A stretch of DNA of 64,000 bases. It comes from a virus. The position numbers were made by a program, and so were the translations under genes. This document shows positions 1-64,000 of the stretch, piece by piece. Location: the IMG/VR virus record IMGVR_UViG_3300022907_000005, positions 32,484 through 96,483 of that record, one strand, 5' to 3'. Position 1 is the stretch's first letter, and every line of letters starts with the position of its first letter. The notes under the pieces are model-generated. The model had not been told where the DNA came from and ran no database searches. It worked only from the letters and a program-made list of their open reading frames with translations.

Positions 1-563
1 TCGTTGAACATAACCTTGGCATCATTTTTTCTTAGAAAGAACATCGTACCTTTCATAGAGCCAAACTTTCTATCAAAGCACAACTCATCGTCCCATTTAA
101 CATTGAGATAATTTTTATCAAGATTGCTGTACTTGTCTTTGAATGCGCCGTCTCCCGGTCTACCGTCCCAGTGAGGGAAGAACAGATCAACACCCTCAAA
201 ATTCTCTGGGTATTCTGTGAGTACGTCACATATGTTGATACCTGTGTGTGAGAATTCTGCGTGTTCTTTTAGTATAGCATCGTTGTCCATAAACAACGCC
301 CACTCATGTGTGCTATCTGCATAGAAAGCCTCAAGCAATACGTTTCTCGCTTTCCCAGGCGGTACCAAAGCATGCGGTAAATACTGAACGCCAGGTATAT
401 ACTCATCTGCGTAATAGTCTTGTGCTAAAACTTTAATTTCCATATTAGGACAAGTCTTTCGCCAGAATTCAATTTGCTGTTTGTGATTTTCTACCCGGAT
501 GCTTCTCGCTTCTGGTTCATCCTTACTGCCAAAGTAAGATATGATGTATGCTTTCACGTTCAT
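1..563 (-). CDS. Partial GT-A (GT2-like) glycosyltransferase; runs off the window start
   Basis: Not in the ORF track. Read manually: the ATG at 563 overlaps the uvsW stop (ATGA). Translation MNVKAYIISYFGSKDEPEARSIRVENHKQQ...PPGKARNVLLEAFY...EWALFMDNDAIL shows the ARN and DxD motifs typical of GT-A folds. Confidence 0.6.
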   Translation of the reverse strand, partial: MNVKAYIISYFGSKDEPEARSIRVENHKQQIEFWRKTCPNMEIKVLAQDYYADEYIPGVQYLPHALVPPGKARNVLLEAFYADSTHEWALFMDNDAILKEHAEFSHTGINICDVLTEYPENFEGVDLFFPHWDGRPGDGAFKDKYSNLDKNYLNVKWDDELCFDRKFGSMKGTMFFLRKNDAKVMFN

Positions 564-2050
564 TTCTTTTCCCCATAAACATCAAGATTTACTATCTTGT
601 AGTCAAAACTTTCTTCGTTGTACAGCTTGATTCGTTCAATCATGTGGTTCAGTGTGTAGTTCTTCTTAGACTTCCAAGACAGATCATCGCCAACATCATA
701 TAGGTTGCATGTAGTTTTGTCGTCACCTTTCCTAAGCCCTCTACCAATAGACTGTAAGTTTCTTATTCGGGACTTGCTAGGTGATGCGAAGATAACATTG
801 TGCAGGTTTCTTATGTTGATACCTGTAGAGAATGTACCATATGATGCAACAATTATAGCATCATTTGCTTTCTCTGTCAATGCTCTAATCTGCTCACGCT
901 GATCAGTATCAGTGCCGCCGTATACGAAATACACGGGGCGACCATCAGATACTTTGCGTCTAATCATATCGTACAATATTGCGCCATGCTTTTCAACATA
1001 CTGAAATAGTACGAGAGAGTTCCCTTTTTGTGTAGTTGCTAGATTTCTGAGAATCACATTTCTCTTGTCATTAGATACGAGATAATCCATCTCTTCTTGA
1101 TATGACATTCCCTTGACTTTTTTCCTTTCTTCGTCAGGGTATTGTAGGACGATGCAGTTCACTTTTAATTTAGCGATGCTACCTTCGTCCATGAGTTTTT
1201 TTGTGGTAGTGACATTTATCACTGGTCCGAAGCAGCCTTCTAATACCAGTTTATGTGTCTTTGTTCCGTCAAGCGTACCAGTAGCACCGAAGCGATAAGG
1301 CGCATTCTCACATTTATTCATAATGCTAGTTAGTGATTTTGCTTTAAATAAATGCGCCTCGTCTCCATATACAACATCAAATTTCTCAAACCATTTCTTT
1401 GGAAACTTGTATACAGATTGCCACGTTGTTACTGTGATTGGAAATTCATTTGATTTTTCTTTACCACCGTATATACGATGGACATTTTCAGATGCTTGCC
1501 AATCTGTTTCTGATGCATAGTCTTGAAAGTCCCCGTACATTTGCTCCACTAATGAAGTGGTCGGGACAACCAAGAGTTGCTTTTTTCCTAGGCGCTGATA
1601 ATAACGAACCAGGGTAAAAAGAATGAGAGACTTACCACTGCTAGTGGGGCTAAGTAAGAGTTGGCGTCCTGAGCGAATTGCAGTAGACGCGGCTTCAATT
1701 TGATAATCACGGGCTTCAATTGGTTTGCCATTAGTGTGTAGATTTAACTCCTTTGTAAAGTTTTCGATATATGAATTTGATACCGGGTCGCCGATAACGT
1801 CGATATTTATACTTATGGTGTATTCTAGCTGCTTTGCGAATCCTTCTAGATATGATAGCAAGCCTACTGGTAATTCTTTCGCATAGATGTTAAACAGTCT
1901 AGCTTTGCCGTCCCACATGCGTGACTTGTACGCTGGCATAAATCGTGCGCCTGGTACTTCAAAAGTAAAGAAGTCATTGATCTCTTGTAGAGTGCTAACA
2001 TCGCAGTCTACAATCAAATATACTTCATTCTTTTTAGTCACTGTTATCAT
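560..2050 (-). CDS. uvsW: UvsW SF2 DNA helicase
   Basis: RDYQ Q-motif, SPTSSGKS Walker A, DEAH, GATGT and LQSIGRGLR motifs; adjacent to uvsY as in T4. Confidence 0.97.
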   Translation of the reverse strand: MITVTKKNEVYLIVDCDVSTLQEINDFFTFEVPGARFMPAYKSRMWDGKARLFNIYAKELPVGLLSYLEGFAKQLEYTISINIDVIGDPVSNSYIENFTKELNLHTNGKPIEARDYQIEAASTAIRSGRQLLLSPTSSGKSLILFTLVRYYQRLGKKQLLVVPTTSLVEQMYGDFQDYASETDWQASENVHRIYGGKEKSNEFPITVTTWQSVYKFPKKWFEKFDVVYGDEAHLFKAKSLTSIMNKCENAPYRFGATGTLDGTKTHKLVLEGCFGPVINVTTTKKLMDEGSIAKLKVNCIVLQYPDEERKKVKGMSYQEEMDYLVSNDKRNVILRNLATTQKGNSLVLFQYVEKHGAILYDMIRRKVSDGRPVYFVYGGTDTDQREQIRALTEKANDAIIVASYGTFSTGINIRNLHNVIFASPSKSRIRNLQSIGRGLRKGDDKTTCNLYDVGDDLSWKSKKNYTLNHMIERIKLYNEESFDYKIVNLDVYGEKK

Positions 2051-2493
2051 TACAAAAGTCCGTTAGTGAATTTAGTCCACTCTATACTGTTTTTGATGTC
2101 CCACGTTCTACTATTTAGATTGCGTAAAACTCGCTCTAAAAAATCACCGACAGTTGCAATGTACTCAACCTTGTTTGTTTGTTCAATCACATCATCATCT
2201 GAATCGAGCATTTCATTCATATCAGATTTTAGCGGCTTGGGTCCTAGCCATTGGTCCCATCCTAGTGCAACGAGTTCTTCTCTAGACAGTTCACCGCGAA
2301 AGTACGATGTCTTTACCTTGCGCAATTTGTATAGAGCAGCCTGTGATCTGCGCAAATGCAAACGCACATCTGACATGTGATTTAGGTATTTTGAGTGTAG
2401 CTCAGGCGTGCGTGTAGACTCTTTGCCAAGTGATAGTTCATCAATCTTACAGTCTACAGCCCAAGAGTCTTGGAGTTCTTTCAATGTTATCAT
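2050..2493 (-). CDS. uvsY: UvsY recombination mediator
   Basis: LHSKYL and RTWDIKNSIEW motifs; size and position match T4-like uvsY. Confidence 0.93.
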   Translation of the reverse strand: MITLKELQDSWAVDCKIDELSLGKESTRTPELHSKYLNHMSDVRLHLRRSQAALYKLRKVKTSYFRGELSREELVALGWDQWLGPKPLKSDMNEMLDSDDDVIEQTNKVEYIATVGDFLERVLRNLNSRTWDIKNSIEWTKFTNGLL

Positions 2494-2509
2494 AATAATC
2501 TCGAGGTCT

Positions 2510-2549
2510 TATTTATACATATTATACCGCATTACGGTATAGAAGTCAA
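2510..2549 (-). promoter_or_regulatory. Tandem sigma70 promoter (TTGACT-N17-TATAAT) and T4 late promoter (TATAAATA) for uvsY-uvsW
   Basis: Minus strand: -35 TTGACT at 2549-2544, 17-nt spacer, -10 TATAAT at 2526-2521, then TATAAATA at 2517-2510. Confidence 0.8.
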
Positions 2550-2552
2550 GTA

Positions 2553-3140
2553 CTATTTGACCGATTCTACTGTAAACAGTCGATATCTGAATGCTGCGAC
2601 ACCAACAAAGTAGTTTTGATCACCAGAGCTAATGTCGAAATCTAGACCTTCCAAGCTAATCGGGAAGCAGTCTACAAAAGAAATACGATTTGAAGGATTA
2701 TTATTACTATCAAGAACGAAAAGATCAGCATCACTGAACTGACCAAGGTCTTTAGCTCTTTGATTTTGATTCGGAAATCGGTATCGTTGTCCATCTATAT
2801 ACTTTGTAAATTGTTTATGGTCTTCAGGAGAACCCAAGCCTATCATCCAGTCGTACAATTCTTTGTAATTAGCCATATCTTCTTGTACGAGGAATCTAAT
2901 AACTAGCTCACCGAATCTCAGCTTGTCACCGGGAAACGCAAGAGTTGATAGTGGAGTCTCTACTTCAGGAGAACCAATAGACATCTGTGGCAAGTTAGCT
3001 GCCTGACAAAAGAAGGATACATTTGGAATGTTGTGTATCTGAAACTTGAACCCAGTAGGTCTAAGAAAATCTAATTCATCTGGATTCGATGCGCCGGTAT
3101 ATCCTGCTTCTGCTACATTTGTTATTGGATTGTATGCCAT
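2553..3140 (-). CDS. gp3: Tail completion / tube terminator protein gp3
   Basis: FLRPTGFKF, FFCQAANLP, FLVQEDMANY and FVDCFPISL motifs; lies between gp23 and uvsY as in marine T4-like phages. Confidence 0.85.
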   Translation of the reverse strand: MAYNPITNVAEAGYTGASNPDELDFLRPTGFKFQIHNIPNVSFFCQAANLPQMSIGSPEVETPLSTLAFPGDKLRFGELVIRFLVQEDMANYKELYDWMIGLGSPEDHKQFTKYIDGQRYRFPNQNQRAKDLGQFSDADLFVLDSNNNPSNRISFVDCFPISLEGLDFDISSGDQNYFVGVAAFRYRLFTVESVK

Positions 3141-3173
3141 GATAGCTCCTAGTTACTGTATTATTTATAAGGC

Positions 3174-3198
3174 AAAAAAAAGCGCACCGAAGTGCGCT
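3174..3198 (-). terminator. Rho-independent terminator after gp23
   Basis: Minus strand AGCGCAC-TTCG-GTGCGCT followed by a T run; the UUCG tetraloop is typical of T4-like phages. Confidence 0.9.
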
Positions 3199-3247
3199 CT
3201 TAAAATTGTCCTAAGGAAAATTAATTGTCCTTTACGGATTCTTTTTC

Positions 3248-4519
3248 TTACATCAAATTGGTTACCTTAACGGCTCGGTAATATTGATTACGATCAGCAG
3301 TGAACGTATCAGCATCAGTTGTGCCATTGGCTTGTGTTACGAACGGGTTAGCGATCATACCGTAGCGAGTCTTGAAGCCGATCTTTGGCTGGAATGTCGC
3401 TGGGTCGATTGCACGAACCATCTGTAAAGGAACATATGGGCAGTAGAAAATACCTGCGTCATAAGCACTAGAACCTTTGTATCCTGCAACGTAGAACTGA
3501 CTAGCAGCGCCTGTGTTAGCTGAATAAGGATCGATGAATACTTTGTAACGACCGTTCAATGTACCAGCAAATGTGTTGCCAGTGTCATCAACGTTTAAGT
3601 CTGTAGACAAAGCAGGAGTATAGTCAAGAACGCCTGACATAGCTAAAGCACTTGCAACGTCTGCTGAACAGATGATGAAGTTACCTTTTCCACGCCTTGT
3701 GTCTTGTGCGATTACGTTTGCATCACGCTCGATGTTGAACAACAAGCCTTTGAAACGCTCTACAGACCAACGACCGTTAGAGTCAACGTCCAAGTCGAAA
3801 GTACCAGGAGTTGCAGTAGATGCAGCACCAGGCTTAGCGACTTTGTAGATTGTGCGAATTACTTCGCGGTTAATTTCAGCAAGAATTTCTTGAGACAAGA
3901 TGTTGCTCAACTCGCCTTCTGCGTCAAGACCGTGTACTGCTTTCAAGTCTTGTGCAAGTTCTACTGTGTACTCAGCTTTCAACGCGCGGGTCTTAGCAGT
4001 AACAGTTGTCTTTTCGATGCTGAATGCCATCTCATTAAGAGTAACACTGTCACCGAAGTCCTCGCCAGTTGCTGTTGCAACGCCAGTACCTGTTGTGTAA
4101 GCACCATCTACTGGGTTAGAACCGTCATGAGCACCAGCGCCAGAGAAGTCAGTATCGGCTTCGTTGAACAGTGCTTCAGCGCCGGCCTGTGTGCCGTAGT
4201 GTGACTTCATAGCAAAGATAAGACCAGTAGGTCCAGTCATTGGCTGAACGCCAGCGACATCATATGCCATAAGGTTAGGAAGTGCGCGTCTTACCAATGA
4301 GATAAGAATCGGATCGTAGTTGTCGATTCCGCCACCAGTTACGCTGTTGCTAGGTGCTGCTTCTGAAAACAGAGCTTGCTTTTCTTCACGAAGAGCTTTC
4401 TCTTGGTTTTCCAGAATAACAGTAGTAACGGCGCGCTTGTGCGGGTCTTTAATGGCAGGCAAGTCAGCGTGTTCGAGGACAGGACTCCATTTCTGTTGTA
4501 ATTGCTCTGAAAGATACAT
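3248..4519 (-). CDS. gp23: Major capsid protein gp23
   Basis: KWSPVLEH, GVQPMTGPTGLIFAM, RALKAEYTVELAQDLKAVHGLDAE and FQPKIGFKTRYG motifs. Confidence 0.99.
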   Translation of the reverse strand: MYLSEQLQQKWSPVLEHADLPAIKDPHKRAVTTVILENQEKALREEKQALFSEAAPSNSVTGGGIDNYDPILISLVRRALPNLMAYDVAGVQPMTGPTGLIFAMKSHYGTQAGAEALFNEADTDFSGAGAHDGSNPVDGAYTTGTGVATATGEDFGDSVTLNEMAFSIEKTTVTAKTRALKAEYTVELAQDLKAVHGLDAEGELSNILSQEILAEINREVIRTIYKVAKPGAASTATPGTFDLDVDSNGRWSVERFKGLLFNIERDANVIAQDTRRGKGNFIICSADVASALAMSGVLDYTPALSTDLNVDDTGNTFAGTLNGRYKVFIDPYSANTGAASQFYVAGYKGSSAYDAGIFYCPYVPLQMVRAIDPATFQPKIGFKTRYGMIANPFVTQANGTTDADTFTADRNQYYRAVKVTNLM

Positions 4520-4560
4520 TTAAGTTTCTCCTTACTTGGTTGTGTATATAATATTATTAC

Positions 4561-4568
4561 TATTTATA
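4561..4568 (-). promoter_or_regulatory. T4 late promoter upstream of gp23
   Basis: TATAAATA on the minus strand, followed by an AAGGAG Shine-Dalgarno before the ATG. Confidence 0.85.
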
Positions 4569-4573
4569 AAAAA

Positions 4574-5728
4574 TTACTTTTTGACTGCTTTGCTAATAGA
4601 CTGCGTGTATATAGCCATTGCATTGTTTTCGGTAATGAATTCTTCTTCTACCGTATCTTGCATTTTGTCTTCGGTTGTAGCCTTAACCTTAGGGAAATAA
4701 TTCTCTTTGATTACAGATACTTTCTCAGCAAACATGTCTTCAGTATCAAACTCAACGTTCTCAACCAATTTAGCAAGTTTTTCGGCTTCTGTTACGGTCA
4801 GATCAGTAGACGCTTCAGTTAGTGCCTGTTGACGTTGAAGTGCTACTTTTTCAGAAACCATTGCAATTTTCTCTGCAACGTTCTCGTCCAACTTAGTCTT
4901 CAGTTCATCAATTTGAGTCTGCATTTCACCTAGTACGTCATACTTCTCAGCAGGTACTTCGATGTAATGATCTTCAAACAAGCCCTTCATGCCTTTGATA
5001 AAGTCTTCAGTAATTTCTGTCCTGAGTCCTCGCTCAATTGCAAGTTCGTTTTCCTTCATCCAATTTTCAGCAACATATGAAAGATACGCATCGATCTTCT
5101 CGACCATATCAGTACGGAACTCTTCTTCCGCTAATTTTGCTTCTTCTCGAATGTCAGATTCAATAGCGTCAATTTCTGATGCTACTCTAGCAGTTAGTAC
5201 TGCTTCAAAGATAGATGCAGCTTTTACTTTGAAGTCTTCGCTTAGATGTTCTTCGTCAGCAAATAGTGAAGCGATATCATGCTCTACTAGTTCACTTTCG
5301 TCTTCAGCGGAAATTTCTTCTACTTCATCTTCAGCGATAACTTCCTGATCTTCTTCAACTTCTACTTCTTCCTCTTCGCGGACGCCAGCAGATGTTGGGT
5401 TGTTTACAACAGACGCAGAGTCTGTGCCACTGTCATAGTTTGGAGCTTGTCCAGCGCCGTTACCTTTAGGCAGTGTTGTGTCTTTGGATGCTTTTGCAGA
5501 TGCAGCTTTTCCAACAGGTGAAGTTAATCCACCTTTGTCATCTGATCCTGATAAGTCTTCCTGTTCTGGATTAGCATTTGAGTCACCCTGTGTAGGGATA
5601 GTCTTGTCACCAACATCTTTCGAGTTTGGTAAACCAGCCTTTTCCTCAATGCTTTGAGCTTCTTCAACAAGGGTGTCTACTTCACCGACCTTGCCAAGGA
5701 GCTCTCTGATTTTGGATTCAACAGCCAT
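4574..5728 (-). CDS. gp22: Prohead scaffold/core protein gp22 with an extended N-terminus
   Basis: LSEDFKVKAASIFEA, YLSYVAENWMKENELAIERGLRTE and IKENYF motifs; acidic; lies between gp21 and gp23. Confidence 0.95.
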   Translation of the reverse strand: MAVESKIRELLGKVGEVDTLVEEAQSIEEKAGLPNSKDVGDKTIPTQGDSNANPEQEDLSGSDDKGGLTSPVGKAASAKASKDTTLPKGNGAGQAPNYDSGTDSASVVNNPTSAGVREEEEVEVEEDQEVIAEDEVEEISAEDESELVEHDIASLFADEEHLSEDFKVKAASIFEAVLTARVASEIDAIESDIREEAKLAEEEFRTDMVEKIDAYLSYVAENWMKENELAIERGLRTEITEDFIKGMKGLFEDHYIEVPAEKYDVLGEMQTQIDELKTKLDENVAEKIAMVSEKVALQRQQALTEASTDLTVTEAEKLAKLVENVEFDTEDMFAEKVSVIKENYFPKVKATTEDKMQDTVEEEFITENNAMAIYTQSISKAVKK

Positions 5729-5759
5729 TTAATGTCTCCTTAAAGTTTGTTAACTTGTT

Positions 5760-5767
5760 TATTTATA
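5760..5767 (-). promoter_or_regulatory. T4 late promoter upstream of gp22
   Basis: TATAAATA on the minus strand. Confidence 0.8.
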
Positions 5768-5772
5768 TAAAT

Positions 5773-6429
5773 TTAAATTTTGGATAACTTGTTCAAGAAT
5801 GAGCTAAACACCTGAATCTTCGCTTCTTCTAGTTCACGGCTAGATGCTTTGCGAATTGTTTGTTGTGCCTGTTCCATATCCCTTGCAGTCCAGATACCGT
5901 CAACCATTACCCATTCTCTATTTTCCATAATACCTTCAACATATGCATCTGGTGCAGAAGGATCTGCTACGATGTCAGCGGCTGTTGCCAGCATAAAATC
6001 GTTTTGGACTTCATTGATTCCATTCTTTTCTTTAATGGATCCAAGCCCTCTTGAACTGACGCCTAACTGAGCGCCTGCTTCAATTAAATTAGCTGCGATT
6101 TTTCCCATTGGAGTGTCTAAAATCTTAGCTTTACCTATCCAGTTATCGCCGTCTTCTTTCAATGATACGATCATGTGTGACACGCGATCAAGATTAAGTG
6201 ACGGTCCTTCTGGGTGACCAAGTTCGCCTAATGCTCTCTTCTTGTCAATACTTTCGGCGGTGTATCGTGCGACTTCATTTCGCATAACTTCTTTAGGGTA
6301 TACTCTGCCGTTACGATTTTTTAAATTTGATTGTAGGAAAACGCCCTCGATGAAAAGATTCTTCTTTCCATCTTTGCTTTCTTCTAAAAAGTATTGAACG
6401 TCTTCATTTAATTCTTTGATTAATCTCAT
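5773..6429 (-). CDS. gp21: Prohead protease gp21
   Basis: IEGVFLQ, NRNGRVYP, ALGELGHP, GVSSRGLGS and DIVADPSAPDA motifs. Confidence 0.98.
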   Translation of the reverse strand: MRLIKELNEDVQYFLEESKDGKKNLFIEGVFLQSNLKNRNGRVYPKEVMRNEVARYTAESIDKKRALGELGHPEGPSLNLDRVSHMIVSLKEDGDNWIGKAKILDTPMGKIAANLIEAGAQLGVSSRGLGSIKEKNGINEVQNDFMLATAADIVADPSAPDAYVEGIMENREWVMVDGIWTARDMEQAQQTIRKASSRELEEAKIQVFSSFLNKLSKI

Positions 6430-6824
6430 TAGCCTAGATCTCCATCAGCGCCTTGGTGTTGTTGTGAGCCGTAACCTGCAATCTTTGCTGCCTGTACAAT
6501 TACTGTACCACCAGCGCCAGTGACACTAACGACAATATCAGACTCGTTCTCTCTGTTATCAGAGAAGCCGAAAAATTCTAATTTTCCTGACATGTGTAAA
6601 GTATGCAGCAAGACACTGTTTCTTGTGATAGTAGCAGTCGCACCATCACCGAGTGTCCAATAAATGGCACTAATATCTACAACCGGGGTACCTACAGTTT
6701 CTGTTGATTTTTTAAGTTCATTATTCAAACGAATTGTCTGAGCAGCAGGTGTACTGCCATCTTCAGAGACAACAGTAACACCTTGAACCTGTGTTAATTT
6801 AAGATTTGCTTGAGTAGATGCCAT
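6429..6824 (-). CDS. Hypothetical head-cluster protein
   Basis: 131-aa ORF whose stop abuts the gp21 start; SD present; no function recognised. Confidence 0.7.
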   Translation of the reverse strand: MASTQANLKLTQVQGVTVVSEDGSTPAAQTIRLNNELKKSTETVGTPVVDISAIYWTLGDGATATITRNSVLLHTLHMSGKLEFFGFSDNRENESDIVVSVTGAGGTVIVQAAKIAGYGSQQHQGADGDLG

Positions 6825-6837
6825 TTAGTTTTATCCC

Positions 6838-7275
6838 CTACTTCTTTTTCTTGTGATTCATATGGGAACCTTCTTCTAGCACTTCCATGCTATAAGTCTC
6901 ACACGTTTCGATTCCATGTTCAAACATAACTTTATACCACCAGACGGTGCCATTTGCATCTGGTTCAGCATGCTCACCCATGATCGGCTTACCTTCACCA
7001 AACTTAGGATGCACTACTTTAGTTGCGCAATTGTGTGTCAACTTAGGATCTTCAGAGTCACCCTGCTTTGGAGGTGTAGTATCACCTTCAGTGCTAGGCG
7101 CTTGGGGGTGCGCGGCAGTTGGCTTTTCTTTAGAAGTTTTAGCAACTGGCATCGCTTCTTCTGCTGCCATCTTTGCTAGTTGCTTTTGCTTTCTAGCGGC
7201 TCGACGTTCTGCTTTTGCGCGAATATCTCCCGCATCGTCTGCGGCAGATTCTCTAAACTCGTTAAATTTTTTCAT
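6838..7275 (-). CDS. Prohead core / internal protein candidate (gp68 position)
   Basis: Probable start MKKFNEFRES at 7275 (an F-x-x-F N-terminus like T4 capsid-targeting leaders); C-terminal HNCATKVVHPKFGEG...FEHGIE domain. Confidence 0.6.
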   Translation of the reverse strand: MKKFNEFRESAADDAGDIRAKAERRAARKQKQLAKMAAEEAMPVAKTSKEKPTAAHPQAPSTEGDTTPPKQGDSEDPKLTHNCATKVVHPKFGEGKPIMGEHAEPDANGTVWWYKVMFEHGIETCETYSMEVLEEGSHMNHKKKK

Positions 7276-7594
7276 CTGATCCTTGACCCTGTTGGGGTTC
7301 CTCCGATTCTGTTTCCGGTAGTTCATCGTCCTCCACCTCTACTTGAGTTTCATCGTTATCCATCTCTGCATATTCAACGTCGGTTTCAATCGCATCGTTG
7401 TATATAGCAGCGGCTATATCTGCTTTTTTATCAGCAACTAAATCGTCAGCGCGTACATTCATGATCCCATTAAAAGAATCTTGTGCGTCTGTCAGTTCTC
7501 CGTTAGCCCACTTGTCCATCATATCTCTGATGGCATCCTGTCTAGCATCTTCTGGGCTAACTTCTAATTCGATTTCTGTTTCAACTTCACTCAT
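7262..7594 (-). CDS. Acidic prohead core protein (gp67 position)
   Basis: Very acidic ORF directly after the portal gene; probable start MSEVETE at 7594. Confidence 0.65.
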   Translation of the reverse strand: MSEVETEIELEVSPEDARQDAIRDMMDKWANGELTDAQDSFNGIMNVRADDLVADKKADIAAAIYNDAIETDVEYAEMDNDETQVEVEDDELPETESEEPQQGQGSDEKI

Positions 7595-9092
7595 TATTAT
7601 CACCTTCTGGTTTTGGTTCGCTTGCAATCTGAGAATTAATCTCTGTTATTTCTTCATCACTGAGCATAAGAATTTTCTTCTGAACATACTCTCGACTGAA
7701 GAATTGTCCTACGAATGGCGCAACACCATTCAATACTTCTGTTCTACTTCTAAGAATTTCCTGATCTTTCGATTCAGTGTAGTAGGCATCTGAGGCAAAC
7801 TTATATATGATTGTCTCTCTAATATCAGCCCATTCATCTTCTTTGATGACCCCTTTTAATACTAACTGAGTCTTTAACAAGTCATCAAAAAGTACACTGA
7901 ACCTACGTCTTAGCTTAGAAATAAATTTAACAAACTTCAATTCATCTCTATTTATCTCGGCGCTACGACCGAAATTTAAACCTGCTTGCTGTTCTAAACG
8001 AGAGACAGGCACGTTCAAAGATTGGTATAACTTTCTTTGGAAGTACTCTATGTCGCCTGTCTCACCTAGATTTGAACCTCCAGGTAATGTCTGAATCTCT
8101 GTGCCTCTGCCACCCTCTCTTCGTGGTAACCAGAAGTCTTCAAGCATAGACATGAATTTCTTATCATCGCGGATCTCGCCAGTAGAGGCATCGTATACTA
8201 ATTTGTTACGATAGCGATCCATAATATCTTTTAAGTATTGCTCTGCTTTCATTCTAGGCAGATTGCCTGTATCTACATAAAAGATTCTTCGTTCTGGTGC
8301 GCGAGTGATACGATAGATCACCGCAGCGTTTTCCATCATTCTTAACTGATTCGCTGGACGAATCGCTTTATGTAAGAATGACAAAGGAATATTTTTATCT
8401 TGATCTACTAGTCCTGATGGGCAGTATGCAATTGCATCTTTAGTAATACGCAACGCTTTGCTATCATGCAATGCATTATTTGACTGTATTTGCCCAGGCT
8501 TACTAGCAATTCCTTTATCATCGTATACAAAATATTCTTTAATTTCTTTAATGAAATTGACGCCTGTATTCGGATCCTTTTCCTTTTTAACATCTCGTAT
8601 TAAACGTATTTTTCTAGGGTCGATATATCTAATATCAGTAATGCCCTGCTTTGGCTTTTGCATGTCAATCACTTTGTGAAAGTAGATTAGACCGTCAATA
8701 TACCAACGTCTAAAATAATCTTGCGCTCTATTGTTAAAGTCAAACAATTTCAGCACTTCATTGAATTCATCGTGTATTGCTTTTTTTACAGCGGCAGAAA
8801 CATTCACCGAATCAGTATCAACTGAGACGGGTCTCTCATCATCTAGATTTGAAATAGTGTCGTTGACGATATCTTCAATAGCAGTATCTACATCTGCCAT
8901 CATAGAGATGTCACGATATCTTTTTATCAATTGCTCTTGAGTGTTTGCAACACCGTCGATGTCCAAGTAAGTGCCATAGTGTCCGCCAGCATTGCGAACG
9001 GTATCTATAGCACCGTCTTCAGAAGGAGGCACAAACGACTTTTCAGACGCGAGTGCCTTTTTCCTGTTTATTTCAAACCCAAATATTTCCAT
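7587..9092 (-). CDS. gp20: Portal vertex protein gp20
   Basis: YRITRAPERRIFYVDTGNLP and MLEDFWLPRREGGRGTEI motifs. Confidence 0.99.
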   Translation of the reverse strand: MEIFGFEINRKKALASEKSFVPPSEDGAIDTVRNAGGHYGTYLDIDGVANTQEQLIKRYRDISMMADVDTAIEDIVNDTISNLDDERPVSVDTDSVNVSAAVKKAIHDEFNEVLKLFDFNNRAQDYFRRWYIDGLIYFHKVIDMQKPKQGITDIRYIDPRKIRLIRDVKKEKDPNTGVNFIKEIKEYFVYDDKGIASKPGQIQSNNALHDSKALRITKDAIAYCPSGLVDQDKNIPLSFLHKAIRPANQLRMMENAAVIYRITRAPERRIFYVDTGNLPRMKAEQYLKDIMDRYRNKLVYDASTGEIRDDKKFMSMLEDFWLPRREGGRGTEIQTLPGGSNLGETGDIEYFQRKLYQSLNVPVSRLEQQAGLNFGRSAEINRDELKFVKFISKLRRRFSVLFDDLLKTQLVLKGVIKEDEWADIRETIIYKFASDAYYTESKDQEILRSRTEVLNGVAPFVGQFFSREYVQKKILMLSDEEITEINSQIASEPKPEGDNNE

Positions 9093-9119
9093 TATAATCT
9101 CCTAATCCACACTATGTAT

Positions 9120-9635
9120 TTATCTTACATCGTAGTGGGTGTATTGGAATGTCACTGTAAATTCTTCAAGGACGTCGTTCTGTGCATATTGCAATGCGAT
9201 TTCAGACATGTTGATAGGGAAAGCATTGTTTAATGTGTAAGTGCCACCTGGCAATACGTCATTGTTTCTATCCAAATGCTTCACTACTATGTCTGCTTGA
9301 TATTCACTTGGTGTAAGAACACCTGTGTTATCTTCACGACCGTTCATGCCGTTCATCCATTCTTCAAAGGGTTGACGTAAAGAAAATCCTGAATCGTTAA
9401 CAATCGTAATTGTCCACGGATCAAAAATTCTTTCGCCAGCTAGTTTGATCTCACGACCTCTGTACTGAATGATAGCTGGGTTTACGTTAGAAGCGGGCAA
9501 TGCAGCACCCGTAACCAGAAGACTGTAAGACGGATCAACACCGCCTACATATCCTGGGAACGTTAAGTCCACTTCAAATTGATTGGGTCTCGCTCCACCA
9601 GCGCCCAATCTTGCTTTAAAATCTTCAATATTCAT
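9120..9635 (-). CDS. gp19: Tail tube protein gp19
   Basis: GGARPNQFEV, YRGREIKLAGERIFDPWTITI and EEFTVTFQY motifs. Confidence 0.97.
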   Translation of the reverse strand: MNIEDFKARLGAGGARPNQFEVDLTFPGYVGGVDPSYSLLVTGAALPASNVNPAIIQYRGREIKLAGERIFDPWTITIVNDSGFSLRQPFEEWMNGMNGREDNTGVLTPSEYQADIVVKHLDRNNDVLPGGTYTLNNAFPINMSEIALQYAQNDVLEEFTVTFQYTHYDVR

Positions 9636-9663
9636 TGAATTGTTCTCCTGTTGATTCTATTTA

Positions 9664-11571
9664 TTAGGCGCCTAACTCTTCAAAACTGATGCCTGTGCGT
9701 GTTGCAACAAACGTCAGAGTGATGAAGTTGATAGATTTAGCAGGCTTCAAGAAGATGTCTGCTCTGAATTGGTTTTGATCAATAACTTCAGCAGTGTTAT
9801 TAGTTTCATCACACACTACTCGGAAGTCATAGACACCTCTTCGACCTTGCACATCGCGCAAGAAAGGGCTAACCAATGAACGGAACTGGGCTCTTGTGAA
9901 ACCATCGTTAAATTCAAATAGTTGGAATTTAGCTGCTGTTGCAATTGCCTTTTCAACTGTAATAAACAATCTACGAACATTGATTCTGTTGAATGCGCTG
10001 TTCTTGTTAAGCAGCGTCTTGTCACCGAATAAGATGATACCTTGTCCTTGTGAACCAACTACTGGGTTGATGCCTGCTTTATAAAGCGTATCTCGGTCTG
10101 CTTTGCTTGGGCTATACGCGAGTTTAACCGCATTCTTGATAGAACCACGTGATGCGCCTGCAGGAGAGAACCAAGGATCAGCCGTTGCGTCAGCCGTAAC
10201 ACATGCACCAGCAATATCACCACTGCAAGGTACCCAACGATACTTGTCGTTATACTTGTCGTACATGTACTTCCAACCGCTGTCCATTGAAGCGTAAGAA
10301 GATCTTGTGTAGTTAGACAATTCAGCAACAAGTGCTGTAGTTTCACTGCCTGCGTTGTTCACTACAGATGCTGACTGCGGTGATACAAACACCATGCAGT
10401 CTTTGCGTACTTCAGCAACGTTATCAATGATAGCGTCTTGTACTATTGCACTGTGCCGACCGCCGATAAGAAGGTTTACGTCAACCAATTCATCGTTAGC
10501 AAAAAGATCGTATCCAGATGTCAACTGACCGTCACTTGGTGCAGCATCTGCGCCTGCGCTTAGAGAATTATCTAAGTCGCTGTCACTTGAAAGCAAAGTA
10601 ACAAATGCTGCGTTACCTACTGTAGATGTGTCCCAATCCGTGCCATTGCTTGGTTTCGTAACAGCCCAAATCCACTTAGAACGATTGTTGATTACATCTT
10701 TGTAGAAATTAGACTGATTAGAATCATCTTTAGCGTCTGATGCTTTAGAGACGCCTGCGAATTTTTCTAGTACTGTTCCTGCACGACCTGTGATTGCGCC
10801 GTCTTCGTCGATAACAATAACGTGTATCTCATCTAGTGATGTGCTGTTATTAGCAGCGTATGCAGATGTTCCTGGAGCACTATCAAACTGATTTGCGTAA
10901 GTCCAAGCTGTAACCATTGTTGCTGTAGCCGCTGCACCGGTGCCGCCGCCGCCAGTAAATGTTATAGCAGGAGCACTTGTGTATCCTAAGCCAGCAAACG
11001 AAACGATTATCGAACCTACTGTATCGCCGGCAAGTACCGCTGTAGCTGTAGCAGTAACACCGCCAGCTGGCGCGGCGTCCACTACCACATCAGGAACAGT
11101 TGTGTAGCCTGAACCAGCAGTATCAACTGCAATAGAAGCAATAGATCCACTACTGAATGTAGTAGAGTCTGCCATTGCTACTTTGAGACTGTTACCCAAA
11201 GAACCTGGGTACTTAGCTGCAAAGACACCTACAGTCTGGGCACCGAGTGCTTCAAAAGCATCTTCGTTTTTGACTAGCAACGCGCCGCCGTTTGCAGTTG
11301 CGTTAGCAGCAGCACCCACTGTTCGTACTACTTTAAGAGCCGATCCATATGCAAGAAAACTTGCGGCTGTTAAAAAGTCTACATTTGCTGTTGTGTTTGG
11401 TTTACCGAATCTCTCTACCAGTTGATTTTCACTTGCAACTGTGATGATCTCATCTGCAGGACCCCAATTGAAGTCGCCTACAAAACCACCGATAGTGGTT
11501 GCGACTGCGGGAACTACGTTTGAGGCATCTTGTTCCTGTACGAGAACGCCAGGGGAAAGCTGAAAAGCCAT
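9664..11571 (-). CDS. gp18: Tail sheath protein gp18
   Basis: SPGVLVQE, PWFSPAG, FNRINVRRLF and KPAKSINFITL motifs. Confidence 0.99.
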   Translation of the reverse strand: MAFQLSPGVLVQEQDASNVVPAVATTIGGFVGDFNWGPADEIITVASENQLVERFGKPNTTANVDFLTAASFLAYGSALKVVRTVGAAANATANGGALLVKNEDAFEALGAQTVGVFAAKYPGSLGNSLKVAMADSTTFSSGSIASIAVDTAGSGYTTVPDVVVDAAPAGGVTATATAVLAGDTVGSIIVSFAGLGYTSAPAITFTGGGGTGAAATATMVTAWTYANQFDSAPGTSAYAANNSTSLDEIHVIVIDEDGAITGRAGTVLEKFAGVSKASDAKDDSNQSNFYKDVINNRSKWIWAVTKPSNGTDWDTSTVGNAAFVTLLSSDSDLDNSLSAGADAAPSDGQLTSGYDLFANDELVDVNLLIGGRHSAIVQDAIIDNVAEVRKDCMVFVSPQSASVVNNAGSETTALVAELSNYTRSSYASMDSGWKYMYDKYNDKYRWVPCSGDIAGACVTADATADPWFSPAGASRGSIKNAVKLAYSPSKADRDTLYKAGINPVVGSQGQGIILFGDKTLLNKNSAFNRINVRRLFITVEKAIATAAKFQLFEFNDGFTRAQFRSLVSPFLRDVQGRRGVYDFRVVCDETNNTAEVIDQNQFRADIFLKPAKSINFITLTFVATRTGISFEELGA

Positions 11572-11617
11572 ATTATTCTCCTCGAATTAAGTTAGCGTTA
11601 TATTATATTACTTTGTT

Positions 11618-11625
11618 TATTTATA
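11618..11625 (-). promoter_or_regulatory. T4 late promoter upstream of gp18
   Basis: TATAAATA overlapping the gp17 stop codon. Confidence 0.8.
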
Positions 11626-13270
11626 AATCTAGTAATTTAGGTTCTTCAAATAACCACAAATCTCCACCCATCACTTCCATTTCCTGCTGTTGTCCATCAT
11701 CAATAATTCCAAAAGGTGTCAAATCGTTTTCAATTGCCCGCATTTCTGAATTATACAGACCTTCTCTAACATTAACATTTGTCAAGTCCGAGAAAAATGT
11801 GTTGGTTGTAACCCAGCCAAACAAGACCAAGCACATTGCTAAATCATCGTTGTAACCTTCGTCAGCCTGATAAGAACCACTTCGTTCAATAAACGTTGAT
11901 AGCTCTGATATAATTTCTGGGTCAAATAAAAGAAGTTTTCGTTCTTCCATCAAACTTTTGAAACTAAAACACCCCTGTCTCTTCACTGCTTTAGATGTAG
12001 TTACACCTAATCGCGCTGCTTTACCGAAGCCAGGAGTTATGTATTGTCTGTTGTTCTCTGTGACTGTTGTGAATATATTCTCATATTCATTTTCCTGATG
12101 CAGAATAGTGAGAACCTGTTGCCCAATATCATTTGCTTCTACTAGAATAAATGCATCATTATAGTCTTTACCTACTTTCTCTATAATATTTGGATATAAT
12201 AACGGAGAAATCTTGTTGTGTCGATATTTACCTACGACGGTGTATGGCATCTGTGTCACATCGACAACAACAAACGCAGAGTAGTCACCACCAACGCCTC
12301 TAGCAACGTCAGCGACTAGTATGTAATAGTTATTTGCTTTCGGCTCTTCGTAAATATCTAAGCCATCTTTAGAGTATATTGGCACTTTAGCACTAAGAGA
12401 TCCTAGTGTTTTGCCGTTGATAAGTGTATTAGAGGATCCTAAAAATTCACACAATACCTCTTGGTTGAATTTCAATTCACCTAATAGCTGTAACTGTTGT
12501 TCTGCCCATGCATCATCTCTGCCAGGAATCTCACTGTAATGAATGAACATGTGCTCAAACCCGTTACGCTTCTCTACAGAATCGTTCCAAAACTTCCAGA
12601 AGTGATTATAACCTAACGGCGTAGATGTCAAAAGAATCTTTGTCGTTTTACCAGCAGAAATCGTAGGATATACAGAAGTAAAAAATTGTTCTGCTACATT
12701 GTTAGGAATGATTGCAGCCTCGTCAATGTATAGCCAGTTTACAGATTTGCCTCGAATACCAGAAGCAGTTGTTGCCGCAGTGAATACTCTAGATCCGTTT
12801 TCTAAATCAACATCACCCTTGTTCCAAGTCTTTACGCCTTGTTGCATCCATATAGGCAAATTTTCATACATGATTTGATAACGAGCAAGTACTTCCATCG
12901 CCGCCTTACTTTTATTCGCCATGATAGCAACAGTCTTGCTGTCTTGAAATATAGTGTAATGAAGAATACACGCAGCCGCAGTTACTGTTTTACCTTGCTG
13001 CCTTCCTTCCATAAGAATGCAGCGTCGATTGTCCATAATAAATTTGACTTTTTCTTTCTGACAATCGTACAATTTGAATGGCTGCAACCCTGTATCTAGC
13101 GTGACAATCATACAATAGGTTTCAATAAAATATATAGGGTCTCCCATACATTTTTGATATTCTATAATCTGCTCAGGCGTCCACTCATGATTATGCCCGA
13201 TTGATTTTAGATTTGGATTACCGTGGTAAGAAGTTGCTTCTTGATTAGTCAGTTGCGGAATCATGCTCAA
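11621..13270 (-). CDS. gp17: Terminase large subunit gp17
   Basis: YHGNPNLK, RQQGKT Walker A, YIDEAA Walker B, STPLGYNHF and DDLAM motifs; no intein or intron visible. Confidence 0.99.
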   Translation of the reverse strand: MSMIPQLTNQEATSYHGNPNLKSIGHNHEWTPEQIIEYQKCMGDPIYFIETYCMIVTLDTGLQPFKLYDCQKEKVKFIMDNRRCILMEGRQQGKTVTAAACILHYTIFQDSKTVAIMANKSKAAMEVLARYQIMYENLPIWMQQGVKTWNKGDVDLENGSRVFTAATTASGIRGKSVNWLYIDEAAIIPNNVAEQFFTSVYPTISAGKTTKILLTSTPLGYNHFWKFWNDSVEKRNGFEHMFIHYSEIPGRDDAWAEQQLQLLGELKFNQEVLCEFLGSSNTLINGKTLGSLSAKVPIYSKDGLDIYEEPKANNYYILVADVARGVGGDYSAFVVVDVTQMPYTVVGKYRHNKISPLLYPNIIEKVGKDYNDAFILVEANDIGQQVLTILHQENEYENIFTTVTENNRQYITPGFGKAARLGVTTSKAVKRQGCFSFKSLMEERKLLLFDPEIISELSTFIERSGSYQADEGYNDDLAMCLVLFGWVTTNTFFSDLTNVNVREGLYNSEMRAIENDLTPFGIIDDGQQQEMEVMGGDLWLFEEPKLLDL

Positions 13271-13682
13271 TCACTTCTTTTTTTGCACTCAATGCTTTTA
13301 ACAAGTCAGAGGTGCTACCATTAAATAAAATGTTTGTTTGATTTTCTATTTTCGATGCTTGCTTAGGATCTGTGAGATCGATCTTCTGTTTCTTTTCTTG
13401 TATTTCCATAGCATCTTTTGCTTGATCAGACATCAACTTGATAGCTTGCACTGCAACCTCAAATGCTCTTGGGTTGTCGCTATTTTGCGCGACTTCTAAT
13501 ATACTTTGTACAGCAGATTCACTGTAAGCCATTGCGCGTTTTAAACTACTCCTAGCTTCCTGAAAATCATGTTCTAGTTGTTCGTCTTTTTTACCAACAG
13601 GAACAATAGGCCTAGAAATTTCTTCAGCCTCAGTCATTGTGCCAAAAGTTTTATCTAACGCATCAAATACTTTATTAGACAT
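13245..13682 (-). CDS. gp16: Terminase small subunit gp16
   Basis: PRAFEV and FNGSTSDLLK motifs; probable start MSNKV at 13682. Confidence 0.92.
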   Translation of the reverse strand: MSNKVFDALDKTFGTMTEAEEISRPIVPVGKKDEQLEHDFQEARSSLKRAMAYSESAVQSILEVAQNSDNPRAFEVAVQAIKLMSDQAKDAMEIQEKKQKIDLTDPKQASKIENQTNILFNGSTSDLLKALSAKKEVIEHDSATD

Positions 13683-14664
13683 AGGTTTCATCAAACTCCT
13701 CCAAGAATCGATATGCATCATCTATTGTTTGTGACCCTGCATCTGGTCCCTCTATAGTAACTGTTGGCGCACTAACATATCCAGATCCAGCATCGTCAAT
13801 AACAATGCTGCCTATCTTATCACCATCCATAACTGCGTGTGCCCTTGCGTTTCCTGTAAGAGTAACGTTAGGTTCTGTTGTATATTTTGTACCTGCATAA
13901 GTAAGCGTAATTGCGTTTACCGCATCACCTGAAATTGTAGCAGTAGCGGTTGCTCTTGCATCTTCTACACTATACGTCTGTCTGACAAATGCCCCCTGAA
14001 AGTCTGGGTTCTGATATATTGTAGAAATAGCCTCTCGTATAACACTTTGATTTGATACATAACCGTAAAAATTTAATTTCATGTTAAAATTCAAAGTCCA
14101 GATTATACTCTGTCGATCTGCAAATGTTCCAGCAGTGTTATCTTCATACGAGATACCATCTAAGACAATCTTTATGTCTCGTTTTATATCCATTTCAGGC
14201 AAATCATTCAATGTGATATTAAAATCAGGATTGAAGTATGGTAAAATTTGTTCTAATATTTGAAGCCCGTCTTCTTGGTTCTTAGCAAAGATATACAATG
14301 CAAGATTCATATCATATGGTGTTGATACGAATTGACGAGTGACATTCAATGCATCCGAGCTTATCGTCTTTCGATGTTTTTGTATCTGTGATATTTTTCT
14401 ACTAGGATCATATTGCAGCCCTAGAATTTCAAATCCCATTCTAGGTAGAATAATTGCAACATCGCCTCTTGATTCTACTGTCGGTGTCTGCTCAATGCGA
14501 GTTAAGAATTTTTGTTTTGTAGAGTATGCTAAAGGCACTCTAAGATTCTGTACCGCTACATCCGATGTATTCTTTCTTTCAATATTAATACCATTGAAAA
14601 TTGTGCCAAAAGCAATTATTGCTTTGCGTACATGCTCATGGTAAAACTGCTTGCCTTTAAACAT
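13675..14664 (-). CDS. gp15: Tail sheath stabiliser gp15 with a C-terminal GSGY beta-module extension
   Basis: FGTIFNGI, VPLAYS, LPRMGFE and QILEQILPYFNP motifs. Confidence 0.93.
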   Translation of the reverse strand: MFKGKQFYHEHVRKAIIAFGTIFNGINIERKNTSDVAVQNLRVPLAYSTKQKFLTRIEQTPTVESRGDVAIILPRMGFEILGLQYDPSRKISQIQKHRKTISSDALNVTRQFVSTPYDMNLALYIFAKNQEDGLQILEQILPYFNPDFNITLNDLPEMDIKRDIKIVLDGISYEDNTAGTFADRQSIIWTLNFNMKLNFYGYVSNQSVIREAISTIYQNPDFQGAFVRQTYSVEDARATATATISGDAVNAITLTYAGTKYTTEPNVTLTGNARAHAVMDGDKIGSIVIDDAGSGYVSAPTVTIEGPDAGSQTIDDAYRFLEEFDETYV

Positions 14665-15412
14665 CTAATTCACCAAATGGGTTTAATTCTGAGAAGTCTA
14701 AAATGTCACCTGCAGTTTCTTCATTGGTGAAATCTTGATTATCGCCTGCAACACCTGGTTTGACTGAGAAGTCTTCTTTGATTATAGCACCACCAGATTC
14801 AAGCAACAGTCTGTCACCATCTTCTTTCTGCAATTCAAACAACCGCTGATCCAATGAATTGTCATCTTCAATCTGATCAATCGCGCCAATACCTGTAGTA
14901 ATCTCCTCTGAACTATATTCAAACAATTCAGCGGTTATTCTAAACGTGTAAATTTTACCTAGCTGATAGAAAGGATTCTGAAACTCTACAAACTTAATTT
15001 CAAACAGTGAACGAGTTTTGCCAAAGTAAAGTAGATCGCCTTCCATTGGTCTAGCGCCATCTTGCACAAAATCGCCACCAGTACTATTACTAACAACCAA
15101 TTCATCCCATCTACGTCTCGCAAGAATGAAAGTTGCTTGGTCGCGAGTCTCCAATCCAAAGCGACTGAATAACTCACCATCGCCTTCGTAGCCAGCAACG
15201 TTTTCCATATACATTTCTAGTGGATATGCTTGTGTAAATTTAGATAGAGAATCTTCATCAAAGATTGTATCTCTATTTACAAAAGTTCTAGGCAAGTAAT
15301 AGACATCGTGTCCGTAAATCTTTAAGGATTCGATTACTAGGTCTTCTACAAGTAACTGCTCACTTGTGGTACCCGATGTGTCTCCACTTTGAAAATAGAA
15401 ATTTGTTGGCAC
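14657..15412 (-). CDS. gp14: Neck protein gp14
   Basis: GTG start; YGHDVYYLPR, RPMEGDLLYF, PFYQLGK, ELFEYSSE and NPFGE motifs. Confidence 0.95.
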   Translation of the reverse strand: MPTNFYFQSGDTSGTTSEQLLVEDLVIESLKIYGHDVYYLPRTFVNRDTIFDEDSLSKFTQAYPLEMYMENVAGYEGDGELFSRFGLETRDQATFILARRRWDELVVSNSTGGDFVQDGARPMEGDLLYFGKTRSLFEIKFVEFQNPFYQLGKIYTFRITAELFEYSSEEITTGIGAIDQIEDDNSLDQRLFELQKEDGDRLLLESGGAIIKEDFSVKPGVAGDNQDFTNEETAGDILDFSELNPFGELDV

Positions 15413-15413
15413 G

Positions 15414-16388
15414 TTAGCCTACCATAAATGCGGGAGGAAGTTCGTACTTAGATTGCATTTCTTCTTCAGTCTGTTGAATTTCTGCAACCGCTTCTTGAAA
15501 TATCTGATCTCCGTTGAGTATCACACCACCTGGCAATTGAATGCCGCCAAACTTTTTCATGTTCTCTCCCCACTGTCTTTTAATAAGTGCAGTAGTGTAT
15601 TTCTTTAAAAACATGTCGTTATACACTTCAGCGTAATCGGTGCCTGCAATCATAGCCTGACCTTCAGCAATCACATAGTCGCCAACATCGAATGTCTTAT
15701 CAAAGTCTGTGTCAATGTAAAGTCTATTAGTTTTTCGATTGAATCGTATTTGTCTTTCAGTAACGAAAATGCTTTCTAGTGTAGATAAGTGAGTTTTCAC
15801 CATAGAGTAATATGTCAAGTCTGCACTGAGTAAATTGTACAAGTCATTCAATGCAAATTGATAATCAACATCAAACAAGCCGTCTGACTTGCCGCCAGTT
15901 GTCGCGCCAAACTTAAACATTCTAGTAACGCCAAGAATATTGTCACCTATAGGAATGTAGCCGTTTTCTAAGTCGCCTTTAGAGTATGCGGTAGACGAAG
16001 ATGTGGTTGTAGCATATCCAGACTGATTGCCTGTAATGGTTTCAGATAAAGAAAAAGTTGCGCCACCAGGCTTTACATTATCTACGGTGATTTCTGCACC
16101 ATCTGTACTGACAACAATCGCGGTTGTTCCCGAAGTACCACCAGTAACAGTTTCACCAACAGTAAAGTTGTTAGCCAAGGATGCTTGTAATGTGATCTTT
16201 GACCCTGTAAGTTTGTGTTTGATGTAGGCTCTTTCGGTACCATCAAAGTGATACTCTTGCCAAAATTGGATTGCGTCATCTACGCGATCACTTACCTGAT
16301 CGTCATCCACATTGATTTCAATAACAGGAAAGCCCAGTCTGCGTAAGCTATAATCAATCAACTCTTGTCTTGATGCTAGTACAGCCAT
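15414..16388 (-). CDS. gp13: Neck protein gp13
   Basis: LRRLGFPVIEINV, KRQWGENMKKF and LPGGVILNG motifs. Confidence 0.96.
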   Translation of the reverse strand: MAVLASRQELIDYSLRRLGFPVIEINVDDDQVSDRVDDAIQFWQEYHFDGTERAYIKHKLTGSKITLQASLANNFTVGETVTGGTSGTTAIVVSTDGAEITVDNVKPGGATFSLSETITGNQSGYATTTSSSTAYSKGDLENGYIPIGDNILGVTRMFKFGATTGGKSDGLFDVDYQFALNDLYNLLSADLTYYSMVKTHLSTLESIFVTERQIRFNRKTNRLYIDTDFDKTFDVGDYVIAEGQAMIAGTDYAEVYNDMFLKKYTTALIKRQWGENMKKFGGIQLPGGVILNGDQIFQEAVAEIQQTEEEMQSKYELPPAFMVG

Positions 16389-16404
16389 CAGTATCTCCTA
16401 GTTA

Positions 16405-17007
16405 TTATGGATCGTAAGCGTATAGTTCTGCTCTGAGTGCAGTCAATTCCGCTTGTACATAAGCCGTAGTAGCAATCTGCGTGGTGTTTGTACCTGCAGA
16501 TGCTGTTGGTGCAGCAGGAGTTCCAGTCAACGTGGGGCTTGCTAATGGAGCCTTTGCTGCCAATGCGTTTGTTGTCGTTGTCGCATAGTTCGCGTCATCA
16601 CCAAGTGCTGCTGCTAATTCGTTCAGCGTATCTAATGCACCAGGAGCAGAGTCAACTAAATTCCCTACCGCAGTATCAACATAACTTCTTGTCGCAATTG
16701 TGCTAGTATCAACCGTAAGTGTACCCGACGAAATGCCTATGCCAGTACCTGCTGTCAAATATGAATCGATTTCACTGTCTACCCTAGCGTTAGTAAAGTA
16801 CAGATTGGTGCTACCTTCACCAATATCATCAGTATCTCCAGTGACATTAGTTAAATCGGCAAGCAATAAAGATTTACCGCCCTGTGTTGAGCCATCATGC
16901 ACTCGCAAATGGTAATCTGTGGTGCTGACGGATAGTTCTCCCTGAGCACCGGTAAACACATTATTCTGAGTAGTTGTCCCTCTTCTAAATTGTACTTGTT
17001 TAGGCAT
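16405..17007 (-). CDS. Short fibre protein with an Mtd-N-like N-terminus
   Basis: QFRRGT...GELSV...VHDGSTQGG N-terminus, EGSTNLYFT repeat, APGALDTLNELAAALG and PTLTGTPAAPT fibre motifs. Confidence 0.7.
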   Translation of the reverse strand: MPKQVQFRRGTTTQNNVFTGAQGELSVSTTDYHLRVHDGSTQGGKSLLLADLTNVTGDTDDIGEGSTNLYFTNARVDSEIDSYLTAGTGIGISSGTLTVDTSTIATRSYVDTAVGNLVDSAPGALDTLNELAAALGDDANYATTTTNALAAKAPLASPTLTGTPAAPTASAGTNTTQIATTAYVQAELTALRAELYAYDP

Positions 17008-17032
17008 GTATCCTACTCCTATATATTACATC

Positions 17033-17040
17033 TATTTATA
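17033..17040 (-). promoter_or_regulatory. T4 late promoter
   Basis: TATAAATA upstream of the ORF starting at 17007. Confidence 0.75.
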
Positions 17041-17058
17041 ATAAATTTTAAGACCAGT

Positions 17059-19893
17059 TTATTGGTAGAAAATATAAAATCTACCAGTGGTGTGATTGGT
17101 GTTCAGAACAACATTTTCTGATGAAAATTTTGTTGGCCCATACTCATAAAGCGATAAATTGTTGGTATCCCTATAAGCCATAAAACTATAATCGCTTCCA
17201 GTTAGAGTGGCACCTGATGTTTCACTCCACCAATGTACTCTAAAGCTAGTAAAAAACCCAAAGTTATTTGGATTGATTGTTGTTGTAGGTGCAGGCTTAA
17301 CGTTAGCACCCTCAATTGTCGAGCGAGCAACCATCGCATAATTCTCAAGATTATCTCCCCACACATACCAAACACGATTAGCTGTTGTGGCTGCTCGTAC
17401 AGCTTGGAAAGCTGAGTCACTTAATATAACGTTAGTGGAATCTGAAGGAAGTGGATTACCTTCTGTAACACTGACTCCGCCAACTGGTTGCCAATCTGGT
17501 GAGTTAAACGTAGCAACCAACGTTCCGTAGGTTGGATGAGTATAATTACCTACAGAAATCGCATCTGTACCTAATGACGTAACACTGCCAGACGTACCTC
17601 CGCCTTCTGTATAGTTAGCAGTGACGGTGATAACAGCGTCCAGATCTGCTTCTACTAGTGTATATGTAGTAGCGGTGGCACCTGTAATAGCTACCCCGTC
17701 TCGATTCCACTGATAACTGATGGCACTGATGCCATCACCATCAGCCAGATTATTAGAAGCAGTTAGCGTTGAGCCTAGTATTGATTCACCATTAATAATC
17801 GCAGTGCCTGTTGTTAAGTAGTACGCCTCAGTTGGTCCTGGGCTATCATACATAAAATTCCCAACACTACTGCGTACTATCAATGTAAGCGCATCGCCAG
17901 ATAAGTATACGCTGCTAAATTTAGTATACGATGAAACATCTGGTAATATTGGCACAGGATCTTGTGCCCAGGTTTCTCCTGTTTTAGTAAAGGATCGTAC
18001 TATACCTGTGTTGTCATCACCGACCGCGATATTGCTACCTGATACAATTCTGTCACCTGAGTTACTCATACTGTTGTATGTAAATATATTACCGTCAGGC
18101 GAAGTTATATCAGCTTGCTGCGTCCAGGTTGCGTCTGATCGAGTGAATAAGTTAAGCGCAGTAGAAGTAAAGTCCCGTGAGATTAAGGTATTTCCATCAC
18201 CCGATAACTGGAGCCCGCCACCGAAATAAACATACGGGTCCGTGCCGTCGCTTATCTTGGCCTGGAAGTTGTATGTGTGAGGCCAGGAGAAACTGCCATC
18301 TACAGCTCTGTTTCGTGTATAGATATATATGGCACCAGCGGTGGAGTCGTCGGCAGTGGCACCGATGGCGAGGGTACTTGCATCATTAGAGATCTTAACA
18401 TCAGATCCATACCGGGCTCCGGCTTCTTGTTGGCCTATAGTAGAAGCCAGCAGTTTGATCTGATTGCTAAATCCCTGGCCATGGGCGGCACGTTGATAAA
18501 CATAAACAGCACCAGCATCAGCGCCAGCTGCATCTTCCCACTGGGCACCGGCTATTAGAGTGTTACCATCACCAGATATACTGACTGTGCTGCCAAACTG
18601 ATCACCATCCTGTTTATCACTGGCTTGTAGATACTGCGTCAGTGACCAGGATGTACCATTTCTGCTATAAACATAAGCGGCGCCCGCGTTGGCAGGAGTC
18701 TCTCTTTGCCTTCTACTGCCTACAACAATGGTATTGCCATCATCAGAGATTGCGCAACTATATCCGTAGATATCACGGTCGCCTGACAGGTTGCCACTAC
18801 CCTGATATGTAGCCTGTATTGCCCAGCTTGAGCCTGTCCTAGCAAGGAACCATGCCTTTCCTGCATAATCTGCCGTGGTAGTCTGATATGCGTTAGTATA
18901 GACAGCAGTGTTGCCGTCGCCTGAAATAGCAAATGTTTCTTTAAGTGGGCCCACTGTGGTAGGCTGAATTAAAGTGCCTTCTTGTATGTAAATAGGATCC
19001 GGTAGAGGTTCTGGAGCTACCGTCGACCACATAGACTCACCCCAACTGTATGTACCTGAATGTACGCCATGAGTATTATTGTTAGCAGACAATTCATAAG
19101 TAGTAGCATCCATAGTCTGCGCTGTTACTGCATTAGTTAGCGTTGCACCGGTGGTGCCAGGAGCATATCTAAATGCATTATTATTCAGAATTAGACCTGA
19201 CCCGCCAGCATAGTCGTTTGTACCATTTTCAGTAGTGTAAAAACTACAGTTGTTTAACACAGACGTGTTAACTTGACTATTGTCATACTGTAAAGCCCAG
19301 TTACCATTCGCATTGGTTTCTTGAAACACACAGTTGTAAAAGTCACCTTGGCTGTATGCCGTCGAACCGTTAAACATGCCTACAGAATAAGAGTTTGATT
19401 TTCCATTGTTGTTTCTTTTTAGAATTGCGCCATACACTGCGCTATTAGTGTTTTGTAAGTTTACCATAGCGGCATCACGTTGAGCAGTGGTAGCCGTCCA
19501 CTGAAATACCACCTGTCCAGCTGCACAAAAGAAAGTTCTAGGTAAATTGCCATCGCTGAACCCAGCAGTAGTAAATTGTGGTACCTGTGGGCCTACTGTA
19601 ACTGGTGTAAGATCATAAACGCCTGGCTTGATCACATACATTACAGCAGTGCCGATGGCAGCAGTCTGAGATTGAGCATAACTTAATGTCTGATAAGCAG
19701 TAGCATCAGTGTCTCCATTATTACTGTCGGACCCATTGGTGATATCAATATACTTTTTATCACCTGAAAATGAATTGATAAAGCTAGTAGCCACCGAGCC
19801 AAAATTTGGGACAAACGGGATAACCGGATCTAAGAAACGTTTTAGTGTTTTACCTGCTAGAATTTTACCTGAAAATGATGTAATACGTGGCAT
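17059..19893 (-). CDS. Mosaic adhesin / receptor-binding protein candidate (beta-helix, FG-GAP propeller, Ig-like domain)
   Basis: N-terminal GSDSNNGD...AYQTL beta-helix start; repeated FG.SV.ISGDGNTL..GA...GAVYVY blades; GDG...ISYQWNRDG...TYTLV.ADL Ig-like domain. Confidence 0.65.
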   Translation of the reverse strand: MPRITSFSGKILAGKTLKRFLDPVIPFVPNFGSVATSFINSFSGDKKYIDITNGSDSNNGDTDATAYQTLSYAQSQTAAIGTAVMYVIKPGVYDLTPVTVGPQVPQFTTAGFSDGNLPRTFFCAAGQVVFQWTATTAQRDAAMVNLQNTNSAVYGAILKRNNNGKSNSYSVGMFNGSTAYSQGDFYNCVFQETNANGNWALQYDNSQVNTSVLNNCSFYTTENGTNDYAGGSGLILNNNAFRYAPGTTGATLTNAVTAQTMDATTYELSANNNTHGVHSGTYSWGESMWSTVAPEPLPDPIYIQEGTLIQPTTVGPLKETFAISGDGNTAVYTNAYQTTTADYAGKAWFLARTGSSWAIQATYQGSGNLSGDRDIYGYSCAISDDGNTIVVGSRRQRETPANAGAAYVYSRNGTSWSLTQYLQASDKQDGDQFGSTVSISGDGNTLIAGAQWEDAAGADAGAVYVYQRAAHGQGFSNQIKLLASTIGQQEAGARYGSDVKISNDASTLAIGATADDSTAGAIYIYTRNRAVDGSFSWPHTYNFQAKISDGTDPYVYFGGGLQLSGDGNTLISRDFTSTALNLFTRSDATWTQQADITSPDGNIFTYNSMSNSGDRIVSGSNIAVGDDNTGIVRSFTKTGETWAQDPVPILPDVSSYTKFSSVYLSGDALTLIVRSSVGNFMYDSPGPTEAYYLTTGTAIINGESILGSTLTASNNLADGDGISAISYQWNRDGVAITGATATTYTLVEADLDAVITVTANYTEGGGTSGSVTSLGTDAISVGNYTHPTYGTLVATFNSPDWQPVGGVSVTEGNPLPSDSTNVILSDSAFQAVRAATTANRVWYVWGDNLENYAMVARSTIEGANVKPAPTTTINPNNFGFFTSFRVHWWSETSGATLTGSDYSFMAYRDTNNLSLYEYGPTKFSSENVVLNTNHTTGRFYIFYQ

Positions 19894-19903
19894 ATATTTC
19901 GCC

Positions 19904-21349
19904 TTACACCGAACCGAATGCTGTTACAGTTCCGAGAACCGTCCAAGCACCAGCAAACCTAATAAGGGTAAAACTAGCAATATCAGTAGCACTCGGAGTT
20001 GACGTAGGAGCTGATGCGCCTTGCCATAAAATTGTCTGAGCCGCACCATCAATCTGAACGGCAGTGGGTAAATACCCCGTGGCTCCTTGACTAATAATTA
20101 GTGCCGCAGAGAGAGTTCTATCATCAGTAGTCGGCACATTAGTAAAGTTAGCAGTGAAATCAGCAGCTACCGAACTATGTATAAACAACGATCTAGAAGT
20201 GATGTCATGAGTAACTACACCGGTTGCACCAGTTAATGTTGTTGCTATTTCCGTAGTTGAACCAAAAGTTGTTAAAGCAGTAAATGATGTAGTAGCAGCA
20301 GGAGGTGTATATGTAAACACACCAGTTGAGTTATCATAAGCAACAGCACCGTCACCTGATGCAGGTGCAGCGGCGCCTACTGAGATATCAGTTAGTGCTA
20401 TTCCTCCGCCACTGCCGATCTCAGTATAATTAGTACCGTCGTTTGTAAATGCCCAATAACCTTCGCTTTCGTCCCAAATTAACGCAACATCAGCAGCTGA
20501 GCCTCTGTTAACGCTTATACCAGCATCTTCAGTTGGAGTGCCGGATGCATCTCTGTTCAATTCGATAATGTTGTCTGCTAAACTTGTAATCTGCGAGTTA
20601 ACAATAGTTTGTGTGCCACTGATTGTGACGTTGCCGTTAAACACTGCGTCATCGCTGTATGTTTTAGCACCTGCGATAGTTTGTGGACCACTGGTTCGGA
20701 CCACTGTGCTGTCTGCTGTCAGGACGCCTGCACTGACGGACACACCATCGCTGCCGGTGAGATATGATGTACCATCAACATATGCTTTTACTGACTGTTG
20801 AGATGGCAATCTAGTAGCACTATTGGAAGAAAAGTTATCTTCGTCAATGAGTGCCGCGGTAATTCTTGCATCTGCTCTAGCATTTGTAAAGTATAGATTG
20901 CTTGACCCTTCACTCAATTCATCAGTGTCTGCTGCTCCAGCAGTAATACTAGCAGTAGTAACAGCGGTCACTCTACCTTTCGCATCTACTGTGACAACAG
21001 GAATAGCCGTAGAGCTACCATAACTAGCAGCGGTGACACCTGAATCAGGAGTTGATATTGTAACCGAGTCTGTGCCTACTGCAACATCAATTTGATTCGA
21101 TGTGCCGTTGACTGTAAGAGGAGTATCAGTTCCTACAACAATGGTAAAAGTATTAGTACCGTCACTAACAGTCCAACCCGCTGTTGAGTTACTTAGGTCA
21201 GCCCTAGCAAATTCTATTCCACCACTAGTAGATCCGTCATGCAAATGCAATGACTTATTAGTAGTGTTTACTGTCAGTTCACCTTCTGCTCCAGTGAACG
21301 AAGACATATCTGAATTGGAACCACGTCTTAACTGTAGTTGCGTAGGCAT
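19904..21349 (-). CDS. Tail fibre protein with an Mtd-N-like N-terminus
   Basis: QLRRGS...GAEGEL...LHDGSTSGG N-terminus; IPVVTVDAKGRVT, EGSSNLYFT and DNIIELN fibre motifs. Confidence 0.72.
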   Translation of the reverse strand: MPTQLQLRRGSNSDMSSFTGAEGELTVNTTNKSLHLHDGSTSGGIEFARADLSNSTAGWTVSDGTNTFTIVVGTDTPLTVNGTSNQIDVAVGTDSVTISTPDSGVTAASYGSSTAIPVVTVDAKGRVTAVTTASITAGAADTDELSEGSSNLYFTNARADARITAALIDEDNFSSNSATRLPSQQSVKAYVDGTSYLTGSDGVSVSAGVLTADSTVVRTSGPQTIAGAKTYSDDAVFNGNVTISGTQTIVNSQITSLADNIIELNRDASGTPTEDAGISVNRGSAADVALIWDESEGYWAFTNDGTNYTEIGSGGGIALTDISVGAAAPASGDGAVAYDNSTGVFTYTPPAATTSFTALTTFGSTTEIATTLTGATGVVTHDITSRSLFIHSSVAADFTANFTNVPTTDDRTLSAALIISQGATGYLPTAVQIDGAAQTILWQGASAPTSTPSATDIASFTLIRFAGAWTVLGTVTAFGSV

Positions 21350-21350
21350 T

Positions 21351-21662
21351 CTAGGTCAACCCTCCGAGATCTTCAATTTGAATAGAACCACTTGGAGTAT
21401 CTAGCGCGTCAAAACTTTGACTTGTTGCTTGACCAAAAGCATCAACCGATAACGCACTGAGATCTCCATAATCTCCTATAGGGAAAACTAGATTGGGATC
21501 ACTCGCAGAAAAGTTAGCAATAGTCTGGATTGCTCCAGACGAATCTCGCATGTACACTGTTTTGTCAGGTATATTTACCGCAATTTCGCCTATCGCAAGA
21601 TCTGATGTACTAGGCGCTGAGTTTGCAGTGTTACTTCTTTTTGGCTTTATTATGTTCGACAT
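21351..21662 (-). CDS. Small fibre-associated protein
   Basis: IKPKRS...PSTSDLAIGEIAVN N-terminus, shared with the 21898-23274 fibre. Confidence 0.6.
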   Translation of the reverse strand: MSNIIKPKRSNTANSAPSTSDLAIGEIAVNIPDKTVYMRDSSGAIQTIANFSASDPNLVFPIGDYGDLSALSVDAFGQATSQSFDALDTPSGSIQIEDLGGLT

Positions 21663-21831
21663 CTGCTTCTACAAACTCGCTTTGTTGTGGTTCTACTTGC
21701 GCGTTGTCATACTCTGCCAATTTCTCATTTGCAATTGCAAGTTTAGATTTAAGCAGAATATTCTCTAAGTTTAAATCATTCATTTGAGATGCGAGTGCAT
21801 TCACATAAGTATTTATTAATTTCTCATCCAT
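21631..21831 (-). CDS. Small coiled-coil hypothetical protein
   Basis: 66 aa with a heptad pattern; downstream of a late promoter. Confidence 0.55.
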   Translation of the reverse strand: MDEKLINTYVNALASQMNDLNLENILLKSKLAIANEKLAEYDNAQVEPQQSEFVEADVEHNKAKKK

Positions 21832-21848
21832 TTCATTATCTCAAAATT

Positions 21849-21888
21849 GAGAGGACTGTATTGTCCTCTCTTCATAATTTTATTTATA
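21849..21888 (-). promoter_or_regulatory. Late promoter (21881-21888) followed by an 8-bp hairpin (21849-21870)
   Basis: TATAAATA on the minus strand; inverted repeat GAGAGGAC-N6-GTCCTCTC. Confidence 0.6.
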
Positions 21889-21897
21889 CTAATTATA

Positions 21898-23274
21898 TTA
21901 GTAGGTTCCGCCATCAATCGTAGCCGCATTAATTGTTTTAGCAGTGTTGCTAGTCAAGAATGTGCCTACTCTCGTATCTGTGTAATACAGATTAGTAGAA
22001 CCTTCGCTAATGTCATCAGTATCATGATTTGATACATCGGAAACTGTGCCTGTAACGTTACCTGTAACGTTACCTGTAACATTGCCTGTTAAGTTGCCTT
22101 CAAATGCAGCGACAAGTGTAGCGACAGTGTACCCTGTTCCTGATTTATTTACTGTTGTGCCTGGAACTGCTTGCAGTGATTTAAATAAATGCCACTTATC
22201 ATCAGATGCATCTCTGAATAAACCAGAGTACAAATCTAGTGATCCAGATGTGTCGTAAAGTCCATAGAAACCTATGTCAACAGCATCAGATGAATCGTTG
22301 CCAGTTGCTAATGAAAACAGCGGATCATTTACTGCTAAGTTTGTAGTATCAACAGTAGTTGTTGATCCACTTACTGTAAGATTTCCTGATACTGTCAAGT
22401 TACCTGATACAGTTGGGTTAGTTGCAAGACCTACTGTCATTGTATCAGTAGCACTTACAACAACATCGATTTCATTTGTTGTGCCACTTACTGTTAGCGT
22501 ATCACCGCCTGCAACAGACTGTGTGTTGGAACCGTCTGACAAAGTAAATGCAGTGCTGATAGCCGCAGTAGAAACCGCAGTTACAAGACCTTTAGCATTT
22601 ACAGTAACAACAGGAATAGCAGTTGTGCTACCGAAGTTACCTACGTTTGAGTTTACAGTAGCCAGTGTACCAGTACCCGTTACGCCGGCAGTACCATCAA
22701 AAGATGCTGATGTATATGCTAGGTCGCCCGTAATGGCAATAGTTCTACCAGTTGCCAATGCAGTTGCAGTGTCGGCATTACCTGTAAGGTCACCAGTTAC
22801 ATCGCCAGTTACGTTACCTGTTACATTACCTGTAAGGTCGCCAGTTACGTCACCAGTTACATTACCTGTAATGTTACCAGTGATATCGCCGATTAAATCG
22901 CCAGTTACGTTACCTGTGATATTACCCGTTACGTTACCAGTAAGGTCACCTGTAAGGTCACCAGTTACATCGCCAGTTACGTTACCTGTAAGATCAGCTG
23001 TAATTGTTCCTGCAGAGAAATCTCCACTTGCGTCTCTCTTAACAAGCTGTAAAGCTGTGTTAGAGGAAGAGGCACCGTCTACAATATCGGTGTAATACTT
23101 ACCACCAATAGCATGAATAGCAGCACCGCCGCTGTTTGTCGATTCGATGTAGAGTTTAGAGCCTACACCATCATTTGCGGTATCCATTGCATATGCAAGT
23201 TCACCTACTGCTAAGTCTGACGTAGTAGGGGCTGTTGCAGCAGACCCACGTTTAATTTGAATGGTCGAAGCCAT
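21898..23274 (-). CDS. Tail fibre protein with G-N/D-V/L/I-T tetrapeptide repeats
   Basis: IQIKRG...DLAVGELAY N-terminus; long (GNVT/GDLT)n runs; DIGFYG and GLFRDASD motifs; ends in IDGGTY. Confidence 0.75.
   Translation of the reverse strand: MASTIQIKRGSAATAPTTSDLAVGELAYAMDTANDGVGSKLYIESTNSGGAAIHAIGGKYYTDIVDGASSSNTALQLVKRDASGDFSAGTITADLTGNVTGDVTGDLTGDLTGNVTGNITGNVTGDLIGDITGNITGNVTGDVTGDLTGNVTGNVTGDVTGDLTGNADTATALATGRTIAITGDLAYTSASFDGTAGVTGTGTLATVNSNVGNFGSTTAIPVVTVNAKGLVTAVSTAAISTAFTLSDGSNTQSVAGGDTLTVSGTTNEIDVVVSATDTMTVGLATNPTVSGNLTVSGNLTVSGSTTTVDTTNLAVNDPLFSLATGNDSSDAVDIGFYGLYDTSGSLDLYSGLFRDASDDKWHLFKSLQAVPGTTVNKSGTGYTVATLVAAFEGNLTGNVTGNVTGNVTGTVSDVSNHDTDDISEGSTNLYYTDTRVGTFLTSNTAKTINAATIDGGTY
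22777..22995 (-). repeat. Coding 12-nt tandem repeat (G-N/D-V/L/I-T)
   Basis: About 18 imperfect units such as CCTGTAACGTTA and CCAGTTACGTTA; a shorter run lies near 22046-22098. Confidence 0.85.
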
Positions 23275-23301
23275 TGTTCTCTCCTAAGTTTATTGAATTT
23301 A

Positions 23302-23634
23302 TTATGACCCGAATGTTCCACCGTCTAACGTTGCGCCTGCATCCAATGTAGCTTGAATTGCAGTAGCTACTGCGGAACTAGTTCCGACTGATTCATCGAC
23401 CTTAGTTTGCAGTGATACGGATTCCCATTTCTCAGTCTCAGCATTATAAACTAGAGTTTCCCCTGTAGCAATTACGCCATCTTCACCCTTATCTAAATTT
23501 CCTATATTGTCTTCTAACTTCGCAATTTTAATCTTGGAAGCGGCTGTTGTAGTAGCGATGATTGTACTGCCGCCGACAGAAACTCTCGCTGAATTGCTAC
23601 CACCTGTAACTCGTACTTGTACTTCATTAGCCAT
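23302..23634 (-). CDS. Small virion protein
   Basis: GETLVYNAETEKWE motif; ends in LDGGTF like the neighbouring fibre proteins. Confidence 0.6.
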   Translation of the reverse strand: MANEVQVRVTGGSNSARVSVGGSTIIATTTAASKIKIAKLEDNIGNLDKGEDGVIATGETLVYNAETEKWESVSLQTKVDESVGTSSAVATAIQATLDAGATLDGGTFGS

Positions 23635-23661
23635 GTTATTTCGCTACCTCTTGCTTCTGAA

Positions 23662-23997
23662 TTACTTTGTTGCTTCTGGGGTAACTGTTACGATACCTTC
23701 AATTACTCTAAGCGTTTCAGAGTCTGCAATTGAGACTACTTCTAAATCATACACATACCTACCTGCCTTCAATGTACTGGTCTGTGTTGCAGTTAAAGAT
23801 AGCGTTATTACGCCTCCAGTAACATCAGTTTTTACTGCTGTAAATGCAGTATAAGTATTAGTGTAATAACTTTTACGAATGTGTGCAGTGGGTGTGTAGT
23901 TGGTCAGGTCTTTAGCTGTTCCATCTGGATTTGTCATGTTTACCACAATAGAAAACGTGGTACCCTGATCGATTAGCAAATTGTTGATAGTAGCCAT
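23662..23997 (-). CDS. Ig-fold / adaptor-type virion protein
   Basis: NLLIDQGTTF...GRYVYDLEV...RVIEGIVTVTP pattern, common in marine T4-like tail regions. Confidence 0.65.
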   Translation of the reverse strand: MATINNLLIDQGTTFSIVVNMTNPDGTAKDLTNYTPTAHIRKSYYTNTYTAFTAVKTDVTGGVITLSLTATQTSTLKAGRYVYDLEVVSIADSETLRVIEGIVTVTPEATK

Positions 23998-24019
23998 ACC
24001 GCACCCTTAAAGTTTATAT

Positions 24020-24031
24020 TATTTATAATAA
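24020..24031. promoter_or_regulatory. Divergent promoter region
   Basis: TATAAATA on the minus strand at 24020-24027 overlaps a plus-strand TATAATAA at 24024-24031, just upstream of the GT cluster ATG at 24042. Confidence 0.55.
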
Positions 24032-24041
24032 CACGAAACTT

Positions 24042-24728
24042 ATGAAAACTATACTCACCCTGAAATATGGGAACAAGTACAGCGCGTCTGATGTAAACAC
24101 TATTTATGACGCTACTGAGGGCGCATATAACTATGTTTGCTTGACTGACGATCCTATAGGACTTTACAGTGACATAAAAACAGTGCCCGTCGATGCTGAG
24201 TATGGTCATTGGAACAAGGTTCTAATGCTAGGTCTAAAGGATCTAGGTGACGTACTGTACTTAGATTTAGATGTCCATTTACAGCAATCAATTGTTGACA
24301 TCTGGAAGCATTGTCAGTATACTGCGTCTGTCGCTTTCACATACTGGAAATCAGATACTTTTCCGACTAAGCGTTTAGAGTCTAATCCAGACCCTATGAT
24401 GAGCTATCTCGGAAACTACAATTCAAGCGTTATGCTATGGCGAAGTGGTCACTGCAATCACATAGTAGATAAATTTGTAGCAGATGAAGATTACTACATG
24501 GTTAAGTATTGCGGTGGCGATGATCGATTTCTTTGGCATGAATGCGAGTTGAATGCATTGCCTAAAGGATTGATATACTCATACGTCTATGGCGCAGACT
24601 ATATATATGATAACAAATCATTTGAATACCGACCTGACTATATGATCGCCTTGTTGAATGGGATTGATCGACACAAAAATGTGAGACAACGATACTATGA
24701 TGCACTTTCTGTGCATGAAATGGGGTGA
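24042..24728 (+). CDS. GT-A glycosyltransferase, K(W/Y)GxKY family, paralogue 1
   Basis: LKYGNKY, CLTDD, WNKV, YLDLD (DxD), NSSVMLW and GDD motifs. Confidence 0.75.
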   Translation: MKTILTLKYGNKYSASDVNTIYDATEGAYNYVCLTDDPIGLYSDIKTVPVDAEYGHWNKVLMLGLKDLGDVLYLDLDVHLQQSIVDIWKHCQYTASVAFTYWKSDTFPTKRLESNPDPMMSYLGNYNSSVMLWRSGHCNHIVDKFVADEDYYMVKYCGGDDRFLWHECELNALPKGLIYSYVYGADYIYDNKSFEYRPDYMIALLNGIDRHKNVRQRYYDALSVHEMG

Positions 24729-26904
24729 TAAGTATTCCCCTGATTATGTAAACAATCTTTACCACATGGTCAATAGAAATTATAGTAAGAGATTTAAATT
24801 CTTTTGCTATACTGACGATGCCTCTGGATTAGAGAAAGGAATACAAGTCAGAGCGATTCCTGACATAAAGCCATTGCATCCCAAGCACTGGTTTGGCAGA
24901 GAAAATTACTGCTGGGACAGAGCAAAGTTTCTACTGTTCAATTCTCACTACTGGCTAAAAACGAAAGGACCCTTTTGCTACTTTGATTTAGACGTTGTTA
25001 TTCAAAATAACATCGATGACTTTTTCGAGTTAGCAACCGCTGGTCCGCATATGGTTTACAGTAACTGGGATGACCCAGCAAATCTGAATCATAGAGCATT
25101 TAAAAATATCAAAGGCACTCCTTATAATTCTAGCGTCATGCTATGGAATAGTGATCAGTGTGAAAAAATATACAATGATGTAATTAAGAATACAGATGTT
25201 GTATTTAAAACATTCTTCAAAGGATCTGATAATTATCACTACTGGCGTGAAGAACACGTTGTGGGTAAAAACTTTTGGAAGTTTCTATCTGATGATTCTG
25301 TCTACTCTTACAATAGGGGTAGAAAATTCCCTGAAGATATTGAAGAACATCTGTACAGAGAAGATGCGCAAATATGTCTGTTCAACACAGACTTAGTTCC
25401 AGGTGATCGCGTACAATACAAGCCGCACGAATTGCAGAAAGACTATGACTTGCTGATTCACTGGCATGGTAAAGATGACTTTGAAAGATTGTGGTTACCT
25501 AAGCTGCCTGAAAACTTCTTTGACTATACTACAAAAGACCTAAAAATAATTCAAGACATGGTTGATAGAGAAGACCATGTACAAATAGCAGATAAGTTTT
25601 TATCTGAGTTCCCTAGATTCACGCGAGAATGGGGTAGATATCACAAAGACTACGACAAGATGAAAAACTGGTTGCAGTTTGAATGGTTGAAAGAACGAGC
25701 GATCACAGACCGGTATTTGAATTATGAAGCACATCAACTCATAAAAGAAAACTATGATTCTGGTGATCTTGTTTCTATGCATAAAACATTTGTCGATGCG
25801 TTTCCAGAAGATACTACTATCAAAGAAGCTGATCAGAGTATGCTATGGAACATGTCATACGAAGAGATCTGTGAGACCTTCGATACACTGTATGCATATC
25901 AACGACAAGATTGGCTAATGCAACAGTACAAAGAGAACGGACCGTCTGTTTTCTTTTGGCATGCGACTTATAATGAGCTTGCTGAGTTGTACAAAAAATA
26001 CTACTTCCACAATCTGACTGAGTTGTTTTACGATGAAAGATACGAAGAAGTATTTGAGAGACTCTACAACATCATGCCTAGAGAAGAGTTGCTGCGTGTT
26101 CTGAATCAACAGGGCGATGATAATACGCTGTTTAAATATTTTCAGAGTTACGGCGAAGAGTTTAGCGACTTGTACAAAGGGCTGTATGATGAGAAGCCTG
26201 ACGGTGCAATCATACAAATGTCTACTGCTAGAAATGATACGGGCAACGAATTCAACGATATCTTTATTGATGGGCAAGAAATGTCTGCAAAGAAACTCGG
26301 TGAGATATTTGATGGGTACGATGTAAATTGGATTACACTCTCATGCGAAATAGCAGAGCCTGTATTGTGCGACAATTTTACAGAGGTGTGTGAGTTCTTT
26401 AATAAGCGAAACATCCCTATAACTCTGCAAACTAGATTAAAAAATCTAGTATTAGATGTTGATGTCGCTGAAATAGTTTACCTCCCACCTGAAGAAATAT
26501 CTGAAGAAGAACAGTCTGTGCAGGACACGATTGATAACAACAAGCCCGTCGATTTAGAAACTCTGCGTAAGTTCTATCACACTATAGAGACTCGCAATAG
26601 AAGAACAAAAGCAAAAGACAAAGATCCTGTTTGGTGCGATGCAAGAAAGAGTTCATACTTCTACATAAACTCTGCGGGCAATACTTTCCCATGTGCATTC
26701 ATTGCAAGAGATGTCACCGAAAACAAATTATTTCCGTATCATCCTATTGACTACCCTTTCAATATGCAGTATAATGATAGTACAAAGTTTCCTATTGAAG
26801 AGATAATATATAATAGCGATATGCAAAACATAAGTGAACATTTAAAGAGAAATCCTTTGCCTATATGCAAGAAGAAGTGTGGAGATTGTAATGCGTCGTG
26901 TTAA
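24697..26904 (+). CDS. GT-A glycosyltransferase (paralogue 2) fused to a helical region and a degenerate radical-SAM/SPASM-like domain
   Basis: N-terminal KWGDKY, CYTDD, YFDLD and NSSVMLW motifs; C-terminal C...YINSAGNTFPC...ICKKKCG. Confidence 0.7.
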   Translation: MMHFLCMKWGDKYSPDYVNNLYHMVNRNYSKRFKFFCYTDDASGLEKGIQVRAIPDIKPLHPKHWFGRENYCWDRAKFLLFNSHYWLKTKGPFCYFDLDVVIQNNIDDFFELATAGPHMVYSNWDDPANLNHRAFKNIKGTPYNSSVMLWNSDQCEKIYNDVIKNTDVVFKTFFKGSDNYHYWREEHVVGKNFWKFLSDDSVYSYNRGRKFPEDIEEHLYREDAQICLFNTDLVPGDRVQYKPHELQKDYDLLIHWHGKDDFERLWLPKLPENFFDYTTKDLKIIQDMVDREDHVQIADKFLSEFPRFTREWGRYHKDYDKMKNWLQFEWLKERAITDRYLNYEAHQLIKENYDSGDLVSMHKTFVDAFPEDTTIKEADQSMLWNMSYEEICETFDTLYAYQRQDWLMQQYKENGPSVFFWHATYNELAELYKKYYFHNLTELFYDERYEEVFERLYNIMPREELLRVLNQQGDDNTLFKYFQSYGEEFSDLYKGLYDEKPDGAIIQMSTARNDTGNEFNDIFIDGQEMSAKKLGEIFDGYDVNWITLSCEIAEPVLCDNFTEVCEFFNKRNIPITLQTRLKNLVLDVDVAEIVYLPPEEISEEEQSVQDTIDNNKPVDLETLRKFYHTIETRNRRTKAKDKDPVWCDARKSSYFYINSAGNTFPCAFIARDVTENKLFPYHPIDYPFNMQYNDSTKFPIEEIIYNSDMQNISEHLKRNPLPICKKKCGDCNASC

Positions 26905-27706
26905 TTATGTTTGCTCTAAGTGGGGTACGAAATACGGTCCGCATTTTGTGAACCGACTTAAAAATATGGCATTCAGAAATACTTCATCTGAGTTTGAAGC
27001 GCATTTCTATTGCTATACCGATAATGCAGAGGGTTTAGATGCCGACATCAATGTTATCGATTTTCCTGATATTCCTAATATCCATCCTAAGTATTGGTTT
27101 GGTGCTGAAGATTTTAAGTATGGTATGGCTCGTTGTTGGGACAGGCCTAAGACTTTTGTTTTCAACACTCACAATTTTGCTCATGACAAGCCTACTGGTC
27201 GTTTTGTTTTTTTCGATCTCGATGTTATCATCCAACGCGACCTTACTCCTATTATAACATATAACTTGGAGCGACCTACTAAGATGAAGTCTTGGTGGCA
27301 AGATCCTAGACCAATGAATACGAGACGATTTAAACTTTCCCATGGTGCGTATACTAATGGTAGTTGCCAAGTCTGGAGTGACGATCAATGCGAACCTATT
27401 TGGAATGATGTATTAGAAAATCAAGAAAAGATATGGTTCACATTTACTGATGGTACCGACAATTATCATAGTTGGCGTTGGGGTAGATATGGCGCAGATC
27501 TCTGGGATCACTTTCCCAGCTGGATGGCATACTCTTACAATCGAGGCAGGTCGTGGGACGAAGATGATTTGAATGTAGGTATCTACAGGGACAATTGCAT
27601 CGTATGTGTGTTCAATGTTGACTTACTTCCGTTTGAAGATGAAAGCAGAGGTAGCACGAAACAAGATGAATTGGTAGATCCAAATTTACTGGCACATTGG
27701 AAATGA
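26891..27706 (+). CDS. GT-A glycosyltransferase, paralogue 3
   Basis: Probable start MRRVNY at 26891; KWGTKY, CYTD, FFDLD, GTDNYH and YSYNRG motifs, closest to paralogue 2. Confidence 0.75.
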   Translation: MRRVNYVCSKWGTKYGPHFVNRLKNMAFRNTSSEFEAHFYCYTDNAEGLDADINVIDFPDIPNIHPKYWFGAEDFKYGMARCWDRPKTFVFNTHNFAHDKPTGRFVFFDLDVIIQRDLTPIITYNLERPTKMKSWWQDPRPMNTRRFKLSHGAYTNGSCQVWSDDQCEPIWNDVLENQEKIWFTFTDGTDNYHSWRWGRYGADLWDHFPSWMAYSYNRGRSWDEDDLNVGIYRDNCIVCVFNVDLLPFEDESRGSTKQDELVDPNLLAHWK

Positions 27707-28284
27707 ACGAAATACGAGTTTGGAATAATCGAAACTGGCTTTGGCCTGTAGAAGATTATTTCTGCTGGAGAGACAACACACATTTCCATGCTACAATGCC
27801 GTATGATATTATTGATACGATAGGCAATGTTTCAACAGTAGTCCACGCAGGAGGTAACTGCGGCATCTATACGTCAATGTATGCATCGCTTGCAAATGAA
27901 GTTATAACATTTGAGCCAGAGCTAAACAATTTTAAATGCCTGTTGCATAATGTGTATGAAGAGAATGTGATAATGCATAACGCAGCATTGGGTGATAAGA
28001 CTACTGGTGTTAGTATTTCAATAGATCCAATAAACGCTGGCGCATCTTATGTAATAGGAGAGGGGCTTATACCTCAAGTTAGACTAGATGATTATAACTA
28101 TGCTCCCGACTTGTTGCATTTAGATGTAGAAGGGTACGAAGAGTATGCATTGTTAGGCGCACTTGAAACTATAGAAGAACATCGACCTGCCATTGTGCTT
28201 GAAAGAGGCAATGGTGAAGATATAATTTACGATTTAGGATATAAGAGCGTGAAAAAATTCGGTCTAGACTGGCTTTACATATGA
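27703..28284 (+). CDS. FkbM-family SAM-dependent methyltransferase
   Basis: VHAGGNCGIY, TFEP, NAALG, LHLDVEGYE and RPAIVLE motifs; ATGA overlaps with both neighbours. Confidence 0.88.
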   Translation: MNEIRVWNNRNWLWPVEDYFCWRDNTHFHATMPYDIIDTIGNVSTVVHAGGNCGIYTSMYASLANEVITFEPELNNFKCLLHNVYEENVIMHNAALGDKTTGVSISIDPINAGASYVIGEGLIPQVRLDDYNYAPDLLHLDVEGYEEYALLGALETIEEHRPAIVLERGNGEDIIYDLGYKSVKKFGLDWLYI

Positions 28285-28955
28285 ACATTTATACTGTGAA
28301 ATGGGGCAGCAAATATGTTGCTTCTCATGTAAATCAGTTACTGGATAGCTGTAAGCAGCATCTGAGTTGCCCTTTTCAATTTCATTGCATCACTGAAGAT
28401 GGTGAAGGATTGTCAGAAGAAATAAATGTTATTCCCATTCCAGAGAACAATCGTATGGAAAAGTGGTGGAATAAAATGTATCTGTTTGATGATTTGATTG
28501 TCACTCAGAAAGGTGAAAAAATGTTCTTTGACTTGGATGTAATCATACAGAAAAATATTGATGTGATTGCAGAATGGGAAACGGGTGACTGCTTGACATT
28601 CGTTAAGACATGGTGGCATGACTTGGATGATTCGTATGAAAACACTCGCCACATCCCGCATAAATATACAGACTTAAACTCTAGTGTTCTACGTTGGAAT
28701 GATTCACTTGATACTAGGGCAATCAAAGAATACTTTTTAAAGTATAAGAAGCAAATTTTATGGTATTATCGTGGGCTTGACAATTTCTTTTATAATAGAA
28801 GAGTAGTAAAGCAGAAACTGTTTCCAATAGGTTGGGTGTATAGTTTCAATCAGGGCTTCTTGTTTCCGCAAGATACCGAAAAACATGTCTATAGGGAATT
28901 GCCCTATATTTGTATTTTTGACTCAATGGGAAAAAGTGAAGATGTCAAATTCTAA
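28281..28955 (+). CDS. GT-A glycosyltransferase, paralogue 4
   Basis: KWGSKY, CITED, WWNKM, FFDLD, NSSVLRW and GLDNF motifs. Confidence 0.75.
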   Translation: MNIYTVKWGSKYVASHVNQLLDSCKQHLSCPFQFHCITEDGEGLSEEINVIPIPENNRMEKWWNKMYLFDDLIVTQKGEKMFFDLDVIIQKNIDVIAEWETGDCLTFVKTWWHDLDDSYENTRHIPHKYTDLNSSVLRWNDSLDTRAIKEYFLKYKKQILWYYRGLDNFFYNRRVVKQKLFPIGWVYSFNQGFLFPQDTEKHVYRELPYICIFDSMGKSEDVKF

Positions 28956-29637
28956 GTTGAACAGTAACTTTCTGAATAACTATAAAAACTGGGGTGAAGC
29001 GATGCATGTGATCGAAAGACGCATGCCGCACAAGCTGACAGATTTTCGTGAATCATTGTCTAATAATAACGTCGAAGCGAGTATATGGCTCGTTGAAGAA
29101 CTGAAAGAATATCTTGAGGAGCATTATCTAAAGACAGGTAACTTGCGTGTACTGATATTGAATTCTTGGCTCGGCATTCCAATGGTACCATTGTTGTGTG
29201 AGAATCTAGATATTTCACAGTTGCATTTGGTTGATATAGACGAAGAGGCAATTGAACTATCTAAGATTTTTCACAAGTACTACGCGCAAGAAAAGTTCAT
29301 CAAGACTAGGCATCACAACCTAGACATCCCGTTTGAATTTGACAATCTAAACAAGATTGAAGTTGATGTTGTAGTGTGCGTTCAGACTGAACAGATGTAT
29401 CCTCTCAAAGATCTACGAACAAAGAATCCGCATGCTGTGTTCGCATTGCAAAATAGCAATGTCGTAGAAGAGATGTATGGCATAAATTGTGTTGATTCAA
29501 TCGATGCACTTAAAGATCAGATTGGATTGGATGAGGTGAACTACGAAGGCTCTAGACCGCAAAACTATTATGCTTGGGACGGTAAGAAAGAGTTTGAAAG
29601 GTATATGATTATCGGTCAACGAGACGGGCTGCTTTAA
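28942..29637 (+). CDS. Class I methyltransferase-fold protein with a degenerate glycine motif
   Basis: Probable start MSNSK at 28942; VLILNSWLG, HLVDIDEEA, DVVVCVQTEQM, LQNSN and RYMIIG motifs. Confidence 0.55.
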   Translation: MSNSKLNSNFLNNYKNWGEAMHVIERRMPHKLTDFRESLSNNNVEASIWLVEELKEYLEEHYLKTGNLRVLILNSWLGIPMVPLLCENLDISQLHLVDIDEEAIELSKIFHKYYAQEKFIKTRHHNLDIPFEFDNLNKIEVDVVVCVQTEQMYPLKDLRTKNPHAVFALQNSNVVEEMYGINCVDSIDALKDQIGLDEVNYEGSRPQNYYAWDGKKEFERYMIIGQRDGLL

Positions 29638-30266
29638 CAACCCCCTATATCTTCCACCATCATTTCCCACATATCTTTGTCAGGAATGACCATACCAAAA
29701 GTGTGTCTAGGTGAATCAGATCCTGCGCAGTGCCAATAATGCAAATCTTCTGATTCATGCTTGCCGCCATAGTAGCCTACTTTAGCTGACCATCCAGGTG
29801 TATCATGTAATGTGATAATTTCATCTTCTCGTTTGTCATAATATTTAAACCAACCTTTGCCTCGTGGATTATAGTTGATTAGAATATTGTAACCTGGGCA
29901 ATCCCAGTTGTTATGCCATCCCATGTAATCGCTTGGCATGTAGAATACATGTACAGCACTAAACTTAGCACCTAGAAACTTTACGAGTGCGTCATTAATT
30001 TCACTTGACTTTTTTCTGTGTTCGGCAGGTATATCTGGTCCCGCTTGCAAGTCTCGTATTTTAGATAACTCAGGGGGACCTTTATGTGATGCATCACTCA
30101 TAACTTCTTGCAAGTATTTTCTTGCTGATGCAGTCTCTGAGTTGTGTGCTATCCAGTCTCCGTTCTTATGTACTGGTAGATTCTCATAGTCCGTATCAAA
30201 GAACCATTGCATATATGGTTCTAAGATCTCAATTAATTCTGGATTAATTTTTTCTAATATCTTCAT
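29634..30266 (-). CDS. Fe(II)/2OG oxygenase-like (DSBH/cupin) protein
   Basis: FY...MGWHNN...YWHCAG...RHTFG pattern; convergent with and overlapping the plus-strand cluster. Confidence 0.55.
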   Translation of the reverse strand: MKILEKINPELIEILEPYMQWFFDTDYENLPVHKNGDWIAHNSETASARKYLQEVMSDASHKGPPELSKIRDLQAGPDIPAEHRKKSSEINDALVKFLGAKFSAVHVFYMPSDYMGWHNNWDCPGYNILINYNPRGKGWFKYYDKREDEIITLHDTPGWSAKVGYYGGKHESEDLHYWHCAGSDSPRHTFGMVIPDKDMWEMMVEDIGGC

Positions 30267-30975
30267 TACGTTCTAAATCACTTTTAGGTATCGTGTAATG
30301 AAAAATCACACGTTCAGTATCTTCTAACTCTTTGTCAAAATACCCTATAACAAAATTCCATCTTGCATCAGGCTTAGGAAACTCACCTACATTTATAATG
30401 TCTTTATACTCTGTCTTGTTCAACAGATACCACATTGAGAATGTATCCCAGCGTCTAACTTCCCACGGATAAGGATCAGAGTTCCAATCAGGTTCGAGTT
30501 GTTTCATATACTGCTCGTACCAAGCATCCATTAATTTAAAAGTATGTTCATTACTCTTATAAACAAAAAGACCACAGTGCCAAATCATTTCTTCGGTATC
30601 AGAAAGTTTAGTAATCTTAGCGTTGTATGGGCGATTGCGCGTGAAGACTATATCGTGGTCATCACAGAAATCAAACACGTCCGCAATATCTTCTGATTCA
30701 ATTATTGTGTCCGCGTCTATGTATAAGGTTCTATCGTATGGAGTTTTTGATAGTGCCCATAGTTTTGCTCTGATATTTTTCGGCACATCTTCTGTAATGA
30801 TTGTGTCGAATATCTCATAGTCTTCTTCTTCAACCCACCATTCGTGCGTTGCTAAAGTTATCTTTGCTTCAGGATAAAAGTCTAACAGAGACTCGGCAGA
30901 CTTCTTTGCTGCGTAGTAGTAAGATTTGTTTACTGAAGCGACATAGATGTAGCCGTTATTCAACATCTGCGGCAT
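30244..30975 (-). CDS. GT8-like glycosyltransferase
   Basis: GYIYVA, KLWALSKTPYDRTLYIDADT (DxD), HCGLFVY and FHY motifs. Confidence 0.78.
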   Translation of the reverse strand: MPQMLNNGYIYVASVNKSYYYAAKKSAESLLDFYPEAKITLATHEWWVEEEDYEIFDTIITEDVPKNIRAKLWALSKTPYDRTLYIDADTIIESEDIADVFDFCDDHDIVFTRNRPYNAKITKLSDTEEMIWHCGLFVYKSNEHTFKLMDAWYEQYMKQLEPDWNSDPYPWEVRRWDTFSMWYLLNKTEYKDIINVGEFPKPDARWNFVIGYFDKELEDTERVIFHYTIPKSDLERNEDIRKN

Positions 30976-31390
30976 ACTCTGATTGCATCAGAATAGTAGC
31001 ATATGCTTGTGCCTCAATAGGAGACTTGGCTTTTCGGATAAGTTTTTTGAGTTCTTTGTTCTTGGACTTCTTGACTAAATCAATTTCAAAGATCTCTAGC
31101 TTCATGTTGAAAAGAATCTCTTGCTTTTGACGTTGGAACTTTTGTTCTTCTTGTTCTCTTCGCCTGGCTTGCTGCTTCTTTTGACCATCTTTATGGATCT
31201 GAGTTCTTTGATCTAAGCCCTCGATACCAAATTGTTCAACGATAGCATCATAGTCTTGATTGACTCCGCCTTCACTTTCAGGTCCAGCAATAACATGCGC
31301 TACTGAATACTCGCCATTGCCTTGCAGCATTTCACATACAAGATGTCTTCTCTTTTTATCCTGCCAGATAGGATTTCTATATTTTTCCAT
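30956..31390 (-). CDS. Possible fibre assembly chaperone
   Basis: N-terminus YRNPIW...LVCEM resembles tail-fibre assembly protein starts; charged helical C-terminus; directly follows the repeat fibre. Confidence 0.4.
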   Translation of the reverse strand: MEKYRNPIWQDKKRRHLVCEMLQGNGEYSVAHVIAGPESEGGVNQDYDAIVEQFGIEGLDQRTQIHKDGQKKQQARRREQEEQKFQRQKQEILFNMKLEIFEIDLVKKSKNKELKKLIRKAKSPIEAQAYATILMQSEYAADVE

Positions 31391-31426
31391 AATATAACTC
31401 CACTTGTTTTATAATTATACAATTAT

Positions 31427-32758
31427 TTATGCGATTCGTAGGAACAGTTTCTTAGACTCTTGTGTTGAGGATGTCGCCTGAACAGTGGCACCTACATAAG
31501 TGCCAGTGAAACTTTGCGAGTAGGTGCCCGCGTATGCTTGGTTATATGTTCCAGCATAGGCACCTGAATATGCAGCAGTATATGATCCGGTAAATGCACC
31601 GGTATATGATCCCGAATATGTTCCAGCATATGCACCCGAAAAGTTCTGACTATAGCTACCAGAGTATGTACCGGCATAAGCACCAGCATAGGTGCCTGCA
31701 TATGCACCAGTGAAATACCCGCCGACTGATCCCCCGTAGAATAGAGTGTACGCACCAGAATATGAACCAGTGTAGTAGCCAGTATAATAGCCTGTGTACG
31801 AACCAGTAAAGTATCCAGTATACGCACCGGTATAATAACCAGTATACGCGCCTGTAAATCCTTGTGAATAGGTTCCTGCATATGCTCGGTTATATGTTCC
31901 AATATATGAGCCTGTGTATGCAGCAGTATACGAGCCAGTGAAAGCGCCGGTGTATCCACCAGTGTAAGTTACATCAGTTATAGTTTTTAATTGGTCTGTA
32001 AGAGTCTCACCTTTCTGCTGCCAAGTTCCTGTACCTGGAGCGGAAGATACTACTTCATAAGTACCAATATTATTTGAAATAATCCTATTTCTAAATCTAT
32101 TTGTCAATGATTGTAGTTCAGCATCAGTTGCCTCTACTACACCATCATCAGCAAATTTAATAAGAGTTCTGTTTGTTGCGGATGAGGGCACTGTTGTTGC
32201 AGCGGTCTTTTGCCAAAGATACTTTGTTACAGTTGTTCCATCTGTTTGAGTATCATCAACTTGCCCACGATTTACCCATGTGCCCCCTGCAGGAGCCGTT
32301 GCCGCTAACCAATATTGTCCAGCAGTATTCGCATCATCGGTTATCATTGCATCGATTAGTTCATCTATAATCTCTGAGTCGATCTCACTGTCCGTAGACT
32401 CTGCTACCTCACCGTTACTGTTTATTCTAAGCGGTGTGAATGTTTTATTGTCTGTAGCAGTACTATCGTTTTGACCAAAAGTATATACTTCTGTAGTTGT
32501 TGTGCCTACTGCTGGGTGATCTCCTACATTCTCTACTCTGACCCTATTAGTAAATGTGCCAATACTAGAAAAATTCGTAGTTAGAGATCCGTCTGCTGAA
32601 GTCACTTCAATTGAACCGACACCAGCAGTTCCTGCAAATGCAGTCGTGATTATATTTGCGGTATAATCTTTTAGTTCGGACGCAGATAGCTCTTGTAATC
32701 CTTCGATAGTATCACCTGAAGTGATATCCGCTGTCTTTATTTTTAAGGGACCAGCCAT
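31427..32758 (-). CDS. Virion fibre-like protein with 40 tandem (Y/F)-(T/S/A)-G-x repeats
   Basis: Located in the tail operon; the N-terminal part has three recurring modules, and a 160-aa repeat is inserted in the last one. Confidence 0.7.
   Translation of the reverse strand: MAGPLKIKTADITSGDTIEGLQELSASELKDYTANIITTAFAGTAGVGSIEVTSADGSLTTNFSSIGTFTNRVRVENVGDHPAVGTTTTEVYTFGQNDSTATDNKTFTPLRINSNGEVAESTDSEIDSEIIDELIDAMITDDANTAGQYWLAATAPAGGTWVNRGQVDDTQTDGTTVTKYLWQKTAATTVPSSATNRTLIKFADDGVVEATDAELQSLTNRFRNRIISNNIGTYEVVSSAPGTGTWQQKGETLTDQLKTITDVTYTGGYTGAFTGSYTAAYTGSYIGTYNRAYAGTYSQGFTGAYTGYYTGAYTGYFTGSYTGYYTGYYTGSYSGAYTLFYGGSVGGYFTGAYAGTYAGAYAGTYSGSYSQNFSGAYAGTYSGSYTGAFTGSYTAAYSGAYAGTYNQAYAGTYSQSFTGTYVGATVQATSSTQESKKLFLRIA
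31487..31966 (-). repeat. Coding 12-nt tandem repeat array of 40 units
   Basis: Runs from YTGG YTGA FTGS to FTGT YVGA in unbroken 4-residue register; includes an approximately 36-aa internal duplication. Confidence 0.9.
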
Positions 32759-32769
32759 TTTTTAACCTT

Positions 32770-33621
32770 TTAGTTTAAGAGTGTGCCACTTGAATCATAT
32801 ACTGCTAATGGTCTATGCACACGCCAATCAGTAGCATCTTTACAAGAAAGTGTGTAAGAAGTATTTGCTGGCAACGTGATTGCTGCATTAGCTGAACCAC
32901 CGTTAATAGTATCCGAAGAATTTGGATACAGTTTACAGTCAGTTGCCGTAGAGTTAAATACAGTTACCGTTCTTCCTGCTACTGCAACCGGAAGTTTGAC
33001 ACCTGTAGTATCTGCTGATACTGTGGTTACTACAGTAATAGTTTCAGCTATTTGAGTAGCGTCACCTTGAGAAGATCCCGCTGAACTTAGTGCGGGTGTC
33101 ACACCGCTTTGCTCAAAGCCGCCTACAGTCAAATCGCCACTAGTTGTAACCGAAGTTACATCTAAATCAGTAAGATCTGCTGTGATTTGCTCCCAAGAAG
33201 TTGCACCAGTAGCAATTGCGTCAAACACATTACCCGGTCTGAGTACTACGGGAGCGTTTAATGAGCCACCATCGATTGATTCGCTTGTTGCGGGATATAT
33301 TTTAATATCATTGGCAGTTGAATTATACACCGTCACTTTAAGGCCTGCTGCTGCATCTGGGAGCTTGACTCCTTGGTTAGCTGATGCAGATTGAACTAAG
33401 TTGTAAGTCTTAGTCAGAGCAGTTGCGTCGCCTTGTACGGTACCAGCGGCAGTTACAGATGCATTCATTCCTGCAACGAAATTGCCCGTATATGTAACGG
33501 CACCCACACTAATGTCATCAGACGCTTCATACTTATCGGTATTTAAGTTGGTAAAGTTATTGTCTACTTCTGTGTTAGTAAGTGGACTGCCTTTACCTGC
33601 TCTTGTAGTTAAGGTTGACAT
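32770..33621 (-). CDS. Virion structural protein with two duplicated domains
   Basis: TRAGKGSPLTNTEVDNNFTNL N-terminus; two copies of AG..QGDAT...GVKLP.A.AG..VTV.NSTA.D.K.YP. Confidence 0.7.
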   Translation of the reverse strand: MSTLTTRAGKGSPLTNTEVDNNFTNLNTDKYEASDDISVGAVTYTGNFVAGMNASVTAAGTVQGDATALTKTYNLVQSASANQGVKLPDAAAGLKVTVYNSTANDIKIYPATSESIDGGSLNAPVVLRPGNVFDAIATGATSWEQITADLTDLDVTSVTTSGDLTVGGFEQSGVTPALSSAGSSQGDATQIAETITVVTTVSADTTGVKLPVAVAGRTVTVFNSTATDCKLYPNSSDTINGGSANAAITLPANTSYTLSCKDATDWRVHRPLAVYDSSGTLLN

Positions 33622-33631
33622 TTATTTTTTC

Positions 33632-33826
33632 CTAATTTTTCTCTATTAAAAATTTGAGTGCTTCTTTTATTGCAGTTAGTTCAGATTTCAAACTATTTAT
33701 ATCGGATGAAATCTCGTCTACGCGCTTAGCCTGCTTTTTTTTCATCTTATACTGTTTAAGGCCTTCGTCATCGTTACTAATAAACACACCGCCACCTTGT
33801 TGTTGATATTTATGTTCTATACTCAT
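33632..33826 (-). CDS. Small coiled-coil protein
   Basis: DINSLKSELTAIKEALKFL heptads; typical follower of the VrlC-like gene in marine T4-like phages. Confidence 0.65.
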   Translation of the reverse strand: MSIEHKYQQQGGGVFISNDDEGLKQYKMKKKQAKRVDEISSDINSLKSELTAIKEALKFLIEKN

Positions 33827-33828
33827 AC

Positions 33829-36800
33829 TTATGCCTGTAATGCAATTCCTCGTAGGTTCTTAACTGCAGGAACCGAAGAAGAGTTTGAAGATTTCAATAC
33901 AATCTTAATTGCAAAATCATTAAATCTAGTGTAAGTAATAGTAGATACTGCCGCTGTAGCTGTTGCACTTGTGCCACCACCTCCAGTTAATGTTATAGTA
34001 GGAGCACTTGCATATCCTCTACCAGGATCAGTTACTATTATACCTGTGACAGCACCACCTGAAATCTGAGCAACGCCTGTTGCCTGTTTCCAAGCACCTC
34101 CACCAGAGAACGTTACAGTAGGAGCACTTGTGTATCCTGAACCACCAGCAGTAATTGTTGTACTACTTACACGCTTAATAATGTATTCTAATACATCATT
34201 GTCAGAACCACCAAGTCCTACATTATTAGATCCTCGCAACGGAAGAGTGTAGACCGTTTCTACAAACTTATTCGGAGATGATACTGCGTCAGATGATGTT
34301 GCCATCTGTACCCAATACAAATCATCTCTAAATTTCGCGTCATCTTCTGTTGCTCTGAATTTCGCGTAGACTTCAATGCTACCTTCTACCGGTATACGTT
34401 GATCTAAGTACACGCGCATATCTTCAGATTGATTCTCTTTGTTTAATTGTACAATCTTAGAGATGTACTTACAAGTAGCATCACCACTATTTCTATCATC
34501 TTCATTTGTAGAATCATTGTTAATAACATTGGCTTCTAGTTGATATGTCGCTCTTGACAAGTCAATTACCGGTGATATAAAGTTGTTTGGTGATGTAAAG
34601 ATCGCCTCAGTTTTAAAAGATTTAGCTTGCCCAGTTAACCCAGTTATTTCATTTGATCTAGAGAAAACTGCATACTCTGAGGGAGTGAATGCTTCTTCTG
34701 CTCTACCAATCTTAGTTTCTACAGTACCAGCTGCCGATGCTGCTGACCCTGTGCCGTAAAAACTGTAGTCTAATCTGCTGTTAGCAGGAGTCAAGTCTGT
34801 GAAGTTGTGGGCGATTCTATTGTATGTCTTATTGTTGATCGTGTCGATTGTTGCCTGAGAAGACCCAGTACCAACAACATCACCAACAGCAAATGACCCA
34901 GAATCAATATCTACCGTACAAGTTGTAAACTTATTCTTAAATTCAACCACACTCGCAGTGTTTGTAGTGATATTGAATGTAGCACCAGTACCACTACCAT
35001 CTGTAGACGCCTGTGCAACGGCTGAACCATTTGCAGTGTAGTTTGTTCCCATCAATCCAGCTTTCACCCCGGTAATTGCACCTGAGTTTACAGTGGTAAC
35101 AATCAAAGTTGCCCCTGTGCCGTTACCGAAAGAATTCAAAGTAACGACATCATCTACGACATATCCTGAACCACCGCCCGCTATCGTAACATCAAACTGG
35201 TGAATAGCATCAATGTTGCTAAAGAATCCAGTTGTGAAGTCTTTCAAAGTCCAGTAATCAAAGTCTTCGTTATTGAAGACAGCTTTCCCGCCGAGTTTAC
35301 TGAAACTAGCTCTCTTTAAACTGTACTTAACATCTTCTGCTTGAATCGCGTTCCAAGTTCTATTGTTTGAAGATACAAACAAAACACCCACTGAAGAATC
35401 TCCTGCCTGTATGCGTTCTGTTGTTCCTAACTGATTCTGTCCTAATTCTGATACCCATGCTTCATATCCTGGGTCATTCGCTTGGGGCATCAACACAAAG
35501 CAATACTCTTTACCAGATCCTAAATACACTGGAGAGTCAAACGTGAACGTTGTTGCCGTTGTTGCATCTTCTGAAATGTTTACATTAGCAGCCGTCTTGA
35601 ATACAGAACCGTATGGTACGATGCTGCTTCCAGGATATCCGTTAACGACTTCTCTTATTTGTAGAGTTATGCCATTAGTAGCAGATTTTGTCTTAAAGAA
35701 GACATCAATGCTGCTTGCAAATATACCATGTCCATTCGTAATGTTGAATGTCTGTGCGAGTGGGTCTGCGCCGGTCATACCGATATCACCAATTCCAATA
35801 TTGAGTTGGAAGTCTGTCCAATCAAAAACAAAATCGTCCGGAAGCGTAAAGCCCGCATCCTCTGCTTCTGTTACCACCTCTACCGGCACCTCAGTAGTGG
35901 GCGGGTCAACGGGATCTGGAGTAACCGGGGGTTGCTCTGCTGCCGGCGCAACTGCGACTGGGGCACCGGGTATAGTTTCAAGCGATTCGTTAATCGTATT
36001 AGCCGTAGTGTTGGTAGTTTGATTGAGTGAAGCATTTAACCTTACACCTGTCGTAACCGATCCAACTACTCGCGAGGGCGGATTTGCTGCTTGAAAGCCC
36101 ATTGTAATATTTGGTCTAACAGTACTCAAGTTGAGCCTGGAAGATTCAATTGTTGTATTTACAAATGAGGAATATTCAGACGCAGCAGATGATGTCACAA
36201 AACCATTTCTATTTTTAATATCATTACTGAGTACAATTAACTTATTGCCTACGCGATATCTGTTAGGTGGTATGCGGATCTGCGCTACTATTCTACCAGT
36301 AGAATCAGACTCTACATAGCCATTTGTCCAAACACCTGCGCTTGTAACTGCACTGTAAGAGCGTCTCTTCTGTGCTGCCGTGAGACCATCAAAGAATGCT
36401 GTTGGAATCTGTCTGACTTTCGCCGCAGTTGTTCCTGTGATTCTATCGCCTTCAAGCGCACCATCAAAAAATACATAAAATCTTGTGTTAGGCATTAACC
36501 GAGTAGCTTCAACAAAGATAGTTCGCTGTCTGATAAACTCGCTGAATGAAATGTCCCTGACTGCTGTGAATGAACCTTCTTCAAAGTCAGATAAGTTAGC
36601 GTTTGTATTTACACCAAGAATTTCCGTAAACTGCGAAATGTCTCTACTGGTAACAGTCAATTCACTGTCTATCGTTGTGGTAGTAGTATCAACATATTCG
36701 ATATCTGTGGTTCGTAATACAGTGTCTGCCGTAGACTGACCATCTCTCAATGTCTGTGTTTCTGCTTCAACTTCCTGTGTAACAAAAGTAGACGAGGAAC

Positions 36801-39800
36801 TAGATGTTGAAGTATCACTCTGAGTTGTATCAGATGCGCTACCCATTGTGATAGTGGATCTAGTTACACCTGCTGTTCCTAAGTTATCAAATGCATTTAC
36901 TAGCGCAGTAGCAGAACCTTTCAGTCTGATATTTACTGGCTCAGGAGATACATCCTTATCCGAAGATGTGTCAGATGTAGGAAATACTTTCATATCGCCA
37001 TTGTAATTAAATAGCAATTCACCTACGCAATTTCTTGGCTTAGATGCAGCATTGTTTTTGCTGTATTCTACTTGTGTGTATGGCAGTGTAATAAGGTTAC
37101 CTGTAACTTGAACATTTGCAGATGACCCTGAATTGTACTCCAAGTCAATGCTATGCTCTAATATAGTAGGACCACCTTCGTGTAACATATCATTGATACC
37201 AAAGTTTAAGTCGGCATCGTTTACGTTCATCAGATCGTGGTTACTAAAACTATCTACAAAGAATCCATTCTTGAATCTATCTAAGCCGTTTGCATCTGGT
37301 ATATTTTTACTTGCAGTTGCAGACTCTAGGAAGTTCAATGAAGCGTAGTATTCTAATCTACCAATTCGCTTTTCAATCGCTGCAATATCTTGCATTGTAA
37401 AACGTCTGTTTTGTTTTACGTCAATTCGGCATGCTAAATCAAGTCTAGATTGTTTCTTAGCTAATGAATACGGAAGTGATGGATAAGGCGGAATGACCAA
37501 ATCTGCAATCAACATGCTACCAGGATTAAAGATAGGTGCTGTTGGATTAGGAGCAGGACGCCCCTCAACGTTAGTAATGTTACCATCATCTGACATCAAA
37601 ATTCTATCAACTCTTCCCTCCCAGTATTCGCCGTCAGTTGCATAAGTCTCCCTAGGCATTGGAAATTGATACCCACCGCTGACTGTTCTGATATCATTTC
37701 CAATTGCAGGGTTTTCAGTAGCTCCCCCAATGGTGCTAGAATCAGCTGCCGTGTTATCAATGTATGGTCTGAAATCGATTGCATCTCGTAGATCTACTCT
37801 TCGCTTTCCTCGCAATGTGTGCATAGGAATTTGATATGTGTAGAACGAAGGAGTGACCGCAGTCAATTCATCTGCTGGATACGAGTCTACTACAAAGTAT
37901 GTTGATTGACTTGCAGCGTAGTTGGGCTCCAAGTAGCTTAACTTAACAAGAATACTTTTGCTTGATGTGTCTAAGTTGCCAGTCTTGATCAATTGTGAGT
38001 GTGTATACAGGTTATCAGTCTGACCAGTAGTCGATTTGAATAATTCTTTGTAATCTGTTGTAGTATCATCGTATGAGCTACCAACAAAAACACCTTCAAT
38101 ATCGTATACGTTGCAGATACCTAAGTTCCAAGGACCTGTTGAACCACCTGCGTTTGTTGCAGTATCGATCTTCACATACTTGCTCTTATTAGCAGTAAGA
38201 GGTACTGGGGTAGTATCAGTCTGTTTTACTTTAATATAAAACTTTGCGTCCGCAGTGTTACTTAATGTTGTGCCGATATCTAAAGCGATAGCTGTTGCAG
38301 ATGTACTTGTAAAATGCGATGATTGCAAATCAAAAATCTGACCAGCAGCATATGCTGTTCCATCAACAGTAACTGCCTCTTTAAACACCATGATGAATTC
38401 ATCATCAATTTGTGTCTGAGACGGTGTCGATGAATATGGGAACGTTTCTGTACCGCTCACACTTAGAGTAGAGGTGCCATTAGTAGCAAAAGTCACAGTA
38501 AATTCTTTCTGGAATGTGAAATTGTTGTCGTATGTGTTGATAGGGTCAACTTCAATTGTCTTCATTGCCCTTGCTGGCATTGGGAACAACATTTGATTCT
38601 GCAATTGATTGAAGATTAACGGAGAGCCACTGTTGTTGTCAAACAACACATCGCCCGCACCATTAAAGTTGCTTGTAGCTGAATCAAAGTAAACCGATTT
38701 AATGTTCGCTAAAGCACCGCCGCTCATATTGATGCTGTATAAGTACAAGCGATATACTGCTTCAGGTGCGCCTGGTGTGCCACTTTCTCTTGTGATATGT
38801 CGCACTCTAGCACTACCAATAATATTACTTGGGGCTGCAACCGCTCCATATGTGTTTGCTCTACTAGAACCTGTAGTTAACACATCGAAAGTAAGCGATG
38901 CGCCGCCGCCAGAACCCAATCTGCTGTCAGGCACAGTGATAGTTTCATCAACTATGAAGCCACTACCACCTTCAATTATTTGTACTGTAGCCGCACCAGC
39001 AGCACTGATAGTGATCAAGAATTTTGCATCAATACCACTATTCTGTGTTGTGTATGCGCCAGGCTCAATTAAATAAGTGCCTTTTAATCTTAGAGTATCT
39101 GCGGCTGAGATTGTGTCAACAGTAAGAACACCATCAGTGTTCATGTTTGCATCTAGTGCAGCATCACCAAAATTTATCTGACTTCCTGTAGAAATGTCCC
39201 ATTCACCTGCAAGGTTGTTTACGCGAATATAGTTTCCGTAAACAGTTGATGTTGTAATAGACTCTTGCAGTATGAAGTCCTTACCTTTTCTAACCTTCAA
39301 GTAAGTAGGAGCGATAAGTTCATGTGTTCTTCCGCGAACAACCGCTTTACCATCTGCAACACCTACAGCAATGTGTGAAGCTGATCCACCTCTAGCTGTT
39401 TCAAGTAAGCCGTCATTTTCAGCGGTTAGATCGTTTAAATGCTCTCTTACAGAGACTTGAAAGTTTTTGCTTGTGTAATGTCCACTTTCTAAATATGTCC
39501 TTTCTGCTAATCTGTCGCCGATCAAGTTGTAGATAGACAAGTCATCTTCTACAACAGATGTAGATTTTTTACCGTCTACAATGCGAGAAAGACTTACAAA
39601 AGTATCCTCGATTGTATCAGTATCAGATCTGAACACCAGTTCAGTGTAGACCTTATATCTGTCTGCACCAGGAGCACTGAAGTTGAATGTGCCAGATGCT
39701 GGATCTAACAGCGTGTTGTCATCACCTGAGTTGACGATTGCTTCTTTAATTAATACACCGACAAATCCATTAACTGGGTCACCAAATTTACTAACTAGAA

Positions 39801-40413
39801 CGTCTTGCGTTGCATGCTCAATGAACTTACCGCCGAAATATATTAGCCCAGCGTCAACCGAAAAGTGTGTAGAGTCGCCTCTGAAATGCTTTGCGCGTTC
39901 TAGGCTTTTGTTTGAATCAACGACAAAGGTATCGCCATTTCGACCACCATCAGATGATGATACGGTAAGCACTTCACTAGCACCGAATCGCGTTTCAGTT
40001 GTAGATGAGGAACCTTCTACATATGCTAAGTACAAGGTCTTTTTCAAAGAGACATCTGTATCGTCACCAGTCAAAACTTTTTTGATTACAGCTTTTACGC
40101 CGCTTGTGCCGCCGGTAACAGTGTCGCCAATATAGTCTGCTAAAGTAGAATTTGAAACTGCAACAGAGCTATTGTCCAAATCGTCAATCTTTACGAATGG
40201 ATATTTTTGCAGAACGTCTTTGCAGCCGAGTACAGGAGAACCGTCAACAAATATATGCTCACCAAAACGAGCAATTTGATTCTGTAAGATACTCTGTAGT
40301 TGAGTTAATTCTCTTGCTTGTACAGCGAATCCAGGCTTAAAAAGAATTCGGTTAAAATTCTTGGTAGCGTCAAAGTCGTCATAATATGGACCTGTGTTTA
40401 GATTCAATGCCAT
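33829..40413 (-). CDS. Large virion structural protein (VrlC/DUF4815-like)
   Basis: PYYDDF...[48 protein letters not shown] and FAIKIVL motifs. Confidence 0.88.
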
Positions 40414-40425
40414 TTTTTCTTCGCC

Positions 40426-42021
40426 TTAAAAATTGAATATTACTTTTACAGTTTCGACTTGATCTGCGTCTCTAGTAATAGGTTTTCGGTTGTCAATGTA
40501 CATCACATCGCCTGAGTGTACTGACATCTCTGGACTTGTCAAACTATTTATAGTCATTCCGGTAACGCCCGTATTTACGTTATTGAAAGAGCCGCCTACA
40601 GTTATACCTGGGAGAATCTCTTGTAAATATACTGTTTCGATGGTACCGTCATTATTTGTATCTAGTTTCTGAATGACCCTAAATCTACCACCACTATCAA
40701 CAGTAATTATGTCATCTAGATTATACGAAGATGGATTTGATACTGTTATAATAAAACACGGGGTGCCGGTAGACAATGTGAACAATGCATCTTCAGCATA
40801 ATTTTGTATATTCTTGATCAGACCAATCTGTCTGAATTCGTTACCAATAATGATATCATCATTCGTGCTTGTCAATGAAGTTGTAATACCTACATTGCTT
40901 GCGAATAATTCTTTGGGAGGATTTCCCCCATGACCTTCGTATGGGCCTACAATAGCTCGCAGTGTGCAGCCTGTACCACTGCCTACCGTCTGCGTTAAAG
41001 TTAAAGTAGCAAATGTATACCCCGAGCCTGGATTCGTCACGTTGACTCCTGTGACTGTTCCTGCTGCATCTACTGTAGCACTTCCAGTTGCGCCAGTGCC
41101 ATCGCCGTTAATCAATACGACTACATCTCCTTGGATGTAATCTTGACCGCCGGCAGTGACCAGTACTCTATCAAGCGTTCCGGAGACCGCAGTTGACTCT
41201 ACTGCTTGTTGCAATGAAGGTGTTTCAGTAGATCCTAAAACCGCAGTAGCTGTTGCGCCTGTACCATCTGTACTTGTAATATTTACAATCGCAAACGAAT
41301 ACCCCGTTCCCGCTGATGTTATAGTTATCGCTGACACCGCGTCGCCGGTAATAGTTGCAGTTGCTGTTGCTCCAGTGCCGTCACCAGTAACAACAACCGT
41401 TGCATTAGTGTAGCTAGAACCGCCGGCAGTGACTGATATTGAATCAATTTCACCGTTAACATCAAATGCAGGATTACCTGTTCCCGCAACCTTTCTTACG
41501 GGCATAAACGCAGACGATAAAAATTTAGTTCTGTCTGCCGCGCCTATTTGATACATGAATTTCCAAACGTATCCGTCGCTCAATTCAAATATTTCTGTGC
41601 CTGTTGCTGTAGGTTCAACGGTACTAGCTGAATTGCCGTTATTATTCAGACATTTGTATACGTTGAAATCATCTGTCATCACATAGAAATTAGCGTCTGC
41701 TAAATTGGTAGCACCTGAATTCGATTGATATGCAGATGAATAACTGTCATCATATTGATCGTACACCGTGCCTGTAACCCAATCGTATCTCTTAGTCAAA
41801 AGAACCGTATCCGCTGCCCCGATTTTTTTCACAAAAAGCATATCACGCTTATATTGCTGCATATATGCCTGTGAGTCTACCGGTGTTTCTGGCAAGGCAT
41901 CGTCATCCCAGGCTTGTGCCCGGGATGCGAAAACATAAAAATAATCGTTTACGTTATGTATATCTCTAAAAAAAGATCTAGCTAACTGTTGACGACCGGT
42001 TCTTCTAACTAAGATTGTCAT
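40426..42021 (-). CDS. gp8: Baseplate wedge subunit gp8
   Basis: FYVMTDDFNVYKCL, DGYVWKFMY, FRQIGLIKN, SGDVMYIDNRKPITR and VIFNF motifs. Confidence 0.9.
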   Translation of the reverse strand: MTILVRRTGRQQLARSFFRDIHNVNDYFYVFASRAQAWDDDALPETPVDSQAYMQQYKRDMLFVKKIGAADTVLLTKRYDWVTGTVYDQYDDSYSSAYQSNSGATNLADANFYVMTDDFNVYKCLNNNGNSASTVEPTATGTEIFELSDGYVWKFMYQIGAADRTKFLSSAFMPVRKVAGTGNPAFDVNGEIDSISVTAGGSSYTNATVVVTGDGTGATATATITGDAVSAITITSAGTGYSFAIVNITSTDGTGATATAVLGSTETPSLQQAVESTAVSGTLDRVLVTAGGQDYIQGDVVVLINGDGTGATGSATVDAAGTVTGVNVTNPGSGYTFATLTLTQTVGSGTGCTLRAIVGPYEGHGGNPPKELFASNVGITTSLTSTNDDIIIGNEFRQIGLIKNIQNYAEDALFTLSTGTPCFIITVSNPSSYNLDDIITVDSGGRFRVIQKLDTNNDGTIETVYLQEILPGITVGGSFNNVNTGVTGMTINSLTSPEMSVHSGDVMYIDNRKPITRDADQVETVKVIFNF

Positions 42022-42032
42022 TCTAACTCCTA

Positions 42033-42488
42033 TTAGGTGTCAGAAACAGTGACAGTCCACGTGATCTTCAACGTATCATCAGCGCCTTTATTGACCACTG
42101 AAAACACTGTCCTACATAGAAGGGTGCCACCTGAAGCAGCGTTAAGTACACCCGCTTCTACAATTGCGCCAGTACCAGTACCTGCAGGAAAGTCACCAAT
42201 ATATTCGATGGCATTCGATGTTACAGTAGTGCTTGTGAGCGCCACTCTTGAAGCAGCAATAGCTGCACCCAAAGCAGTGTCGCCAGCAGCGGCTGCTGTA
42301 TTGTCGGTGCCAACTTCCATATGAGACATAGCAGTTGCACTTGCATCTTTCATTCTAGATGCGATGTAATCTAGGCCAGTGTCAACAACAAGGTTGCTCA
42401 CTACTTGCTCATCTTTGATCGTACCTTCAGGCGAGATAAGTTGTAATTTAACTTGACCTTGCGCTCTGGTTTTTTCTAAGTTAAACAT
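42033..42488 (-). CDS. Conserved phage structural protein
   Basis: NLVVDTGL...MEVGT...EAGVLNA...RTVFSVVNKG..DTL.ITW pattern; has its own late promoter. Confidence 0.65.
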   Translation of the reverse strand: MFNLEKTRAQGQVKLQLISPEGTIKDEQVVSNLVVDTGLDYIASRMKDASATAMSHMEVGTDNTAAAAGDTALGAAIAASRVALTSTTVTSNAIEYIGDFPAGTGTGAIVEAGVLNAASGGTLLCRTVFSVVNKGADDTLKITWTVTVSDT

Positions 42489-42526
42489 TTTTGGTTGTTC
42501 TCCGTTTTCGTAAAATGTTATTTAGT

Positions 42527-42534
42527 TATTTATA
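42527..42534 (-). promoter_or_regulatory. T4 late promoter
   Basis: TATAAATA on the minus strand. Confidence 0.75.
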
Positions 42535-42537
42535 CAG

Positions 42538-45500
42538 TTAAAAAGTAGTAGATGATACTCCTGAGTAACTTTCTACATAGTCCTCAGCAAAATAGTCCCC
42601 AGCGTAATTTTGCATATAAATCGTTCCAGCATCAGAAACTTCATAGTTGTCTGCTTTAGTTGCTACAAAAAGCAATATTGCAGGATCTACAAAGTCTGCT
42701 GTATCAGCAAGCGGTTTGCCTACATCGAATGAATCCAATGCATCGCCAGTTGTTGGGTTCTCAGTCTTTATTAAGTTTGGCTGCAATGAAGGAGCGTCTT
42801 GTATTTCAAGCTGCTCTGCTTTAACCAAACCAATTGCAAATATAGCTGCGTCTTGTGTAAACGGATCTTCTGTTGGATTTCTAAGAATCTGTAATAGTGT
42901 ATCAAAGGTTTCTGAGAAAGTTATGGATTCTGTGATATTGTTCTTGTTAAATGCTTTCCCAACTACTTCAGGTAAATCAACAGTTTCTGTCTTATTTAGT
43001 TCGACATCAAAATCAACATTTGTGTCGTCCATCTCAGCCGTTTCTGTCTTCACTAGTCCAGGCTCAAGAATAGCCTCATCATCCTGTGTCGCAAAAGTAT
43101 CAGAGACTGGTCGAGAAAAACTCAGTATTACTAACTCTTGAGTCACCGGCGTCTCAATAGTAGGCGTGACATACAAAGCATACGCTGTCGGTCTAATATT
43201 GAAACTAAGTCCAACGTTAACATCGTGCAAGATTTGTAAATCAGAAAATGCAACCATGCCTGAAGGATTTGCAATTCTATCTAATATCTCACCCCACACA
43301 CCTTTAGGCTGTGACGATTGTATCTGATATGAATAAGATTGATAGATTTTATTATCTTGTAAGCGGTTTGCGTCAGACAAAAATCCTTGTGAATTTTTAA
43401 ATTGACCAGGGAACGTGTGCGCGAAGCCTGTTGTACAAGTGATAACAGCACTTTCACCATTCCCGCTGTTGCAAGTAAAATCAAATGTCTGTCTTTGAAA
43501 TAATACACCTGTTGCAATGATATCAAATGTTAACGGATAATTGGATGTATCAATTGTACTGATTCGTATATATGCATTATTATCCACACCTGTTAGGGTG
43601 TAATCTTCAGAGAAATAATCAATAGCGTATTCACCCAATACATTGCCAGCTTCAGCTACCTTGAATACTTGACCAATTTTAAACCCACCGTCCGCAGCAC
43701 CGGTATTACTTTTTAGAGCAGTTGCATTTAATACTCTAACTAAGAATGCTCTTTTGTTTTCTATTTGATCCAGAGTCTCATTTTCAAATGAAATATATGA
43801 ACGATAAGGTGTAGTATCCAATACTAAAGTTGGTGCAGTATTATAACCAAGACCTTCTTCAGATATTACAATGCTTGAAATAACGTTGCTAGTAAGTCGA
43901 GTTTCAATAGTAGCGACAGTTGTTATTGTATCAGTAGGATCCGCTAGTACAATGACATCAGGATTTGCGCTGTAACCTTGACCTGCATCAGCAATTGTTA
44001 CACTTTTAATTGCACCTTCTGTAATAGTAGCAACATTAAACGTCAGTGCAGCACCGCCGCCGCCTCCCAATATAGCATCAGGAATAGTGATAGTCTCCCC
44101 TGGTGCATAGTCAATGCCAACAGTATCTACTGTAATAGTAGCAGCACCGGATCCATTAACTACTACTGTAAATTGTGCGCCAGTTCCATTGCCCGATGTA
44201 GTAAACCCAGTATCGATATCATAACTGCCGGCAGCTCTGAGAACGTCTGCTGCACCAATTGTACCAACAGTTGCAATCTTACCACCGATGACAGCAGTTA
44301 GTTCTCCTAACACACCAGGTCCAGGTATTGCGGTATCTGCGACTAAATCCAAGTCCAATTCATACGTTGCTGGATTAGTAAATGCAATCTTTTTAGCCTG
44401 CGTGATTGCAGTTGTAAATTTCTTTCTTACTGTTATAGATGCGGTAGATTCGTAATAATGAATATCTACCTTTCTTGCCTGAAGATCTAGAGGATTGTAA
44501 TCAGTTGCCCTCTCGTCGTTCTCCGTTACCTTAATTGCAAGTTTCTTAGACCAAATACCATCAGAAGGTCGAAGCACATACTCAGAAGGTTTAAATACTT
44601 CTACTTCTTCCCCATACATCATTCTGAAAAAAGTCTTTATGCTTTCAGATGATCCTTTAGATGTGTAAAAATCACGAATACGTTTAATCAACAAACGAGT
44701 ATCAATTTCTTTACTGTCAGGGAAGTCTAGTGCATATTGCTGCAACAATGTTTCTAAGAAATCACCATGATAATGTGATACACTAAATCTGTCTAATAAT
44801 TCTTGCAATACATAATTTGGTGACTGTGACGATGCACCTATTGCAGTAGTGACATCTGAATCTGCATCTAAGAATGAGAAATAAGTTGTAATGAAATTAG
44901 AGAATTTTGGATACTCATCTCGTATCCATTCAGGTATCTGGTATTCTGAGATATAAGAAAAATTTTGGTGAAAGTATAATTGTGGTCTATTCAGATAAAA
45001 AATAGAAGGTGTTAATACTGCGCCTGATCCACTAGCTATAGTCGCTGCTGTGAGTATTATATCAGCCGCTGATCCATCACCACCAACAGAAGTGTCTGCG
45101 ATTGTGATCGTGTCGCCTTCTGCGTATCCTGTTCCCGCAGCAGTGACAGTTGCACCAGTAACTTGACCACTAGCATTTACTACTATTCTAAACTGCGCAC
45201 CGGTACCTATTCCTGAAGAGCTTACTTGGCCAACATTATTAAAAGTTCCCGTGCCTCTGTTAGAATCATCTTGTGCTGTAAACGAGACAGTAGATAGTAT
45301 GCCTACAAGTTTTACTGTGGGTGTAACATCATACCCATCACCTGCTTCAGTTATGGTTACTACTTCTACTGCACCGTTTGAAATAGCAACCGTTGCCACT
45401 GCCTGGACTTTATCTTGCCCTGTATTACTAGCTGTTGGCGCGCTTATAAAAATACTGGGTGGATTAACACTGCTATAATTACTTCCCGCAGAAGTGATTA

Positions 45501-45546
45501 CTATGGATTCAATATACTGCTTAAAGTTTGGTCCTGTTCTAGACAT
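42538..45546 (-). CDS. gp7: Baseplate wedge initiator, gp7-like
   Basis: QIPEWIRDEYPKF, FYTSKGSSESIKTFFRMMYG, LQDNKIYQSYSYQI and NPSGM motifs; lies between gp6 and gp8. Confidence 0.75.
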   Translation of the reverse strand: MSRTGPNFKQYIESIVITSAGSNYSSVNPPSIFISAPTASNTGQDKVQAVATVAISNGAVEVVTITEAGDGYDVTPTVKLVGILSTVSFTAQDDSNRGTGTFNNVGQVSSSGIGTGAQFRIVVNASGQVTGATVTAAGTGYAEGDTITIADTSVGGDGSAADIILTAATIASGSGAVLTPSIFYLNRPQLYFHQNFSYISEYQIPEWIRDEYPKFSNFITTYFSFLDADSDVTTAIGASSQSPNYVLQELLDRFSVSHYHGDFLETLLQQYALDFPDSKEIDTRLLIKRIRDFYTSKGSSESIKTFFRMMYGEEVEVFKPSEYVLRPSDGIWSKKLAIKVTENDERATDYNPLDLQARKVDIHYYESTASITVRKKFTTAITQAKKIAFTNPATYELDLDLVADTAIPGPGVLGELTAVIGGKIATVGTIGAADVLRAAGSYDIDTGFTTSGNGTGAQFTVVVNGSGAATITVDTVGIDYAPGETITIPDAILGGGGGAALTFNVATITEGAIKSVTIADAGQGYSANPDVIVLADPTDTITTVATIETRLTSNVISSIVISEEGLGYNTAPTLVLDTTPYRSYISFENETLDQIENKRAFLVRVLNATALKSNTGAADGGFKIGQVFKVAEAGNVLGEYAIDYFSEDYTLTGVDNNAYIRISTIDTSNYPLTFDIIATGVLFQRQTFDFTCNSGNGESAVITCTTGFAHTFPGQFKNSQGFLSDANRLQDNKIYQSYSYQIQSSQPKGVWGEILDRIANPSGMVAFSDLQILHDVNVGLSFNIRPTAYALYVTPTIETPVTQELVILSFSRPVSDTFATQDDEAILEPGLVKTETAEMDDTNVDFDVELNKTETVDLPEVVGKAFNKNNITESITFSETFDTLLQILRNPTEDPFTQDAAIFAIGLVKAEQLEIQDAPSLQPNLIKTENPTTGDALDSFDVGKPLADTADFVDPAILLFVATKADNYEVSDAGTIYMQNYAGDYFAEDYVESYSGVSSTTF

Positions 45547-47465
45547 TAGTAATCAGACACCCTAGCAGTTGCGTTGACCGTCACCCCAGAAAACACGTTG
45601 TTGGGTATATCTCCCGTAGTGTTATCTAAAACCAGTATGACGTTCTTAGATGGTTGTGGCATAACGGCAGACCCAGAAGATGACTCCACTGTAGTTGAAA
45701 CTAGTATTTGAGTTTTGATATCTTTCGATGTTTCATGTGGGGTTACTGTCACGCTCAGTGTTGTATTGTTCGTTCCTGAGATAGCTGTAATCTTTGTGCC
45801 GTTTAAAATAACAAGACCTGTGTCATAATTAACAGTGCCTGCATTTGCGACAACCGTTGTGTCACCCGATATTGTTTTCAGCGCAATTGTTCCGCTACCA
45901 TTGTATGCAGGAGCAACAACAGTCGCGTCTGGCACATCAACCAGTTTAACTTCATAAACTTTACCATTGACATCTACACTGAAATTGTTGCTGTTCAATG
46001 CATAAGGATTGATCTTATTATTAAAGTCAAATTGATATTTTGTTGATATGTTCAAAGCAGGAGTTGCTGTCTTTTTCAGTCTAAGCGCAATATTCGCGCC
46101 AATAATTGAATTGTCGGCTTTAACAAGTGCAGTAGCCAATGATGAATAATAGAAATTAGTATCTAGGGTGTTTAGTGTAGTATCAAAGAAATTAGTGATT
46201 TCATCGTCTACAATGGTTGCTATCTCACCTGATGTTGATGTAGTTCTCTTTGAGTCATAATCAACATTCACATCCATACCGATGCTTGTAAACTCTGGAT
46301 CTACAAATTCGGTCAACAAGGAGATGGGCTGTCTAGGCTCAATAAAATCTTTTAAGATTCTGTCCTTATCAACGTCTGTGATAATGAAACCATCTTTTGC
46401 TTGCAATGAAACAAATACTTTGCCGTAAATTGGGGGAACGTTTCTTTCTCCGCCCCACACAGCAACCGATTTTACATTTGGGTTGTTGTCTAGTATCAAA
46501 CTTTGATAATCGTTTGATGTGATTGCTCTATTCTTTGTAGCATTAAATCTCGGAGCACTAAAACGTATGCTATCCGTAGACTCTTGTGATGCACCACCAG
46601 ATGCCTGAGATACTAAAGTTATCGTAGTGGTTGAGCCAGAACCCGTAAGACCTGATGGGGGTTGAAAGACTTTTGCTCCGTTACCAGCTTCAGCGTTTGT
46701 TGCAATATAATCAACTCTAACAACGTTGCCTACTGTTAACTTATTACCAATATTACCATCACCAAATATTACTTGATAGTAACCATTCAGAGCCTCTTCA
46801 ATAAAAAATACTTTACTGTCGCCTTTAACTGAAATGATGTTATCAGAAAAATTGTATGTTGTCAATGTAACATCAGTCAACGAGGCTTGCACACGCACTC
46901 TTGTTGTTGTAGTGTCTACATCAGGATTCGCCATCAGCACTGGTCCCTGTACACTAGTATTTTCTACCAGTTCAGAGTTTATTACTCTTGACCCTTCTAT
47001 AATCTCAACATTTGTGAACGAGAATACTTCTACACCATTTAATAAAGACCTATCTGCAACATAATCTTCTTTCGGGTAATAGTTTAATGTTTTACCGTCA
47101 ACAGAACTTTTAAAAATAGAATCTCTTGATAGTGTAAAATTGCTACCAACGTATGAGGAAGATGGTACAATAGTTACATTTATGATAGCTCTTGCTGCTC
47201 TAGCTGACCTTGCTGTGTATCCCATAGTCTTAGCAATAGATGCTACTGAATTCCTCTTTACCGCAGAATCTAGAAATGCTTCATTAGCTGTCATGTGTGC
47301 CAACATAGCATTGTAGTGTGTGTTGTATGACAGCAGATCAATCAACACAGCCATACCAGAGGCTTCAAAATCATAGTCTTGAAACTCGGTTTGATCTTGC
47401 AGGTACAATTTTAGATTGTTTTTAATACCTTCAAAATCTAGTTCTGTTAAACTTCGTGTTGCCAT
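45546..47465 (-). CDS. gp6: Baseplate wedge subunit gp6
   Basis: LDFEGIK, DYDFEASG, NEAFLDSA, RAITSNDY and AVWGGE motifs. Confidence 0.96.
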   Translation of the reverse strand: MATRSLTELDFEGIKNNLKLYLQDQTEFQDYDFEASGMAVLIDLLSYNTHYNAMLAHMTANEAFLDSAVKRNSVASIAKTMGYTARSARAARAIINVTIVPSSSYVGSNFTLSRDSIFKSSVDGKTLNYYPKEDYVADRSLLNGVEVFSFTNVEIIEGSRVINSELVENTSVQGPVLMANPDVDTTTTRVRVQASLTDVTLTTYNFSDNIISVKGDSKVFFIEEALNGYYQVIFGDGNIGNKLTVGNVVRVDYIATNAEAGNGAKVFQPPSGLTGSGSTTTITLVSQASGGASQESTDSIRFSAPRFNATKNRAITSNDYQSLILDNNPNVKSVAVWGGERNVPPIYGKVFVSLQAKDGFIITDVDKDRILKDFIEPRQPISLLTEFVDPEFTSIGMDVNVDYDSKRTTSTSGEIATIVDDEITNFFDTTLNTLDTNFYYSSLATALVKADNSIIGANIALRLKKTATPALNISTKYQFDFNNKINPYALNSNNFSVDVNGKVYEVKLVDVPDATVVAPAYNGSGTIALKTISGDTTVVANAGTVNYDTGLVILNGTKITAISGTNNTTLSVTVTPHETSKDIKTQILVSTTVESSSGSAVMPQPSKNVILVLDNTTGDIPNNVFSGVTVNATARVSDY

Positions 47466-47502
47466 GTTTGATCTCTTTTGATTTTATTTATGCACTAAAA
47501 AA

Positions 47503-47892
47503 TTATCTAACTCTCTTCAGAGAGGTGCTAAATGTCTGTGGTGCTGACACACCCAAAACATGAAAGTCAAGTTGTATCTTATACAAATTATTGTTAAAGT
47601 CAGGGTAAACTATTACTTGGTCGATCCTAACTCTCGGCTCGTAATTTGATATAGTTTCATCGATTATATTAGCAATTGCACTCGCTGTAATGTTGTCCAT
47701 TGGTTCAAACAACAACCCTGCAATAGGCGATCCATAATTTGGTGCAAATGGCTTAGAATAAAAAGGGGTAAGCATTATATTTTTTAACGCTTGCTTCACT
47801 GCTTCAACATTAGTTTTTTTGTAGATATCCTGAGTTACAGGATTTGCTGCAAAATCCATATCTATATCTGAGTATATTCTTGCTGTAGCCAT
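47503..47892 (-). CDS. gp25: Baseplate wedge subunit gp25
   Basis: YSDIDM, AVKQALKN, LLFEP and NYEPRV motifs. Confidence 0.95.
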   Translation of the reverse strand: MATARIYSDIDMDFAANPVTQDIYKKTNVEAVKQALKNIMLTPFYSKPFAPNYGSPIAGLLFEPMDNITASAIANIIDETISNYEPRVRIDQVIVYPDFNNNLYKIQLDFHVLGVSAPQTFSTSLKRVR

Positions 47893-47898
47893 AATAGT

Positions 47899-47906
47899 TA
47901 TTTATA
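47899..47906 (-). promoter_or_regulatory. T4 late promoter 6 nt upstream of the gp25 ATG
   Basis: TATAAATA-ACTATT-ATG on the minus strand. Confidence 0.75.
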
Positions 47907-47912
47907 TGTCCT

Positions 47913-48710
47913 TTAGTTGCCGGATACGGTATCTACTGTACTTTCTACAGTGTCTAAGCCTTCTTGTACTTTATCTAATATATCACCAAATAAATTGTCG
48001 CCAGCACCTTCTTTCAACGCGCCAAACGGGTTGCCGCCTTTGAGTGCGTCTAATGAGATGTTTCGTTTTCTAGCGAATCTAGGCACGCCATTCATTCTAA
48101 ATGCTTGTCCAGGTTCTTCGCTCACAGTGAATCCTTGTTTATCTGGGTCCAACTCTACCTCGACTTCTACATTCCTAGCAGCGTCTTTGAAGTTGCCAAC
48201 TACATCTGGGAATTTACCTTCTGCTGCAATACGCTTTACATTGATTTCTGGCATCGATAATGGAATGCCTTTCAGTACAAACTCACCACCAATGTTTTGT
48301 ATGTTAGGAACAATCTCACATATCTTGTCAAGATCATTTCCTGCTTCGTTTAAAATGCCTACGATATTATCAATATCAACATCTAAATCGCCGTATTTGT
48401 CTTTAAGATTCTTCAAATATAATGCAGAACCTACAACACCTGCTGCGACACCAGCATATTCATCAACAAAGCCTTTTATATCAGCCGGCAGTCCTGGAAT
48501 CACACCGCCTAGTGCATCAAGAGGATTTGCCAAGAGTTGATTTAAAAGTTGTATCTTTGACTGCAACGAAGTCAGCAATTGCGCTTCCACGTATCCTGGA
48601 ATGGATGCGATTTTAAACGGTAACGCTACTAATGCAGTATCTGCAATAGTGAGTAATTGCTCAACGTTAGCTGATAAATCCTTTACAAGTTCTGCGGGAC
48701 CACAAGACAT
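47913..48710 (-). CDS. Hypothetical helical protein between gp5 and gp25
   Basis: AGGAG SD; 265 aa; no family recognised. Confidence 0.65.
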   Translation of the reverse strand: MSCGPAELVKDLSANVEQLLTIADTALVALPFKIASIPGYVEAQLLTSLQSKIQLLNQLLANPLDALGGVIPGLPADIKGFVDEYAGVAAGVVGSALYLKNLKDKYGDLDVDIDNIVGILNEAGNDLDKICEIVPNIQNIGGEFVLKGIPLSMPEINVKRIAAEGKFPDVVGNFKDAARNVEVEVELDPDKQGFTVSEEPGQAFRMNGVPRFARKRNISLDALKGGNPFGALKEGAGDNLFGDILDKVQEGLDTVESTVDTVSGN

Positions 48711-48723
48711 TTAAAACTCCTTA

Positions 48724-50250
48724 TTAAAATGAGACTGGGGGTGTTGTTCCGCCAGCTGGCGGAACACCAGCAGAGGACCCGCCGATTACACCGTGTCTGT
48801 GTGTTGCCAAAGTTGCAAGACCAGATGCAATTAATGGTGCGACAACAGACGTTGCGGTAACTGCCCCAGTACACGCTACAGTTGCAGACGTAATTGTCAC
48901 GCCTGCTGCTGTAATACCTAGTGCGGCTGTTGTTATCGATGTTGCCGCAGATACTTGCGTGTATGCCGCAGAATTCACGATGTGCGCACCGATCGTATTA
49001 GTTGTGAAGATACCACCAGTATTGATTGTTGTCGCGCCAATCGTACCGACATTAAAAAACCCGGATGAGAAACTAATTGCACCTGTAAGTGCAGTACCGA
49101 AGTCCATATCTCGCAATGAGAATACTCGATACGCGCCTAGTTCGGATGTGATGTTGTATCCCATCAATGCTGACTGAATGATCTTCATGCCTACTTGTGT
49201 ATTGTAGTTCTGACCGACCATCACATCTCTACGACCTAGAACAGTAAGTTTGTCACCGCCCAATCCTAGTCCGCCCTGACTACCTACACGAACGCCTCTG
49301 TTACCGTTGATGTTCATACCGTAATCTGATTCGATCTCACTTACATGATTACCCTGTGTCTTCTCATGTCGAGTTCCTCGAACAGTAGAAAACTTATTGC
49401 CTGTGATGTCTTCATAAAAGTCACCCTTGACATTCAGCGTCATGTCACCTTCTACAGTGATATTAAAGTCACCCTTGATAAACATATTTTTATCTTTGAT
49501 GACTATCTCATAATCTTCACCAACGACTTTGTTTACTTTTGTTCCATCGGGCTGTATCTCTTCAAACGTCCCTGTTCTATGAAAGTTGTGAATTCTTTCT
49601 GCACCTGGGGTATCATCGACTTCAAATATATGACCACTTTCAGTTTCTCGCACATGATTGTATGGGTACTTTGTTTTCGTTTCCGCTGACCCTTGAGGAT
49701 CGGGTTCGTCCCAAGATGATTCGGTCTTCCTAGCTTTTACTGGATCGCCATCGATCTCAGGTGCAAATGCAATTGGCACACCTTCTACTTTCATTTCACG
49801 CTTGACTGCTAAAGAATAATGCTTCTCTGCAATGTCTTCTCTACTGAGTCTAGGTATGTCAGACTCTGGAACTGTGTTTCTGCCTGATGCATTATCACTG
49901 AATGGGTAGACGCCATTAGGATCATTGAATCCAACGTTTTCATTTGGTGGCTGCATAGAAAGTGCAGACAGAGATCCCATAATGACAGGTATCTGTGAAT
50001 CGGCGCCATCAGCAAAAAACCCAAATACATGTGAGCCTTCTACAAGTCCGGTTGCTGATTGTCCTATACCCGAAACACTTGCTGAAGTTACTGGATTCAT
50101 TAGCACTGCAAGAGGCAGATCTTCTGTAGGTAACTCCGATTTGTCCGCAGTGTGATATCCTAAGATTCTTACTCGCACTCTTCCGATTTTAGCAGGATCG
50201 TTTCTATCTTCTACTACACCTTGCCACCATGTAAATTGCGGATATATCAT
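48724..50250 (-). CDS. gp5: Baseplate central spike gp5 without a lysozyme domain
   Basis: WWQGVVEDRNDP..GRVRVR OB-fold, YPYNHVRETESGH and DDTPGAERI motifs, beta-helix repeats, C-terminal THRH. Confidence 0.92.
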   Translation of the reverse strand: MIYPQFTWWQGVVEDRNDPAKIGRVRVRILGYHTADKSELPTEDLPLAVLMNPVTSASVSGIGQSATGLVEGSHVFGFFADGADSQIPVIMGSLSALSMQPPNENVGFNDPNGVYPFSDNASGRNTVPESDIPRLSREDIAEKHYSLAVKREMKVEGVPIAFAPEIDGDPVKARKTESSWDEPDPQGSAETKTKYPYNHVRETESGHIFEVDDTPGAERIHNFHRTGTFEEIQPDGTKVNKVVGEDYEIVIKDKNMFIKGDFNITVEGDMTLNVKGDFYEDITGNKFSTVRGTRHEKTQGNHVSEIESDYGMNINGNRGVRVGSQGGLGLGGDKLTVLGRRDVMVGQNYNTQVGMKIIQSALMGYNITSELGAYRVFSLRDMDFGTALTGAISFSSGFFNVGTIGATTINTGGIFTTNTIGAHIVNSAAYTQVSAATSITTAALGITAAGVTITSATVACTGAVTATSVVAPLIASGLATLATHRHGVIGGSSAGVPPAGGTTPPVSF

Positions 50251-51647
50251 TATACCACATCCCCTATACTATCACGCGCAATTTCTAATATCATTTCATG
50301 TTCTCTTGTCACGCTGATTTGATGTCTGATTCCGGTAATTACATATATGCCAGATATTTGAGGGTCAAACAATTCTTCAACATTTGGATTTATACCCTTT
50401 TCACCTACGTTGGGATAGTTAAAACGTATCAGCTTACCGACTTCAATGTCTGTTTTACCTGGTACAGTTATTTCATATTTTATAGCAGACAGTTCAGCTA
50501 GTGCAGTATTTCTAAATGAAGTTGCTGTAACCTGATTGACATTGAATGCATCATTTTCACCGAACAATCCAGACGCACCAGCTTTAAAGTTGATTACTGA
50601 TAGAGGATCTGATTTGACCGTCTCACCATGAGGTGCTGTCTTTGTAATATGTTTAAATGTGCCAAATGTATCTGGTAGCAAATTCTTTAACTGCGATGAA
50701 CGTTCTGCATGCTGACTAGTATAATCAAATCGAATGTCATATAGATCTTTGTTTGCAAAGTCATATGCAAAAGTAGTGTTGCCGTAGTAACCACTCATTC
50801 TATTATCTAATTGGTCATAGTATACAGGAAAATCTACATTACCGACAGTTATCATTTGATCAGATTCATAGGGCGAGGAATATGTAAATCCAGCTGTTCT
50901 ATTGTCCTGCCTAACATCTTTCGACTCATCCAGAGTACTTACATAACTATATTCATCGTATAGAGTTTTAGACTTTATTTGTTCCTGAACCAAAGACGAT
51001 ATAGAAGTAAAATAAAAATACTTATTGGATTCAAAGAACATTACATTAGGCATCTTTAATTGTTGCCCAATAGAATTCTTAGCTAGAAAATTTAAACATT
51101 TGAATGGCGACCAATGAGATGCGATAAACTCAAAGTTGCTTGTATTGTGCGGCGTGTCGTGCAATAGTACTTCACTGGTAGTTGAATCTCCTCCCTTAAT
51201 TCTAGGCTCTTTTAAGTCTTCAAATATCTGAGACGCAATAACATCAGTACCGCCTGTGTATTTTTTTGCAAGGCGTGTTATACTATCTTTTTGACCTTCG
51301 ATTGACATAAACTGAAGTTCATAAAATTGCTGCCTATCATTGTCAAGTTTTCTATTCGTCACCGAATATATCGAAAAGGTTTTGTGTATTACTTGACTCG
51401 GATCATCGGATAGAAAAGGTGTTCTAAGTTTAAAGGTTATAAACTCATCGCCCGTAAATAACTGACCTAAAATATTCGCTGCATCAGAAATTAACGCACC
51501 ACCAAACATACATGGCTGATAGATGCTCTCTGACAATGAAAGTTCCATCAAAAAGTTATTCAGATCTACTTTCTCACCGGCAGATGTTGTTAGAAAAACT
51601 TCTTCAACTCTCACATCACCGGCAGTTTGTTGGGCACTTTCAGCCAT
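50250..51647 (-). CDS. Baseplate hub protein, gp27-like
   Basis: ESIYQPCMFG, FFES and ITVPG...VGK.I...SGIYVITGIRH motifs; lies between gp53 and gp5. Confidence 0.7.
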   Translation of the reverse strand: MAESAQQTAGDVRVEEVFLTTSAGEKVDLNNFLMELSLSESIYQPCMFGGALISDAANILGQLFTGDEFITFKLRTPFLSDDPSQVIHKTFSIYSVTNRKLDNDRQQFYELQFMSIEGQKDSITRLAKKYTGGTDVIASQIFEDLKEPRIKGGDSTTSEVLLHDTPHNTSNFEFIASHWSPFKCLNFLAKNSIGQQLKMPNVMFFESNKYFYFTSISSLVQEQIKSKTLYDEYSYVSTLDESKDVRQDNRTAGFTYSSPYESDQMITVGNVDFPVYYDQLDNRMSGYYGNTTFAYDFANKDLYDIRFDYTSQHAERSSQLKNLLPDTFGTFKHITKTAPHGETVKSDPLSVINFKAGASGLFGENDAFNVNQVTATSFRNTALAELSAIKYEITVPGKTDIEVGKLIRFNYPNVGEKGINPNVEELFDPQISGIYVITGIRHQISVTREHEMILEIARDSIGDVV

Positions 51648-52156
51648 TATGCAGCAACCAACAGTTTGAATTCTTGTACAAAATCATTCAGATGTACAGG
51701 ACGTAACAGAAGAATTTCTTGTCTTGCTTCATTCTCTAATTCTTCGTGTTCTAAATGTGTGATAGGAATCAACTCACCACTTTCTATCTGTGTAGGATTG
51801 TAGTCACTGCATATCAATGGTCTAGCTGCCAGTGCATAATGATGTATTTCATTTTCATTCCCTGCACCATAACGCTGTGTTACCATTGCCAGCAATTGTT
51901 CAGGCGTATAGTACCACTCATTGTAAGGGTCCACTATATTGTTTATCAATAAAATCACCCAATGATATTCAGGATCTTTGTATAATTGATATGCGATGTC
52001 CTCAGGCCTTTCGCCGGATCTAAGCGTGTAGCGTTCAAGAAACATTTCATTCACAATGAATTTATCTCGTGGCACCACTCTTCGGAATATATCGGTTACG
52101 ATCTCTTTCTTTGGATCGAATGGGTATAACAATCTGGGAAAATGATTAAAAAACAT
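51647..52156 (-). CDS. gp53: Baseplate wedge subunit gp53
   Basis: FFNHFP, GERPEDIAYQLY (LysM-like) and HWVILLINNI motifs. Confidence 0.92.
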   Translation of the reverse strand: MFFNHFPRLLYPFDPKKEIVTDIFRRVVPRDKFIVNEMFLERYTLRSGERPEDIAYQLYKDPEYHWVILLINNIVDPYNEWYYTPEQLLAMVTQRYGAGNENEIHHYALAARPLICSDYNPTQIESGELIPITHLEHEELENEARQEILLLRPVHLNDFVQEFKLLVAA

Positions 52157-52160
52157 TTAA

Positions 52161-53411
52161 TTAGAATCCTTGCTCTGCTGCGTCTTTATTTAATACTTCT
52201 AATTCTTTGAATACCATCTGCATAGTAATTTCTGATGGGGCGCCTTCAGTTCCTGCAATCGTTGTAAAGGTTCCGCCGCTGCCATATACTATACTCAAAT
52301 CTACCAATGCACAAGATTTTATTCTGTGTAACCATTTATTTCTTGAAGAATTGTAATTAAATTCAATATCGAATTCTGATGGATATATTAAAAAGAATCC
52401 TTCCGTTGATCTTTCTGAATGCATATTCTTTTTGAATTCTGCTATGATTTTATGCACCGCGTCATTTTCAGCCGCGTTTCTTGGTGCAAATTTATAATCA
52501 AATGCAAACTGCCTAAAATTCATAGACTTAAACAATTGCTCTTTATTCGGATTAGGCACCTTACCAGAAGCTGCTTGCAATGCACCCGAAACGTTTATAT
52601 CAGCGCCAAGAGCTTTTGGGATATCTGACAAGCCTGCAAGTGTTCTTCCCATAAATTCTGCCGCTTCACCTGTCATAGCGGTGTCTAATAGAGAACTTAA
52701 ATCACCACCACTTCTAGCTAATATTCCTGTCAATGCACCAATATCAGCCTCTTGCCATTGAGCACCGTACTTGACTGATGGCGAAGTAGGAATATGGAGT
52801 GTAATTGATGTGTTCGTTTTAACCACTCGATTTGAAGCCAGCATGTTGCCAGCTTTTTCGCCTAGTGCCTGCCCTGCTGCAAAGCCCCCACCAGCTCCTG
52901 CCAGGCCAAAGGCGCCTTTAACTAATGAATTATTACCACCACCAGTTGCTAATTTTGCTAGTCTATTTCCTACAACAGCACCAGCAACACCGGCGCCTAA
53001 TGTTATTAGATTTTTACCTTCTTCATTAGTCAGACGACCGTTGCTATTATTATCATATTCAACGTCTTTATTATTTTTAACAAATGCTTTACCAGCAGTA
53101 GAGTTTTCTCTTACTTTAATTCTAAAAGTAACATTATGTGGCTGCTCTATATTATCTTGCCCTATATTAGAAGGATATCGAAGCATTTGCATACTACCTG
53201 CAGCTTGACCTTGGCTCTTTGCTTTATCTATTGCTTCCTTAGCATCTTGCTTAGATTTTGCAACAGGATTTTTTACTATCACTGCTTGATCAGAGGACGC
53301 TTGTTCATCGTCTATAACAGTGCTGACAGACTCATCACTCTTAGGAAGAACCGTACTATTTGCAGCCCTACGAGCGTTCTCTTTTCTTCTTGTCTCAGAG
53401 CGTGAAGCCAT
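52161..53411 (-). CDS. gp48: Baseplate tail-tube cap gp48
   Basis: LRYP, NPNKEQLFKSMNFRQFAFDYKFAPRN, YPSEF and FKELE motifs. Confidence 0.88.
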   Translation of the reverse strand: MASRSETRRKENARRAANSTVLPKSDESVSTVIDDEQASSDQAVIVKNPVAKSKQDAKEAIDKAKSQGQAAGSMQMLRYPSNIGQDNIEQPHNVTFRIKVRENSTAGKAFVKNNKDVEYDNNSNGRLTNEEGKNLITLGAGVAGAVVGNRLAKLATGGGNNSLVKGAFGLAGAGGGFAAGQALGEKAGNMLASNRVVKTNTSITLHIPTSPSVKYGAQWQEADIGALTGILARSGGDLSSLLDTAMTGEAAEFMGRTLAGLSDIPKALGADINVSGALQAASGKVPNPNKEQLFKSMNFRQFAFDYKFAPRNAAENDAVHKIIAEFKKNMHSERSTEGFFLIYPSEFDIEFNYNSSRNKWLHRIKSCALVDLSIVYGSGGTFTTIAGTEGAPSEITMQMVFKELEVLNKDAAEQGF

Positions 53412-53413
53412 GT

Positions 53414-53452
53414 GATAAATACCTGTACGTTATCTAATTTATACTATTTATA
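53414..53452. promoter_or_regulatory. Divergent late promoters between gp48 and gp4
   Basis: TATAAATA on the minus strand at 53445-53452; variant GATAAATA on the plus strand at 53414-53421. Confidence 0.65.
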
Positions 53453-53895
53453 TGCCATATAACAAACAGATTCATCAAGGACGCTTTAAACCGAAAAATG
53501 TCCACAAGTATAAAGGGAATCCAACTAATATTATTTATCGCTCTGGATATGAGCTAAAATTCATGAATTGGTGCGACAAGAACGATGATGTGCTTGCATG
53601 GGGCTCTGAAGAGATTGTGATACCCTACAGATCGCCACTAGACAATAGAGTGCATAGATACTACCCAGATTTCGTCATCAAGATACGAGATACGACATAT
53701 CTAATAGAAGTCAAGCCATTTAGATTCACACAAGAACCTAAGATACCTAAAAGAAAAACAAAGAGATTCATAACTGAAGTTAAACAATGGGGCGTAAACT
53801 TGGCGAAGTGGGAGAGTGCTAAAGAATTCTGCTTAGATCGAGGCTGGGAATTTAAGATAATCACCGAAAAGGAACTTGGCATATCGTATAAATAG
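53452..53895 (+). CDS. gp4: Head completion nuclease gp4
   Basis: KYKGNPTNIIYRS, WGSEE, HRYYPDF, IEVKP and TEKEL motifs. Confidence 0.95.
   Translation: MPYNKQIHQGRFKPKNVHKYKGNPTNIIYRSGYELKFMNWCDKNDDVLAWGSEEIVIPYRSPLDNRVHRYYPDFVIKIRDTTYLIEVKPFRFTQEPKIPKRKTKRFITEVKQWGVNLAKWESAKEFCLDRGWEFKIITEKELGISYK
53887..53894 (+). promoter_or_regulatory. T4 late promoter 5 nt upstream of the gp2 ATG
   Basis: TATAAATA-GTCAC-ATG. Confidence 0.75.
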
Positions 53896-53899
53896 TCAC

Positions 53900-54469
53900 A
53901 TGGCTACTTTAAACGACATACGAGCAAACGATCAAAATCAGATCCGATCTGTTGATTGGTACCGAAAACAGGTGCAATCATTACCAAATACATTTGGCAG
54001 CCCAGCGGGCGTCATGCGATCTAACCTAGGAGAGCGAGATGCTCGTCCTGAAGTTGGTAGTATGTACTTGTATCTGTACGATCCGAAGACAAAAAAGAAA
54101 CTACCATATTACGATACGTTCCCTCTCGTTCTTCCTTTTGAAGATGCGAAAGGAGGATTCTATGGGCTGAATCTTCACTATTTACCTTATGGTCTTAGAT
54201 TTGAGTTACTTGAACAATTGAAACGAACAAAGAATACTCGCACTATAAATCAAGATACTCAATTTCAACTTAGTTGGAACTTATTAAAATCAGCATCAAG
54301 ATTTCCCGCAGTTCAGCCAACTATTAAACGATACTTGTATTCGCAAATACGATCAAGATTACTAAAGATAAACCCACAAGATTGGAGCACAGCCGCAGCA
54401 CTTCCCGTAGAGCAATTTGAGGGAGCAAGCAAACAGACTGTATTCAACAGGTCAAGGAAAGCAATTTAA
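53900..54469 (+). CDS. gp2: DNA end protector gp2
   Basis: YDPKTKKKLPYYDTFPL, GLNLHYLP and KRYL motifs; probable start at 53900. Confidence 0.93.
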   Translation: MATLNDIRANDQNQIRSVDWYRKQVQSLPNTFGSPAGVMRSNLGERDARPEVGSMYLYLYDPKTKKKLPYYDTFPLVLPFEDAKGGFYGLNLHYLPYGLRFELLEQLKRTKNTRTINQDTQFQLSWNLLKSASRFPAVQPTIKRYLYSQIRSRLLKINPQDWSTAAALPVEQFEGASKQTVFNRSRKAI

Positions 54470-55119
54470 TGGCAACTTTAAATGACTTTGTAAGTAAAAT
54501 AAGAACAGGTGATCTTGCAAGAAGCAACCGTTTTGAAGTAGAGATATTATCACCCGGTGCAATAGATAGTAACGATGTAAACATACTATGTGAAGATGCA
54601 TCAGTCCCTGGATTGATTATTCCATACGTCCCGATAAAAATTGGAAACATAACAGAACCTAGAGCGCATGGAATGGAGTTCTTCGGTGACAACGCAACAT
54701 TCACATTTTTCTGCGACACAAATTGGGATGTGAGAGCATACTTTGAAAACTGGATGGCAGCTACTGTAGATCCAGTATCTAGAGAAGCAACATTCTTTGA
54801 CTTGTGCGCGGGTACAATCAACATATTTAGCTTGAACAGAAAAGATGCTAGGGTGCGTGGTTGGCAGTTAGTAGACTGCATCCCTAGAAATATATCACTT
54901 GGAAATTTTTCACAAGGCAACGAAGCACCAATGCGAGTGTCAATATCAATCGCATATAAGAAATGGGTTGCTTTAGGCACCGCAGATGTAAGCCCCGAGA
55001 ACACACTAGAATCTGCGGTTGGTGATCCAAGTACTAACATACCGCTTAAAGGCCTTAAAGGCCCTATCACCGACGATGTTAGAAGTTTTTCAAATTTATC
55101 TATAGAACAATACGCTTAA
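54469..55119 (+). CDS. Tail tube-like baseplate initiator (gp54/gp19-like)
   Basis: LARSNRFEV, LCEDASVPG and FENWM motifs; tube-fold paralogue located between gp2 and gp26. Confidence 0.75.
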   Translation: MATLNDFVSKIRTGDLARSNRFEVEILSPGAIDSNDVNILCEDASVPGLIIPYVPIKIGNITEPRAHGMEFFGDNATFTFFCDTNWDVRAYFENWMAATVDPVSREATFFDLCAGTINIFSLNRKDARVRGWQLVDCIPRNISLGNFSQGNEAPMRVSISIAYKKWVALGTADVSPENTLESAVGDPSTNIPLKGLKGPITDDVRSFSNLSIEQYA

Positions 55120-55122
55120 TTA

Positions 55123-55836
55123 ATGGAGAATATTATGGCATTACCTAGCATTGATGCACCAACATATGAGATTGAAATACCTCATACAAAAGAGACTAAG
55201 AAATTCAGACCATTCTTAGTAAAAGAAGAAAAACTTCTTGTCTTGGCAAATGAGTCTGGTGAACACCGTGACATGATACGAGCAACACAACAAATTGTCA
55301 CGAATTGTTCGTTTGGTGAGATCGACGGGGAGAAGTTGCCGCTGTTTGCGCTGCAAAAAATATTCTTAGATATTAGGTCACAATCAATATCTAGTGTAAT
55401 CGATCTTGTATTGTCTTGTGGTTCGTGTGAAGCACAAAATGCGCATTCAATCGACTTAGCTACACTTGAAATTGAAGAGACTGAAGGTCATAGCACGATG
55501 GTGAAATTGAGTGATACATTGTTTATTGAGATGCAGTATCCTGATCCATTTCAAGTCAGTGAATTGCTAGATACTAGCGATCCTGAAACTGTATACAGAA
55601 TTGCAGGAAACTGCGTAAGTGTAATTTACGATGGAGATGAAAAATACAATGCATTTGAGTCTTCCGAAGATGAAAGAAGGGACTGGGTAGAACAGCTAAC
55701 ATTAGAACAGTTTGCAAATCTACGAAAATTTTTTGAAACTATGCCTGTCTTAGAACACGCAATAGATTTCGATTGCGTAAAGTGTGGTAAAGCAAACTAT
55801 ATTAACTTCAATGGGTACCAGGATTTTTTCGTTTAA
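55123..55836 (+). CDS. gp26: Baseplate hub assembly protein gp26
   Basis: MALP, FRPFLVKEEK, two CxxC pairs, FFETMP, C-terminal DFF. Confidence 0.9.
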   Translation: MENIMALPSIDAPTYEIEIPHTKETKKFRPFLVKEEKLLVLANESGEHRDMIRATQQIVTNCSFGEIDGEKLPLFALQKIFLDIRSQSISSVIDLVLSCGSCEAQNAHSIDLATLEIEETEGHSTMVKLSDTLFIEMQYPDPFQVSELLDTSDPETVYRIAGNCVSVIYDGDEKYNAFESSEDERRDWVEQLTLEQFANLRKFFETMPVLEHAIDFDCVKCGKANYINFNGYQDFFV

Positions 55837-56006
55837 ACCTCTCCCATGATACGTTAGAGAATTATTTTAAGACCAATTTTCTACTAATGCAGGAACATAA
55901 ATATTCCTTAAGTGAAATTGAAAATTGGTTGCCTTGGGAGAGGCAAGTTTACATCGCTATGTTAATCGAGCATCTAAAGAAAAAGGCAGAAAGGGCTAAA
56001 AAGTAA
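55824..56006 (+). CDS. gp51: gp51-like baseplate assembly catalyst in the -1 frame, probably expressed by frameshifting
   Basis: Not in the ORF track. The -1 frame reads FFRLNLSHDTLENYFKTNFLLMQEHKYSLSEIENWLPWERQVYIAMLIEHLKKKAERAKK*; its stop overlaps the next ATG. Confidence 0.8.
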   Translation, partial: FFRLNLSHDTLENYFKTNFLLMQEHKYSLSEIENWLPWERQVYIAMLIEHLKKKAERAKK

Positions 56007-57775
56007 TGGGTATCTTAGACAACGCAGCGTCTGCTCTAGGCGGGCGCGTAAAAGAAAGTTTAGGTGTAAGCAAAGAAACTAAAGGCTTCGGTAACATTAT
56101 GGGAGGCGCGTTCAGTGCTGCGAACATGTTTGGGGCTGATAGCTTTCTCGGTGAAACATTCAGTAGCGATGAAGAACGAGACCGCGTAAAGCAATTCAAC
56201 AAAGATCAAAAATCATCCAATAAAGAAAAAGCCTCAAGTTCTGGTGGAGGTCTATTCGGTGGCGCTGCAAAAGTAGAAAACGCAGGTATCAACGCTGAGG
56301 GGTTGGAAGGTATAGCAGATGACGTAAAAACAATACGAGACATCTCAGAGGAAGAGTTTACTGCACCTCCTGCAGATAAAAAGGATGAGAAAGAAAAGCC
56401 AGAGTTTGATCAATTAAAAAAGACAGAAGAAGTAAAGAAAAAAGAGGTAGCTAAAGTTGTAGGTATCACATCAGCGCAAGGTGATACTATGATTGGGCTG
56501 CTTGAAGATATTGCTAGAGGCATTGGAGACATCGACGGCGGTGGTAGCGGAATGTCAACACCTAGCATACGTCCAAAACTTAAAACAGGCGCTAAATCGC
56601 CAAAACCAAAACCAAAAAGCGTAAAGCCAACAAAGGTGCCCACTAAGCCAACCAGTCCGTTAGCAAAAGCTACTAGTGCTGCAAAGAATGCAGGATCTAA
56701 AGTTGGAAGTGCCGCTGCGAAAGTCGGAGCAAAGGGTGTGCCCATACTTGGTACTGCACTTGCTGTTGGCGAAGGTGCGAAGGATGTATTTGATGCAGAA
56801 CAAGCTATGGAAAACTTGGAAAGTACCGCAGAAGAAGCACAAATCGCAAAAGGTGAAGGTATAGGAAAAGCATCTGGTACACTTGCTGGTGCTGCTGCTG
56901 GTGCTGCTGTAGGTAGTGTCGTTCCTGTAGTAGGAACAATAGTTGGCGGCATAGTAGGCGGTGCTTTGGGATACTTTGCAGGCGGTGAAGCGGGAGGAGC
57001 ACTTGCTGATGCATTGCCCGTTGATCCGGGTGAAATTGCAGAATCAAATGCAGTCGCAGAAGAGATACTAGAAGATGCAAGCACAAAGATAGATGGTAAA
57101 AAATTAGTAGACACAATACGAAGCGATGCCTCTGAAATTGAAGCTACATTAACAGAAGCCACACTTGAAGAAAGTGGAAAAGACGAGCTAAGTGAGAACG
57201 ACAAAGCCGCTATTGCAAATGCTTCACTAGTCAAAGCTATTCAAAATAACAAAGAAGCATTAGATGCAGTAGGGGTATCAATGGACCCCGAAGCAATGCA
57301 AGCAATAAATGAAAGAATAGAAAAAAGACAAGAAACCAATTTAGAAGCTGCCGAAGACTCTGGGCTGTATAACAAAGATATGATGGGCAATAGTGAAATC
57401 GACAAAGAGAAGCTGGCAACAACGGAAGATACAGGGCAGTTAAATGCAATGCTCATGGACCGTGACTTGAGCGAAGAAGATACTGCTGCGGTGCAGTCAA
57501 GACTCAATGATATAAAAGCAACCCCAGATCCTTTAGAAGCAAGCGTCTTGCGGTCGAATTCACAGTCAGCAAACGCGCCAGCAGCAACAGTTGAAGATGC
57601 TACCGATGTTGCAGCAACATCAAATGTACCTGCAGCCCCAATAGTAATACAAGCACCAGGTGGACAAGCAGCACCCGCTGCATCACCGGATGTCAACGTA
57701 CTAGTAACACTACCGAAAAGTATAAGCCCGAACAATGCAACAGGCAGTCGGTATCTTGCTTCGGTCATGTCATAG
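56006..57775 (+). CDS. Tape-measure / hub protein candidate (gp29 position)
   Basis: 589 aa, Ala/Gly-rich, with a glycine-zipper hydrophobic segment; follows gp26/gp51. Confidence 0.55.
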   Translation: MGILDNAASALGGRVKESLGVSKETKGFGNIMGGAFSAANMFGADSFLGETFSSDEERDRVKQFNKDQKSSNKEKASSSGGGLFGGAAKVENAGINAEGLEGIADDVKTIRDISEEEFTAPPADKKDEKEKPEFDQLKKTEEVKKKEVAKVVGITSAQGDTMIGLLEDIARGIGDIDGGGSGMSTPSIRPKLKTGAKSPKPKPKSVKPTKVPTKPTSPLAKATSAAKNAGSKVGSAAAKVGAKGVPILGTALAVGEGAKDVFDAEQAMENLESTAEEAQIAKGEGIGKASGTLAGAAAGAAVGSVVPVVGTIVGGIVGGALGYFAGGEAGGALADALPVDPGEIAESNAVAEEILEDASTKIDGKKLVDTIRSDASEIEATLTEATLEESGKDELSENDKAAIANASLVKAIQNNKEALDAVGVSMDPEAMQAINERIEKRQETNLEAAEDSGLYNKDMMGNSEIDKEKLATTEDTGQLNAMLMDRDLSEEDTAAVQSRLNDIKATPDPLEASVLRSNSQSANAPAATVEDATDVAATSNVPAAPIVIQAPGGQAAPAASPDVNVLVTLPKSISPNNATGSRYLASVMS

Positions 57776-57784
57776 GAGACAAAC

Positions 57785-57949
57785 ATGAAAGGATTCATTT
57801 TAGATAGATTAGCCGAAAGAACATCACTAGACGGCGCAGTATTAATTGCTGCTGGTGTTGCGTTCATACTCTTTAAACCAATAGCAGGTCTTATTGCATA
57901 CGGCGCAATTGCGTATGGTGCTTGGACTATTTGGAAGCGAGAAGAATAA
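57785..57949 (+). CDS. 54-aa membrane protein
   Basis: Not in the ORF track. AGGAG SD; translation MKGFILDRLAERTSLDGAVLIAAGVAFILFKPIAGLIAYGAIAYGAWTIWKREE. Confidence 0.7.
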   Translation: MKGFILDRLAERTSLDGAVLIAAGVAFILFKPIAGLIAYGAIAYGAWTIWKREE

Positions 57950-57996
57950 TGATAGAAGTAGCCGCAGCGTAACGTTTGGCGTTATTGTAACATCAT

Positions 57997-58020
57997 AAAA
58001 AAGGGGCACCGAAGTGCCCC
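57997..58020 (-). terminator. Rho-independent terminator after gp32
   Basis: Minus strand GGGGCAC-TTCG-GTGCCCC-TTTTTT. Confidence 0.9.
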
Positions 58021-58042
58021 CATAAAAGAGTGTGTAATCTTT

Positions 58043-58957
58043 TTAATCGTCTTCAGCTAATGCTGCAAAGTAACTAAGTGTATCTTCCTCATCAGCACTT
58101 GAAGCGACTGTGACTCTGGAAGAAGTAGCAGAGTTAACCGCCATCAAATCTTCAACATCATCAGTGCCTGTCTGTGCTGCAATAGTCTCAGCAGTGGTCA
58201 CTCTCGCGCCTCCCGTGAGTACTTGATTCAGCTTAGCCTTCAACTCATCATAAGTCTTGAAGTTCTTAGGATCAACCATCTCAGCAAGTGAATGCTGCTT
58301 GCCCCAGATTGCTTCAATCTCTTCATCAGAGTCTGCAACCGCAGAAGGAGATGATTCAAACTCAGACTTGTCGTAATTACGATAGCCTTCTACCTGACGC
58401 GCCTTCAACTTGAAGTTAGAACCTTCCCAGAAGTCAAAAGGATTTGATGCTGTTTCATCTTGAAACTCAGGTTGCATCTGATCTTTGATCTTGTCAAAGA
58501 TTTTCTTACCAAACTTGTAAAGCATTACCTGACCCTCGTTCTGAGGATTAGCAGGGTCTTTTACTACAAGAACATTTGCGTAATAAGACAATCGACGCTT
58601 TTGCTTTCGTGCGATGTCCTTACTAGATTCAACACCACTGTTCCAAAGTTCGCTGTTCAATTCTGATACAGGATCTTGTTGATTCAAAGTAGTAAGTGAG
58701 TTCTCAATGTACCACTTACCTGTAGGACCTTGAAAGCCATGATTCCATAAACGAACCCAGGGAAGTTCTTCACCTTTAGGGGGAGCAAGAAAACGTAAGA
58801 CAGCATACCCATTGCCAGCAGAATCTACTGTGAGCTTCCATTCGTTACCGTTGTCTCGGCCTTGTTGTTTAGGGGAATCGATCTTTTCAACTTCTTTCAT
58901 CAAGTTGTCGAAAGAGCCTCTTGCTTTGCGCAAGTCTGATAGGGAATTAAATGACAT
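58043..58957 (-). CDS. gp32: Single-stranded DNA binding protein gp32
   Basis: GNGYAVLRFL, HGFQGPTGKWYIENSLTTL, FGKKIFDKI and NYDKSEF motifs; acidic tail. Confidence 0.98.
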   Translation of the reverse strand: MSFNSLSDLRKARGSFDNLMKEVEKIDSPKQQGRDNGNEWKLTVDSAGNGYAVLRFLAPPKGEELPWVRLWNHGFQGPTGKWYIENSLTTLNQQDPVSELNSELWNSGVESSKDIARKQKRRLSYYANVLVVKDPANPQNEGQVMLYKFGKKIFDKIKDQMQPEFQDETASNPFDFWEGSNFKLKARQVEGYRNYDKSEFESSPSAVADSDEEIEAIWGKQHSLAEMVDPKNFKTYDELKAKLNQVLTGGARVTTAETIAAQTGTDDVEDLMAVNSATSSRVTVASSADEEDTLSYFAALAEDD

Positions 58958-59017
58958 ATTTTGTATCTCCGTATATGCGTTGTATTTTTGTATAGTGTCC
59001 TGTATTAGCGGACACTA

Positions 59018-59599
59018 TTATTTATAATGCCCACAAACAGCGAATTTTAGTTCTTCGCTGATTTGGACAAATGGACGATACTTCTTGATCAACATGTTGG
59101 TGTCTTCTAAGAAGATATCATCAGCCTCTATAGTAACATAATTGTAGAGTTTGTCAAGTGCTACAATCGTTTCTAAAGAAATCATTTTACCAAAATACAA
59201 TCTGTACACTAGAGGATGTCTCCCTGCGTGTGCATCAAAAGGAGAAGTCAATTCTTCTTTCTCCATTTCATAATCTATCTTGGCGATGTCTTGTTTAAAA
59301 CTGTACGCAAAGTTTTGTCGCACAGCCTTCCATTCTAAATATCGTTCCTTTGATTGCAAGTCAAACATTCCGCCCCAGCGATCACCGGATACAAAGTTAG
59401 CAACAAGAAAATCAATTGCTTCTTTGCGGCTGTAGTCTCTAGCGATCTTACGAATTGCAGTCAAGTCTTTTCGCTTCATAAAAGATTTTTGACTAGCTCT
59501 AACAGCACCCTTTGTTTTAGTGATGTCGTAATCCTTCTTTGTGAAGTGCAGTTTGAGTGCTAGGTAGAGTTTATATACTTCAAACGGTTCCATAATCAA
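59018..59599 (-). CDS. gp59: Helicase loader gp59
   Basis: YKLYLALKLHFT..YD, ISLET and KKYRPF motifs; lies between gp33 and gp32. Confidence 0.9.
   Translation of the reverse strand: MIMEPFEVYKLYLALKLHFTKKDYDITKTKGAVRASQKSFMKRKDLTAIRKIARDYSRKEAIDFLVANFVSGDRWGGMFDLQSKERYLEWKAVRQNFAYSFKQDIAKIDYEMEKEELTSPFDAHAGRHPLVYRLYFGKMISLETIVALDKLYNYVTIEADDIFLEDTNMLIKKYRPFVQISEELKFAVCGHYK
59019..59026 (-). promoter_or_regulatory. T4 late promoter upstream of gp32
   Basis: TATAAATA overlapping the gp59 stop codon. Confidence 0.75.
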
Positions 59600-59910
59600 A
59601 AGGGTAGCTTGCCTGTTTTCTCTTTCATAAGATTTAGAGTTTCCGCTTCTTCTTTAACTTTTTCTTTAAGAGAAGGGGTCAAAAGTTTTCGGACAGATTC
59701 AATTTCTATCTCTTGTCTCTGGCAATAATCAACTAAACAATCAATCAATGGATTTTTAGTGTTGTATGCTTGTTTTTCAATGTACTGAGAAAATTCAACC
59801 TGTGTTTTGAATTGCTTAGTTATTAAAAATACGTCAGTCATTTTTGATGTATCGGTCATGTCATTGTCTACTATAAGTTTAAGTTTATGCATTACTGTCT
59901 TACCTTCCAT
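59596..59910 (-). CDS. gp33: Late transcription coactivator gp33
   Basis: FSQYIE...DYC...IEIESV...LKEKVKEEAETLNLMK...LPF pattern; the true start may be downstream. Confidence 0.88.
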   Translation of the reverse strand: MEGKTVMHKLKLIVDNDMTDTSKMTDVFLITKQFKTQVEFSQYIEKQAYNTKNPLIDCLVDYCQRQEIEIESVRKLLTPSLKEKVKEEAETLNLMKEKTGKLPF

Positions 59911-60746
59911 TCGTGTATGTATTCGATCACATCAAATTCAGCTTTGATGTAAGGTAGCTCGCATTTAGTTTTTTCTACTTCACCTTTTCTATCAAATTCA
60001 AAAACAAATGGGTGCCCAAATGCCTCTGCTATTTCTAAAATTGTCTTAGGATCTCCTGCACCTAAATGAACCCAAGGAGGACGTTTTCCGTCGTGTGTTA
60101 GCAATAACTTTACGATGCCAGTAACAACATCAGTAACATAGGTAAAGTCTCTTTCTTTTCTACCATTGCCGTATATGTGTAGAGGTTCACCTTTTTTAAT
60201 TTGATTTTTGAATGCACGGACAACAGTGCTATGTTCACCGTAGTCAGCTTCTCTGGGACCGTAGACGTTGTAAAAATACAACAGATGCGATTGCACCTGA
60301 TACAATTTTTTGTACAGCCTCAGTGTTTCTTCCGCGAGAGTCTTACCGAACGTATAAGGATTTGCATACGGCGTACCTTGCAATCTACTAGATGACTGCG
60401 CAAAAAACACAGGGCACTCCCAATGTCTCGCCCATTCACATACTGATACTGTAGGACCCACATTATTCATAATAGAATCTGCTGGTTCTTGCATTGACAG
60501 CCTGACTCTAGGCGTATTCGCTAAGTGTATGATGCCATCAACTTGAGGAGTAGTCTCTTCAAACTTCACATCCTGAACTGCGCAATGAAGGTATTGCACA
60601 TAATTACTCTGTACAATATGTTCACCGTTTCGCTTATCGTCTACAACTGTGACATAACATTCCATTGCTGCAAGTGCTTCAACTAAATGCGAGCCTATAA
60701 AACCACATCCACCTGTAACGATGTAATGTGTCATGTTAAAAGCCAT
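59892..60746 (-). CDS. NAD-dependent nucleotide-sugar epimerase/dehydratase
   Basis: VTGGCGFIGSHL, PYTFGK (YxxxK), FYNVYGP and RDFTYVTD motifs. Confidence 0.92.
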   Translation of the reverse strand: MAFNMTHYIVTGGCGFIGSHLVEALAAMECYVTVVDDKRNGEHIVQSNYVQYLHCAVQDVKFEETTPQVDGIIHLANTPRVRLSMQEPADSIMNNVGPTVSVCEWARHWECPVFFAQSSSRLQGTPYANPYTFGKTLAEETLRLYKKLYQVQSHLLYFYNVYGPREADYGEHSTVVRAFKNQIKKGEPLHIYGNGRKERDFTYVTDVVTGIVKLLLTHDGKRPPWVHLGAGDPKTILEIAEAFGHPFVFEFDRKGEVEKTKCELPYIKAEFDVIEYIHEWKVRQ

Positions 60747-60748
60747 AA

Positions 60749-61306
60749 TTAACGCCTATAAAATATATGATTGTCTGCAACCATTACCATCTCCATACTG
60801 TCTTTCCAGTAAGGCTCTACATACTTAGCATGATAAAACAGAGATCCTTCTGTAGTATCAATGCCTGCATTATACACTATTTCAGCAACATCGAACACCT
60901 TTTTGTATACAGACTGGTCGGCTACAAAATCTGGTTTGCCATCACAATACCAACTAAATTGACATTTGTTTCTCAGTGGAACTTTCTTACCATGCGCCTC
61001 TTCCCACCATTTAGAATACTGTGCTTGATAAACAACCTCGCACACTGTATTCGGAAACCTAGATGATTTCACCCTGTTCAAGGTAACACTAGCAACAGCA
61101 ACCTGTCCAGTGATTGTCTCTCCTCTAGCCTCATGATATATGTTGAGTGCTAGGCAAACTACTTCGGGGTTTATTGGAGTGGGTACAATGTATGTCGCCT
61201 TGGTTGCAATTGGAACTGGAGACAATTCTTTTCGAGGATCTACTTTTTCGCCTTGACAAGAAAAGCACCCGAGCAGTATGATAAAAATCATAAGACCTGT
61301 ACGCAT
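60749..61306 (-). CDS. SleB/Hydrolase_2 cell-wall hydrolase with an N-terminal signal
   Basis: CLALNIYHEARGE, VTLNRV, CQFSWYCDG, FYHA.YV.P.W and HIFY motifs; hydrophobic N-terminus containing LLGC. Confidence 0.9.
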   Translation of the reverse strand: MRTGLMIFIILLGCFSCQGEKVDPRKELSPVPIATKATYIVPTPINPEVVCLALNIYHEARGETITGQVAVASVTLNRVKSSRFPNTVCEVVYQAQYSKWWEEAHGKKVPLRNKCQFSWYCDGKPDFVADQSVYKKVFDVAEIVYNAGIDTTEGSLFYHAKYVEPYWKDSMEMVMVADNHIFYRR

Positions 61307-61338
61307 TAGATTGCTCCTTTAACGTAAGAAATTGGGTT

Positions 61339-61670
61339 GCCTCTCCTTTTGGTAACAAGGCGAGAGACTCTCCCCGCTAACTTATGCAGCTAGTTGATAA
61401 ACGTCATCGTTTGCGTTTAGATTGTTTGCTTCTCAGTTTTACAGCCTTCTGCCTTGGCTGGCTCTCCACGCATCTACTACACCCTGTCGAAACCTGACTC
61501 CCCCATCAAAAACAAACTGCCTGCGGTATCTGCCTCCGCGTAACCACGCGTTCGTGGTAACTTAGTCTTTTCGTAGCTTTGCCACTTCTAGTTCAAGACA
61601 GTTTGCTTTTGGTGGAGGAGGGGGGAATCGAACCCCCGTCCAGTATGCCATCAAATTGCTTCATCAAGCT
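61339..61670 (-). ncRNA. ssrA: Circularly permuted (two-piece) tmRNA
   Basis: The acceptor piece ends GGACGGGGGTTCGATTCCCCCCTCCTCCACCA at 61610. It is followed by a 105-nt intervening segment. The coding piece starts GGGGGAGTCAGGTTTCGAC at 61504. The 7-bp acceptor stem has G3:U70, and the tag ANDDVYQLAA* is at 61414-61382. Outer ends are approximate. Confidence 0.93.
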
Positions 61671-61673
61671 ATG

Positions 61674-61707
61674 TATTTATAATACGATATACGGAGCGGT
61701 TAGTCAA
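61674..61707 (-). promoter_or_regulatory. Overlapping sigma70 and T4 late promoters for the tmRNA
   Basis: TTGACT (61707-61702), N17, TATTAT (61684-61679); TATAAATA at 61681-61674. Confidence 0.75.
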
Positions 61708-62359
61708 TATCTATTTTCATTTTTTGGTACTCTTCAGTCCATTTATCGCTGTACATTGTGTTTTCGTAACCTTCAAACCAAGGACCGCCATCAGTATAAT
61801 GTATTGCTTTAGGATTGTCAAGCAAATAATAGTCATCTAAGCAGTTCCAGTCAAGTGATAATGATCCGATGTTTTCGGTCCAATTGAATTGATGAAAATC
61901 TAACCCAGGCTTATGATTGTTGAGATACTCTGGTCTGAGTTGTTTACAATCAGGATGTGCGTTGTTGAACACCATAAGACTCGCCCAGTTCTTTCTATAG
62001 TAACTGTTCTGAGTCATCGAATCCATCTTCTTATGTGAATTGGGTATGTATCGAGGATGTTGCGCACACCAAACTGCTTTTGACTGATCAGCTATTGCAA
62101 TATCAATCAGTTCTTCAGGGTCTGCTAAAAACAGAAAATCACAGTCAACAAATATTGAATACCCTGTGTATCTTGAAAGATACGGCACCCAGAATCGAGT
62201 GAATGTAAAATCTGTAGACTGGCGATCACCCGATCTCGTATATAGGTCAATATCTTTACTGTAAAGTTTGCGAGTGTCTATGACGCTGCGACTTTCAATA
62301 GAGAATTTACATACCTCGTAAGCAATATCTTCACAAGGATCATAGCCTATGTAAATCAT
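61700..62359 (-). CDS. GT-A glycosyltransferase (GT8-like)
   Basis: IYIGYD, STDFTFTRF, FVDCDFL (DxD), RKNWASLM and HYTDGGPWF motifs. Confidence 0.82.
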   Translation of the reverse strand: MIYIGYDPCEDIAYEVCKFSIESRSVIDTRKLYSKDIDLYTRSGDRQSTDFTFTRFWVPYLSRYTGYSIFVDCDFLFLADPEELIDIAIADQSKAVWCAQHPRYIPNSHKKMDSMTQNSYYRKNWASLMVFNNAHPDCKQLRPEYLNNHKPGLDFHQFNWTENIGSLSLDWNCLDDYYLLDNPKAIHYTDGGPWFEGYENTMYSDKWTEEYQKMKIDID

Positions 62360-63519
62360 CCCTCATAAGTCTCTGGGTCAGATAAAAGCAAATCACATAT
62401 GTCTTCTGCTATTTGTTCACACTCTTCAACGGTAAACCCAAGTGTTGTGATTGCCGCAGTTCCTAAACGAATGCCACTAGTCTCAGTAAATGATCTAGGG
62501 TCGTTGGGTACGCCATTCTTGTTTACTGTGATTCCTTCCTCTTCTAACAGATCAGCGGCTGCTCTACCACTCCAAGGAGTGTCGCTTAGATCCATAAGTA
62601 TGATGTGACTATCAGTCCCCTCTGTAAGCACCTTTAAACCATTGTCCATGAACACGTTTGCCATAGCTTGTGCGTTATCAATTACATCCTGCGCATATTC
62701 ATCAAAGTTCTTGGTGTTCGCTTCAATAAAGCATTGTGCCTTTGCTGCAATAACATGCATGAGAGGACCACCTTGTGTTCCAGGGAAAATTGCACTATTG
62801 ATCTTTCGCGTGTATTCTTCAGTGTTCCAAAGAATTATTCCTCCCCTAGGTCCACGCAAAGTTTTATGTGTTGTAGAAGTAACAACATCTGCATAAGGCA
62901 CGGGATTAGGATATGCGCCGCCTGCAATCAAGCCGCTGTAGTGAGCCATATCTACTAACAAGTACGCACCTACTGAATCAGCAATCTCCCTGAATCTACT
63001 CCAGTCGATAACTCTAGGATATGCGCTTGCACCCGCGACAATCATCTGTGGCTGTACTTCGTGTGCTTGTGCTGCAATAGCATCATAGTCTAAGAACCCA
63101 TCATCATCAACCCCATATGAGAATGAGTCATAGATCTTGCCTGAGAGATTCACCTTCGCGCCATGTGATAGATGTCCTCCGCTGGCAAGATCCATGCCCA
63201 AAATTTTGTCTCCAGGTTTTAGAAATGCCTGATAGACTGCTGTGTTTGCATTCGCGCCGCAGTGTGGTTGAACATTTGCAAACTTACTACCAAAGAGCAA
63301 TTTAGCTTGCTCAATAGCAAGTGTCTCAATGTCGTCCATGTTTTCACAGCCGTTATAGTAACGTTTGCCTGGATACCCTTCAGCATACTTGTTTGTAAAT
63401 ACTGACCCACACAAATCCATAACAGCTTGCGAGGCAAAATTCTCGCTTGCGATAAGTTCGATATCCATTCCCTGCCGCGTCTTTTCTTTCTCTAGAATTT
63501 TACCTATTCTGGCATCCAT
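62356..63519 (-). CDS. glyA: Serine hydroxymethyltransferase
   Basis: ELIASEN, NKYAEGYPGKRYY, GGHLSHG, DMAH, TTHKTLRGPRGG (PLP lysine) and SGIRLGT motifs. Confidence 0.98.
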   Translation of the reverse strand: MDARIGKILEKEKTRQGMDIELIASENFASQAVMDLCGSVFTNKYAEGYPGKRYYNGCENMDDIETLAIEQAKLLFGSKFANVQPHCGANANTAVYQAFLKPGDKILGMDLASGGHLSHGAKVNLSGKIYDSFSYGVDDDGFLDYDAIAAQAHEVQPQMIVAGASAYPRVIDWSRFREIADSVGAYLLVDMAHYSGLIAGGAYPNPVPYADVVTSTTHKTLRGPRGGIILWNTEEYTRKINSAIFPGTQGGPLMHVIAAKAQCFIEANTKNFDEYAQDVIDNAQAMANVFMDNGLKVLTEGTDSHIILMDLSDTPWSGRAAADLLEEEGITVNKNGVPNDPRSFTETSGIRLGTAAITTLGFTVEECEQIAEDICDLLLSDPETYEG

Positions 63520-64000
63520 ATAACAGTTCCTTTTTTTCTATGTTGATGCAATTTATACATTGATTTTAGTGTGCGATTTGCAGCTTCCTGTTGTAAGGTG
63601 TTGTCCATAGCAAACTTGCTAAGAACTACTGCATTCGGAAATGATCTTTCTGTCAATTTGCGATTGCCTGATATTATCACAGACGGTACACCCAAGAATC
63701 TTGCTAACCACATAGCTGACCCGTGATAGCCAATTGCAAGTTTTGTGTGCAACAAAGTTTTTATTGCATCTGCAAGCGGTGTCTGATAATCGACAAATTT
63801 TTTATTCTCAAAGTTGTCGTAGATAGTGCTCCAATCACTTACTGGATCTTTCCATAACTTAGCTGAAGGTATAGGATAATCAGTAAAAGGAACTTTGTTT
63901 TGTTCTGTAGTTATGAATGTAACATAGTCTCCACGCCTAGACGCATTGCCAGGCTGCATCCAGTTATTAGATGCTAATCTGTAATTATGAAATTTATGCC
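63504..64000 (-). CDS. Partial GT-B (GT9-like) glycosyltransferase C-terminus; 5' end lies outside the window
   Basis: The frame is open to the window edge; AIGYHGSAMWLARFLGVPSVII resembles the GT9 DSG..HLA.A.G.P motif. Confidence 0.5.
   Translation of the reverse strand, partial: HKFHNYRLASNNWMQPGNASRRGDYVTFITTEQNKVPFTDYPIPSAKLWKDPVSDWSTIYDNFENKKFVDYQTPLADAIKTLLHTKLAIGYHGSAMWLARFLGVPSVIISGNRKLTERSFPNAVVLSKFAMDNTLQQEAANRTLKSMYKLHQHRKKGTVIWMPE

Follow-up and report, generated by a model that had tools for sequence, protein, structure and literature searches.

The minus strand of the window (the whole 64,000-nt stretch analysed, positions 32,484 to 96,483 of IMG/VR virus record IMGVR_UViG_3300022907_000005) carries at 61339-61670 a phage-borne, circularly permuted, two-piece tmRNA gene of the betaproteobacterial-type lineage which, as predicted from its sequence, is very likely to be functional. 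The identity of the gene, its lineage and architecture, the selection on its structure and tag and its phage context are all demonstrated by the comparisons below.

Identification and architecture of the gene

ARAGORN made a single call in the whole window, a permuted tmRNA with the tag ANDDVYQLAA. Infernal matched the gene to the Rfam models RF04321 tmRNA_permuted (98.9 bits, E 5e-18, gathering cut-off 47, model positions 1-213) and RF01850 beta_tmRNA (90.9 bits, E 4e-26, gathering cut-off 84, model positions 1-331), both above the gathering scores and far beyond chance. A first-pass annotation, made by a model from the letters alone, had proposed that a T4-like phage encodes a tmRNA in two pieces and in circularly permuted order, and ARAGORN, Infernal and the core-gene neighbours all agree with this; every element that it named was found on the minus strand where it had been placed. 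The features are as follows.

61610..61672, minus strand: acceptor piece, about 63 nt, with the 5' strands of P2c, P2b and P2a, the T-arm, CTCCTCC and ACCA.
61637-61633, 61632-61626 and 61625-61621, minus strand: T-arm, read in the sequence as GGGGG, TTCGATT and CCCCC.
61620-61614, minus strand: 3' acceptor strand CTCCTCC, read in the sequence.
61613-61610, minus strand: encoded ACCA, read in the sequence.
61505..61609, minus strand: intervening segment (IVS, spacer), 105 nt, a 16-bp closing stem around three hairpins.
61339..61504, minus strand: coding piece, with GGGGGAG, GGTTTCGAC, the 3' strands of P2a-P2c, pk1, the tag frame and the post-tag pseudoknot.
61504-61498, minus strand: 5' acceptor strand GGGGGAG, read in the sequence, with GGTTTCGAC directly after it.
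61434..61460, minus strand: pk1, read in the sequence.
61382..61414, minus strand: tag reading frame, from the resume codon GCA (61414-61412) through ANDDVYQLAA to the stop codon TAA (61384-61382).
61339..61375, minus strand: post-tag H-type pseudoknot, from the covariance-model alignment and the family alignment.

The tRNA-like 3' half (T-arm, CTCCTCC and CCA, ending at 61610) lies upstream of the 5' acceptor strand (starting at 61504), which is the permuted order, and the CTCCTCC and GGGGGAG strands form a 7-bp acceptor stem with the alanine G3:U70 and with A73, as had been read at first pass. Stem 1 of pk1 is formed by CAGCC (61460-61456) and GGCTG (61446-61442), while stem 2, in which the loop CAG (61451-61449) pairs with CTG (61436-61434), has 3 bp only and is assigned tentatively. 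The codons of the tag frame (61414-61382, minus strand) are GCA AAC GAT GAC GTT TAT CAA CTA GCT GCA TAA, and both ARAGORN and Infernal confirmed the tag with its resume codon. In the post-tag pseudoknot GGGG (61375-61372) pairs with CCTT (61360-61357) and GTCTCTC (61368-61362) with GAGAGGC (61345-61339), and its loop, CCTTGTTACCAAAA, is the motif of the beta lineage. In P2b the pairing of the window gene is one base out of register with that of most relatives.

The 96,483-base record, estimated to be 58% complete, carries T4-type core genes near the tmRNA, namely those for the gp32 single-strand-binding protein, the gp59 helicase loader and the gp33 late-transcription coactivator, as well as T4-type baseplate hub, tube and cap proteins. 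Its gp32 is 52-56% identical to the gp32 of cyanomyophages, of the OM43 phage Melnitz and of pelagimyophages, and from these core genes and identities the phage is an uncultured marine T4-like myovirus. The gene order in the window is tmRNA, cell-wall hydrolase, epimerase, gp33, gp59, gp32. The absence of smpB from the window, remarked upon at first pass, extends to the whole 96-kb record at its estimated 58% completeness, as no SmpB domain was found in it.

Selection on the RNA and on the tag

The permuted layout recurs in other viruses: a 26-mer across the T-arm and acceptor strand was present in 21 other viral contigs and all 21 had permuted tmRNA genes. At least 40 related phage genes were found, and helix pairing was counted across the 38 distinct ones that were aligned, on the structure read from the window. 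G3:U70 was kept in 38 of the 38. The acceptor stem was paired in 97.7% of cells, with compensatory changes at pair 6:67, and the T-arm in 100%, with compensatory changes in three pairs; P2a (85% paired) and P2c (94% paired) showed many double changes. On the family alignment P2b and pk1 are mosaic and subject to register shifts, and the columns of pk1 stem 1 were paired in 53% of family cells in a region that is mosaic among relatives. Alternative pk1 modules were also seen in phage genes that are otherwise identical. The covariation score over the 38 genes was 0.304, compared to 0.135 for shuffled alignments (0 of 500 reached the observed score) and 0.06-0.13 for slid partners. In the post-tag pseudoknot, one G-C pair of the GGGG:CCTT stem is swapped for C-G in the gene of contig L019, a compensatory change, and the genes of L007 and L011 read GGCTCTC/GAGAGCC in the second stem. 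Among five distinct coding sequences for ANDDVY[QS]LAA, six of the seven variable codons change only synonymously.

These sequence comparisons show selection on the gene in both of its roles, that of an RNA and that of a template. The universal G3:U70, the covarying helices and the mostly synonymous tag changes together suggest that the window gene is probably functional, and it is predicted to use the SmpB of the host.

Proposed expression, maturation and role

Two further features flank the gene.

61679..61707, minus strand: sigma-70-type promoter-like site, with TTGACT (61707-61702), a 17-nt spacer and TATTAT (61684-61679), matching the consensus at 10 of 12 positions.
60749..61319, minus strand: cell-wall hydrolase of 185 aa (Pfam Hydrolase_2), with a Shine-Dalgarno sequence AAGGAG (61319-61314) and ATG at 61306.

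The -35 hexamer of the promoter-like site overlaps the stop codon of the upstream gene, and the site is identical in the sister phage L021; we infer from it a transcription start near 61672. The Shine-Dalgarno sequence and ATG of the hydrolase gene fall within 33 nt after the coding piece, there is no terminator-like site between 61339 and 61306, and in many relatives a gene starts 20-40 nt past the last helix. The hydrolase is thus probably co-transcribed with the tmRNA, which would form an mRNA leader, and as a leader the tmRNA would have to gain its 3' end by processing. With the terminal hairpin of RF01850 missing, as well as a terminator, 61339 is a provisional 3' end for the coding piece. 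No conserved partner gene follows the tmRNA, the downstream genes differing among relatives.

Host RNA polymerase would transcribe the gene early in infection, from the sigma-70-like promoter, into a single precursor of acceptor piece, 105-nt spacer and coding piece, which probably runs on into the hydrolase gene. Host RNase P would then cut 5' of G61504 and the tRNA 3'-end enzymes would trim to the encoded CCA at 61610, freeing the spacer hairpin and leaving two RNAs (about 63 nt and at least 166 nt) held together by the 7-bp acceptor stem and helices P2a-P2c. The predicted fold of the precursor buries the CCA, together with the leader for RNase P, in the spacer stem, which could hinder this processing. 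Host AlaRS would charge the RNA via G3:U70 and A73, host SmpB and EF-Tu would bring it to stalled ribosomes, and translation would resume at GCA to add AANDDVYQLAA, an 11-residue degron directing the tagged peptides to ClpXP-type proteases. A likely benefit would be a greater capacity for ribosome rescue at a time when host mRNA is being degraded by the phage. In this scheme, which assumes compatibility with the SmpB and AlaRS of the host, the promoter and processing sites are putative, as are the use of host factors and the biological benefit.

Counting the charged alanine, the tag opens with A-A-N-D (positions 1-4), has Y as its seventh residue and closes with LAA, an AAND..Y...LAA layout which we take to be that of the E. 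coli tag, whose AAND..Y and LAA positions are the determinants for SspB and ClpX. By this analogy, the layout hints at a proteobacterial host.

It is rather unlikely that the RNA serves mainly to inhibit or redirect the trans-translation of the host, by titrating SmpB or through a tag that escapes or re-targets proteolysis. A molecule with only the tRNA-like domain does inhibit tmRNA (PMC4131195), and SmpB titration has been proposed for the RNA of this kind in mycobacteriophage DS6A; moreover, the phage tag is unlike any host tag retrieved and the tmRNA type of phage Melnitz differs from that of its host. The window gene, however, keeps the entire mRNA-like domain with its pseudoknots, and its tag frame is intact and conserved through synonymous change, with the canonical AAND..Y and LAA positions kept, all of which speaks against that reading.

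Lineage of the gene and its permutation junction

The alpha model RF01849 (31.4 bits against a cut-off of 50, positions 82-176 only) and the cyano model RF01851 (30.3 bits against a cut-off of 70, positions 51-126 only) gave partial matches to the window gene, confined to the tRNA-like core. When nine related viral contigs were scanned against Rfam, beta_tmRNA was the listed clan match in all nine (64-97 bits), five lying above the RF01850 cut-off of 84 and four below it. The lineage-specific parts inside the beta alignment of the window gene are the post-tag loop GCCTTGTTACCAAA and the promoter region of the model, which falls on the TTGACT-17-TATTAT site. The terminal hairpin of RF01850 (positions 308-328) is deleted in this alignment; that hairpin is probably a bacterial terminator, lying outside the functional RNA.

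For comparison with bacteria, 120 beta-type genes were chosen by pattern, chiefly from Rhodocyclaceae and Gallionellaceae, in a scan that admitted spacers of about 9-39 nt only. Bacterial spacers are mostly a short hairpin of 23-39 nt, AAGGGCAT...GTGyyTT (e.g. GTGTTTT), followed by GGT or GAT before G1, and the closing stem of the phage spacers is the same stem, AAAGCACA...TGTGCTTT-TGAT. The junction signature AAGnGCAT...GTGnnTT, then GAT or GGT before G1, is dominant among the 120 bacterial genes and is found in phage spacers also. On these sequences the bacterial spacer hairpin and the stem that closes the phage spacers are homologues, and the permutation junction is shared, which points to one shared permutation event and does not support the suggestion, made at first pass, of a possibly independent permutation.

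An independent fourth tmRNA permutation, arisen within phages and only convergently like the beta-type genes, is accordingly very improbable. Identity of the phage genes to even the best of the bacterial beta-type genes sampled is indeed no more than about 56%, their RF01850 scores (64-97 bits) are far below those of Rhodocyclaceae genes (165-313 bits), and they are without the last hairpin of the model; but the beta model is matched end to end, over all 331 positions, where the alpha and cyano models give some 30 bits over part of their length, the post-tag loop motif is common to phage and bacterial genes, and so is the sequence of the spacer hairpin at the junction, the mark of one event. 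Nor is the layout "minimal", as had been proposed: an acceptor piece that is short (put at about 60 nt at first pass, and about 63 nt as measured here) and without pk3 and pk4 is normal for the beta type, and the model aligns without large deletions there.

A recent capture of the tmRNA of the host itself, carried as a passenger or as the remnant of an integration site and serving the phage in no way, is scarcely credible: tmRNA genes are common integration sites with fragments found in prophages (PMC9004378) and beta-type genes are present in many bacteria, but the window gene is complete, lies amid T4-like core genes at a locus where Melnitz also has a tmRNA, has been retained, with covariation and synonymous changes in the tag, across dozens of viral contigs, and finds its 26-mer nowhere in an exact-word scan of one genome per species for 185,579 bacterial and archaeal species, which argues against a near-identical bacterial gene. 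Over the two mature pieces, the identity of the window gene falls from 98% with the gene of the sister phage L021 to about 70% with other phage genes, 56% with the best bacterial gene among the 120 chosen by pattern, and 41-44% with alpha-type phage genes. The near-identity to a known bacterial lineage which the first-pass annotation had set against a new permutation was thus not found, yet the lineage is a known one and the permutation is not new.

Within one order, a beta-type gene turned up in 4 of the 151 genomes sampled. In a FastTree phylogeny of 152 sequences the bacterial genes fell inside a phage grade, with a support of 0.37 near the window clade on an alignment of about 230 nt with skewed base composition. 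The phage beta-type genes are a deep and diverse set, nested in no bacterial group sampled, and the window gene represents an old branch, carried by phages, of a lineage already known, being neither a fresh capture from a host nor a new permutation.

Comparison with known two-piece tmRNAs

Phage two-piece tmRNAs, including those of the beta type, are already known and the window gene is one more case. The novelty implied at first pass, where one-piece tmRNAs were given as those known in phages, does not hold, as two-piece genes have been published for Melnitz, pelagimyophages, cyanophages and Caulobacter phages, and a beta-type gene is already annotated in Stenotrophomonas phage Marzo. Buchholz et al. 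2022 described the two-piece tmRNA of Melnitz, which sits behind an early promoter, and reported 53 ARAGORN-permuted genes among 402 tmRNA-bearing phages, 50 of the 53 being aquatic, in a set that includes HTVC008M, Mosig, several Synechococcus phages and Caulobacter phages (PMC9004378). A 2025 tmRNA database holds 79 phage sequences and 11,946 permuted genes. When 50,697 phage records were searched by BLASTN with the complete gene, with its coding piece and with its spacer, nothing meaningful was returned.

Among the closest parallels are Melnitz (OM43), Mosig and HTVC008M (both SAR11), phages of the same group, with gp32 52-55% identical, whose tmRNA genes are likewise permuted, but which are of the alpha type (RF01849 106.7, 67.6 and 83.8 bits respectively) and 41-44% identical to the window gene. 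The Melnitz gene occupies the same slot upstream of gp33-gp59-gp32 (in the order ssrA, gp33, gp59, further genes including thyX, gp32) and has a long stem-closed spacer of about 140 nt; it differs in having a glutamine riboswitch, located after the coding piece and not in the spacer, whereas none was found in the window.

Marzo (Menderavirus, MZ326868.1, annotated "tmRNA") is a cultured, large virulent phage with a permuted gene (RF01850 94.6 bits, RF04321 119 bits) and an expanded spacer of about 65 nt. For L213, which belongs to the wider phage family, the acceptor piece has an identity of about 82% with those of the Menderavirus group. The Marzo tmRNA, however, lies inside a tRNA cluster and not upstream of gp33-gp59-gp32, it has no BLASTN similarity to the window gene, and the phage lineage and habitat differ.

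With the bacterial betaproteobacterial tmRNA (RF01850; Sharkady and Williams 2004; Rhodocyclaceae, Gallionellaceae and others) the window gene has in common the order of the pieces, the helices, pk1, the post-tag loop motif and the short spacer hairpin with its sequence. It differs in that bacterial spacers are 11-39 nt (in the 120 genes, from a scan admitting about 9-39 nt) compared to 105 nt in the window, the final A of CCA is often not encoded in bacteria but is encoded in the phage, and the bacterial terminal hairpin is missing from the window gene, with identity at about 56%.

The spacer is an exchangeable cassette

The 105-nt spacer of the window folds at -40 kcal/mol (z = -5.8), and 0 of 200 shuffles folded as well. 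Outside the spacer the window and the sister phage L021 agree at about 99% identity, in the promoter and both tmRNA pieces as well as in the aligned flanks and the first part of the next gene, and yet an unrelated 73-nt cassette replaces the 105-nt spacer in L021, with the borders ACCAA| and |TGATGGGGG. The cassette of the window was found once more, in L143 with one substitution, and gave no match to any Rfam family and no other match in phage records or fetched loci. Across 43 phage genes the spacer ranges from 4 nt (CGAT) to 138 nt, with a covarying closing stem in most. In 22 gene pairs the backbones are at least 95% identical and the spacers unrelated, and in 8 pairs the spacers are at least 90% identical and the backbones less than 85% identical. 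One 132-nt cassette is common to three different backbones, among which a compensatory G-C to A-U change is kept; in L258 the spacer, 138 nt long, contains a Shine-Dalgarno sequence and a hydrophobic reading frame of 41 codons. Taken together, these sequence comparisons indicate a spacer cassette whose recombination is independent of that of the tmRNA. In the literature searched, no exchangeable spacer slot was described, the nearest being two anecdotes, of a tRNA-Ala and of a repeat element inside spacers.

Recombination between co-infecting phages at conserved blocks is a sufficient mechanism for this exchange, given that mosaicism extends to the remainder of the gene, and the spacer may be no more than its module under the least constraint. 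That it is a cargo slot matured free by the tRNA-processing enzymes, with the 105-nt cassette as a functional passenger RNA (a regulator, a sponge or an anti-defence decoy), is a tentative idea that we consider possible but on balance doubtful. It draws support from the two sets of gene pairs above, from the 132-nt cassette and from the conserved RNA of about 60 nt described below. Stable RNAs are known to arise from tRNA precursors, as with the species 1 and 2 RNAs of T4 and the 3' external transcribed spacer of E. coli leuZ, which is an sRNA sponge. The window spacer resembles these in being a structured spacer that would be co-transcribed with tRNA-like genes and, as they are, freed by RNase P and RNase E-type processing; it differs in that its excised 105-nt RNA is a prediction from sequence alone. 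Known ribozymes and riboswitches (hammerhead, HDV-like, twister, pistol, hatchet, glutamine) gave no Rfam match in the spacers at E up to 5.

As a separate observation, the L021 cassette is a member of a conserved RNA of about 60 nt with the invariant core GCGUCAGUAAGUC, which was modelled with four helices. It shows compensatory changes in nine P1 pairs and two P4 pairs, and 92% of its cells are paired, compared to 28-46% in slid controls; it has no Rfam match. This RNA sits in the spacers of both beta-like and alpha-like tmRNA genes, the latter with T-loop GGCGGTACC or GGCAGTACC, and occurs as well in a further permuted tmRNA type (L279 and L280), directly after a tRNA-Tyr gene in a 23-tRNA phage cluster and upstream of another tRNA cluster. 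The window spacer was considered as a diverged copy of it, and this was rejected, as a covariance model built for the RNA gave no match in the window at E up to 1.

Significance

As a tmRNA, the window gene adds one uncultured marine T4-like phage to a published pattern and changes little. Related marine T4-like phages have either an alpha-type (Melnitz) or a beta-type gene (the window phage) at the same locus, so that tmRNA type, which served as a host marker in the host-switch argument for Melnitz, is no simple host marker. The exchangeable structured spacer is the only unusual part of the gene and the part worth following up. If excised spacers do work as RNAs, two-piece tmRNA genes would serve as a platform from which small genes as well as small phage RNAs are delivered.

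A conserved RNA motif in tmRNA spacers

An RNA motif roughly 60 nt long is conserved, with four helices and an invariant core (GCGUCAGUAAGUC), at the following loci:

L021:182-262, sister phage, at the same site as window 61505-61609
L007, L008, L012, L015 and L272-L281, further loci

Compensatory changes were seen in helices P1 and P4. The motif occurs in spacers between the acceptor and coding pieces of three types of permuted tmRNA gene (beta-like, alpha-like and a third). In L281 it also follows directly on tRNA-Tyr within a phage cluster of 23 tRNAs, and in L273 it stands upstream of a tRNA cluster. No Rfam family matched the motif, and it is absent from the window.

Spacer contents and cassette exchange

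A 132-nt spacer cassette is common to three metagenome contigs (L269, L270 and L271) in copies 95-97% identical, while the surrounding tmRNA backbones share only 76-77% mutual identity and their tags differ; a compensatory change is kept within the cassette (GCGGAG...CTTCCGC versus GCAGAG...CTTCTGC). In L258 (293-671) the spacer is 138 nt long, compared to 59 nt in L213, a member of the wider phage tmRNA family; the remainder of the two genes is 98% identical. This longer spacer holds a hydrophobic reading frame of 41 codons (MENLILLVLIVVLNVYWVYSL...) along with a Shine-Dalgarno sequence. In L174 (1541-1876) the spacer includes a T-arm-like fragment, GGGTTCGATTCCCACC, which resembles the T-arm of another tmRNA variant and is suggestive of past recombination between tmRNA genes.

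A very basic protein of 47-48 amino acids recurs just 3' of several related tmRNA genes (L002, L005, L006, L014, L020 and L022), encoded 200-265 nt after tmRNA G1, the first base of the 5' acceptor strand, with the consensus M.(R/K)..(K/A)...HE.GPPKK(T/S)SSSG....MVK.SSMNK.K(K/R)RS(Y/F)KKYRGQGR.

Bacterial beta-type genes and the locus shared with Melnitz

Beta-type permuted tmRNA genes were also present in genomes outside the Betaproteobacteria:

L058, L071, L087, L097, Stenotrophomonas
L044, L074, L099, Acidobacteriaceae
L055, Ktedonobacteraceae
L076, MAG labelled Methanoregula

These copies may stem from prophages, horizontal acquisition or misbinning; in the tree, L076 clusters with phage tmRNA genes. 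In most of the Rhodocyclaceae-type genes within the bacterial beta-type set (L023-L142), the base after ACC is C or T instead of the A of ACCA; the terminal A must therefore be supplied post-transcriptionally. The full CCA is encoded in the phage and Gallionellaceae genes.

Comparison of window 59596-61707 with the OM43 phage Melnitz (L267; MZ577097.1 44500-49800) showed that both phages have a tmRNA slot upstream of gp33-gp59-gp32, but it is occupied by an alpha-type gene in Melnitz and a beta-type gene in the window's phage. This suggests tmRNA gene replacement at a fixed locus, which would make tmRNA type a weak marker of host history.
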